Assembly: GCA_000934665.2 (NCBI GenBank)
Contig: KZ537976.1
Coordinates: 62,001 to 126,000, forward strand
DNA: 64,000 nucleotides
Direction of reading: 5' to 3'
Source of the DNA: Catajapyx aquilonaris
Taxonomy: Eukaryota
The notes under the pieces were generated by a model. That model was not told where the DNA came from and ran no database searches. It worked only from the letters and a program-made list of their open reading frames with translations. Shown here piece after piece: positions 1 through 64,000 of this stretch; within the stretch, counting starts at the first letter, position 1, and each line of letters begins with the position of its first letter. Position numbers and translations under genes: made by a program.

Positions 1-3000
1 TCCACGAGTCTGACTGACACAAAATGGCAGGCATGAAGGCAGCTGCTGCGAATATAGCGGTACACTCTTGCCTTGATCCTTAATCTAGGGAAAAGCCTGC
101 AGAGAGAATCGCGGTGGGAGGGACAATATTTGCTCAGCTGCAGAGACGAAAAAGAAGGGATGGCAGGGGGGGGGGAAGGAGGAAAAGCTTTGAAGTCGGC
201 TGCCGGAACTCCTTATTTACTTGAGATGAAGACCCTTCCCCGGCTTGAACTGACCTAGACTGAGCAATTTCTTACACATTTTCTCTCAGGGCACAGGATA
301 ATGGGTTTTGAAAAGACGGCTCTCTTCCTCTTGTGCGCTTTGATGTTTCGATGTGAACCGAAGGGTAAGAAATGATTGCAATATTTTTATCTGGCTCATA
401 TACAAAGACGAAGGAGGTCCCCCTTTTTATGAGGGGGCACACAAGAAGCCTCTCTCTAGCAGCGTGTGAATTCAAGTGGAAACTCGCAAAGACGAGGGGG
501 TGGTGGTGAATCATTAACTCATTACTGGCAAGAACGCTGGCGTAATTGCGACGTTCAAATGCCTGTCAGCCAGTCCTTTATTCCAGTACTTTATCTCGTG
601 GCCTCCTGTGGCAGCAACTTGGTCCGTGCATCCACAAGTTTGGAATTGCTGCCTGGGGAGGGGGAGAATATTATGTCTCTTGTAATTATAATGGCATTAG
701 GATCAGGATGGCATGTGGTCGTTTGTCATCTAAGGCCGCTTTGATAAAATGAGCACTTCTGAATTCATGTTGCACCTATAGGATTGTCTCCAGTCCGCTG
801 ACGTCTCTATTACCTCAAGGTGTTCTCGCATTTAATCACTGAAAATGGAGAGTTACAAATGCCCATAATGTCTACAGTACCATTTCTACATGGAATCGCA
901 TTTATTTCGATTTAATTTTCAATGGTAACAATGGTGGAACAATGTGAAACTAATAGGAGTAGTCTACATAGATGCTTGCGTAATATTTCTGTATCAGTGT
1001 TTGATCCAGGTATTGCAACCAGTTGTTAATTTTTGTTGAGTGTATAATATTGTTAGTTGCTCACTGCTCGACTATATACAGTATAAAGAATTAAAGCTGG
1101 AAATAAAGAAAAATACAAGCCTGCCTGAAACGTGTAATGGCACATTTTTTGGCAGCGAATTTATGTCCAATTTGCGATTTAATATTGCCGGTCTTACAAA
1201 GGAACTTTTGAAGCCTTCAACTCTCGTGAATGACACGTTATGGATTAACGTCGGGGATTGCACTGTCCAGGAGCCCAGGACTTCAATGACGTGACCAATT
1301 GCATTTCTGGTTCTGGTGCATCGCACATGAAGTTAGCTTGTAGTAATGAATTCCTAGAATGTTCCGGTGCGTAACAGGCACATGCAATTATTCTTTGTCT
1401 TTGCATGATTGCCATCACATATGGCATGCTGCACTATCGCAGATTCGAATGACAGTTACGTGCTGCTGTTTAAACATGATTTATTACAATTGTCGATTTT
1501 ATAATTCTGGCCGGGATTTTTACACAGGAAAGCTCGCTTTTAAGCAGTTCAGAGATGTGCAAAATTATGCATAAAATTTCTAAATACAGGTTAACCTGGG
1601 CACCTGGCACTGTTCAAGTACAGTGAGAGACACTGATGCAGACTAGACATGTAATTTCTTCAACTACTACGTTCCAGGTCAAGGTCGCCAATTCCGGTGC
1701 TAGATGTCGTATAATCAGATTCCTCAGGTTCTTGATGGCCACTAAATAAAAGTTGAGGTGCGAAAAGGGAAGAGGAGAAAGCGATTTATTAGACCATGAG
1801 AATTCCACTTGACGGGTTTATCTGAGGGGGAGGAAAGGGTGTCGAAAGTTGGGAAACAAGATTTCCCCATTTCCGTCCACCGTCCTCCATCAATATTCAA
1901 AGGAAAATGGGACTTTAACCTTATTTCCACAGCATCCGTTCAGAGGAACACTACGACCACCCTCACATTTTTGCGTCAAGTCATATTTAGCCTGACATTT
2001 TCCTCTTTCGTCAAGAGGATTACTGTAATCTCAAGTGCTTTGAAACATTTTCTATGATGCGAATGGCATTTATAAATATGCTACATGCGTCCAGGTAAAA
2101 TCAGACCACAACTTTCCCCAATTTTTTGTAAATAGGAAATTATTTAACAGGATTGAAAGAAATCCTCTTAAATATTCAGACATCTGGGCACCTTATGCAC
2201 ATCGTGACAAATATTTACAAATTTTGTCCCCGGAATTGATGGCAACCTACTTTCAGTCTGATCTCATCATCTTTTTTTCTAGTCTACTTAATTAGGCTTC
2301 CAAATCAATACCTGAATGTACTTCTCCCTAATAATATCTCCCAACTCCGGATGTTTGTGCCCTCCCATAATTATCGACCTACTTTTCTTGAAAAGACTTG
2401 GCGATACAGTTGAGATCCTTCCAAAAAATGGCTGGCAAAAAGGAAAATTCCGAGTACCTTTTAGACAGGTCGATCGATCCTCCGATAGATTTTGTTATAT
2501 GGAGTAAATCCCCAAGCCGAGCAGGATGAACTTAAGGCGACCGAATGGTAATCGCGTAAGGAATACATGTAACGAATTTTCGTTTTTTTTGTCCTGTTTC
2601 TTCTTTGTGTCATCTGTCGAGCAAGAGGCGGTTAGGAAAAGGGAAGCAGAGTTTGTGAAGCGCAGATGACGAGAAGAGAGGTCTCCTGGGAAACGGAGGA
2701 GAAATGAGCGCGTCTCTCGCGAGTTTATGGGATTTTCGGTACGAATTTCCTCCCGGATCCCTCCGGGATTCGGGCCCGGAGCTCGTTATCGACTCGGAAG
2801 CAAAGCCTTTGACGGACACCAAAAGAAGGGGTCATTCGCTGGAGAGAGAGAGAGAGACGATGCTCAGAATTCTTTTTGCTGCTCTGCTCGGACAAACTTC
2901 GCTCGGATAGGCGTAACAAGGAATATTTTATCCGGCCCAGAGCGGACATACTTTTTTCTGACAAGAGGGCCAATTAGGTATTCAAAAATTGATGGGAAGA

Positions 3001-6000
3001 GAAGGCATCCGTGTGTAATTGGCGCTTCAGCTCTTCAGAAGATTGGGACAATGTAACAAGGAGAGCCTGCAGCTTTCTTTTGCTTTTGTACTTTGAGTAT
3101 GCAATTAGCGGCATACTTCAGTTATCAATTTGTAACATTCTCCTGCAGTCAGGCGAAACTTTTTAAGGCGGCTTTGTATAGTGAACGGATCCTGTTGTTG
3201 CTATAACAAGTGTTAATGCAGGATAATCATGTTGCAGAAGCAAGTGTCCTGCACCGGATTGGTGTTTACGCGTTCTCACGGTGGTGCCAGCGGGCCGTAC
3301 GAAAGCCGGTGGTTGAGTAAACACCCGACGTATCGAGCGTGCAGGGGAAGGTCGACCATTACTGCACCTCGTTTGTAACCCTGCATATTTACCCTAGCGC
3401 AAATCACGCATGCCCCACGTGTACGATTAGATTCCACACAGGGCCAGTCAGAACTCCAGTCCATTTTGACCCACCCTGTATTGGCGTTGAACCACTAAAA
3501 ATTGCTCACGGTCGCATCCCTATGTAAGTTATATACAGCACCACCCCAGCCTACCTTGGCCTGGATCCAAAAACCCAGGGTCTACTCTATGGAACGAGTC
3601 AATTATTTGGAAGGAAATATGGGTGCCGCGGTTACATTAACTTAAGTGAAGCCCTCCTCCTCTTGAATGAGGTCCAACGCCTTACGGGGGAGAGTTCATG
3701 ACGAGTTTTATGAGCGGCTGCGATAACCGGATTGTGTTTAACAACATTTGCAGGCATAGCTTACCTCGCAGTCAAAGTTCCTCGGCTGAATTTTAAAACA
3801 TGTAGCAATTTGGTGAGGTATAAGGTGCACGTATTGACGTCGTATAGAGATCACAACGAACCGAACATTTTTTTCGTCGTATTTCCTGCACTGAACTGTA
3901 ATGCTCCAAAAAGTATGGGCTGTCAGTGTAGTTATTAGATACGGACCGTACAAGTTGGTCCCTGTCAAAAGTAGTTGTCTGTGGGAGGGGCTTGAAGGCA
4001 CGAAGATTGAGGGAGACGTTGGAAGACCCGGAGATCGATTGATAGCCCCGGAACAAAAAGAAGGCATGCTGGGCTCTGTACCAGACTCAAGCAGGATTAA
4101 ATCTCAGCGGGGAAGTGTCTTTGCATCGCTGCTTCCTATCCAATTAGCTTCATGTCCCAGCAACCATGGGCCACGAGCCTGCATCAAACATCCAGGAAAA
4201 GGAAATTCCTCGAACCTAATCTCCTCTAATAATGCTGGACATGGATAGGATTATTATGGAGGCCAAAGTTTTGCAGCGCTTTGAAGTTGCGTGCGGGATG
4301 GGAATGAAAGATTGTTTTAATAAATGAGGCGGAGGGTTACCTTCACTTTTAAAAAAGGGGGCTTGGTCGAGCAAATGACCAGTCGACTCACGTCCAGAGG
4401 CATAAATCCAGAAGGAGGTATGGGAATGTTTGGTGGTCTGGACAGCGATGGTCACCTCCCAGAAATAGGTTTGCTGCCAGGACACTTATCTGGCCAAAGA
4501 GACTCAGTTTGTCACGTCAGATGGGAAAACACGGACGCTGCTCCATCACACGCTCCGCCGACCAGTTTTTTCTCTCTACCTCTTCCTAGATCCTTTTTTC
4601 CTTTTTTTTGAGGAGAGGGGGAGGGTTCCTGTGCAAACTTTTCCTCGTGTGGGGTACTTTCTGTGTTATGGGATCCATATACCTTGTGTGAGCGAGCAAG
4701 AGAATATGGAGTAAGTAAGCATGGCTCTCCCGGCGTTGAGTAGTTTGGTTGTACGCAGCATATGTCTTTCAAACTTTATGGTTGCAATAAAACCAGTAAT
4801 AATTGTAAAAGCTGCAGTAAAAACTGCGGGAAAGGCTTTTCCTTGTGTCAGGTTTTGACGATGCCAGTGTACATATGAGACACATGTGCAATGGTACTGA
4901 TCGAAACCGGGATAAAAACTGGTGGTGGGGGCGTGTAAAAATGCGAGCAAGGAAGAGAAAAGCGCTATTGAAATATGATCAAATGAGATTAAGTTGAATA
5001 GGCCGGGAGGGCTTATTTGTAACAAAAAAATTACCATGCGTAATTGAATTTTGCGTGTCCCTTATTGTTACCATCGTAAATCCCTGAGTAATCCCCTTAT
5101 TCATTGTGTTTTAGTAATGTCGCTAATCCAGCAGCTTTTTTCGTGGAAAATTCCTATATACGCATTGAATAAAATTTGTAGAAATGGTTTATGTCGCTTG
5201 CACGTCATACTTGTATCAGGCTTTTGTGGGATTTTTCTTTTCCTTCTCTCAAATCGAGCCATGTCCTCTGACAAAGGAGGTTAACATGGCAGGCCACCTT
5301 TGACACCAGACGCTTCTCCTATGTAAGATTCAGAAGGTGAGGGGCGGACGATCCTGTTTTTCTCTTTTTTTCCTCCGGTGTTAGGAGTGAAGGTGGGAGG
5401 GGCAGGAAGAGGGGAGGGAGGGGCTGGCGGAAGTACAATATTTTGTTTCTGCTCCAGCACCTCCCATGAGACCCTTCTGAATATTTGGGAGGAGGACCGG
5501 AGCAGGGCAGACATGCGAATTGGCGCATTGCAGGCTTTCGTGCTGCCAGTCCGTAGAGGTCTCTACAGAAAAGGGTGGAAAAAGAGTTGCTGCGATGGTG
5601 GGAGGGTGTGGTTGGTGAGGATAGGGTTTGAAGGGGTGTGCGAGAGAGAAAGACTTGATCTTTTGGCGGATTGAATGGAGTAACAATGAAATTATCGACC
5701 ACTGCCACCTATTCAGGAAAGGAAAGGTGGCGGAGATGACTGTGCTGACTCCTCTCTTTTCACGAGGCCTCAGGGCCAACTTGTAGAATCAGGACCGCCT
5801 CATCTCCATGCCCATTCAAATGCTTGGTTCGCTCTACATAAGGTCCCTTCATGATTTGCCCTCAACCATTTCTCCTGGAGTTACCCTGAACCACTTGTTC
5901 CGAATTTGCCCCCAACCACTTGTTCTGGATTTACCTGAACATGATACAGGCAAACGCTTTACCTGGTCCTTGCATGAAACTGTAGTTTTAAGCCACCTTG

Positions 6001-9000
6001 TGCAGCATCAATACAGGATGCAAAGTCTTGCGATCGCAGTCCCTGGAGGCATGAATAATTTTACCAATCCTAACAAATTTAACCTTTTTCTGTGTCACAG
6101 AGTGGTCCTGAGAAGTGGTGAAAGTAGCTAAATATTTGAGCACGGGTTTTTTTTAACTGCAAGGGGGAGGTGGACACAAGAATACTCTGTGGACGTGACC
6201 CTCGGTGGGGATGGAAGCAAACACACGATGTAGGTATAAGTTGAAACCAGACCGCGGTCGAGATAGCTTTGGGGCGATGCCACGAGTATAGGGTATAAAG
6301 GGTTGGAGGGTGTGTAGGGGGAAAGGGGGCAGAGTTTTAATTTTCTGCGCTGGTTGGTTCTGAGCATGGACAAAAGAGATAAAGTACTTCCGGGAGCAAT
6401 TACTTTGTTTCGTCCATTGCTTGCCAAAGAAGCGAGCTTTTATGGCTTCCGTCTATCCCCCCCCCCCTCCTCTATCTGCTGAAGCGCCTGACTTAAGACG
6501 GGGGACGTGTCATGCTTATCCATTCATCTGGATGTAAATCTCCGGCTGAATATTTATGCCCAGAGAAATTAAGAAAAGAGGAAGTGGTGAAGGGAGGGAG
6601 GAAGTGTGAAAGACCGCGAATCGCTCGCCAATTGTTTTAACGACCTTTTGGCAGTGCTATTTTGCAAAACGACTCTTCACTGGATTTCGCTAATTATTAT
6701 TTTATTGTTATTATTGTTATTATCTTTATGGTTAAGTATATGGTGTCTTAAGACGGTTAGCACCCTGATAAAGTGAGAGGGCGTTTAGCAATGCCAGGCC
6801 GCTCTCTTTAAACTTCTATTTAATGTTATTATTGTCCCACACAGAATATAGTACGAAGTGCATGTATTATTTTATGTCAACCCTGCAACATTTTTCTGTT
6901 AATTTGAGTCAATAGTACCCTCTGAAGGACTTCTTAAAAAATTGACACTCAAAAGCCCTACTGATTTTTTTTGCCAGGACTAGAGAATACATTTTTACGA
7001 ATATTTTTACAGCATAGGCTATAGTAGTAAGGTTGAGCCTCCTTCTCACAAATCCGTTTTCTGTGGCACATGGCCAATGAATTTTTCTTTACTCACAAAG
7101 GAGACTTCACCTCTTTTAACTCGCGTTTCTGCTGATCATACCAGAAGACTAGTTTTTAAAAATGAATAAGTACAAGACAAATTTTCGATATCGCCGTTAC
7201 CTGTCAAGTGCTTCATAACAAAACTTTTCGCCCGAATATTTGGAAGTTGCCTGGTTTGTTGAGACATTTCTCTCCCATTTGCTCCGTTCCACTCTTCCTC
7301 CTGCATCATCCGTGTGGGAACCAATAAATAATGCATGTCTCAGTCCCCCCCTTTCGGACACCTTCCAGTGGTCCCTTCCTTTACCCAAGCTGAATTATTT
7401 GGGCCTAATGCTCTCTCCCTCTCCCCTCCCAAACTAGAGTCGATATAGTCCGCCCTTAAGAGCACTCGGAAAGTACTATGTTGTGGTATGGAAATCAGAT
7501 ATTCTCTTCTTGGAGAGACCCTGGGAGAGAGTGTGGCCTGGGTTTAGTTAGGAATTCCAACAGCTTCTGGGGTCAGCTTCTTCCTCCCTGGATGAGATGT
7601 GTATACTTCCCATAGCTATACAGTCGCCAGTTCCATGCATGGCAGATGATTTTGGTGCCATTCGGATGATAAATATGGATGGAAGCTTGTGTGGAAAGCG
7701 GGAGGATAGTTTGGCTATTTTTTTAGTTTGGAAATTCCGAGAGGCTTTGTGGTCCGGTTTGCAGGAGAGAGAAGTACTATAAGCTCATTCAGAAGCCGGA
7801 CATAAAACCGGGTGGGGGCAGGATATCGCTTTCAACCCGGGTATGAATCGGATGATAAGCTTTCGCTATTTCATTTCCATTCAGGACTTAATTCTCAGAT
7901 TAACAGGAGGAAAGGAGGCTGGGATGGGGGAGGGGGGGGGATAATCCTCTTGACATGCCTATTGAGGCTGGTGGGGATTGCCGGAAAGAGATATCACGGA
8001 CGGGCTGCCAACTGACACCGCCTCATCGGAATTGGATATTGTGTGTGGTCCCGTTGCACTTCAACAATGGTAATTTTCAAGTGGGTGGAGAGGGGGAGAG
8101 AGAAATCTGACAGAGGATCAACTGATGCTCTAACTGGATCCATTTGGGGAGAGGCTTGATGTCCCAGGAACATGAAAGCTCTGGAGGGTTCTGGCGCAGG
8201 TTTTGGAAACCACAATTTTCGGCAGGGGTGAGGATCAATACAACCCACCCACACACACACGTTGGACAAGAATATACGGACCTTTTCATTGCTGTTAATC
8301 TGCTCCAAAAGTACCTGCATGTAACGATGTCGCCAGAAAAGTGCAACTCTGGACTGTTTATATATCATTTAGGAGGTTCATGAAGAGCAAGAGGGAAACT
8401 CTCTGCTGGCTTCCCTTTTCTTCTTTTCCCTTACTTACTTAATTACTTAAATTCTTCACGGAAAGGCGGACAGGCACATTAGCTTGCTATCCAAACCGAC
8501 GAAATTCTGTGACAGCAAAGGGCCATTTTCTCAAATTGCCACTCTCAGGACTTGTCACTTTTGGCCTGGGAGAATTTCATCGCGAGGGGTCGCAGGAAAT
8601 GCGAATAATTATAGGAATGGTTTGTGCGCTGTTTGCGTTAATTCAACGCCATTCCCCTTTAGCGGTAAGCTCGTTATAGGCTTTTACACAGACCTAGACG
8701 TAAACATTTCAATGTGACGTGAGAGATATTACGACACATATTTCTTAATATCAAGGACCGGTTCTAACTCGAGCTATTTAAAATTGCATAAAGTCGCTTA
8801 ACTATCTCGATTCAGGATTCGCATTAATTAAGTGAAAATTATTATGAATCGGACACGTACCTTGGCTACATTAAAAATTTGGGAACCCGGACTGAATGCA
8901 GCCTGCAAATTTTCCGCTTTTGTAAATTGCAAGCGCTAAAACTATAAATAGATGCTAAGCTTGCAGGTGCAAGTGAGAGAAGGTTTTTTTCCTGCAGAAA

Positions 9001-10607
9001 ATCCGAGTGGGCGAAAAGCAGTAGTCTAGCTGTGTTTCAGGGTGGGTCGGGGCCATTGCTTACCCGGGCCAACGTTTGCAATTAGCTGGTTGCTCTTTCC
9101 AAATTGAAATTTACACCTAATGGTTACTTCCCAAAACAGGGTTAGCGCTCTGGAACTGCTCGTTTGTCGCAGCTCTCCGAGTATTCGTTCCTCTGTGTTC
9201 GCCTCGGGGCCCCTCCTATTTTGTGGTCTCTCCACTTGCTTTATCTTCCTGTGGGCTGTGCAGTTGCAAAACCTTCATAAATTTGCGCTTGCGTCAGGCT
9301 CTGATGCAAATCGCATTTTGTCATTGTCCAATCTCCAAGCAAAGCAGCAGTTTTTGGGGCTGCGTTATATGCACCCAGCAGCTGCTTAGAGCTCATGTTG
9401 GAGAATTGGCTCTGGCGTAGAGCGTATAACAGTTTGCTGTTATATACTGCTTTGAGAATTTCCTAGCCAGTACATTGATTTTTACCGTCTCCTACACTAG
9501 ATGCAAATGAATGTTGACTGAAACAAAATTGCCCCTTAGCCGAAATAGGTGCTATTGGTTTAGCCTTCCATTTCGAATTGTGAATCGAACCAGAAAACAG
9601 AGTTTCATAGGCTCGAATAATCCTCCCGAGCGCCAGCAAATGGACCAGACGATGAAATGGCAGAAATAAGGGGGTCTAACCCAAATACTGGAGCGCCATA
9701 TGCACTCATCATCGCAGGTAATTTATGGGCTGGCAATGCAAAATGCTTTTTACCTGACCTCCGCAGTCTCTGTAGATGCGTGGGTGGGCAGAATTATAAT
9801 TATTATGTTGGAGGAAAGACCTGCCGGTTGAGAGAATTCTAAGCCAAGATTCGTCCAGATCGATATCGTCTGTTTCGCAGGCTGGTCGGATGTAGGGTTC
9901 GAGGCACTCCAACAGAGAGCAGGAACCAGACTCTTTTGGGTTACGTTGCTATGCACGGTGCTTGTATGGCTGACCATTCTCTGATGTACGGGGTGTACGT
10001 GGACTCGAGCAACTTGCTGGGGGGTAACGAAGCGTTTTGCTTCCGGGAGAACTCGGACAGAAATGAGAAAATAGGGTCTAAAGTGTGTGGCTTGGCCTGT
10101 GACGGAAGGTATTGTAGCTGACAAAAAGTTTGAGCTGAATTTCAAATTTTGCATTTATTCACAATAATCTGAATCTAAGGAGAGAATATTATGACAACCT
10201 GTTAACATCACCAATCAATAATACTGATCAGATTATTGCCGAAACAAAAGATGAGTTTGGATTAGCCTGTATTGTTCATGAGCTATTAAATTGCCAACAT
10301 TTAATTATGAGGTGAATTGTGTACATTGGTGTATATTGACGGATTTACTTTCATGGTTGGATTTACAACCCAAAACTGGCACGTAAATGTTGAGTAAATC
10401 AGCATATTATGAGGTGCTTCGTGTAATAATTTTCAGGGGCAATTTGTATGTCGCATTACATCAAGGAAGCACCTTTGTTTCGGCAGCGAATAATTCTGTA
10501 CTGACTCTATTGTTGGAGGGAGGTTCTTATTTTGATACATAGCGCTGTGTGGTTCATGTGTCGCTTGTAGCCGGTGTGATATTTTGGAGGAAAATATTTT
10601 CAAAAAT

Positions 10608-10631
10608 TGTTTTTTGTCTTTTTAGGTAAGG
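10608..10631 (+). other. Candidate recursive (zero-length exon) splice site
   Basis: tgttttttgtctttttAG|GTAAGG: pyrimidine tract and acceptor abutting a consensus donor. Confidence 0.4.
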
Positions 10632-13600
10632 AACATGCCTACATACTCGCAGATGACGAAGTGCTACATGTGAAGGTAACTCAACATGCATATAATATGA
10701 ACATAATCTATAGGCTCACTACATTTTGCTTGGGCTACAATAATATTTAATGACAGCAATTTATTAGGGAATACGTGGGCTTGACAGAAAATTTTCATTT
10801 ACATTTCTCGGCACCAACGACTTATGTCACATTGCTCCCATCAATAATAAGGTACACATACAGCTGGAAATTCAAATAAGATGTAACGTTTCGTGTGGTT
10901 TTTTCAAAAAATTTCCCATGACAGACCTTGCCGTATTTTGTCATTTTTTTTTCAATTACACCCACGTCTGACCGAACTTATCAGGAGTTTTGTCCACACA
11001 ATGGGAATAATTCCAAGCGACTGACCACATTTTCAGGGGACTGGACCCGGTTAAATGGAACTTTCCCCCCTCCCCCTCCTATCCTCCCACACCAAACACC
11101 TCTCCGGGGGGTTCTTTTTCCGGAAGCCAAGAATTCCGGACATTTCCTCTAAACTTCGTTCCTTAGCCCCCTTTTCCAGTTATTGCCGAGGAGGACTCAT
11201 CCATCCCATCGTTGGGGGAGGGGGGTTGGAGCACAAAAATTTGGAATTATGTGGGAAGAATATGGAATTTGGAGTCGAAAAAAAAGAAGACCAGTGCAAA
11301 AAAATAGATATCCCTGCAGTCATGCGGGAAAGGTATTGAATTATGGCCGTATTGGTTGCCGTTCCGGTGCGAATGCTTTCTTTTTTTTAGAAGCCATTTG
11401 TCATGCGGAAGAGAACGCTCGCCGATTTTTTTTTGTTCAACTCCAAGGCTTCTCTTCTTCGTGGGGGGTTGCGCTTCAATTCCGTATGAAAAACGCCGAT
11501 TTCTAGTCCTGGAGCTTGCCGATGTTTCAAGGTGTTTTCATCCTGTCTCGCTCCGAATGGAAGTCAATATCCAGAAGGATTTTTTTGTCTGGGAGACAAC
11601 CTCTGCTGCTGGGAGAGAGAAATCATGCACACTTTCAGGGCGCTGATTTGGTACTGATTGATAGCAATGACTCGCGAACCTTATGCAAGATGTTTCGTAA
11701 AAGACAAACATTGGACTTGTGCAGTGTAGGCTGATGGAACTTACAATCCGTCTTGAAAAAAGCGACACGTTTCATACACGCTTCTGACACTTCCTTTCTG
11801 TTATGAAAGGAGCTGGTTTGTGTTACTTTATTGCTGGCGACATCCTCACATCTGGACTATTGTCTCAGTTGTGCAGACATTTTGATCGAAACTGACTAAC
11901 ATTGTCTCGGTCCTGGAAAATCGAGGTGTGTCCCATGTAACTATGCACCAGTTTCATCTGAAAGGGAGGGCAGGAAATGCGATTTGGGAAGCGGGTCTCA
12001 ATCACGCCTGGTGTCTGAAACGCGTTCCTTTTGACTCTCCTTTGAGGCCCCCGCCAAAGTCCCGCGAGGCCCTGAGTTTACGTTGCCGTAGATTCAAACC
12101 TCCAAAAACACAACTTAAGAAGGCCTCGAGCTTGGAAGTTTGAAGTGGAAATCCATACGGGTCGAAGCAACGATCGCCTTCCCTCCTCGTCTCTCTCCGA
12201 AAAATAAAAGGAGAAGGAGAGGGGGAAATGGCAGACTTTGTATGTAATACTTCATTTTTATTATAGCCCTGCAGGAACATATTTTTGGAGGGGGCCTCTC
12301 TGTCCCGGATCAGACCCGGATTGCTGATGGCAGGTCTGCTTCTCTTGGTTATGATCTGTGTCGACAGTGCAGGTCATCTGGAAGTAAATTAAATGCGTTT
12401 TTTGATAAGTTGCGAAAAGCTAGTTATTTGTGCAGACATCCGTTACAACTCATGTTGGTGCAACCCACTTCCTGGTAAATCCCAGTGATTTGTGGCCTCC
12501 TTTCGCGAAGTCTGCCATGGAAAATGCCTCCCAGGAGTCAAATGAGACCTCGCTCCTAAAGGCCTAATTCAAGAGAGGAGTTCGAGGCCACCCGATTGTG
12601 CCATAGAGGCGATGAGTCTCGGCCACTAACAACGAGGCCTTCCTTCTTTCTTGTCGACGGACGATACAGTTAACTTCATTCCTGCGGGGGTCTTTTGAGT
12701 GCATTTCAGTGGCTGGTCGCAGTCGCTGGAGCATTTTAACCACGGATTTGGAAGCTAGAGTGGCTCTCAGACTGGGAAGGGAAACAATAGTACAAAAACC
12801 TATTGACTATATTCTGAGAGGAAGGATTATGCATTTTGCGCGACAGGTGTTGCTAGCAGAATTATTAGTGCTACTGGCACAAAGACACTGCTTGGTGTTG
12901 CGGTTTCTCAGATACGAATAATAGCAGAGTGCAGAGTAGCAGAAATAGAAACGCGCGGGGAATGGCTGCAGAGCGAACGAAAATTAGCGTAACATGCTCT
13001 TAGGAAGATTGTATACACACCGCATTTGAATGCAACCTTGTAAGAGAGTAGGTGTATAGTAATTGCTGGTTAATTCAGAGGGCACTGACCCTTCGCTTCT
13101 GGCCCGAAATAATTATATTCCAAGACATTGTTCATCCTGAAAGTCCGCTAACCTATGCACCTCTTTTGACTAACTTTCTGCCGCCTTTTCAGGGGCGTAA
13201 CTTCCAGTGGCGTCTTTCCACACGATTTAAAAAAATGTTACATACTGCATTAGTAATTGATCTAGTTCAATGGACCGTTCTATCCTGAGCCAACCGCTTA
13301 TTAAGTTATAAGAGCTGGATTAATCTCCTGGTATGCGAACCACAGATTGGCAAAAAGAACCGGGCCGAAAACTGGCTTGGAAATGAAAATACCCCCCATC
13401 ATACAATATGCCCCTGCCTGCAATTCACCCTGACCTTTTAGCTGCACATACATTACCCCCGCGGTCGGTACTCCAAATTAGTCATCGCCGGAGCGTAACG
13501 ACCCATGTTTATTTCCAGTCGCATTAGATCCGCTACAACATACTTATTGCCATGATTTTTTTCCGGTTAAAAAATTGTTGCAAAAGCAGCTCATTTGAGG

Positions 13601-16600
13601 CGGCCAGATGTTGCAGGGGGGGAATGAGTAATGGTTCACAGGCCGAACGTGACTCTTATTTCCCCGCGAATTTCGAGCCCATTACTGTAAACTGCACCCT
13701 CTTTTTTCGCCAAAAAAAATTGTACAGGGGTGGTGAATTGCGCAAGTAACTTTGCGGGGTGGTTCGGGGTAATAAAAAAAATGCATCATGGGAAAATATT
13801 CTGTAGAATTGGTTTGGCGGATAGGACAAGTAGCTGGGACGGATCGAATTGGAATTCAAACGCGCCCCGATGGCACGTCGTAATTCCCCAAGGGTGATGT
13901 AAAGGTAGGAAGAGCCATTTCCAGTCGGCCTGCACTCTCTTCATTCATGTCGGAAACAACTTCTCTTTTTTTTCTCTCCCCCTCTCTTTTCTTCCTCTTA
14001 TTTTCCTGGAGGCGTCCCTTCTCTTCCAGACCGTTCCAGACTCACCTTTTCCCTGACTTGAGCAGATAGATCTTCTAACTTGACTTCCGTGTGCAGCATT
14101 TTTATTGATAATTACTTGGGGAGAGAAAATAACAAGGGACCGAACCACGCTGCGGAAGAGTCGTTTTGTCACGCCTTGTCTACTTTTTCTCTTTTTTTTC
14201 AGCCCGAGTTTTCATGATTCAATTTGTTTCCTTTTTTTGCGAGATTAGTTGCCAGGGACGACTCCCAATTTGAAGATTTTTTTTGGGTTCTGTACCTGGT
14301 ATTAATTTCTGGACTTCTAGTCTTCTACAGGACGAACTGGGTGGTGTTGATAATTAGTTTCTTAGGTACTGGCACTGCCTTTGAATAATTTTGAAAAACA
14401 TTTCTTGTACAGTGCGGATGACGGTTTTTGCCTTGTTGGTTGAGAGTTTTTATCGGATTACTGAAGGCCAAGTGCACTTTGCCGCGTAACAAGAGAAAAA
14501 AAAGAGTGCATTTCTTGCATGATGAGAGAAAGTCTAAACAATATCAATCGTTGATTCAAGAAATCCCGGTACGTAAGAGTTTTAATTTGTTCGGTTCGAT
14601 TCGGTTGCACTTCTGATTTTAATTTAATGTGCGACAATTTTTATTTGTTATTAATACACGTTGATGTTTCCGGTACAGTACTCTTGTTTATGGCAGCTAA
14701 TTATGCGGAGGATTTGTTGAAACAGCCTGTGGCACTTTATAAAATTAGCATATTTTTTTGATAGTCTGTAACTTTGTTGATTCTCCAGCCCGTCTTCATT
14801 TTGCTGCGTGGATTTCACCAGGAATGTTTTGGTACAGTTTTCGCATTTCAGCCGTTTATTTTCTTTCTACATTTTTTTTGCAACAAAACCGCTGGCTGCT
14901 CCCCGGAGCTTTATTGTTATCGTCAGGCTTTCAATTAACTTGTCACGCACTATTAACAAGCACGCGCTTACAGGTAGCACACATGTAATACACCAGAGTG
15001 TCAGCAGGGTATGAAGGCAGAAAGAGAGCCCCTGTCACACCGTCACTGGGAACACAAGTTGGCTTAATAATGTGTTCCGGAAATTTTTGGCATACAGGAC
15101 ACGTCGCACCGTACAGTATACATCGCCATTGTACGGTTTGTCTGAATATTGGGGGGGGGGCATGTAATGGAAAGGCATGGTCCGCCACATTCAGTCGTGG
15201 ATAGTACCCTTCTGTCATTTGAACAAGAAAATGCAGTTGGACACATTACTGCACTTTCCAACCCTTCTGAGTGTGATCCTCTTTCTCACTCCGGCGCCAA
15301 TAAGAAAGCCAAGCGATAACTCCAGCTTGCAAGTGACGGGGAAGGAAAGTCTCGGTTACTCGTTCGGTTTATCTGTGGTGACGAGGAGTGAAGAGGTCGT
15401 AACAAGTAGTTTTCCGGGGTCGAAGTGGGTCCCTGTCCTCTCCTAAGGAGTCATCAGCTTCCCATCCTTAACTTGGTGTATTAGGAAGCAGAGTAGTAGC
15501 AAACAGGGCGGGGGGTTGGGTGGGGATGAAAGTCTTGGCTTTTTGCCTGCTTTCATTATAGGCTGAGGCAAATGCTTTGAAGTCTGGGAATGCCAATCGG
15601 ATGCTTAGTTGCAAGGGAGTTATGCTGGGTTTTGGGAATAGTTGGAATGGCTGCAATTGCCAGAAGAGACTCTGATTACACCCTGAGGGTGCAAGTTGCG
15701 CTGAGTAAAGGAAGGCTTTAAGTGCAACCTTCAAGTCCTTGTGTCGCGCAGTACAAAAGGGAAGTCCTTTGGCCCTCCCCAACAGCATCCCCCCCTCTTT
15801 TTGAGGTTCAAAAGAAAAGGCTCTCGAGAAGACGTCGGGGTCCTAGACTATCGCCGTCTATCTAGGGAGGGAAAAGGCCTGCGAGGCAATTTGCAGCAGA
15901 AGTAGGGAAGAGGCATCCCCTTTTGGAGAATCGAAGGCTGGTGTTTTGAAGCCTGTATAGATACCTCCCCCGTCTGCTTGGCTGAACATGAATGTGCTGA
16001 AATGGTTTGGTCATTGGTTGGACGCACTCTGACATTAACAGGCTCGTCCCAATATGCGCGTCATAATTTGATTTCCCATAAATTGCGACCGACTGTTGGG
16101 TCTGTCGGACTGCTCAAGAACATCCTATTGTTGTGGCGTTATAGCCGTTCTGCAGCATTGTAGGGCAGCGATGGAGTGTTTGATGGGCATAACCTGAATC
16201 CCGGAGTCATGAAAGGACCCCCCTCCCCCGCAACCCTCTCTCCGGGAAATCGAGTCGGATTAGGTCGGGCCGTAGATCAAATCAGTCGCGCTTCCATCTC
16301 GGGCAGGATTTAGAGGCATACACGCGTCATTACTGCAGGATCCGGGGAAATAAAGTGAGCTTTACGATTCTTTTACGTCGGCCCGAATTGTTCGGTGTTG
16401 GCTTGTAAATGCAACCTCATGCCCGTATACAGATTTTCATTGGACCATATCCGCCGCGGTTAGAGAGAGAGCGAGGCAATGCAATATCACACGCATCCTC
16501 TGTGTCCTTCATGTCTGCAAGCATATGAGCTATAGGGAGTTCGTTTAATACGCACTCCAGGTGCTGGGGATAAGGTGCTTTCAAAGTGTTTTAACGACGT

Positions 16601-19600
16601 TATGCTATGGCCTCACTTATTCTGCAGCCTCCCCCCAAATGGCGTGGGTTGAAGCAACATGTGTATATAGTATTCAAAGACCGTACGGTCCTGCATGCAC
16701 GCTAACTCCACTCGTACACCCAGGATTCCCCCGGCGTCATAAACCTTGCGGGCATTAAATTTACACTAGGTTTGCAATGTAATCACTACCTAATTAACAA
16801 TTACTGTCTGCGCGGCAGGCTCCTAATGAAAATGGATGGTATCATGTGTGTGGGGGGAGAGGGAGAAGGTTTCTTTTGGGAGCTCAAAACGTTATTTTCA
16901 TTTGTAATATAAAGTTATTGTTTTCAACTTCAGGTAATTTTCACGTAATATTTAGTATCAGGTTCACTAGCTAATATCGCACAATTTAAAAACAATTTTT
17001 GTGTGTGTTTATTTATAGCAGCCCGTTCTTCACAAGACTTGATTCCATAATATTACTCGCAGTCATGGTAACCAAACTGGGACTTACAAACCAACAAACT
17101 TTACATTATATATACTGTACGAGTAGATATGTTTGTTTGTCCTGTCGATCTGACATCACAAGGTGGGCTTGACATTAATTTTTGTGCCTTTACTTTGTTT
17201 AAACACCCGGATCGGAATATATAAAACATCTGGCGAGTATAATACAATGTTGTCGTAAATCCGACCGCATAAAAGTGTCCAGTGCAGCTGCTAATAGTCC
17301 GCTCATTTCTCATAAAATTCTCAATTTTTTTTTCTCTCCCGGTCCCCCCTCGTGATATCTCACCATTGTTTCTTCCTTGTTTACAACTTCTCACCTCCAG
17401 GCCGACACTTTTAAGCCCTCCCCCGTTGAATTACTGCGTGCAAAATAATTTCGTGCACGGCGAACCTTGTCTGATAACATCTACCCCCATCGATTGCAAA
17501 ACCCAAGGAGGTTTGCCTTTAGAGCAGGCAACGCTAGACAGAGGAAAAGAGGAAGAAGCAGCCGTCTTCTACCCTCCAAAAGCCATAAATTTTCATGCAG
17601 CTCGGCTGCGAAAGTGAGTTGGCGCAATTTAGAGGCCTGCTCCTGCAGAAAACTTTTTTTTTTTTCCTTTCTTCCTCCTCTTCACTTTCCTCCTTTTCTT
17701 TCTTGCTAGCTAAGAGTTTCCAGGTAACGGTCTTTACAATCCTTGGCACACAATGGGTTGGTTGAGAGATACGCGTGTCATTTTATTGTTACCATTTAGC
17801 TCGATGCCAAGTTTGAGTTAGATGCTGATAAAAGGCGGTTAATTAGGAAGCTCATGTTTCTCGCTAACATGCTATGGTGAAGAACATTGCCGTTTCCTTG
17901 CACGAGGAGGAAGTCTGGTTGTATACAACACGACTTACTAGGGCTGCTTAGATATCTGTCATGCAGACTGTACTTGGTTAATTTTGTTTCGATTTATGCA
18001 AGCAATGATGGATCTGTATGCACAAAAAACTGAGTCCATTAAAACGTGATGTAACCTATTCTGAGAAGAGGTCCGGAGTGTTGAATGGCCAAGAGGGGGG
18101 ACCCTGCGGCTAATTGTCGGGGTAATTAGTATATTGGGGCAGACGGGCAGAGAGTGAAGTGTTGGAGGCCTCGGGTGTGATATGCGGCCGTGAGCTTTGG
18201 CAGAGTGAGTTTCCACTCGGCTACATCGCGCAGGCTGCACGGACGGAGAGAGAGGGTTTTTGACCGACGACCTTGTGCAGAGAATGACATCCATGAACCT
18301 GTGCTTTCCACTCCGACACGTTGATTCTCTGATGGCGCACACACACACACACAAAAAAGAGGTAGTTTTCGTGGACGTTATGAAGCTGGGCGGTACAGGC
18401 TCGTAATCTTGTTAAGGACAGCGTGGTCTATATATATTTTTGGGATGCAGGTGCGAAAGTGGAATGGCGTGTTTTGCGAGGGTCGCATAATTTATGATGA
18501 TGCATACGGTGCGTTATGTAGCTGACAATCAACGTATCGGACGATTTTTTTTTTGCGACAATGAATTTTAGCTTCTATGGTATAGCGGTGCTGGGTAGGG
18601 CTGTGACTTGATGGGGAGGGTGAGATTAATTAAAGGAGCCGTTTAGTTCCAGGCCAGAAGTAAAGGCTATTACTCGTTGGGGGAGGTCGCGTCGGGTTTA
18701 ATAGGACCTCTCCGGATTCCTTCTTTTGCGCCCCCAGGGCTGTTTACTTTTACACCCAAGTGAAGCTGCAGCCAATGTCCCGTCTCCTACTCTCGGCTGG
18801 AGGATTTATTTTCCCTTTTGTGTGCGCCCAGGACCAGGCTCCAATGCCCATTAGTTGCTCTTGGGAGCCCGGATTTTCGGATCCGGAATGGCACCCCCCC
18901 AGTCCCTCTAATTCATGACGACGGCCATGGGTGTAAAGACTTCACGTCCGGTTACGGCAGAAATTTCTTTCAATGTCTGCCACGCTCGTGCTCCAAAAGG
19001 GTTTTCCACCTGCAAATGTTTTTTCTTCGGGAATTCAGTTTCCGTTTCTTATGTGGGTAATACAAGGCCGGTCGTTTTTTTGTGTACTTTGTAGAGTTAA
19101 CCGCACTGGGCAAGTCGGCGTTTGTTGAAACTAATGTCGGCCCTAAGCCGGAATAATAATTCAACGGAGCTACATTTCCCCTCTAAAAAGGACAAAGGGA
19201 AGGCAGTCAGTTAACTTATGTAATCTAACTCTGGTTTACTGACTTCACTGGCCTTTAATTGTTAGTGACATTGTTGAGAGTCAGTGTTGTCCATTGTTAG
19301 TACCCATGTTTCCGATGTGTGCGACAAAAATGCAATAATTAATCAACTGCTGTAATGGAAATGCGATTGCCTGACTTGCTAAAGCGACGCGTAAATTTAT
19401 ATTGTAATTCCAAATTATCATGCATACATGTTTTTTTGTGTAAACCACGTGGCATGCCACCAGTGTACATGGCATTATTACACAGGGCAGCAATAATAAT
19501 TATTCATTATTGGTTACAACGCGATAGGCATGTGTGGTCTAACCAGAGTTCATTCAAACATTTCGTTGCCGATATACTTTTTTAATAGAGTGAGTGGAAA

Positions 19601-22600
19601 CGGGAGACATGGAGCAATAACAATCACATAAAATAGTCATTAACAATGAAAATAAAACGTGTGCATTTCCGAGTTGTAAATAAATCTTCGGCTCCCCCTT
19701 GGTTTCCCACAACTTGTAACAAGCAACATAACAAGCAATCTTATCATTTGAATAAACACATTTCCTCTCCGGCATTGCAGTCCCGTCCGGCCAACTAAAT
19801 CCAATTGAGTGGCGGCCCTAGTTATGCTTGTTTTGCCCCGTTATGCAAATACCATTGTGAACCTTAAACGGCTTAATTCGTGCGGCAAGCAGATCTAACC
19901 ACTTTCCCCGGGCCCTGCCCAATTATTATGTGGTTTTCCCCTTCTGCAGTAATTCAAAACAGTGTCCAAGGGAGCGTTAAGAAGAAATTTTCTCCGGGCT
20001 GTAATGAGTTGGCCGAATTCAATTTACTCCGCATCAGTTTTTGGTGGGGTGGGAGAAAACGCTTTTGTAAATACCCGGTACCCATTGTTTAATTCCCTGG
20101 TTGCTCTAATGGGGATGAAAATGCCACATTTCATTTCCCCTAAATTGCTTCCCCAGCATATCCCTTGCGGCCACACAAAAATTGCAAAGTAAACAAACAG
20201 CTCTCTTTTTATTGCCCTCTTCAACTTTTTTTATTTTGCACATTTCACATCCCGCATTATAAATTTGATGGACTTATGAGCTAAACACACTGCTTAATGA
20301 TGGCCCCCTCATTAGAGGAGGCAATCTGATGTACTTTGTTTAAAGGCCAGGATTCATCATTGGACCTGGGAAGGAAAAGCATGCTTGCGGCCCATATCGT
20401 AAAAGTGGGGGTGTAATTTCAAGCCAAAGAAGCCTATAACCAAGCAGTAGACTTAGAGGGAATTCCATCGTTGCCTTGATGGTAATCGGGCCCATTTGCA
20501 GGCTCTGGCCCTGGTGAGAAGAGGTTACGCGAAGGAGTTGGGAGTAATTTTGTGTGCGGAAATATGTTTTCCCTTTAGGAAGTTTAGACTATATCGGCGA
20601 GATTGAGCTCGGAGCGCTTATAATCGAGGGAAGGCTGTAATCCGCGAAACTATGGGATGCTAAAAGCAGGTTGTTTTCTTATGTACAAAATAACGTTCAG
20701 TACAAGTTAGTTTAACCAGCAGCTCTTTCGACTCTATGGCTTTTAAAAAAAAGCGTGAATGCCCGAGCGAATGTGGGGGATGCGGTGTTGTCTCTTTTCC
20801 GGCATAAAACACAGCCACCTGATTGCCTGGTGCTGAAGGCTACTTTGGAAGCGGTTGCCATTCGGTGAACATGGCTTGTGTGGTTCCGCAAATAATCGCA
20901 CACAATGCGTATAGGCGCAAAAAGACACGGGGCGTTTCGGCCCCTATTATTCCCGCGAATGAATAAGCGTCGGGGGGCAGTATTTATACACACCGGGGCG
21001 TAGTTGTTCACGGAAGACCGGAACAGACTGCATCCGGAGCGTGAAAAAGTTAAATTCAGCATGAATTTTCTAATGCGCCAGCGGATTTGGAGATTGCCAG
21101 CAAATGGGTCGTCACTCTGATGATGACTACGGATACGCCCTCCGAACACTATTGGCCGCTATACCTATCCCGAATTATGAGGTCTCTGGACCGTGATGCT
21201 GGAAAAGGGGCATGCCATTGTCCTCTTGTGCGACTGCAAAAAAAATATCATATGCTCTGGTACATTTCTCAAAACTGGTGAAAATGCTTTGGAAAACTGT
21301 TACAGCCCAAACATTATTCTGCGGAGAGTTCCGACTCATCCTGTACGTAACCGACTAAATGTATAGCTGTGTACAGTACAAGCGATAGTTCCAACAATAC
21401 AAGTAAACACAACTAGTGCTGGAGAAGAGAGTAAATACAGCAGCAGACTTTGTAATTATTTTTTGAAGCTAAAACACCGCTACTTTTATTATTCTAACAG
21501 GATTAGCTTCCGCGATAAACGGCGAAAAATAAATGGCTGCAATGATGATTCTGCAAACAGAGTTTGGCCAAAAGGCAATTTGGCAAACACGCTTTAAAAT
21601 GCGCAAAAAAGTGTGTCGCCTAATTTGGTTTGACCGATTTTATTGGCCCTGCTGTTTCTCCTGAACTGGAAACAGTCACATAACCATGGTGCGGAGTGAT
21701 GTGTTTTAACCATTTAATTGACACATTTTCCACGGTTAATGTCACCTTCCAGATGAACTTATCTGGAAATGCCTGCCGACAAGAGCAGCATCTGCCTCAG
21801 GCGAAGGGTTTAACTCCAGGGGCATTTATCTTGCGCCCTTCCGAAAAAAAGTCGGCTATCGGCAGACTTATGAGGGGTGGTTTATAGCCCAGGCTTCAAA
21901 ATCATGTATCCATCACCCATAAACTGCCCGTTAAAGGGTGTTTGGCCTGCTTAATATTATTAGCACGAAGAGGATCTATCGGGTACTGACAAAAATAATT
22001 AAAATGAACCGGCGCTATTGCACTCGAACCCCATGTTTTTGCCGATTCTCCGCATGATATGCAGTAAGTTATATTGTTTCAATTGCATGTTTTGATGCAC
22101 AGCTGGCTTCGATTGCGATCCGTGGTCCGGAAGAGGGGAGCTCCCCGCATTTTTGTATTGAATTTGCAGCTTCATTTTGGATCATACCATCCCTTTCGGC
22201 GTGCGTTGAATTTCGCTGATTTAATATACTAACTGACACTGCAGGGGGCTGTCGATGCAACCTAATAATGTATTACAACGAGAGAGCTTGATTTCTGCTT
22301 AAAACTAATTGTCTTCAGGATCGAGCTTGCTGATGCGTACTCACTGGAAATAATAACATTTGCAACCTGTGTTTCCCCCTGTTGTTGGCAATTAGGAACT
22401 GAATTTCAAAAGCCCGCCGGGTCTTTCCAAATTGCTATAAATTATTATTCGCTTTTACGACTCCTGCTGAAACATTTAGGCCACATTGAACTAATATAGG
22501 GTTGAGCAGATATCTGATCAATTGTTGGCAACAGTACAGGGCAGTGTCCTGATGGATAATATAATAACTCTTTTGCTCGCTGATTTTTTTTTCTTCTAAA

Positions 22601-23743
22601 GCTGTGGAGTGGATTTGTACATATAACTTGGCTGGCGAAGGCATTCAAAGTAGGTGCATTTCCATAAAAAGCGGTCTCTTGGGAGTGGAGGAAACGCATA
22701 ACCCTCGAGAGAAATTACGTTGCACCCAACCATCCGAGCTTCCAAAAACTTATGGGGGTCATCCATTGCCATCGAAATATTATTTTTTTGGGATTTATGT
22801 ACTGTGGGGCCAGTACTCAAAAATTATTTAGGAGGAATTTAGCTTGCGCCTCGAACCAGTGGAAATGTATTCAGCTACAGTTTGTCATCCAGACGTTATT
22901 TATTAATTATTGCGCCGTTTTGGGAAACGGCTTCAAAATAACTCGTCTTTATACAGTGAAATGATTGTTTCACACACTTGATGATGAATACGCCGCTGTT
23001 GTAATTAACTTATCCAGTAATTAATTCGGAAAGTGCTGGTTATAAAGTTAAGTTGTACAGTAGTGTAAAAACACCGAACCCGTCAAACTCTGGTTTTTCT
23101 GGTTTTTCAACTTGTTTGACATGCCGTCAAGTGCCGAGAAGTTTCAAACTGTTTTTATGTATCACTGATACGCCGTTAGTTTCTGAAGCCCGCCGTAAAA
23201 AAATTCCCCGCAAAACCGCCCGTTTTTTGTCCGACTCGTCATCTCTTCATCCTGGAAGTTAGCTAACCTATGCGCTTCTCTTGTCAAATTTTTGTCGACT
23301 TTACAGGAGCAAAATGGATTGGATTTTAACTGTAAAGTGCTGCTAACGTAAGATGTGAAAATTTTGCAATTAAATTGTTGCTCAGAAATTCTTGCCATTA
23401 AACTATTATTTTTTAACGATTGTCATTAGTACCGGGAAATTATTTGTACTAAATGTACTATTAGCTAGGACAGATTTAGCAGTATTTTGACACTCCTGAG
23501 TCTGACAACCCAGTTTGGTTCCATGCACCCTGACCAACGCATATAAAAATAACGAGATAAAAAAAAATCGGCGTGACCGAGTTGGAGTCAGCAAAAGAAT
23601 CGATTTGATCTGTATGTTGGTGCTTGTGTAGACAACACTGGCTAATTGCTGTATGTTATTTATTCAGCGTTGGGTGCGGAATATAACGAACGAGCAATTA
23701 GAGCAGAGGAGGCCTTCACTGCGCTGTCGCAAAACTAGGAAAA

Positions 23744-24102
23744 GGGGTTGGGGATGGCGGGGGAGGGAAGGGAAGCCCCCGAAGTGGGGAGGAGCTCCGT
23801 CCGGCAGTCGGTTTGGGGCTTCCGAAGGGCACGTTTCGTTGTCTTAACCGGCGCCGGTACATATACCACGCGGTACCGGTGTCCTGCTGATGCGTCGCAG
23901 GCATGTGTATTCAAGTCTGCACAGATCACTCACACCAAGTTGGGGCTCACAGGAGACCAGGGTGAATTTTGACGTCATGATCTCGTGCACTTAGAGAAAA
24001 AAAGTATCAGGTGAAAACTGTGTTGTGTGCCCGGTCTTTTTGTGAGGTAAATGCGGACCAGTTTGGGAGTGTTCAGGTGATGAGTTGAAGGAGAAGCGTG
24101 AC
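23744..24102 (+). promoter_or_regulatory. Putative Syt4 promoter / 5' UTR
   Basis: G-rich tract 23744-23772, Inr-like GCAGTC (A at 23806), palindromic CRE TGACGTCA at 23970-23977 and short uORFs, all directly upstream of the candidate first coding exon. Confidence 0.4.
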
Positions 24103-24139
24103 ATGTTGGAAGTGTTAGCCAGCGTCTCGCACTTTGCAG
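24103..24139 (+). CDS. Syt4: Candidate first coding exon of synaptotagmin-4 (MLEVLASVSHFA + phase-1 G)
   Basis: ATG at 24103 follows an in-frame TGA (24043). It ends at a consensus donor CAG|GTAAGT in phase 1, matching the phase-1 start of the 49524 exon (G+TG=Val), giving MLEVLASVSHFAVTTPALVG. No homology support for this segment; implied intron 25.4 kb. Confidence 0.55.
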
Positions 24140-27100
24140 GTAAGTTGACCCCCCAATCAAAAGTTGACAAAAATAAAATTATCAAGTTTAAAGTTAATTG
24201 AATCCATGTAGAGAAAAGCAATGTCTATTCTCTCACTTGTGCTGTCCCCGGTCCTAACCTTACAAAACTCCATTACCGAATGAGCAACGGGCAAGTAAAG
24301 AGGAGAGCTTCGGGGCGTTGGGAATTTAATAGACTTCTCCGCTACGAATCCTTCAGGTGAGGAGAGACATCGTAATGGAATTAAGAGGGTGGTTGAATGA
24401 CCCCCCATGGGGGTGGGAAGAAGAGCATCTAACTCGAAACAAAATTAGGCGATTTTTTGGGGGGATCGTTGTTCTGAATCGTGACTGTATATGTGGAAAA
24501 TATGCTTGTCACTTGATGGGAATTTTCGCAACAGAAAATTCTCCAGCAATGGTCGAATATGAAAATGCATACAAATAAGACGCTTTTCGCATACCCACCG
24601 TGGCATCCATATTTATCAGCTTGCTCTTCTCTTTGTGTCCTGTGCACATACACACTCCCACACACACAAAAAACAGAGCGTTGATTAGTTGACACGGCGG
24701 CGGTTTGCATGTAAATTGTCATAGGAGTGTCAGCCCATTCCGCCAGCACCTTCCACTTGATTTCCGGGGGCCAATTTTGGTAGGGCCAAAATAATTGGGG
24801 AGTGCTTTTCCTCTCTGTATGATGACGGTCGGAGGGGCCAATTTGATGCCAGGGAGCGATAGTGACGAGTGAAGGAGGCTACTTACTAGGGGGGGTGTGC
24901 CTGCCCCAGAGGGATAAGATCCTATTTCTCCTACTCATTCCCTCCACAAACACCATTTTGCGCTGTGCAAACCCAAGGCCCAGTCAATTACCAGGGCTTG
25001 AGATGTTTATCCCATTTCATTCGCTTCCATGCGCCTCGGCAATTTATGGCGAGTTCCGGCCGGAGTGTGTTCAGGTTGTGTTTGTTTTCGTAATTATGTG
25101 CGCGATTTTACTCCCGGATTTTAAAGCGCAAAGTATACGACGGGGAAAGGAGGTGTGACGCTCGAAATTAGGCGTCTAATTATTAGAACGAACCAACAAA
25201 CTTGCACTCTTTTTTATTTTGTAATAATTCGACAGAAAGTATTTGCGTTTCGCGTGTAATTTGTGATTGAAAAAGTCATCGGACACTAGACGACCTAACG
25301 ACCCTCGATGAATCTCTTCACAAAATGGCATCGTCCCTGGTAAACCAAGGAACGATCTAATTTGTCACGGAGCTTTGGAGATAATTGTCCTCAGTGGTCA
25401 TCCCACACTCGTCGATTCGCGTGCTAAAAAAGAGGGTTGGAAAACCCGCTCGGGATTTTTTTTTTGCAAACTTCCTCCCGCTTCTGACGTGAGATAAAAG
25501 GCATTTGAACCTGAGTTACTGATACATGTTTGGAAATGACATAGAGCTTCGGGCGGGTGCACTTTCAGGATAGGAGCAATACTTGGGAAAAGTTTTGGCG
25601 CCATATTTTGTACGAAAATGGAGGACGATAAGAGATGAAAATCTAACTTTTTGCCGTCTTCTTTTTGCAATTCGTACCCTGCTTTATTTCTGGCTTCAAG
25701 GACGAACATTTAAGAAATCTAAGCTAATAAGTATCGTCACAGTGGGCCATCCTCTTCTTTTCAAATGTCATGGTTTGTCACAGTAACCTTGACCTTTCAC
25801 ACCAACCTGGCCGGCATTGATGACCTCGAAACTGTGGATGTAAAGGTTAAATCACGTTAATAGTGCAGTGATTAGAGTGGGATTACATTTGGGCCATGTT
25901 AATTTTCCATGCCCTCTAATGCTGTGCAGACGAGAATTTCTGTCAAACTTTTAAATAAATAATTATGTAAGAAGTACAGCAACATGTTTGAGTTTGCAAA
26001 ATGCCACAAATGGGGTTGGCCTTTAAAACCCATCGCTATGTCACAAAAATAGAATTTAAAAAAATAATTCATTATTTTATAATCTGCAGAATACTCAGTA
26101 ACTTGATTAACTATCCAGTAAATTACCGTGACACAAAGATTCCTTCCAAGTTTACACACCGCATTCATCTTCATATCCGGTAATGGCAAAATTTTGCACG
26201 CATGTCATTAATTCCCTGCGATTCACAGTTGCCATTACTCGGTGTAAAATGGAATCAAGTTATAGGCCATACACTCAAAAAGCTGTCCATGAGACGCACC
26301 AGTCCGATTGTACTTGTACAAACACAGAACAATTCGCACACCCTGAAAATTTAACCAGTCGGGATATGTAAAAAAAAGGAAAGGGACGATAAATGCTCAC
26401 AAATAGGATGTAGAGAAGTTCCCGATGTGCAGATGGGAAGTACTACCCTACTATTGCAATATCATGTAGCATCCGAATTAATTGGGGTTTAAAATTCATT
26501 GCTATTTTCATGTTAGGCAACTGGTAACTCGTAATAGCCTTTCATTCTGTCTGAATGTTGTTTATGACCATGAGGCTGTCAAAAGAACCAAAGTTCTCGA
26601 AATATTGGGGTCATTCCGAATCAAGTGGGCCTAAATTTTACCAGAGCATCTCGGATTTTGGTGAAAAAATCACAGAAGTGCACACCTATTCCATAATGCT
26701 AAAATACAGCCATACAGGTATAACGTTTAAGCCATATTTCGCAATACCCTTGGGAGGGATGAAATCGTGAAATTGGGGAGAGCTGAAAATGAGGCTTTTT
26801 TGGAGAATTTCTTTCGGTTAGTGGAATTGGTCAAATTTTAAGCCTGGTTTATACATGGCTTGCGATAAGATGTGGGGGATGTTTCGCAGATTTATCACTA
26901 ATTTTAGGGGGCCCAAATTCTGAGACATGTCCCATGGAACCCCCCCCTCCCTCCCCCCATGCGCGGCCCACTGGTTGATCTGGACTGATGATGTGTCAAA
27001 ATGGCCAACCCTGTATAAATACTTGGCTAATTCTGGATGCCCACCATCCAATTATGGACTGAATAAAAAGCGACGTATAATAATATGTTTGAACAGCATC

Positions 27101-27540
27101 TGAGTGGAAGAATCAGGGCCACATTCTCCTGTAAATGTACAAGCTGGTTGACACTTTAATCCTCACCTCCGCCTTCGGCGCCTCTGCTGTTGGACTGTGG
27201 CAGTCAGGGTAAACCTATATGGTCGAGCTTCCCTGTGGGATTTATGAGGTGCAGAGATGGTACAGTATAATAAAGCAGATGGTTCGGTTACGGTTGTATA
27301 TTATTTCCACTTTAATCACACAAGTGTACAGTACTCTTATTGCGCTTTCCATGTATCTTTTAACCCCCAAAGTTCAATATCATGCTTCATCTTCAGCAGG
27401 CTCAGGTGCTTCTGGTCTGATGCGGTATTTCTGCATCCGGCGCACTGGTCACTCCGGCCTTCTCCGGTCGTACACCTGCTGGCCTGCTACAGTCGATCCG
27501 TTACACGACAGGTACTGCCCTGTGTGAACTGCTTGGCTGC

Positions 27541-28863
27541 TACACATCCTCAGCGACAGCATCGGACGGGAAGTCAGGAGGCTGGGACATCTGATCTTCG
27601 CAGACCTCCACGGCGACACTCACTGTCAGTACAGCTGACTAGGCCTACTGTTAAGGACTTTATTAGACACAAAATCAACTCAAAAATCAATTTTAAAATC
27701 AGCTGACTACTGACCAGGATGTTCGTCTACTTGACCACCGTCGTCGTACTCAGGTGTCATCCTTCGCCTGGCTCTGGACTGGTGCAACACATGCTCGGCC
27801 TGTCCTTCTACATCGCTTCCTCCACGTCCCACCACTGATGTCCTACCCGTGCTCGGTCTAGAAGCAATTATGTCGACAGGCGTTTTGAAAAATCCTTTCG
27901 AAACAATTGACTCCAAACCGAGCGCGGGTGGCAGTATAGTAGTGATCTTGATCTGGACTACGTCGGCATAGACAGGAAAGCCTTAGCGCTGGTCGGAGTG
28001 GGTGGGGCCTTGTCAAAAAGCCTGCCGAAGGAATCATTTCCAGGCCGAGCGCGGGTAGGACTGGGAAAGACCTTGCCAAAAAGCCTGTCTTTGGCACAGA
28101 CTTTTCGGCGAGGTCCCACCCAGTCCTACACACCATACTGTGTTTATCCATCTTGGTTGGTACCATAACTTCGGTTCCACGATCTGGCAGCACTGGTACA
28201 CATCCTCAGCATCGGACGGGAAGACAGGAGGCTGGTACATCTGGTCTTCTCAGACCTCCACGACGACACTCCGTACCGCTGACTAGGCCTACTGCTAAGG
28301 AGTTTATATTAGACTTTCCTGGCCGTTAAGCCCTTACACAAATGCACAAAATCAACTCAACAATCCATTTTAAAATCAGCTGACTACTGACCAGAATGTT
28401 AGTATTCTTGACCGCCGTCGTACACTCAGGTGTCGTCCTCTGCCTGGCTCTGGACTGGTACAACGCGTGCTCGGCCTCTCCTTCCACGTCGCTTCCTCCA
28501 CATCCCACCACTGATGACCTACCCGCGCGCGGACTGGAGATAATTCTGTCGACAGGCTCTTTGAAAAAATCTGTCAGGAGAATCACTACCAGGCCGAGCG
28601 CGGGTCGTAGTAGTGGTGATCATGATCTGCTCTCCGTCGGCACAGGCAGGAAAGCCTTGGCGCGGGTAGGACTGGGTTGGGCCTTGCCAAATATCCTGTC
28701 GAAGGAATCATTTCCAGGCCGAGCGCGGGTAGGACTGGGTTAGGCATTACCAAAAAGCCTGTCTTTGGCACAGGCTTTTTGGAAAGGCCCCACCCAGTCC
28801 TACACACCATACTGTGTTTATCCATCTTGGTTGGTACCATAACTTCGGTTCCACGATCTGGCA
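27541..28863. repeat. Tandem duplication of a 650-670 bp unit with internal sub-repeats
   Basis: Copy 1 is 27541-28190, copy 2 is 28197-28863; 28115-28189 is identical to 28789-28863. Motif ccaggccgagcgcgggt recurs in both orientations. Confidence 0.92.
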
Positions 28864-29689
28864 CGAACTTTGGTCCACAGATCCCCGATTTCTGTGGCAC
28901 TGGTCCCGCGCCAGGCTGAGAGTGGCGCTGCGCTCGTTAACCAGTCACGGCATAGCCTATCACAAAGGACAATTGTAACTGGTATCTAAAGCTGAAATAA
29001 AAGTTTTAATGGCATTTTAAGAGATCTATTAGGTCGCACGAGAATTTCGTCCCAAGTACGAGAATTTTGGAAAGTTGGTACGAGGATCCGAAGCTCTGCG
29101 TCTCCCACGCTTCACCTCTTCCGGACAATCGAGGCTGCAACCGTGATGAGATGATCTCCCCCCACGTCGCTGTGCCAGGGATGTCGGGTGTAAGGACTCT
29201 TCACTTCCGGCTGCAAACTCTCCTGGTGGTCTCTTCTGCCCACTTCCGGACTTCTCACCGCTGAACTCTGGACATGCATGACTTCGTGACCTCCCTGCCA
29301 CGACTGCTGCTTCCACCACTGCTGACTGCCTGCTGGGCTGCTACAACTGTTGGATTTCCTCCTCCCTCACCGTTGCCTAGCCCCCTGATGTCGGATCTGC
29401 TAACCGTGAAGACCCTCGCATTCCCAATGGTTATGGAAAGCCTCTTCTGCTCGTACGGTAGTTCTTCCTTCCGTCCGATAGCTCGGTCCCAGTATAGTTG
29501 ACTGGTTGAGGTTCTGTTCTCGTCTCTCTGCTTCGTATTGCTTTGCTGCTGAGGAAAAATTGATATGACCAAGGTGCGTGATGGTACATGAACGTGGATG
29601 GGTGAAGGAAAGTACTGGATGCGAGGAGTTAGATAGGAGTGCCCACCACCGAGATGGTCCTGAGGCCCCCTTGGCACATTGCACTGTGG

Positions 29690-30910
29690 CAGTGGCCTTG
29701 GACAGTGCACTTACCAGTCATATTAGATCACGACTGTCTTGATGCGTGTCTTGGTGGTTATTTTCCTTATGCTTTTCTTGCATTTTTACTGGACACAGAC
29801 AGCAGCAGTGGCGAAAGCGAGACCACAATCACTCGGGTGGTCGAAAAGATGACCTCCAGTAATGAGCTCAGACACGAGTAGTTCTTGAATGGAATAACAA
29901 ACTCCTGACTGAGATCATTATTGGAAAGCAACTTACACATAAGCAGGTCGTGGTTTTGTTTGCTGAAATAATTATTGTCATTACTATTACTAAGCAAGCT
30001 ACAGTATCAATGTCAGCAAAGTTGTCGGTCATTTGGAACTTTAGCAAGATATTATTCGTACTCGGCTGTTGGACTGTGGCCTTGGACTGTTCACTTACCG
30101 GTCATTTTAGATGACTACTGTCTTGATGAGTCTCCCTTGAAGCACACTGCCGAAATAAAAGTACTGAAACAGAAGCGAAACAAAATTGCCAGAGAACAAC
30201 ACGCTGGCCTTCGATTTTTGACCCGATCCCTGCCCAATGTCACGCTCAGCACTATTGAAAAAGATATTAGACATTTTGTTGCACTAGCAATAACAAACCT
30301 CCTTCTGTTGTGCGATGACCAGTGGGTGCCACGTTGGTCCTGCCCAATTTGATGAATGCAGGCGACGAATGTACACTGATTCCGTCAAGTTCGACGCACT
30401 CAGGAGGTACGATATGGTGAACCCTGTGTTGGTCATTAGGGCTGAGAAGCACTTAATATATCATTAGATGACTCTCAGTTCTAAGTACCACCTCAGGAGT
30501 TGACCTCTCCAGTCATCTGTCCCCATCCCCATACCCAGCCAACACCCGAAATGATTTCTTTTTCACTGAATTCGTCGGAAAGCGAATGCTGTGAACCCTG
30601 CGATGGTAATCAGTCGTGAGAAACATTTAATATCATCGCCACATTAGATGTCTCTCAGTACTGACGACCACCTGCAGGAGTTGACCTCTCCATTCATCTG
30701 TCCCAGTAGGAGCTTCTCACAACACGAGTCCGTCACTGCTGAAATAAAAGTCCTGAAACAGAAGCGAAATAAAATCGCCAGAGAACAACACGCTGACATT
30801 CGGTTTTTGACCCCATCCATGTCCAATGTCACGCACAGTCACCATCATCTCCATCCCCATACCCAGCCAACACCCGAAATGATTTTTCTTCTTCACTGAA
30901 CTCATCGGAA
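29690..30910. repeat. Cluster of short diverged direct duplications
   Basis: About 29691-29743 matches 30076-30128; 30145-30245 matches 30734-30834; ccatccccatacccagccaacacccgaaatgattt occurs near 30523 and 30851. Confidence 0.88.
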
Positions 30911-31916
30911 AGTATTTGTGTTTATTTGGACGATTACGACTTTTGAGCGTGACATTACGCTTGAAAATACAGTAACACGAGTCTATTTCGTCATGGATGG
31001 GACTATTTTTTTGTCATTGGCAGTGATAAGTATCTCTCAGCAGGATGTAATTAATTCAACAAACTACCGTCTAATTACTCTAATAGATTAAAACACCACC
31101 ACCAACAACAACATCATCACCACATATCCCTATAAGGTATAGTCAGCGATGAAGGGAGACGCAAGTTAACCCAACATATTATAAACTAAATAATAACTTT
31201 TCAAAATAAAACTATAAACCTAAACTGTAATTAATGCTTATGAGTCATGAATTTCTTTACGCTCATTGGGCCGATAATGAACGACTATGAAACACGGACG
31301 TAACATTTCTGGACTTTGAATTTGGCGCGTTATAGCTGATTCATTGGAAGAATTGATGAAAAAGTGCAATAAATGTCGCCCCGTGGCCAATTGTCAATAG
31401 ATTTGGCTCTTGTTAAAAGGTTGGCTTTGGTGACGTAACTAACTAATAGATTACAATAGTGATTATTTGAGTACAATAAAGAGGGGGGGGGGAAGAGGAA
31501 CTGTCACACCTGTAGCTCTTTTTATATTGAGCAGAGCTTGAAAAAAAAATCTAGTCAAAAACAATATTATTTTTAAACCAATGATTCTACCGACACCGAA
31601 TTTCTACGTGGTGTAACGAAGTGTAATAAATATTTTCATATACGCGGAGTGCTTTCTTGGTTTTAAAAAATGTATTAGACTTTTACTCATCGAAAAAGTA
31701 GATTATAGAAGGGCTCTGTCCGTCCGTGGACAGATATCAGGGCATAAACCGTAAGAGTATCGACAAAATATTTTTGGAATCACATTCAGCGGACCCTAAG
31801 TAGGTTTTGAATTTTCATCACAATGAGAAAGAGACTCTACACAAATCACGCTCACGTGTGATTTGCCAATCTTGTTTAGAGTCCAAGCTTACTCGTTTGC
31901 ACTTCTCAACTGCAGC

Positions 31917-33199
31917 CTTTCATTAAAAGCAGCATAATTATGTGACGAACTAGACTCACGCGGGGTGGGGGGCTATTTCGTCAAAACAGCAAATAATGAT
32001 ATATTTTATCGACCAACAATGAAGCCAGATATTTGTGAAAATAATTTTCAGAATTTGACAGAACCTTGGTAAGACTCATTCAAAAATATCGACGCCTTAA
32101 TACGCGAGATCATTACTCCATTATCCACACACAAATGTTAAAAAGGGACGAATATGGATTTCTCACTTTTTTGGTAGGGAATTGAAATTTTCACTTGTGA
32201 ATGTCTTGTAAGTGAGGCATTTTGAGCATAATTAGTTTTCCCTCCAGCTTTTCGTATAGCAAGATTTCCCATGCTCGTAAAATAAGAGGCAAATGATTTG
32301 TTTAAATTGTGCGCACAAATGCGCCTGCATGGTGTAGCATGATTGTAAAATGTTAAAAACGGAGTGTTTAGGAAAATTAAGTACCTGTTGTTGTAGCGCA
32401 TGGATTGAGGATTGTGAAGACAAAATAAATGATCAGTAATTGTTACGCGGTATTAACTTGCAACAGTAAGAAAATGTTCACAAAATTTGAAGTTCAGCTA
32501 GGCATACAAACGGGAGGAAGTTCGACAAAGTTATGAAATTGGCTTTAGGTTGCCCTAATGGTAATTGGGAAGCTATCAAGTAAGGTTTTATCTGCGTCTA
32601 GCCGCGGCTCGGCAAATATTTTGCGAAATATTTGCGAAAGCGACATCACACAGTGGTCAATATCATAAAAAAAGAGAAAATGATAGCTCAACTAAACCGT
32701 TTAAGAGCGTAAAAACATGTCTCCCCATGTTTTCGGGGTCACTGATTTCGAAATGTAGATTATTTTGAGCATCAACCTACAGGGTGTTCCAAAACAAACA
32801 CCATTGCATTGAATAACTTCTAGAACGTTATGAATAGGCGAAAATAATATTTTCCCATATGTTCTGGGAAGCCTAATTTGATTTTTAGCCATTGTTGAAA
32901 CCAGACCTACAGTGTGGATCAAAAATACCACTATCGAATTTAAGGTTTCATAGAGTAAATTGTATAAGTAGTTGTAAAAATTGATCATAGTCCATTAAAA
33001 TGGTTGTGAGATGAATAACATCAATGCTTTAGTTCAGAATAGTTCTTAATTTTTATAAATTAATTCATTTAGGTAACTTTATTACAGTACTTTCATTAAA
33101 AGCAGCATAATTATGTGACGACCTAGACTGACGCGGGGTGGGGGGCTATTTCGTCAAAACAGCAAATAATTTGATATTTTATCGACCAACAATGAAGCC
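31917..33199. repeat. About 110-bp near-identical direct repeat pair (31917-32026 and 33090-33199)
   Basis: ctttcattaaaagcagcataattatgtgacga...atcgaccaacaatgaagcc occurs twice with few differences. Confidence 0.92.
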
Positions 33200-33965
33200 T
33201 GATATATTTATTATGATAAACGTATCCTGAAAAAGCGACTATTCAATACTGAATAATGAAATTTCTCTTATGGTGACCTTCAGGGTGTACTGTAACTAGA
33301 AAATCATAGTCCAGGTGCTAATCTCGGCGAGACGCAATATATTTTAGAAATGAAGACACCTGAGAGGCGCATACTAGGAAGGATCAATTTATGCCCTAAA
33401 CTGAATTTAAAAGGTCATACATTAATAATATTTCTACCGTTTTCAGAAGCACAGTGTGTTTCCTACAGTTTAGAGTGCTTCAATTAGAAATAACTACATA
33501 TAATTGAAACCAGCAATCGCGATTTTGTGCAGAAACATTATTTTCACCTACTTATATTATTTATTCAACGAGATCTCAAATTTGACAGTGTTTTGGATAC
33601 AAGCTGTAGGCCGGGGTTCAATAGAGCCTCAAAATCAAAATCAATGTCCGCCCACACACGGTAAAATATTATTTTCACCTAACCGTACTTATAATGTAGA
33701 TTTTACAAGTTCTTAAATTCGATGGTTTTTATGGTACACCCTGTACATCCTAGTTCTAAGCAACCTAAAAATCAAAATTTGGATCGCCAAAACATCGGAT
33801 ATGATTTTTACCTACTTGTAATGTTTATTCTACACATTCTTAACTTCCATAGTGAAATATTGGTACACCCTGTAGGTCTAGGTTCAAAATGACCTAAAAA
33901 GCGACATCAGCGACCGCGGAGGGGCTATCATTTACTTTCACATTTTTTCTGATATTGACCACTGT
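32650..33965. mobile_element. Old element with long diverged inverted arms (about 32650-32990 and 33530-33965)
   Basis: acagtggtcaatatca versus tgatattgaccactgt at the ends; internal tacagggtg/caccctgta motifs; ORF-track translations 32701-32988(-) and 33504-33716(+) align (GKILFSP). Superfamily not determined. Confidence 0.6.
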
Positions 33966-34039
33966 AGGGCGGATGTATACGACAGCAACAAAAGAATGGA
34001 AGTCCAAAAATCTAAAAGAAATTTTAGCGAACTAATGTG

Positions 34040-34355
34040 CACTAATTGAAAAAGATAATTGACATTTTGTTGGCACTAGCAATTATACATACCTCCTTCC
34101 GTTGTGCGATGACCTGTGGTTGCCACGTTGGTCCTACCCATTTGGATGAATGCAGACGACGAATGTACACTGATGGCGTCAGGTTTGAAGCACTCAGGAG
34201 GTACGGTATGGTGAACCCTGTGTTAGTCGTTAGGACCAAGAAGCACTTAATATCATTAGATGACTCTTGGTACTAAGGACCACCTCAGGAGTTCACCTCT
34301 CCATTCATCTTCCCCAGTACCTATAGGAGCACTTCACAGCACGAGTCCGTCACTA
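34040..34355. repeat. Dispersed copy of 30250-30520 / 30590-30735
   Basis: Shares tgccacgttggtcct...gatgaatgcag..gacgaatgtacactgat...gcactcaggaggtac..tatggtgaaccctgtgtt, visibly alignable over about 300 bp. Confidence 0.9.
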
Positions 34356-37300
34356 ACTTGTCATAGGGTCGCCCCAAGAAGACGCACTTACACGCGACTG
34401 ACGTGACCGGACCCTACCCGAAGACTACTGTAGTTGCTTCTTGCACCTTTCTGGCCAGGCCCCGGTAATATGATTTTTGCGAAAAACAAGTCATCCTCCA
34501 ATGGTGAGTGAAGAGGAAACCCGTGACATACGGAAGGGAAATTTAGCACAAGGCTATAAGAGGTCAAACCAGAAGGATAGAGTTGATATGCTCTCAGCTT
34601 TGCTTTATTGCATTTACGCCGGGATTTTCCTTTTGCTCGCCACACTCAAAAGGTAAAAGAATCGTGTGGTGAAATGTGCCGGCAGAACTGGAAATGAAAT
34701 TAGGATTTCCGAAGGCAAGAAAATTTCGGACTAACTCACCCTGGATGGGGCTATATATTCATTCTGAGTGCTCCAGCAATTGTGTATATAGGTGAAAGGT
34801 GTTTGTCCCAGCAGCCTTCACCTTGCTGGTGAAGTGATTGTTGCACAGCACCACGATACTACTGTTGGAAACTTTTATTATTGACATCGACATTGATCGA
34901 GCTCTCACAGCTCTAACAAATCGAGGCGGACGCACCAAAATATATAATTACTATCCAATTACTGTAAAAATCGTCCGGAAAAATGTACCTCATACACTAA
35001 CTGCAAATTACAACCGAATCATGGTACGTTATTGCATACTGGTACTTAGAACAAAATATGTATTATTGGTAACTCAGTGTCCAGCGCTTCCATCACTCTT
35101 CTTTACCTGATCCACTCCCCAACAAACACGGAATCCTGCCCAGTTCTTCTCCCCTCGCTTGGTAAGCCAATTAATATTTCAGCACCATGACAACAATGGA
35201 AACTAATGGTTTGGAGCCGTTTTTGGACCCTCGAGTGCAGTAATTGCTCCTTGAGACTAATTTCTCCTCTGGCAGAATTGATGCAAGTCACTTACACTAT
35301 TCCCGGCCGATAATCCGTCTTCTCTTTTCCCCACGCGGAGTTTGCAGGACGGAAAATGAGACTTTTCTTCTCTCTAATACGGTTATTCAAGCCTGGGAAA
35401 CGCTTATCCTGACAGAAAATGGAAGCTCCCCTCCTAATTATAGAGCCTGGGTCCCACACATACAAAAGGAGTTTGCTCCGGAAGATCGTTTTCTGCCTTT
35501 TTGCTTCCGTCTCTGAAAATCCGGGGGACGACGACGACGACGACAACGAGATGCTTCTTAAATCCTCCCCAACCACCCCCTCGGTTTATCGCCCGGAGTC
35601 TGGCGGGACACATCGTGGGTCTGGAAACCACCTGTCACCTTCCTTCATTACGGCCTCATCGTCTCTATGATGCCGTCATAGTCCTTCCGGTGACAAGAGA
35701 GTGATAAATGAGTTCCTCACCGCCTCACTCGGCTGGATGTATGAAAAAAAAATTGAGACGAGGTTGGTCGGGGGAGAAAAGCGACTTTGCGAATTTTCCA
35801 AGAGACAATTTTGGTCGCGAAAAAAAATGAGAACGTTGCCTGAATGAAGGATCACGTCTCTGCTAGATTAGCACATGCAAAAGTTTCGTTATGGAAAATT
35901 TTTGAGTCTGTGCCTCTGTTTGTCCGGGGTGAGTCATCATCTCAGATCCGATAGGTGCATGTACTGCCACTATTCCTCGCACGACCCTAAGTGGCATCAG
36001 TGTGCAGATTCTAGATCCTGCAAGTAACTCTTCCAGAGTAATATACACCTTAATGAAATTTTGCAAAAAAAAATTTTGGCATGTCACGAAACACAGTCCT
36101 AGACTTGCTGTCAAAATGATTGCTTCCAGGAAAAATCAAACGGTCGTGACAGGGCTACATTATCCAGCAATGGGAGAGAGCCCCCGTCGTTCGGGTGATT
36201 AAACACAGCCATTGGTCATAGTCCCGAGCTTCCCGGACTAATTGCAGTACGTGACACCTATTTTTCAGCCGCAGTTTGAGCCGCCTCCCTGCGATGCCTC
36301 CTATTCTTTATAGCCCGCCAGACGACTATTGTCGGTAATGAGGAAGGCTCATGGAGAATTCCAGGAATTGTCCGGGGGAAACTTGGCGCCTGGAAGGAGG
36401 CAGTATGTGGGCACGAATCAGGCGGGAGAATACCCGTCGTAAATCAATTTCCGTGCGCAGTTAGATGGGACCCACTGCTAATTTGGGTACGGAGATGGTA
36501 CCGCCTCGTTCGTGTTGTCTGCATTCTGGACGCCTCTGGCAAGCACGGCGACGATTCTGTCTCTGATACCAGTAGCCGCTACTTGGGAATAATAATTATT
36601 CCCAGGAGTACACACAGAAATGTTCGAGTACCAGACACAGTGATCACTATAGTTAGTTAAAAAAATCTGTAGACGCCAGACCAACTCAAGTTGTCCAAAA
36701 TTGTCCTGAGGATTGGTTTGAGGGGCGCCAAGAAGTCACTTCATGAGCAGACAAAATGTCGCGGATTGCGACTTGGTTTTTATTGTCTGGGGATGGGAAG
36801 TGGGGCTGGCAAGTTGTGATAAAGGTTTAAGTGAGTGTGGTTGATGGGCGTGGGAGTAATTCGGGCGATGTCGTTTACAAGTTCAAGCAGGAAAAGTTGG
36901 CAGATTCAATTGCGTTTGCTCACTCGGAGACTTTTATACGGAAGTAAATGTGCTGGGTAGGATATCCTAATTCCACGTTTCTAAAAGCACTATTCTAAAA
37001 CTAGATTTTTGTTCGACTGTATAGAATTTCCTGGTGAACTCGCAAGAAGCAAACCGTATTTTAAAATCCTATTTTGGTGTATATAGCTCCAGAGCAACAT
37101 GCCCAGGTTCCGACCCCACCGGATTGATTTTCCTGTTCGCACAATAATAAAATTACGGTTGTTGGCCTCCCCTTTTCCTGCACTAAATCTAGCCCAGGGC
37201 AAGACATAAACCTGGGAATGAAGTTTTGTGAAAGCACTGGACGCATTATGGAATTTACCAGCAAGGATTCACTGCGTGTGTTTGGAATTGCTGGTATGTA

Positions 37301-38109
37301 CCGTACTGTAGAATAATAACATTGCAGAGGATGCGGGGATCATCTTAGACAATAAAACAGAAAGTTTTTCTGTTTGTATATCCGGGCTACCTCTAACCCA
37401 CTTTCAGACTACTGAGAGTTCTGAAACCTGACACCTTACATGCCTCTGATTGAGGGAAAAGTTTGAAAACTGCACTTTTTTTTGACCCTAACCGCCCAAA
37501 ATATATTACTTTTCTTGTATTTTATAAACATGTTACAGAAATTATTCTCATTTCTACCATGCAACGTGAACCGGAAGGTGATTTCCGGAGAAGCGACACT
37601 ATTCAACTGCAGAAGTTGAGATCGATTTTTTTTCTCGCTGTAACATTGGTATAAAAAAAATTGTTCGTTGGGCAAGCTCTCATTGATGGTCACGCTCATA
37701 TTGGGAGCTCTGGGGTGGGCGGAAAGAGACGCATTAGCTCGTATGTGTGTGAGGGGCACAAAGGATCCCTGGGCTCATTTTTGGGGGGGAGGCAGGGCCA
37801 TAGCTTTCCCTTATGCACGTGTCCAACTTTGGCGATTTAGGAGGCCTCCGCTCCCGTGAATAAAATCGCACTTTTTTATGTGTGTGTAAAAGAGTGGGTG
37901 GAACTGGGCTGGGGTGGGGATTAGTAGGGCTCGCGAAAATGTGGGAGGTGAGTGTGAACTGTGCTAATCAGGGATGGATGAAGTTGGAATTTCTGGGAAG
38001 GGTGCAGAGTGACTGTTTCGCACGTATAAAAATTGTCGGAAGCTGAGAACTAAATTTCCAGCAATTTTTTTCTGGCTTTAAAAAAAAAAGTTTGACAAGG
38101 CAGGGTAAA

Positions 38110-38992
38110 TCTATATCTATATCTATAATCTATATCTATAAATAAGGAAGTTTGTCAGATGTTTGTCCCTTATAGAAATCCTGGGGAAGGCCCCTACACC
38201 GCCTTAAATTAGCATATCGGGGGTTACATTTTTCAAGGAATTTAATGCCGCATGTTTCAGCTTCCGAAAATGTACCTAACTCCCACAACACGCATATTCC
38301 CGAATCTTCTCTCTTCTCGGGCCTTAACAATTAACTTACAACAATATATCAATTCAAATTCCCATGGAAATGCCCTTATGCAAGTTCAATACCTAGCAAA
38401 TTAAACCATCGACGGTAAATTCAACGCATGCACCAATTGCGCTAATAATTGGCACCTCACGTGAGTTCGTATCGTATGGTCATTCCGGGATTTTGTGGGA
38501 TTAGAAAGTAGACTTCCAGACAAAAATAAATACAATAAAATAATACAGCATTTACTAATATTACTCCGTGTTGAAAATATTTCTTCCACCATGCATCTGT
38601 ACGTCTGTACGTACATTTCTAGAGTTCTTCAAAGCAAACATATGGAACGAGATGGAGGTGTGAAGTGGGGTTGGGGGGTCAAGGGGTCAAAAATGCAGGG
38701 GGAAAAACACACGGCTGTGCAGTCTTTTCTTGGCCCAACTCCATCCGCAATCCTCTTTTTACACATCCAATCAGAATATCTGTGTCGACTACACTATAAG
38801 ACAAGCAGGTAATCTATCACAGAGAGTGACAAACTTTGGCTTATTGCAACTTATAAGGCCTATTTTAAGACATATCGAGTTTCGAGTGTACGGAAGGGAA
38901 ATTTTTACAAACAAACACACTTCCTAAAATAGTGTATATGTACCCCTTACCAGCACCCCAACATACCCGGGCAACGCCGGGTAACCTGCTAG
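38110..38992 (+). mobile_element. Non-autonomous Helitron
   Basis: 5' A|TCTATATCTATA...; 3' hairpin TACCCGG-gcaacg-CCGGGTA (38964-38983) followed by CTAG|T; inserted between A and T with no TSD; no RepHel ORF. Confidence 0.85.
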
Positions 38993-41900
38993 TGTGCTAA
39001 TAAGACCAGGCCGATCGCAAATGTCATTTTTTTTTTCATTCCCTGGACTCTGGAGTTTTGGGTGTGCTCGGCATGTTTAAAACACTCGCTTCGGCTACAA
39101 GTGACAGTATCGCTGGTGGCGGTATGACGCGGTCGTAATTATGGGAGATACCTCTGTGATCTATTGTACAGGCCTGATCAATGTGACAGCCTGGGACGAT
39201 TTATCGGAATGCATACAGGCACCGGGACTCGGAAACGTCGCTTGTGATCGTCAGACAGAAGCTATAACCCGGACGTCATTATTTGGAGTGAACAGATAGG
39301 AGGCTTGAACACAGGGTGTTTCATAAGGACTTGGGCTTGACGTAAAATTTTTAAATGATTTTTTAAACTGGAGCTGGAGGCTGATTGCATGTAAAGTTAT
39401 GCGGAAGTGCTTAATGGAGCTCGAATGCACCTGGAGGGGGCGTAACTCTAAGTTAAACCTCAGGTTTTCCGGGGGATTTGGAAGCGCCGAAGGGAGTAAG
39501 GGTCCCTGAACCGTATTGTGTTTTGACAGAGAACCACAGGAGAGTGAAAGTGGAGGGTTAAGTAAGGACGTTAAGTATAACAGATTTTAAAGAGTTTTTG
39601 AATGGTACTTGTAGCGAATATTTTTTACTGGGAAAGTTGTTTGATCATCTATATTGTTTGGGACGTTTAAAAAGTGCTGGGATTCGCCACTTTGAATACT
39701 GTCAGACACAGGGAGGTGATCCCTTTGAATAACTGACGCTGTAATTAACCCCGACAGAGGATGGTTTGTGTTGCAAACCATGACATTTTTTTAAAACTAT
39801 GTGCTCATTACTCAATAGGCCACATTGCGATGTTGCACTGTTTGTCTCTGAAACCAAACTACAGTAAATACAGATGTGATTACTGCATGCTACATTCAAA
39901 TCCGAGCAGTTACATTCACTGCTCTCGTTCTCCAATATTAGATAGGCTGCGTTATGGGAGGGTGAAACTATTTTTCAGAAACATTTGTTTATTACATCTC
40001 ATAATTTACAAGTGTGCAGCTTTTCTATAATGAAAATGTAAGCAGGTATTTAAAGTTCATATTCAACATTAGAAAGCCTTTGTTTCAGTTTCTGTAAACA
40101 AAATGCCCATATTTTCCGTGTTCAAACGAGCTTAAGTTATTATATTCACTGCACGTTGTTTCTTAGAATATTCTATGGAATGATGCACAAGCTTGTGATG
40201 AATCCTCTGTAAGCGATGGAAAAACCAAGCAGGCGGAAGAAGATACTGTAAACATTGAAGGCTTGTTTAGCAATTTTTTCCCCACTGTTTCATCTCTTAA
40301 CGTAATGGTGCATGCAACATTGATGCTGGTAATACAGGATGGTCTGTAATTTCACCTTCCGAGAGCTCACTTTGAAAGGGAAATCTCTGTTCAATACCTG
40401 CAACGTGAACAACCACAAAGTCTGGATGGGAAAGGTCTAGGTCGTAGTGTCAGTACACTGTAGCATAGATAAGAAACAGTAAGTTGATGTAATGGGATAT
40501 AGGTAGACAAAAGTTGTTTAGCTAGACGAATTTTTAACTATGGTTAAACCAGATCAACTCTTGGACTCCATAGGTTTACATGACAAAATTATTTTGAGTA
40601 CAATTATTTCCTCTGAAAGGTTTGATTTTTCTTACTAGATCTGCAGCAATAATTCTTACAATTAGGCCTACAATTTATTTTGAAAAGAAGACTTGGAGCT
40701 CCTTAATTCGCATTTTGCCATCATTATCTTCACGTCTTGGACGATCTTTGCATCAACTAGTCTCCGATTTCCTGCACCATTACTAGCCTCAATTAGTATA
40801 CCGCGATTATCAAACGAACTTGAATCTAACGATGTCTGACGTAACGAACACCTGAACGAAATATTTCGCGATTTCGATTCCCATCTGGCCCTTGCTGAGC
40901 CCTTTATTCGTCTTCACTGATTGGCGAGACGATTACAACCTGAACTTACGTTGTTTACGATCCGCTCAAAGATCCTGGAGTTTCTTGTCTTGGAATCTCG
41001 TGTTTTATCCCTCGGATCAGTCACAGGATTTGCCAGTTCTGATAGCTTCCCGTCCTTCCAATGCAAGTTTCCTTCCCGGTTATGGGCCGTTATGCGTCCC
41101 TAGTGGTAAGACCCGGGTATATATACGGGCAGCCCCCGACTTCTCCAAGGGTATCCTCCGCCTTTACTTATAAATGGCACGTATCTCCTCCGTAGGGCCC
41201 CACGAGAATCCCCCAGTTGCCGCAATTATCAAAGAAATAGGTCCATTCCGTTTTGAGTCGTCGGGCACACGAGGGTCTGGAGCAAGCCCCAGGAATGGAT
41301 GGCCTGGGATTGTTCTAGGTTGGAAATGGCTCCTCTTGGCCTGCGCAGCCCATTAACAATGTATTGTTCAGGAAAGCGAGCGGCGTATAAGGACATGGAG
41401 GGAGGGTTACTGATCCAATTTTACTGCTGACGAGGATTACCTATAGGGATTTTGGAGTAACGATCAAACTGGGAAGGAGGACTCGTCTTCCACTCATGCT
41501 TTCCAAAGTAGAAAACTACGTACTTTGCTGAGTGTAGGATAAGGGGGGGCCCAACAGTCCTTCTTGAAATTCAAGTTCCTCCACCGCCGAAATTCGAGCC
41601 ACTCTTTTCTGTAGGTCCTAGATCATAATTCCCTTCTCCAGGCTCCCCTCCCTTTAGCATTCTAATGAATACTTAGAGGCCTGGGAATGGCCTAATAAAT
41701 CTTCACTTCTGCTGCAGGCTTTAGGTTACCCAGGGAAAAGGCTGGACTCGAAATATATAATTCTTTCTTTTTTTGTCGCCAACTACAAGTCGTATAAAGA
41801 GGAGGTGGCGAGGTAGGGAGATTTTACAGCCTGAGACTTGAAACCGGGCTCGTCTTTTGCTGGAACGGGTTTTATACCTGCGATTTTGGGTAGAAATGGG

Positions 41901-44900
41901 TTGAGGTGTGTTCGGGATTAGACGGTGCGCACCTTGCACTCGAATGGTTGCAATAATGGAATGTACTTTTTGAAGTGCACTTTACGACTCGTCTCTAATT
42001 AATGGCGAGAGATATACTGATGGTCCAACCTGCGCACTGAGAACGACATGTCTTAGTCTCTGCAATAATTTGAAATTCAAAGTGCACATCAGTTCAAAAA
42101 AGAGTCAGTGTTCGTCCTAAAACCTGAATAAGTTATAAATCATAAGTCTAGTTCTGTATAGTGCAAGTTATGAAGGTAAATCATCCGATTTTTAAATCTT
42201 TACAGGGTCCGAGATTTTCCCTGAATTGCTTTCTTGCATATGATACTGTACAATGCACACCTCTAGTCTATATGGATCGATCTGGATAGCCATGTGGCTC
42301 ATCTGATATACCTCGAGGCAATGCTTGTGTTGCTGGAAATTGCTTTACATCATCATACCCCTTTAAAGAAGCGGCACGTGCGCCTGGGGGTTCAATAAAG
42401 TACACTATTCCGCACTAAACTAATTTTCTGAAAGGAACTTCAATTAGATTTTTTTTGGACAAACTTGACTGCTTCGTAGCTGATCCCTCTCTCTTGCATT
42501 TTCCTTTCTCGAACATGAAAGGAGCTAGGCAATTCAGCCTCCTTGTACAAGGTATCTGTTTCAGTTATCAATTTAGCGTCACTTTAATATTTCGATAACT
42601 CCACATTGACCTTGGATATTTGACCCATCTTGACCTCGACCTGCCGGACATGCAAAAATTTCGCGAACATGAACAAATTGAGGTTTTGCTCCGGCAAAGC
42701 TTCTTCTGGCATCAATCTTGCTTAGGGAAAAAAGAGTGGTCGAGCTATGTGAGAAGCTTGGAAGGTGAGGTGGGGGGTGTGTGAAGATGTGGGGGAGGGG
42801 AACGAAGCTTTATGGTACGTAGGGGATCTCCGTGATAAATTGCTGCAAGAAGAATTCAGCCGCTCGTTAATCTTAGTTCTCCTCCAACCGTGTGAGGGCT
42901 ACATAGACCCCACCATTTAGGGAGGGAAAGGGTAATAAGGTGCAACATATTTGAACCCCATGAAGTTTCCTGCCCCCCCCCCCCTTTTGGGGGGGGGAGG
43001 ACCTTTTTTTGCACACTTTTTGCGAGCCGTTCTTCCGCATGTGAGAGCTTAATTTTGATATCGGCGCTTGCAGGTTTTTTTGCGTGAAACTTGGGAAGTA
43101 GTTTTGCCTACATTTGCGTGAGTAGAAAGGAGTGGGTGGTGCTGAAAGAAGCAGGGTCCGGGTGATAAATGGTCCTTTTTTGCGCCGCTGTGTTGATTCC
43201 GATTAGAGAGGAAAAGTTTTTCTGCCTGTTCAATCTCTCTCTACTCTTTGCCTTCCTTTTTCCCCCCTTCTTCGCCGGACTTTTTTTTTCTCTAAACGGG
43301 AATGAAGTCAGCCGGAAAGGTTATGCTACCCTGCCACATTATCACTTCCCGCTGGAAAAGTTAGTGCCTTGGGTCTCCCCCCCTCTTTTTCCAAAAGAGG
43401 ATTGCTCCTATAGGAGTAGTTGTGCTGCTGAATTATGAGCTTCTGGGTTCCAACGAGCGTTTAGTTGTACTGGGTGGTGCACTGCCCAAGCCTATAAATA
43501 TTGTTAAGGCCCAGCAGTTTAAATAAGAAACATCCAAGTAGTGGTACTTTTAACAGGACTGAGATGCTGCGGCCAATTCCTGCGTGGTATTTTTTTATGG
43601 ATTTTATGCCACCCTGTACACAGCTTGAGGCAACAATTTTGGAGCCACACAGGTTTTAGTTGAATTATAACTAGGCTTAAAACAGTCTGGCGCAAGAGCT
43701 GTCCTGCCCAGCTGGACAGATGTCTTTTGCAAAATTTGGTGGGCCCGTGTGAATTGCATTGGCTGGCTTCTAATTAAACACCGGGTAAAGTTTTAATGAT
43801 GACCTTGTCAGAATCAGTGGGGGTGGTGTACGTCCGGCAAGTCCGCCCGCTTTTGCCCAAAGTCGGTCGGTGGGAAATACACAGAACGGAATAAACCAAT
43901 TTCCATTTTGACAAATGGATTTTGCGGAATTGAACGTTGATTTCCCCGGCGGGTTGGCAGGCGGAGGAATGGGCCGAGAGAAGCATTTTGCTCTCAAGGA
44001 AGAATAAGGCCTTAAAAATAGCTGCGACTTCAATCCCCGAGCACTTTGATGACTATTTACCACCTCCCCCTTTTTCCTGCTGGAGAAGAAGAAGAAGAAA
44101 AAAAATTCGAGAAATCCAAAAAGTTGCGGACAAGTCCGCAATGCGCATCGTCCGGGAGAAGAAAATTAAGATGCTGGTGGGGATAGGAAGATGGGCTCCG
44201 TAATTATTTCTGCCTTAATCGAGGGAGCCGATGGGGAGGAAATGGTCCAACTTTCCCCAACTATAATGATTCCCAATCAAGACCGAAACCTTAGCTAATC
44301 CTACGTATATGGGGAGGAAAAAGGAGGGAGGCTGGGGAGAGGCGGGAGGAGAAAGATTCACACTGGCGCAGGCGATGGCGGTTCGAAATTCGCTTTGTTA
44401 GGGCTTTTCTTGCGGAACCGTAGACGAGATCCGGTCTGACGCTAATTTCTTTCATTACGGGCTGCCAACGCGCGCCATTTTGCGACCCGTTTGTTAGAAA
44501 CTATGTTCCTAAACCGAGATGATTGCAGAACTCTGTACTAACCATCCGAAGTGCGAAAAAAATAATCCAAACTTGTGTGAATATGCCTGTATAACTATGG
44601 GCATCAATGTACGATATGGTAATCCTGATATTGCAAAGTTTAGGTTCCTAAATCTTGCAAAAAAATCATCCATCATCTAGCGGCAGAAAAAGGCAAGGCA
44701 AGCCTGATCCCAAAATTGGCAAATTTTCGGTCTGATCAAGTGCAAAATTGGTTTCCAGCCATCACATTAGGGTCTCTTAACGCCAAGAGAGTCCAGGGAG
44801 GTGGTGGGGGAGGAAATACCCTCAAGCTTCGCGAATTTCTTCTGTCTCCGGAACGAGGAGCGAGGGATTATTGGGGAGCTGGAAGCCATTGATCACACCG

Positions 44901-47900
44901 ATGGCTCTGACTTGATAGGCTTATCAGCAGACCCGGATACTTTGTAATAGCGCCTCCGGACTAGAAGCTCGGTGCCAATTTCTATCGCCGCAGTGGACTA
45001 ATCATCGTGTTTCTTTGGTGATCTCTTCCTCCCCACCCTCTCCTTGAAACTTTTAGGAAGCCGGATTTGTCTCGCCTCATAAACACTAAGGACAAATTAT
45101 TACCTCGGAGGCTTATCTTGGAGCTAGAGACGCTTCCACGGCCTTTGCAATATGAATACAAGGAATACAAGGCTATGAGGCGTCGATTGAAATATTCAAG
45201 AGAACAAACTCTTGTTGCAGGGTAATTATTCGCAATAACCCGCGATTTAAAAAAAACCCAATATTACATTAGTTCAAGGAACAGATCATGACAATGTTTT
45301 TTGTTGTAGAGGAAAATTGGTCCTGTCGGTTATCCTTGAATATTGTGAGATGGAGAATGTGCTGACAAAATAATTTTCACCCAAAACCTAAAACTTTGTA
45401 AATTTCATTCAGGTTAAAGCTGTTTTTACTGGTTTAGTGTAATAAAGAATTGTGTAAGTATAAATTTGTTCGGTTTAAGAAAGCTGGTTTAATACAAATT
45501 ATGTTTTGTTGGCATTCATAAGTGTCACAACATTCGACCCACTTTACACATTTGCATAAGGTCATAATTAATTCGAATTGTCTCAAAAAGACGATTGTAT
45601 TGCATATTTGCTCAATGCCTGCAATAATTTAATACTTTATCATTAATCAAAAGATTTATCTTGATTTTCTTGACAAACTTTACTGATCCTTTCCGATTCC
45701 TAAATGCACGAAGCACTCTTTCTCCAGGTTATGTCGAGCAGGTAATGTGGGCAAAGTCCCATGTATAAGCAAATTAGCACCAGGAATGAATATGCATCGC
45801 ACACAGCATGTGTTTGGTGCAGGGATTGATAGCACCCTGAGCTCTGAAATCCTTAATCCGAGCCGGTTGAGAAGGTCTGTGGTGTGATGATACCACGTAA
45901 GCAACTTGGAAAGCGAGGCAAAGACTGAGGCCTAATTAGCGGCGCCTAGTAAAGCCTTCCTATAATGCACAAGACCAGGAAAGTGCATGAACATATCCGT
46001 GGATGGCAAGCTAACTCCGTCCAATTAAACTCGTCGCCTGCTGAACTCGCTGATGAAGATTAGGAAACGGGGGTTATGCGGCTTAAAACCAGAAACTGCG
46101 GAGTTGAGCTTTTTACCCTAGGAAGAGCTTGATACAGATTTACGGAGCTGACGTGAAGGTTTCGGTCTGTTGAACGCACTCGAAATAACACCAGGGTACT
46201 CTTTTTGTGACGTGTAATGAGAGTTTATAAAAAGAGAGAGAGACTCGGACAGTGCTCTTTCATGGGATTAAAACCTAATTATAATGGTCTGTGGGCAAAG
46301 CATGCGGGGGAGGACCGGGATTATTATTTTGGCGCTTTTGTTTTAACTCTTTTTTTATCATGGACTCAATGGCTGGAGGACTAATTTGGCGAGAAAAATA
46401 TGCCATGTGACTTTGTGCATTTCAAAAATCGGGGGGTGTACCACATGTCACGTACGTTTTACATGCATGTCGAGATTATGGGTGTGTGCCTATCCCGCAT
46501 TAACTCCTTTTGAGGCTGGTTGTTTAACACTAAAAATTAAACTAGTATGCACGAGCGGTTTGCAAACGAATACATCAAAGGCACTCTGTGCAGCCGGCAG
46601 TTAAAAAATGAATTTTTTGCACATTTTCACACTGAACTGGTTCAGTTATAGGCAAAAATATTTTGCTAAATATGAATAATCTTTTGTCCAACTGGCCGTG
46701 CAAAAGTGGTATTTAAATAGTACGCTGTTGATAACACGCACGTATCAGTTAGGGGAAATTAACTTTATGTGCCGCTTCTGACAATTTGTGAGTGGCAGAG
46801 ATGATAAGTTGATTTATTTTTAAAAACAGGACTTTCTGTTGTGTACAGGGCAATATTTATGAGTGGTTGTACCTGAGGTTTTTATTGTATCAAGAGAAGT
46901 TTACAGTGAGAAGGCCTGCCTAAACTGACTGGGATGATTGGCTGCTGAGAAATTGCAATTGTAATATATTGGTACCTGAACCATTGAAAATGCAATGAAG
47001 ACGTTCGAATAGTGTAAATATTGTAATTTGAAATTTGGGCCCAAAAATTTATTATGAATGAAACTGTTGTAACAGTCCGCGCAGAGCCGGTAACCAACTG
47101 TTGCAGACACTAATGATTTTCAGTTAGCTGCAATGGGCCCTTATCTCCCTTTTAAAAATGCGGTGTGTTACAATTATTGCAACTAAATACCTAATGAAGA
47201 CCGACTGCTAAACTTGAAAGCGATCAAGTTAAAATACAAGGTTTTTTACTCCTGTATTCAATGATTTCCACAAAGGCACATTATTGCGAACAGGCAAGTA
47301 ATTTTTTTGATTTAAACCGCAATCTTTTTGTAATAGAATTTTTCCATCGAAATCAATAGTAGGCCCTACTTTTCTCCAGAGCCCTCCTTTTTTGTACCTC
47401 CGAATGACCGAGTTCAATTCCCACTAGGAAAGTGGAATGAATAGAATAAGTAAATCGCTACGGGAATTGCAAAAGAGAGGGATTGTCGGGCTCGCATCTG
47501 GGATTTTTACCACGAATTTGAGTTCCTATATAACTTACACCGTATGTGAAGAGAAGGAATAGAGAAAGAGTTGCTCCCGACAAAGAGGCTGTACGATAGT
47601 GTATTGTAGATAAAAGGCTCTCTCTGTGTTGGAGGACTGAGGGACCCTTCAATCGTTCCAAATCGGATGTGGTTGAAATTCTTAAAAGTTTACTCCTCTC
47701 ATCCGGTTCCACTGACTGACTTCTCCTTTTGGCTGACTGACGCTCGAAGGATTTTCCTCCACTGCTGTGCATGGAAGGGTTGGATAGATTTGTGTCCATA
47801 GAGACAGAAGAAGAAGAAAAAAATATTGTAGAGGTTTCCCCTCTTCTGCTCCATGTAGTTACTCCCAACTGTTTCCAGACTACTGATCATGAATAGGGAT

Positions 47901-49523
47901 CTCCGGATTTTCCAAGCCCAACGTCGGTCGATGTGGTAACCCTCCTCCTCTTGACGCTCGACTAGAAAATGCTGCGAATCACTCACGCATAAATAAGTCA
48001 GGCTCACCTGACGCATTTCTCAGCAGCAAGTTACGGCCCTTTTGCTATATATAGGGCCTGGATCTACCAGGTCTGAGAGAGAAGGGTTGTTTGACCTGTC
48101 GGTTGAGTCGGTTCCGGAAGATAATTTTGCGAAATACGTATTTAAGGGGCTGGAATGAGCAAGTAGTTGATATTATTACAGAGTGTGCACTGACCAAGAG
48201 CACAGTAAGATATAATATTACATGAAGAGGAGAATATAAACATATAAATAAATCATTTTCGTTTCAGCCTTTCAGTTAATGCTAGTATACTTTGAGTATT
48301 TTTTGCCTATGAAAAATCAGCTGCCGTTTGCAAATTTGACGGCAGTATTTAATCTCTGCCAGGTTTAATTACCAGGGACCTGTGAGAGATTAGCGGTACG
48401 AGTATACAAGAAAGTGGTTTTTTTCCATCTCTCTCTCTCTCTCACTCTCTCTCTTCACAGCGTATAGCATGAAATGTCGTTTACATCAGGCTGATAAATT
48501 ATTCGTCTCTGGGAAGGCGGCCGGTTGCAGTGCGCCATGAGAAAATTCATCAGCGTCACTTTGAATGAAATAAGTCCTGGGCCTAGGTCCCGATTCTTAA
48601 ATATTTCAGCGAGTTCAAAGGTGGAAAATGAGCTAATCCACGTTTACCTTGCTGGATCAAAAATGTGCTAGAAACATATTTTTTTTTTTAAAAAATCAAA
48701 GAATGTTCAATTTTGTTGATAAATAGTATTTGATGATGCGTGTCTGCCGTTGTGTTCTAATAGGAATGTATTTTGGTAATTAAAGCAGCAGCCAGTGATC
48801 GATTGCGGTTTGGATGGAGCAGCATGTGGCATAAATGTTTCATGAATCACTCGGTTAAATTACTGTCACCGTAACATGATTACGGTGAACCAAAGATGGA
48901 TTTGCCAGAATATGAAGGCATGACGAGTGCATGACTTTTGGGTACAGAGAAAGCCCCCTCGCTCGTTGGGACATTAATTCGTTGCCCCGTGACAGCCCGT
49001 GGGTCAGTTACACGGTCGATTACGTGCCGTGGCGGCCGTGGAATCGCGACTAATATTAGCAGCCCTGCGTGTCCCGCAGACTCGCGGATCGGGCCATTGT
49101 TTTCCTTTTACGCGGGAGCAAATATTATGTTAGCCTTGGAAACTGCCCTACTTTATACCTGAACCCGTTTGAAGCTGTTTGTTGACCGCACCCATTGTTT
49201 TCAGGTCCCCCCCAACACCATTGTTGCCCGCATGTGTATCACGTGAAAGACAAAGCAATTTATAATATCGGGCTTGATTGGCAAGGCACAATTATGCACA
49301 AACTCATCCATAATCCAGCAACATCCATCCCAACGCGCGGTTTGCAAATGTGACATTTGGCAACTAGCATTGCGGTTCTCCATGTCACGTTTGGTTGCGC
49401 AGAAATATGTTGCGCAACCTGGGGTGGGCGGGGCGTAATCTGGCGGGGGGCGGGGCATATTTATCGCGCTCTCTAACGGTAAGAAATCTCAGATTGTAAC
49501 CTTATCTGTTTTGTTTTTTCCAG

Positions 49524-50040
49524 TGACGACACCGGCGCTAGTGGGCATCTGCCTAGGCGCAACTCTATTCCTTCTGACGGTTGCTGGCGTGACCTGCTTC
49601 TGCTACCGGAGGAGGGCGGCCTACCACCACAAGCTGACCAAGAGGAGCCCCGAGAAGCCTCTGACCCTTCGAAGGCCAACAGCTGTCAAGAATCCGGCCA
49701 GCGGAAGCCACTACCTCAAGAAGAGCCCGAGTCCCACCGGGGCCAGGAGCCCACCTGGCAGCAGTGGAGGGGCCAAAAGCCCCAAGGGCGCGACCCCAAC
49801 CGGGGAGCAGCAGTCCCCGGTCGGAGGGAACCAAAGAGGAGAGTGTCTGGTGCTGGGGAAGGATGAAGGAGGAGGATCGCTGTCTCCTCAGGGCGAATGC
49901 AAGGAGGTGGTGGTCAAGTACTACACCGAGAACGAGAAGGAGAAGGCCTGCTCTCCTTGCAAAGAGGAGGTGGAGCTCAACGAGAAGCAAGGGGAGAAGG
50001 AGCTCGTCGGGAAGCTCGGAATGCTCCACTTCAAGCTGAG
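49524..50040 (+). CDS. Syt4: Synaptotagmin-4 exon: transmembrane helix, Cys/basic juxtamembrane segment, linker, first strand of C2A
   Basis: Acceptor ttgttttttccag, donor AG|GTCAGT. Encodes TM ALVGICLGATLFLLTVAGVTCFCY then RRR, motif RRPTAVKNP...HYLKKSPSPTG as I recall from insect Syt4, and GKLGMLHFKLR. 517 nt, phase 1 to phase 2. Confidence 0.95.
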
Positions 50041-51839
50041 GTCAGTGTACACTTCATTATAGAATTGGCTATGATCTGTGACTCTGTCTGTGATTAGTCA
50101 TTAACTTAGTGCAGGTAGTACCACTAACCCTCACCCAACTGAGAGTAGCAGTAGTCTCCGTAGAGTGCGCCATCTGTGTGAGAGATATGGTACTAGGTGC
50201 ACGGTCAGGGCAGTGTGGACAAGTTTGGGCGTATCTACGTTGAATTTGGCCAGTCAGTTGACGACTCGATGAAACAAACACTTTCAACTGCCTTCAACTC
50301 CTGTTGGAGCTACCCCTCAGCAGAGTATAAGCCAATGCATCCATCTTGCTCCCTGTTCGGGGGAGAGACCGGGTTGGGTATATAGATTTGGTGTGGGGGA
50401 GTAATTAGCGAGGAAGCCACTCCCTTCCATCTTGCTCATTAAGGCGCCTGGAAACACGGAGGGAACAGTGCAACGGCAGCCTCCTTTAATTACTCAAACT
50501 GCCTACTTGCGGGGAAGGAACAGGACGTCTTGACGCTGCTACTGCTGCCCGACCAAGGAAACGAACTGCGTCGCTGGGTTGGCAGACGGAAACCAGGGGA
50601 AAAAAAGAGGAGAAGGAAGAAGAAGACTGCCAAGAAAAGTCTCTTAAATCAGGAAACGGGAAATGTTACCAACTGAGGGTGGGAGGGTTTGGGTTCCACA
50701 GTTCAGTTCCGGTGCTGCTGGAATATATCGGTAAAAAGAGAAAAAGAGAAAAAAACTAGGAACTTCCGAAATATGAGGGGGGACTTTAGTTTTAAGCGAC
50801 TCATATTTCCTGCCAGGATTTCCAATAGAGATGACAGCCTATAGACATTTCTGGGAGCCGGAATTAATACCTGCTCGACATATCGCGTGACATGGACTTG
50901 TTGGCTTGCTGCAGTATTTTTTTTGTTTCGAAATAAATGGACATTTCCAGACTGGATTCGATCACAGGAATAGTGCAGCACCTCTAGAGTAGGCACGATT
51001 ACGGCTTTAATTATTATGAGCGTACCAACATACATTATGCCATTCGTCTACCACAATAATCCAGGACATTTTAGGTTCAGAAATGACTATACAAAAGTTT
51101 GTAACACCGTTTTGACTGTTTACAACCAATTACATGAGCCAGTGTTGCTTACCTGTCTTCAAAAAAACACAAATCGGAATCAGAATTTTCAACTCGCAGA
51201 TTCTGTCAGGTCGGGCCTATTCCGGCTTTTGTCTGAAGCGCAGGCATGTGCAGTGTTGGCAACAGAGTGTAACCCCTCACCGGATAATTCGATACGGTAC
51301 GTAGATCACGTTACCGCCGATTCTTTTTTTACATTTTTCACAAAGAAGTAACGAGGGCGTCAACGCGTCATGTCCAAACTGTCAGATCCGATATTTTTTG
51401 TATGTCCTTTTGTGTTTTTTTCCCCTCCAAACCCCGGGATTCGCAGGTACCCAGGATTTCAAGTGTAAATTGCCTGCATTATGCTCCGTGGTAATCCACG
51501 GCTTTTACATGTCATTCCCGATTCTTTTTGTCACGGAAATAGCGTCAGTATATGTGGTTCCACCCTCCTCTCTTTTGAATAGGGTTTGAAACAAGCTCGC
51601 CTGTAAATTAGGCATTTACAGATGCCTCCCTCTAAAGCTCTTTTTTCCTCTGTCTCTCTTCTTTTCGATCTCTTTTGTTTGTTTCCGCCAAACCACCCCA
51701 TTGTGACAGAGGGTAGGTACCAGCATCGAGCATTAGGCCGTCCCTTTGCTGTCAAGAGCAGGGGTCGATGGCAGGAAACAGCGCCACATTGCTTTGACGT
51801 TCAGGACGGATTTGTTACCGTCGGAATTCGTAGATATCA

Positions 51840-51863
51840 CTCTCTCTCTCTCTCTCTCTCTCT
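51840..51863. repeat. (CT)n microsatellite
   Basis: About 12 CT units, directly visible. Confidence 0.9.
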
Positions 51864-54800
51864 ATACGTTTTTTTGGTTTTTTGACCCTGGCAACCCAAA
51901 CCGTGGGGCATATTCCAACACGTGTGATTGAGTTTTCCATCCCAACCAGTTCCCTCGCTCGCCTAATTATACTTCTTGCCCGACGGCCCAGATTTAATTA
52001 ACAATGATTAATTGGAACTATCTGACCCCCCCTGCCCTGGTGCAAATGGCCGTTTGATCTCATATATCCGGGTGATTGTTCGGCTCAAGATGCACATCCA
52101 TGTTAGAATTTAAATATTATTTTTCTTCTAAGACTACTTGTGCCAATAAAGCAACAGTGAATTTGGGCGCACAATTCCTCCACTCATGGCTATATACCTC
52201 TCGAAAGAGATTCTCACTGCTTATCTGGAGTTGGGCGTTATCCTCAAGACCACTCCCCGGTAAGCCTTTCCCCGGAAGCTTGACAAATCCGGACTCGTTT
52301 TCTCCAGTTCATATATCCCTCGGAAAAGGGGCCTCCGCTGGGTTGTTTCCCTCTCACGGGCAATCAGGAGGAACGAAGAAGGAGACCATCTATTGTCGCC
52401 TGGCTGGAAGAGGAGGATCTTATACAGCAGCGGACCGCCCTGTAAAATATAATAAAACCAGAGACTCCGTCACCTGGGTTATCATGCACGGCCCGGGATG
52501 TTATTTTTTAATACGTCCTCCGGGAATTTCCGGGGATCCACTCCCCCGGAACCAAGTTTTAAGCACTGGGAGGTGATGGAATAAATTTACCCCGGAGCGA
52601 TTTTTTTTTTATCCGGGTTTCCAACAGCTAGGATCCAGCAAAAGATTCAGCTGGAACTTCGCCACCTGTCGGAGTCATTTGTTCACACTCTTATGACTAG
52701 AGAGAGAGCGACGACGACCAGTTTTCATACATGCCGATAGATCATATTCAGGATATGGTAATGATGCACTCACTGGATTGCATTGGACTTTTTCCAGCAG
52801 TAAATGTATTCATCACTATAGTTTTCCTAGAGTTTCCTATCCTTCTGCTGTATACAATTTGTAAGCCACTTGGCTCCTTACAGTACATGCTGTACGTCCC
52901 AGGTAAAGTTGGCAATTACTCTTGGATTACCAGCACGTGTCGCTGTGGCAATCCCAACGCTGGCAACAATTCCCGAAAACAAAATTAGCAAGACAGAGCA
53001 GGAAAGTTGTAATCGCGCCCCAGCAACTTCATTAGCATCTTGTAGGCCCCGGAGTCAGGTGTGGTTGTCAAATTGTCATAGCCAGGCTCTCTGATACTAG
53101 GGACATCCTTTCCATTATAGATTCAAAGTGGAAGCCAGCATAGTTGGGAGGAGGACAACAAGAGGAAACGGGCGATACTGCGAAACGTGTCTCGCATCGA
53201 TTGGCTCAGGCCCTTCCCTTTTCCTCTCAAACGAGATTTATATGTTCGTTCCAAATTCCTCCCAGGCTGTGCTGTTAAGGGATGTTGCTGAATCCTAGAG
53301 CAGCTGCCGGACCTTTAAAAAATTGGGGGGTGGGCGGGTAGGGTTGACGTCTTTTTAGAAGGGGAGGAGGAGGGTTTCTGGAGACACTTTTCGTTCCGTC
53401 TGGAGTCCCTTGGGAGCTGAGGCGACATTCCTTGGAGGAGGACTTGCTTCTTTCAGCAGTTTTACGCCTAACACCACCTCGCGACGGGGTAGTTATCACG
53501 AGTCGAAGAGTGAATCTTTTTATGGGACGAGGGACCACCCCCCCTTTTTTTTTGCTCCTTCCTACAGCTCTAAGAGATTCATTTATTGTCTCACTGCGGG
53601 GACTGCTGCTGCTTCTCGAGAGAGTAAAAAAAGGAGAGGAAGAGGAAGTGCACAATAAAAGTTTCTGGAGGGACACTTGAAGATGGGGTGAAGAGGTTTT
53701 GGGTGGGATCGAACCTGTGGGCGTTGGAATCAAATTGATTTATATAGGGTTTTGTACGAGCAAGAGGGCGCCTGCTGGGAAAGGGGTCATTGGCATTTCC
53801 TGCACTTGCTGAGAAGACACTGCCTGACATTGTGACTCTGGGCTAATTAATATCAACTGTGGCCTATATTTACAAGTGCAAAACCGTCGAGGGAGAGCGA
53901 GAGGGGGGAAAAATCCGATGATTTAGTAATTGGGAGAGATGCGGTTTGAAATCGGCCAGAATGAGATGCTCTGCTCCACTAATTGGCGCGCTGTATTTGG
54001 GAATTGGCAATTAGGAAGCCCCCCCGGAACCTTCCCCATTCTTCTCCTGCCCGCAAAATGGAGCAGGCCCGATTGGCGTGTTCCGGGGGCACCGGAAGAG
54101 ACTGCGGCTCTTTTGGTGCGGAAAAAGCGCTTAATCGGGGAACAAAATTATTTTTGTAGACCGGAATGACACGTTTCCGGGACTAAAGACTCGTTAGTGT
54201 GGTCCTTAGTCCTTGCATGTTGGTCACATCGTCTGAACCAGATGGCTCACCCTGTATTCCTTGCAGGAGGCCCATACCCCCAAAACAATTTTGGGTAGTT
54301 CCTTCTGCCCCAGGGCCAAGCCCGAATTAATGGGACGGGCACTCCTTTAATTAAGGTAATTCAATTACAAACGGCACGCTGAATGGACCGCCGCGCTCAG
54401 GTAATGGATAGCAAGAGGGAAGGGGTGGGTGGGTACTTCAAACCCTGGCCCTGTTGTTTTCTCTGGGTGTCTGAAAATGCGGTGCCCCCCCTTCATCCAG
54501 CAGCACCGGTGATTTATAATCCGTTCCTGTAAGCTCGTCTCCAAGATAATCGGGCTGGACAGCTAATGTGATGAATGCTTAGCCACCTGGCTCGTTCAGG
54601 GGAATTTTACCCACATTGCAGGCACGCCATAGTGTTTTTAGCCGGTGGTGGTGGTGTTGCGGGGAGGGATGGGGGTGATATGAGCTGGGGAGGATGGTCG
54701 ATGATTATACCACATGCAAGTAGCAAAGTGCGCTCACCGCTGGTTCAATACTTCGTGGTTTTTATGGCGCAGAAAGATGCAGTGAATTGTCTGATAAAAA

Positions 54801-55004
54801 AATGGTAAAGTCACTCACCTGAAAGCAAATTTGAATATGCACGTTGCCTAGTGGGCAGTGCGTAATATAACAAGTCCCATAAATAAACCATAGCAGCTGA
54901 ATTTGCGCTTGTCATTACAAGGAAAGTTACAAGGTAAACAAGAGCCGACCGCCACTCACGACATATGCCGCGGTCGGAAACATTAACGTTTTCCTTTGAA
55001 CCTA

Positions 55005-55146
55005 AAAATGAGGCATGACAACTTTTATTTAGCACTGAATGGGTTTTGCGCGTATTTTTAGTACATCATATTGTGAATTTGTGATCAGCCGGCGTCTTCT
55101 TCAAAGCTGACTACCACTCTTCGTATGTAATGGATGCGTCAATCAA
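55005..55146 (-). other. Gene A terminal non-coding exon with poly(A) signal
   Basis: Acceptor cctatttttgcag; AATAAA on the - strand at 55029-55024; 3' end approximate. Same arrangement in the paralogue. Confidence 0.7.
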
Positions 55147-55404
55147 CTGCAAAAATAGGAACAGTTACATAAAATAAAACCCTTCAAATTCTGCGACAAA
55201 GATGGAGGAAATCAATTCGTTTCACTGAATTACTGAGAATGTTACGATGCAACATAATTATGACAATTAAAAGCAAGGAAATAAAATGTATCTTACCGAA
55301 TGACCATCTCCTGATCCTACTCGGCGAATTGAGAAATTAAGATGGTTTTTAGATTGTGAAATATTTTTGGGATATTCTCTTCATTACCTTGTTTAGACAC
55401 TGCC

Positions 55405-55430
55405 TTACTTGGCAGGTGGATTGTTGGCAA
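55405..55430 (-). CDS. Gene A exon 4 coding part (VANNPPAK-stop); exon runs on as 3' UTR to 55297
   Basis: Acceptor ctttttgcag, TAA at 55407-55405, donor CG|GTAAGA at 55296. Both splice sites are conserved in the paralogous copy. Confidence 0.78.
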
Positions 55431-55669
55431 CTGCAAAAAGTACAAGCTAAAATTAGGCACTGGACTTCAGTATATAGGTAAGGGAAGTGTCACTTATGAT
55501 GCCTTATGAGACCATGTCCTTATTGCTTCAACAAGTTGCGACTTGCAACAACCCATAACAACTGGCATGGATGTACTGTATAGTGAAAGCTAATCCTAAC
55601 AATTATTATTGGCAAGTTTGGGACAAGGAGCCAATGGCGAATACCGTTGAGGGTGAAAGTCTCAGTTAC

Positions 55670-55696
55670 CGTGCTTAGCAATGGCTTCCGAAAGAC
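55670..55696 (-). CDS. Gene A exon 3, 27-nt micro-exon (GLSEAIAKH)
   Basis: Acceptor cttatttcttttttgcag, donor ACG|GTAACT, symmetric phase 1-1, open frame. Confidence 0.8.
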
Positions 55697-55823
55697 CTGC
55701 AAAAAAGAAATAAGACAATTTAGTTTTTCCCTATTTACAGTGAATTTTCTCGGTATTACTCGAATCACTTAGAAAGAAGTGTATGTTATGAATTAGATGG
55801 TTTAAAGGCAAGTCTCAATTTAC

Positions 55824-55856
55824 CTGCTATTATTTGACTGATGTCTGGATCGTCAG
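55824..55856 (-). CDS. Gene A exon 2, 33-nt micro-exon (ADDPDISQIIA)
   Basis: Acceptor atttctggtttcag, donor CAG|GTAAAT, symmetric phase 1-1, open frame. Confidence 0.8.
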
Positions 55857-56007
55857 CTGAAACCAGAAATAATTCAATTTATTAATTTTCTCGGTAATGG
55901 TCAACTTCAGTCGTCCACAGATGTTAGTTCCATGGATAGGTTTGATATGAAATATAATTATTATAAACTGAATGTCGCATATGCCATAAGATTGAGAGGT
56001 GTATTAC

Positions 56008-56077
56008 CTGGAACGGGAGATGTGCGGACACTGATGGCCACGAGGAGAATCAAAAAGCAGAACAGGAGGAGCTTCAT
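56008..56077 (-). CDS. Nested secreted-peptide gene A, coding exon 1 (signal peptide MKLLLFCFLILLVAISVRTSPVP)
   Basis: Start context CAAAATG, basic residue followed by a hydrophobic core, donor CAG|GTAATA, phase 1. Confidence 0.85.
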
Positions 56078-56127
56078 TTTGGACCTTGTGTCTTTGCCGG
56101 TTGCTATTCGAATTGTAGTGTCCTGAC

Positions 56128-56417
56128 AACAGGACTGTTGACTATTTCCAGGTTAACTGCAACAATATATTGATGTTATGTCGATATCCTGTGTTGTTGA
56201 GTGAGTTCTCTGAATTATTGTTCGTGCTCCTAGACGGACTCCTTGTAGCGTTATCCTTAATATATAATTATAGTTCCTGAATGAACTATATATACGCTAC
56301 AAGGAGTAGTCCGTCTAGGAGCACGAACAATTCAGAGAACTCACTCAACAACACAGAATATCGACATAACATAAATATATTGTTGCAGTTAAGCTGTAAA
56401 TAGTCAACAGTCCTGTT
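56128..56417. mobile_element. 290-bp hairpin (foldback / MITE-like) element
   Basis: Arms 56128-56251 and 56294-56417 are inverted copies with 4 substitutions and two 3-nt indels, 42-nt loop; flanked by direct GAC (56125-56127, 56418-56420) as a possible target-site duplication. Confidence 0.8.
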
Positions 56418-56674
56418 GACTGTGATTGTTACACTAGACTCTCTTGTGTTATATCGCTATTCTCTGTGGTGATCACGCGGGAGAGACGTGGGCCTCTTCA
56501 GTTGCAAATTGTATAGTTTCTATCATTCCATTGGTAACAATCAAAAATTATAAATAAACTGCGAAGTCAAATGGAAGCACAAAGCTCCGATTGTAGCTAC
56601 TACCAAAGCACATTGGCTCACTATCATCCCACCGTTCTACATCTTTTTTGTAATTATTACGCACTGATTGTTTC

Positions 56675-57344
56675 TATTAATCATTACAAAATTTATTACA
56701 CTAATTTTCAAGCTAATTTTAGTACATGATTGGGATCAGCTAGTGTCTTCTTCAAAGCTGACTACGTCCTGTGGTATGTAATGGAAGAATAATCAGAGTC
56801 TACAAAAATAGGAGCATTAATTTGCATATAAATAAAATGTGAAAAATTTGCATCAGGGTTTCAAAAAATCACTTGCACATGCTTTCTGGCATGGTAGGGT
56901 TCCCGGTAACCATTTCATGTACAGAGGTGCCATTTGGTCTTCGCAGTCTCATGACCGAAATAATTAGAATTAAATAAGGAGTGATTATGTCATATTTTAT
57001 GTTGCGGATTCAGCCGAATAGGATCGCATATTTAAATCAAAATTATCTACGCAAAATAGAGATTTGTAGTCAACTTAAGAATTGACCACAAGAAAGCCAC
57101 CTTTGAGATCCAGAAAAACCTATGCCTTCAATAAGTTTCATTGCATCACTGAAAATGTTAGCATGCAACGTATGACGATTATAATAGCAATAAAATAAAT
57201 GTAACTTACCGAATGCAACACCCACGGGTCCTGCGAGGCGAATTGAGAAAGGAAGATAGTTATTAGATAGTAAACCATTTCTGGGATATTGTTCTTATTA
57301 CCTTGTGTAGACGATGCCTTACGAGGCAGGTTACTAGGCACCAC
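56675..57344 (-). other. Paralogous gene B: last two exons (57344-57210 and 56799 to about 56675)
   Basis: Diverged direct repeat of 55083-55436 (57136-57350 matches 55220-55436; 56734-56837 matches 55083-55180). TTGCAG acceptor, CG|GTAAGT donor, cctatttttgtag acceptor and AATAAA (56697-56692) are all retained. Confidence 0.75.
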
Positions 57345-57521
57345 CTGCAAGGAGTATAATGAGTTATAAAATTCCGAAAATAGTTATTGTGCCGGAAGTA
57401 ACTCTGATATTGAAATCGACGAATTTTTTCCAACGCAAAGAGACAAGATAACATACTACAAAAAAGGCGATTTACACTCGAGCCAAAAAAAATGTAATTG
57501 CCAGCATTAATCCGGTCTTAC

Positions 57522-57794
57522 AACAGAGTGTAATGTTCTGCTCCGATGTAAAGCCCTTTTCGCGGGACTTGGATACAAATGGCGAAATTCTCAGGCAGCT
57601 TTGCCGCCAATCCTCGGACGTCGCCTTTTCCTTCCCTGGGTACTCTCGGACCCAGGGTTTTAATTCCGGCGCTAACTTGAAGGCGAAGACAAACTGCGCC
57701 ATTTTCTCCGGCCAAAGACCTCCTAGCCTCATCCGGTCCCTTGAACCTCTCTCCTCCATCCGATTCTTCTCTCGAGGACATCGTGATACGGAAA
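57522..57794 (-). CDS. Candidate internal coding exon of gene B (unknown protein)
   Basis: GC-richer than its flanks; acceptor tactatgcag, donor T|GTAAGA; 273 nt, phase 1-1, open; would splice to 57344 to end ...EQNITLCCGA-stop. No recognisable homology. Confidence 0.35.
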
Positions 57795-58086
57795 CTGCAT
57801 AGTAATCGGGACCACCGGATGACATAGATTAGAGGCCCAGGATTTTGAGGCGCATCACAACGCCCGGGATGGATATTGCGGCCATCTTGCACGATGGAGG
57901 TGCATTGCGCCATTTTTATGCCTCTAAAGAGAGGTTGGGGGGTTGAAATGGTTTAATGTAACATACTTTTCATATACCAAAAGATGTTAATAACGGTTAT
58001 TTACAATGAATATTTTATTCCCAGTAGTAGTGGAAAAAATGTCAGTGTTACTTACAAGCGTGTCCTTTTTCCCTTCTTTTTGGCAG

Positions 58087-58303
58087 GTACAAGTTCGACA
58101 AGAACGCTCTGGTGGTGACGGTGATGAAGTGCACTGACTTACCGGCCAAGGATGCGACTCTTGGCAGCAGCGACCCTTACGTCAAGCTGCAGCTGCTTCC
58201 GGACAAGCAGCACCGGGTCAAGACCCGGGTGCTGAGGAAGACGCTGAACCCTATTTACGACGAGGACTTCACTTTTTACGGCATCAATTACAACCAAATC
58301 CAG
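58087..58303 (+). CDS. Syt4: Synaptotagmin-4 exon: C2A N-terminal part
   Basis: Acceptor cttctttttggcag, donor CAG|GTGAGT. Encodes [72 protein letters not shown], a typical synaptotagmin C2A; frame continuous with the previous exon (AG+G=Arg). Confidence 0.97.
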
Positions 58304-60269
58304 GTGAGTCAGGCTTTACTGGAGGGAACCATAAAAAGGTCCTGTTCCGAAGGGTAATTTATATCAGACTCTATTGACTTTAAGGGGCCTTAGCAGACAT
58401 GTTGCATGTGGCGCCGCAGTATTGTGCAAATTGCGAAAAACTACACAAGTAGGCCTATATGATTTTGAGATATAAAACACTCCTTATGTGATCATCTGCG
58501 ATCGTACTTTCAAAGCGTTACATTTTCGACCAAAGATGATCGCTCTGCATTTCGGGTCTTAATGCGGGATTGATGCAATTATGTAAAGTGAGTCTGGAAT
58601 GAAGAAAAAATACCCCCCCTCTCTCTTGAAAATTTTCCTCCGGAGTCGTTCCGGACTATCAGGGTCTGGTAACGGCCCCCTTTTCCTTTCAGAGCCGAAT
58701 TTGCAGCCTGACGAGAATACCCAATTAAGACGCAGTTTTCACCCAAGCCCCAAATTTTAGTAATGGAGGCTCCTGCGCCATCTTCCCCTGCCAAGGAAAT
58801 GACTCCTCCCCATTTCCAAAGGCACTTGATGGCGCTTGCAATACACTTATAATATCTTCCCCTTTTATATACCCAGAGGCAGAAGGGAAGTGGAAGGAGG
58901 AGTTGAAATAGGAGACGCCTCTCATCGAGAAACCTAGAACAAAAGGCAGAGAAATGGGGGAAACTCATTGTTCCCTGCAGATGCTATTGGCGCCAATTTG
59001 CATTGGAGGAGCTAATTCCTCTGAACAGGGGTGGGTGGTAATTGGGGGGTCGGAGGTGGGTGGGTGGGAGGAAGCCTCAATAAACGTCTCGACTCGGTTT
59101 GGGCGGAGGACTAGACATGCAAATTTTCTAGGTGAGAGGCGTCATTTGCGGGGGAGGATGGGACTGCCAAATGGCGAGAGGAGAGATGCTGTGGGGAGGG
59201 ATCGATCATGATCGATCAGCGGTTTTTGTGTGGGGGTTTGCTTTTGAGGGCCGCTAGGGCAGGTGATTGCGACCGATTTGCATAGTACACAACATTGTAG
59301 ATCGTCACTTTTTGAAGGAGCTCAGCCAAGTAGCGGCGACTGCTGGGGGGGAAATAAAAGTAGCAGTCGCCAGTTCGATCGAAAGTGTCAGACCGGCTTG
59401 GAATACTTCTGATCTCTGGAGCCCATGTAATTCAGTGTGAGTGCCGGTAATGGCGTCCAGGTCGTAGGTCGCATGATGGATTCCACTTCCTTCGTGGGGG
59501 GGGCTATACCCTGTATAGAAAAAGCAAGCCGTGGGAATGGTGCAAGACGTGGTCGATTTCCTTCGCATCGACCATTTGTCTTGGAGAGGCGGGGGCGAAG
59601 GTACGAAATGGGTATACACATCTTGTCAGCGTCGAAATAAATCGCCGGTCGAAGGGTGACGTAGGACAAAGTGGCTTCCGGCGATGCTTCCAGGTCACGG
59701 GTCAGGGTTTGCTTACCCACAGCCGATGCCACGTTCACTTTGTCATGGATCCAGCTATACGACAGTCCTGGGAATACGTAATACATTTTCTGATCCGGAC
59801 GGGAACTGTATTGCTACAGTATAAACATGTATTAAAGCATGACGGGCGAGTGGATCGTGAGGGGTTTTGTCGAAGCGAAAAAAATGATATCAAATATATA
59901 CCGAGACGAAGCAGGAAATTAAGGAGCCAAAGTTCTGAAATGTCACAGGTCACAGCCACGACCTTTTGAAGAAGCTTTAATAACGACATACTTTATATTG
60001 CCTCAAGGGATTCAATTTATGTGAGGAAAAGTGACAGTAATAACTATGTACCTCCCGTAATTTTATTATTCAAATGTGACCCGGTGTACGGGGACGTTAT
60101 GAGAATAATTAGTGATTAATTTTGTTTCATGAGCAAATTAAATTATCTGGTTAACAGGATATTCGTAGGCTATAACTCTTTGCTCTAAAACACTGCCTTT
60201 TTGCTACAATTACGTCAGGTTTTAACTACTTTTTGTTGCTGACACGCATCTTTTTCCTGATTATTACAG

Positions 60270-60425
60270 AGTATCATGCTACATTTCGTGGTGCTGAGCT
60301 TCGACCGTTACTCCAGGGACGATATCATAGGAGAAGTGTTCTGCTCCTTGGCCACAGTTGACCTTTCGCAGGCTGACAATCAGGAGGTTGCCCTCTACCG
60401 AGAGATTCTACCACGCAGTCTGAAG
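60270..60425 (+). CDS. Syt4: Synaptotagmin-4 exon: C2A C-terminal part; gene continues beyond the window
   Basis: Acceptor ttattacag, donor AAG|GTAAGA, 156 nt, phase 0-0. Encodes [61 protein letters not shown] carries the Asp-to-Ser change diagnostic of Syt4/Syt11. Confidence 0.97.
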
Positions 60426-63400
60426 GTAAGACTCCTTTTTACCAACTCTGTTAAACATTATTTTGGCTTTTTCGATAATTTCCGATTTTTAAATTCTCAA
60501 AATTAGACATTGCTTACACATGAGCATTGAGTGACATCCGTTTGAAGGATTTTTAAACAGTGCTTCAAGCTTCCCGGATTTTTGCGGCAGCGTCGCATGT
60601 GTAGGAAAGTGAAGTAGGGAGACAGGAGGGGGTGTTTTCCCAGATTACATTTAACGCGTGATTTGCTTGTCCCGGACATTTTGCGAACAATTCCCACTAG
60701 TTTTGCTCGAAACATAGTTTACCGCCCTGTAATTTGACGTGCAATGCTGAACCTGGCAGCCATTCTGCCTGGGAAAATTGTCCACCCACAGCTCCTGTTA
60801 TGTTCCCTCGCTATAATCCGGTTGGCCCACACTGATAATACGGGTCCAGCACCCAAAATATAATATAATTGGCCAACTGTGTATTGCCTTGAGGATTACG
60901 TTCCCAATTAAAAGTCCCATTTTCCATACCCTTAGGGTTCGTGCAGTATACTTTCCGCACTAAAAGCCAGATCTTGTTTTTGATCCGATTCCACTTTGTC
61001 TGAGCATGTGAGCCGGTACGAAAAAGAGAGCCAGAAAAAAAAGCCGTCACCGCTAAAGCTTCTATTCTATCAGTGGTCCGTCATTACGCCGACCCAACGA
61101 ACGCCTTTTTACCGGCAGGAAATTGAATCAGGTGCTTTCTTCCAACCCAACCTCACCCCACTTTGCCCTTTTGCCCTTGATTTTGTCCGCCCTTTTTCGG
61201 GGGGAGGATGGCACTCCTATTGCGCAAAAGTGTCCCGCCCTTATTTTCAGACAACCCTTGCCTTTTTTGTAGTGTCCTCTTCTCTTGGGGACCGAACCCC
61301 CTTTTGTTTTGTAGCGTGGTCCAGGTGGCGATCGATGTCACATAACATTCCCCACTGGTACTTTTTTTTTCTGGAGGGTCAATTCGGCCTGGATTCTCTT
61401 TTTTTGGCATGGGGCTTGGAGGATTTTCCCGTTATGCTGGTGACAAACGTGGAAAAAAAACTGGTGGAAGTGGGGGGGACAAAGTTACAGGGACGGCGTA
61501 TTGACCGACACTGGATTTTCAGAGCGGAGTCTGAACAGTCTGGAAAGTGGATGAAAAAAAGTTGATGGCCACGGGGACAAGTGTCACAATATTTGACTTA
61601 GTAGGGAGAAACGAAACGGTGCAATTACTCTGCTGGATTGAAAGTTGTACGAACAGTGAATAAGCTGTATGGCCATCACAGAGTTTTAAAACCAAACAAA
61701 CGATCTACAGTAAATTGGAGGGCATGAAGATTCGGTCTGATAAGTGATTGCGTTTGTTTGGTGTGTTAACTGGCTAATACTGGTCGTTGTGACGCACTGG
61801 GCAAATGACACGGATAGAGAGCGCAAATGTTGCAAGTAAATTCTGTACGATATCGGAGCGATTACTCACGTGAAGGCAGGTTTGCGCGCAATTAGGGATC
61901 AACTATCAGGAGTAGGTTTGCAGAGGGAAACAAGCCGTGAGACTAATTGATATGCGTTAATTAGTTAAAAACACTACTGTTTAACCGGTTGTTCCTTCGG
62001 CGGAAAATGACCTGCGGGTTTTGTTATTGACTTTTTTTAAAATGGAATTTAATCACCTAACTACGTACAGTACATGGGTTTAAACGTTTCTCTGCTTCGT
62101 GAATTACTGTAGTCCGATACCCCCCAAAAAGCATGAACACTGAATATATTTCCAATCAACACATGTTAAATACCGTGTAGCCTGTAGCTTACAATAGAGG
62201 CAAAAAAAAAAATGCCAGTCTCATCCCGATTTTAATTATCTGCATAGAGCTGTAAGTCCAGTATAGTACCGGTACAGTACAGTACGTAAGTTGACAAAAT
62301 AATGGTACAGAAGATCGACTGAGCTTTTATCCTCATAGTCAGGCTTCCCGCCGAACAGGAAAGGCTGTTGGGTGGCCCTTAACAGTTAGGATAAAGAATT
62401 TACATATTTTTTGCAAGTAGCCCCCAATATTCCTTTTATACTGCGCAACTTGTAGGCCTCGATTTAAATAGAATCTTGCACCGTATCCTCCCCTTGCGTT
62501 TTGGATAAATGTGGTAGGATGGGGCGTGTCCACTAGGCGGAAGCGGCGCTGTCTGCGACACAATGCAAAAAGGGGGTACCCATGCCTGCTAAATAAATCA
62601 AACCCGCCTTTTCCCTTTTGCCAAAAACCCCCCCACATCTTGCTATGCATCCCAGGCGCTTTGAAACACCGCATTTCTCCGCCCTCTGATGAAGTTTTAT
62701 TACGGGGAATCCTCCACCTTCCCCAGCAGAGAAGACTAAGAAAATCCGGGGGCCATATATACCGGTGTAGTTTCAACCTGTCGGCTTCTTGCCAGATGAA
62801 GCGGGAATGTCGAAAAAGCCGGGGCCTGTAGACTAATGACTCCCCTCCCAGCAACAACTTCTAACTTTTTAAAGGGAGGTAAAATATATTTCTCCCTGAG
62901 GGTTGTTTCCTGCGTGTTTGCAACAGACGGAAAGTGTAGATATTGGGTTGCTGATGCAGGAGGAACTATGCAAAGGTCGATACTTCTGGAGGTGAGGCTT
63001 CTTACGGTTTTTATTTATTGGAATCAGGCCTCTAACTACGGTACAAATTATATATATCTAGATACTTCAAACCACAGACTAAGGGTAAACTTTGCTGGTG
63101 GGAAGCACAACCGTGAATAATTAATCGCCGATTTGAATTTGAGAGCAGAGTGTTTGCAGTCAAGGCAAGTGAACCGTCGGAGCGTGCACCTTTTTACCGT
63201 CCGGTTCTTCACATGCAGGCCGCAAAATTACTCCGCAGAAGCCCTATACCACACATGCTCTAATTGGGAAAACATTTTCCTTGGGCAGCGTATGTTGACT
63301 CAATTTGCTCTCATTAAAACAAGCCAGCAGTCGGAGTGATTGGTGCTGCTGCTGCAGTCTTTTTCTGGCCTCACCATGGTTAAAGGCAACACTGGTTGAG

Positions 63401-64000
63401 TCAACTCTGAGGTTCAGAAAGGGGTATAGGAGGGAGAGAGAAAAGCCGCCGGAGTGAAGTTGAAACAAAGTTTTGAGAAGCATTGGGAGAAACGTTGATT
63501 AGGAATGGAAGGCGGAAAAGGGGGGGGGGGGTTAAAGAGCTCTCGGCGGTGAAGAGGAAAGACAAGGCCTCCGTTCGATATCTATATATCAGAGAAGGTC
63601 GGTTTGAAGGGGGGTGGGCTTTCTATTCTGCCCCCCCCCCCTCTCCAACACTCCACAAACAGGCTTAAGGATTGGCGATGCGAGAACTTACGATTCCCAC
63701 CTTGGAATTGGGCAAAAGCTGCTGGGACTCTACACAGGGTGGTCCGTATAATGACACAATTCGTAAGAGTGAACTCCTGTGAACAAGTTGATCCTGTTAC
63801 TAGACACCCTGTAGGTGGAAGTAGGGAAAATGGCGTCGGGTGTAGGAAAGGAGGAAGCCAAAGGCGATTTGTTTCGGTTCCTACCGTCTACAAGATCCTC
63901 GCACCAACAAGGCCCTGCTGGGGATTTCTTTTCGAGTCGATTGCACACCAAGGCGAGAAGATCCGCCCGAGAAATAGAGGAAGAGATGAGAGAGAGAAAA

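Follow-up and report, generated by a model that had tools for sequence, protein, structure and literature searches.

A candidate micro-exon gene for a predicted secreted peptide, antisense within a synaptotagmin-4/11 intron

The question raised by this locus is whether the intron of a conserved neuronal gene holds, on the opposite strand, a small gene for a secreted peptide, or whether the features that suggest such a gene have another origin. The DNA analysed here is a single stretch of 64,000 nucleotides, referred to below as the window. A preliminary description, made from the letters of this stretch, had placed a gene of four very short coding exons on its minus strand, within an intron of Syt4, and had proposed that the spliced product is a secreted peptide of 51 amino acids.

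The host gene

The proposed antisense position within a Syt4 intron agrees with what is found on the plus strand, where exons match insect and crustacean synaptotagmin-4/11 proteins and one of them carries a C2 domain. The exon bounds given here are approximate and were obtained by tblastn with three homologues.

49524-50040, plus strand: host Syt4/11 exon encoding the transmembrane segment and linker, on the 5' side of the host intron
58087-58303, plus strand: host Syt4/11 exon encoding the first part of C2A (Pfam C2, E 6e-18), on the 3' side of the host intron
60270-60425, plus strand: host Syt4/11 exon, located by tblastn with the same three homologues

The candidate gene lies antisense within the 8-kb intron between the exons at 49524-50040 and 58087-58303. 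Among the best-scoring insect and crustacean matches, the linker exon reaches 46-52% identity. The C2A exon is 83% identical to its counterparts in decapods, termites, and Timema stick insects, and 85% identical to two unnamed proteins; for the named hemipterans the values are 75% (Bemisia), 78% (Rhodnius), 79% (Macrosteles and Ranatra), and 82% (Clastoptera). Decapods and polyneopteran insects are about equally close. In a collection of 5.8 billion proteins no near-identical protein was found for the host gene; identity peaks at 52% in the linker and at 85% in C2A. Judged from these identities, the host gene is a pancrustacean synaptotagmin-4/11 and its source lineage is poorly sampled in the protein database.

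Structure of the candidate gene

Reading the minus strand from 56077 to 55005, and splicing it by coordinates with a script, reproduced the predicted gene structure exactly. The four coding exons (70, 33, 27, and 26 nt), the GT-AG introns, and the uniform phase 1 that had been described are all present, and the script-spliced peptide is identical to the 51-residue product given before. The splice scores listed here come from approximate consensus matrices and are meant for ranking only.

56077-56008, minus strand: exon 1, coding part, 70 nt, with 23 signal-peptide-like codons plus one base
56077, minus strand: ATG of exon 1, in the context ccaaaATGaag
After 56008, minus strand: donor of exon 1, CAG/gtaata, phase 1, score 4.2
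56007-55857, minus strand: intron 1, 151 nt, GT-AG, 32% GC, with an AATAAA inside it at 55883-55878
55856-55824, minus strand: exon 2, 33 nt, symmetric with phase 1 at both ends; acceptor weak (1.8), donor good, CAG/gtaaat (5.3)
55823-55697, minus strand: intron 2, 127 nt, GT-AG, 30% GC
55696-55670, minus strand: exon 3, 27 nt, symmetric
Before 55696, minus strand: acceptor of exon 3, ttcttttttgcag, very strong, score 10.1
After 55670, minus strand: donor of exon 3, ACG/gtaact, weak, score 2.5
55669-55431, minus strand: intron 3, 239 nt, GT-AG, 41% GC
55430-55388, minus strand: exon 4, 26 coding nt, stop codon TAA at 55407-55405

The acceptor of exon 3 is one of only 10 sites on both strands of the window that score at least 8. 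Ranked with the same matrices, the coding splice sites of the candidate gene (acceptors 1.8, 10.1, and 3.3; donors 4.2, 5.3, and 2.5) are weaker on average than those of the host Syt4/11 gene (acceptors 6.9, 9.6, and 5.6; donors 3.6, 8.4, and 6.6), which counts against a real gene.

Beyond the stop codon the structure is less definite. The preliminary description had drawn a further intron from a donor after 55297 to an acceptor before 55146, leading to a terminal exon with AATAAA. Both splice sites and the AATAAA are there, while the path into them is ambiguous, since exon 4 has three usable donors: after 55409 (CAA/gtaagg, 4.0), after 55388 (AAG/gtaatg, 4.1), and after 55297 (3.3), the last being used when exon 4 reads through from 55388 on to 55297.

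55316-55297, minus strand: candidate exon 5, 20 nt, 3' UTR in the models with a 51-residue product; acceptor tag weak (0.8), donor TCG/gtaaga (3.3)
55146-55005, minus strand: terminal exon, acceptor tatttttgcag (6.5), AATAAA at 55029-55024

A separate 20-nt exon at 55316-55297 is likely, and we infer that the transcript ends near 55005. Use of the donor after 55388 or 55297 yields the product of 51 amino acids. With the donor after 55409, the frame runs via the 20-nt exon into the terminal exon, where a stop codon 8 nt in leaves a product of 59 amino acids. The distance from the stop codon to the last junction is 37 nt when the 55388 donor is combined with the 20-nt exon, and 108 nt in the model drawn before. 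Nonsense-mediated decay follows a 50-55-nt rule, and the six-exon form is somewhat more attractive because its shorter distance suits that rule. In every spliced model the ATG at 56077 is the first ATG, and its reading frame of 51 or 59 amino acids compares with at most 11 amino acids for any other.

The predicted peptide

The first exon had been taken for a signal exon, and by heuristic its N-terminus does look like a signal peptide. Lys2 is followed by 13 consecutive hydrophobic residues (3-15) with a mean Kyte-Doolittle value of 3.53, and the residues at -3/-1 are A/S for a cut after residue 16 and V/T for a cut after residue 19. The heuristic looks for a short, positively charged n-region, a hydrophobic h-region of about 7-15 residues (too short for a membrane span), and small uncharged residues at -3/-1, and all of these are found. 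The first intron is in phase 1 at codon 24, 4 to 7 codons past the likely cleavage site.

The predicted mature peptide has 32-35 residues, with five prolines near its ends. It is Cys-free and net acidic, as had been proposed, with a net charge of -1 or -2, and a reading of the spliced peptide finds no Tyr, Phe, or Trp after the signal peptide. The amphipathic helix that was also proposed gains moderate support: the 18-residue window at residues 27-44 has a hydrophobic moment of 0.44, a value attained in 139 of 5000 shuffled versions of the mature part. A neuropeptide precursor was considered and ruled out, as the peptide has neither dibasic cleavage sites nor a C-terminal Gly amidation signal.

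Probability of a chance structure

To ask how often such a structure arises by chance, a chain finder was used that needs a signal-peptide-like ATG reading frame, a donor that closes it, two internal exons, and a terminal coding exon. The signal-peptide shape was defined by K or R first, an uninterrupted hydrophobic run of 11 residues or more that starts within 9 residues, and no acidic residue before the end of the run; internal exons were of 15-60 nt with acceptor, donor, and open frame. The thresholds were placed at the weakest observed sites, that is, after the case had been seen. When both strands of the real window are searched (128 kb), a donor closes just one signal-peptide-like first exon, that of the candidate locus, and no other locus passes the full search. 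A relaxed search, with a hydrophobic run of 8-9 residues and lower site thresholds, adds a reading frame at 8599 on the plus strand, which has a donor and gives no chain. Another frame at 29742 on the plus strand has a signal-peptide-like start, with neither a usable donor nor an exon chain.

In 1000 windows simulated with a third-order Markov model (128 kb each), 69 signal-peptide-like reading frames occurred; 6 had a donor and none gave a full chain. When first exons closed by a donor were taken without selection for a signal peptide, 32 of 9486 could be extended to a chain in the simulated DNA, and 6 of these 32 chains reached the observed summed splice score of 27.3, while 1 had symmetric internal exons. 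For such unselected first exons in the real window outside the locus, the corresponding count is 0 of 93. The product of the simulated rates is ~2e-5 chance chains per window, or 4e-6 at the observed splice score. Beside the candidate, the real window holds 1 signal-peptide-like frame (at 29742, plus strand) vs 0.069 per window expected from simulation; real DNA may therefore yield ~10 times more chance starts than the simulation, and with tenfold more of them the chance rate rises to ~2e-4 per window. A chance origin of the gene structure is unlikely.

Three further features were not used by the chain search and were examined after the case had been chosen. GC content is 45% in the exons and 34% in the introns, a contrast matched in 31 of 8990 placements of the pattern along the window (0.34%); four of the five introns have 30-32% GC, and the window has 44%. 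The 290 nt upstream of the ATG are free of ATG in any frame, and only 32 of 2069 ATG-to-ATG gaps are as long (1.5%). The arthropod start consensus is [CA]AA[AC]ATG; the start context of the candidate, CAAA-ATG, fits this pattern, which is seen at 92 of the 2071 ATGs in the window (4.4%). The GC contrast, the ATG-free leader, and the start context all fit a gene.

Searches for relatives

For protein searches, a 45-residue unspliced read-through containing exon 1 was used. No protein of 24-79 amino acids shares three 5-residue words with it, and a full HMMER pass gave only two marginal matches (E 4e-4 and 9e-4). These are proteins of 1258 and 944 amino acids whose aligned stretches include non-coding read-through, and they were dismissed as relatives, the stretches being irrelevant. 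An exact scan of metagenome contigs gave 0 matches for a 24-nt stretch of exon 1 and 0 for the 27 nt of exon 3. Within the window, tblastn with the spliced peptide and blastn with exons 1-3 returned only the locus itself and a partial copy of its 3' part. Rfam and tRNA scans of 54000-58100 were empty, and Pfam gave no match for an antisense reading frame of 94 amino acids. The missing relatives are weak evidence against the gene because the source lineage is absent from the database.

The neighbouring copy and the palindromic element

Two features near the locus were absent from the preliminary account.

56690-57344, minus strand: truncated tandem copy of the stretch from exon 4 through the terminal exon, 75-77% identical
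56127-56418, no strand assigned: palindromic MITE-like element, with 93-nt arms that are 95% complementary and inner 27-nt arms that are 96% complementary

The likeness between the candidate gene and the copy starts in the last ~15 nt of intron 3. The copy has ~260 nt extra in one intron and retains the acceptor and donor dinucleotides, as well as an AATAAA at the matching position (56697-56692). Its exon-5 equivalent has better splice sites (acceptor 5.7, donor 4.7, on the ranking scores used above), its exon-4 equivalent has a TAG in phase 1, and no counterpart of exons 1-3 was found within the window. Identity between the two copies is 58% in the coding part of exon 4, 70% in exon 5, 64% in exon 6, and 74-77% in the introns. 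Exons are thus not conserved over introns in this comparison, and the coding part of exon 4 is the least conserved segment. The copy shows local duplication and decay and is uninformative on coding constraint.

The palindrome ends 50 nt upstream of the ATG, and most of it lies within the 290-nt ATG-free leader. It has no second copy in the window and no Rfam match. It could be part of the promoter or the 5' UTR, or else an insertion that disrupts them. If transcribed, it would fold into a long hairpin.

Between the truncated copy and the C2A exon of the host gene lies a further stretch of ~500 nt (57452-57952), in which open frames (116, 118, and 144 codons) overlap on both strands. It is unique in the window, and its reading frames have no Pfam match. 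An unclassified repeat may be present here, or else the DNA that took the place of the copy's 5' half.

Comparison with known micro-exon systems

Bicycle genes are candidate salivary effectors of aphids, phylloxerans, and scale insects, secreted and enriched in the salivary gland (Stern and Han 2022, PMC9168663). They have ~17 exons on average, with a minimum of 5 in characterised members, and usually carry CYC motifs, although some divergent members have none. The candidate gene shares with them an N-terminal secretion signal, unusually small internal exons, introns that are all in phase 1, and the absence of sequence-detectable relatives outside the lineage. Both of its internal coding exons (2 of 2) and its last coding exon start at codon position 2. 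However, its exon number (4 coding exons, 5-6 with UTR exons) falls short of the many micro-exons of bicycle genes, and the CYC motif is missing, the mature part having neither Cys nor Tyr. With the coefficients printed in the paper, the gene-structure classifier for bicycle genes gives the model of the 51-residue product a score of 0.96 vs a cut-off of 0.72, which is a measure of resemblance and not proof of homology, since the classifier was trained on the genome of one aphid only, Hormaphis cornu (PMC9168663). With other phases the score falls to 0.20 or 0.003, and for a gene this small it rests nearly wholly on the phase count. A sternorrhynchan origin of the DNA is not indicated, because the host C2A exon, at 83% identity, is nearer its counterparts in decapods, termites, and stick insects than those of the named hemipterans (75-82%).

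In the micro-exon genes (MEGs) of Schistosoma, longer terminal exons enclose 10-20 symmetric exons of very small size, 3-81 bp (bioRxiv 10.1101/2023.06.21.545858; see also PMC10399815). MEGs are described as specific to Schistosomatidae and carry a hydrophobic and aromatic motif of Phe...Phe...Trp followed by a basic residue just after the signal peptide (10.1101/2023.06.21.545858). The candidate has in common with MEGs a first exon for the signal peptide that leads into tiny symmetric exons. MEG products are secreted, as is predicted for the candidate, and both kinds of gene are prone to be missed by automatic annotation. The differences are that the candidate has just a pair of symmetric micro-exons (33 and 27 nt), with at most two further short exons (22-43 and 20 nt), vs the 10-20 of MEGs, that the hydrophobic and aromatic motif is missing, with no Phe or Trp after the signal peptide, and that it lies in an arthropod genome and not in that of a schistosomatid.

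A more general pattern is that phase-1 introns are over-represented close to the signal-peptide cleavage site in secretory genes of animals (PMC1626468). The candidate follows it, with a phase-1 intron at codon 24 near the predicted cleavage site and then phase 1-1 exons. The pattern is one of general architecture, does not define a family, and is silent on function. The candidate fits neither bicycle genes nor MEGs: it has too few exons, the motifs are missing, and the taxon is wrong or unsupported.

Alternative explanations and interpretation

The locus is probably a real protein-coding gene, restricted to its lineage and nested in the Syt4/11 intron on the minus strand, with an orphan and predicted secreted peptide as its product. 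It would look similar as the relic of a small gene family, duplicated locally and now silent, if decay were recent and the palindrome had cut it off from its promoter. In favour of a relic, the neighbouring copy, lacking exons 1-3 and having a TAG in phase 1, is clearly dead or partial, the exons are no better conserved than the introns between the two copies, and the exon-5 acceptor scores 0.8 in the candidate vs 5.7 in the truncated copy. The palindrome at 56127-56418 is directly upstream and may have damaged the promoter. We nevertheless consider a relic unlikely, as no damage is seen in the start codon, the frame, the AATAAA, or any of the six coding splice sites, and an ATG-free leader of 290 nt that takes in most of the palindrome is compatible with a role of the element as 5' UTR or promoter.

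Coding itself can be questioned in two ways. Antisense intronic transcripts are common, and their commonness favours a spliced non-coding RNA, such as a modulator of the host Syt4, in which the 51-codon frame would be fortuitous or untranslated; this reading also gains from the absence of any coding signal in the 3' half (the two or three short exons beyond the stop, of which a copy lies next door), from a frame of 51 codons that is too short for a codon-usage test, and from a paralogue comparison that gives no coding constraint. It is quite unlikely in view of the first ATG, which in every spliced model opens the longest reading frame in a favourable start context, of a textbook signal-peptide shape that is rare in such DNA (69 in 1000 simulated windows), and of a frame that is kept open across two exons, each of them divisible by three in length. 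Very unlikely, in our judgement, is the case of no gene at all, with ATG, hydrophobic run, and six splice-like motifs coinciding in AT-rich intronic DNA. The candidate was picked from a very large scan with thresholds fixed after the fact, one acceptor (1.8) and one donor (2.5) among its six coding splice sites are weak, and the searches with the exon-1 read-through found no homologues. Against this stand a chance rate of ~2e-5 per window, or ~2e-4 with tenfold more starts, and the GC contrast (0.34%), the ATG-free leader (1.5%), and the start context (4.4%), which come on top of that rate.

If the locus is the protein-coding gene that we favour, the nascent chain would be sent to the ER, where signal peptidase would cut after Ser16 or Thr19. 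A peptide of 32-35 residues would be freed, Cys-free, slightly acidic, and flanked by prolines, and its residues ~27-44 could form an amphipathic helix that would bind, outside the cell, to a membrane or a partner protein. Its role might be immune, glandular, or signalling. With every intron in phase 1 and internal exon lengths divisible by three, exon skipping, duplication, or loss leaves the frame intact, and the truncated tandem copy next door shows that the locus turns over locally. A bolder reading, which we regard as improbable, is that the gene is either the visible member of a fast-evolving family of phase-1 micro-exon genes for secreted peptides in a pancrustacean outside Sternorrhyncha, or a gene that arose de novo in the Syt4 intron. 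If true, the family variant would make it a convergent counterpart of bicycle genes and MEGs, or a much older relative visible by gene structure alone, the de novo variant would point to the adjacent palindromic element as a source of the promoter, and in either variant the frame-neutral exon structure would be a means of diversifying a peptide that is extracellular and amphipathic.

The present status of the favoured gene is that of a well-formed prediction and not a discovery, with an architecture of a familiar kind. Small orphan secreted peptides nested in introns come as no surprise to arthropod genomicists. If expressed, the locus would be a secreted-peptide gene of the kind that automatic annotation misses, with 51 codons over four exons, two of them at most 33 nt. 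It would extend the combination of a signal exon with same-phase micro-exons beyond bicycle genes and schistosome MEGs, the groups where it is studied as a system, and would offer a concrete locus for the origin and turnover of such genes inside introns of conserved neuronal genes.

Other features of the window

Two further observations concern the window at large. A GC-rich region at 27700-29000 (51% vs 44% in the window) has long reading frames on both strands. TRF, with a longest period of 500, reported nothing there; two of the frames on the plus strand (27952-28329 and 28626-28919) encode near-identical peptide segments ~670 nt apart, a spacing that suggests a long-period direct repeat. 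Over the whole window and both strands, AATAAA occurs 101 times vs 72 expected from dinucleotide shuffles, in which the largest count was 88.
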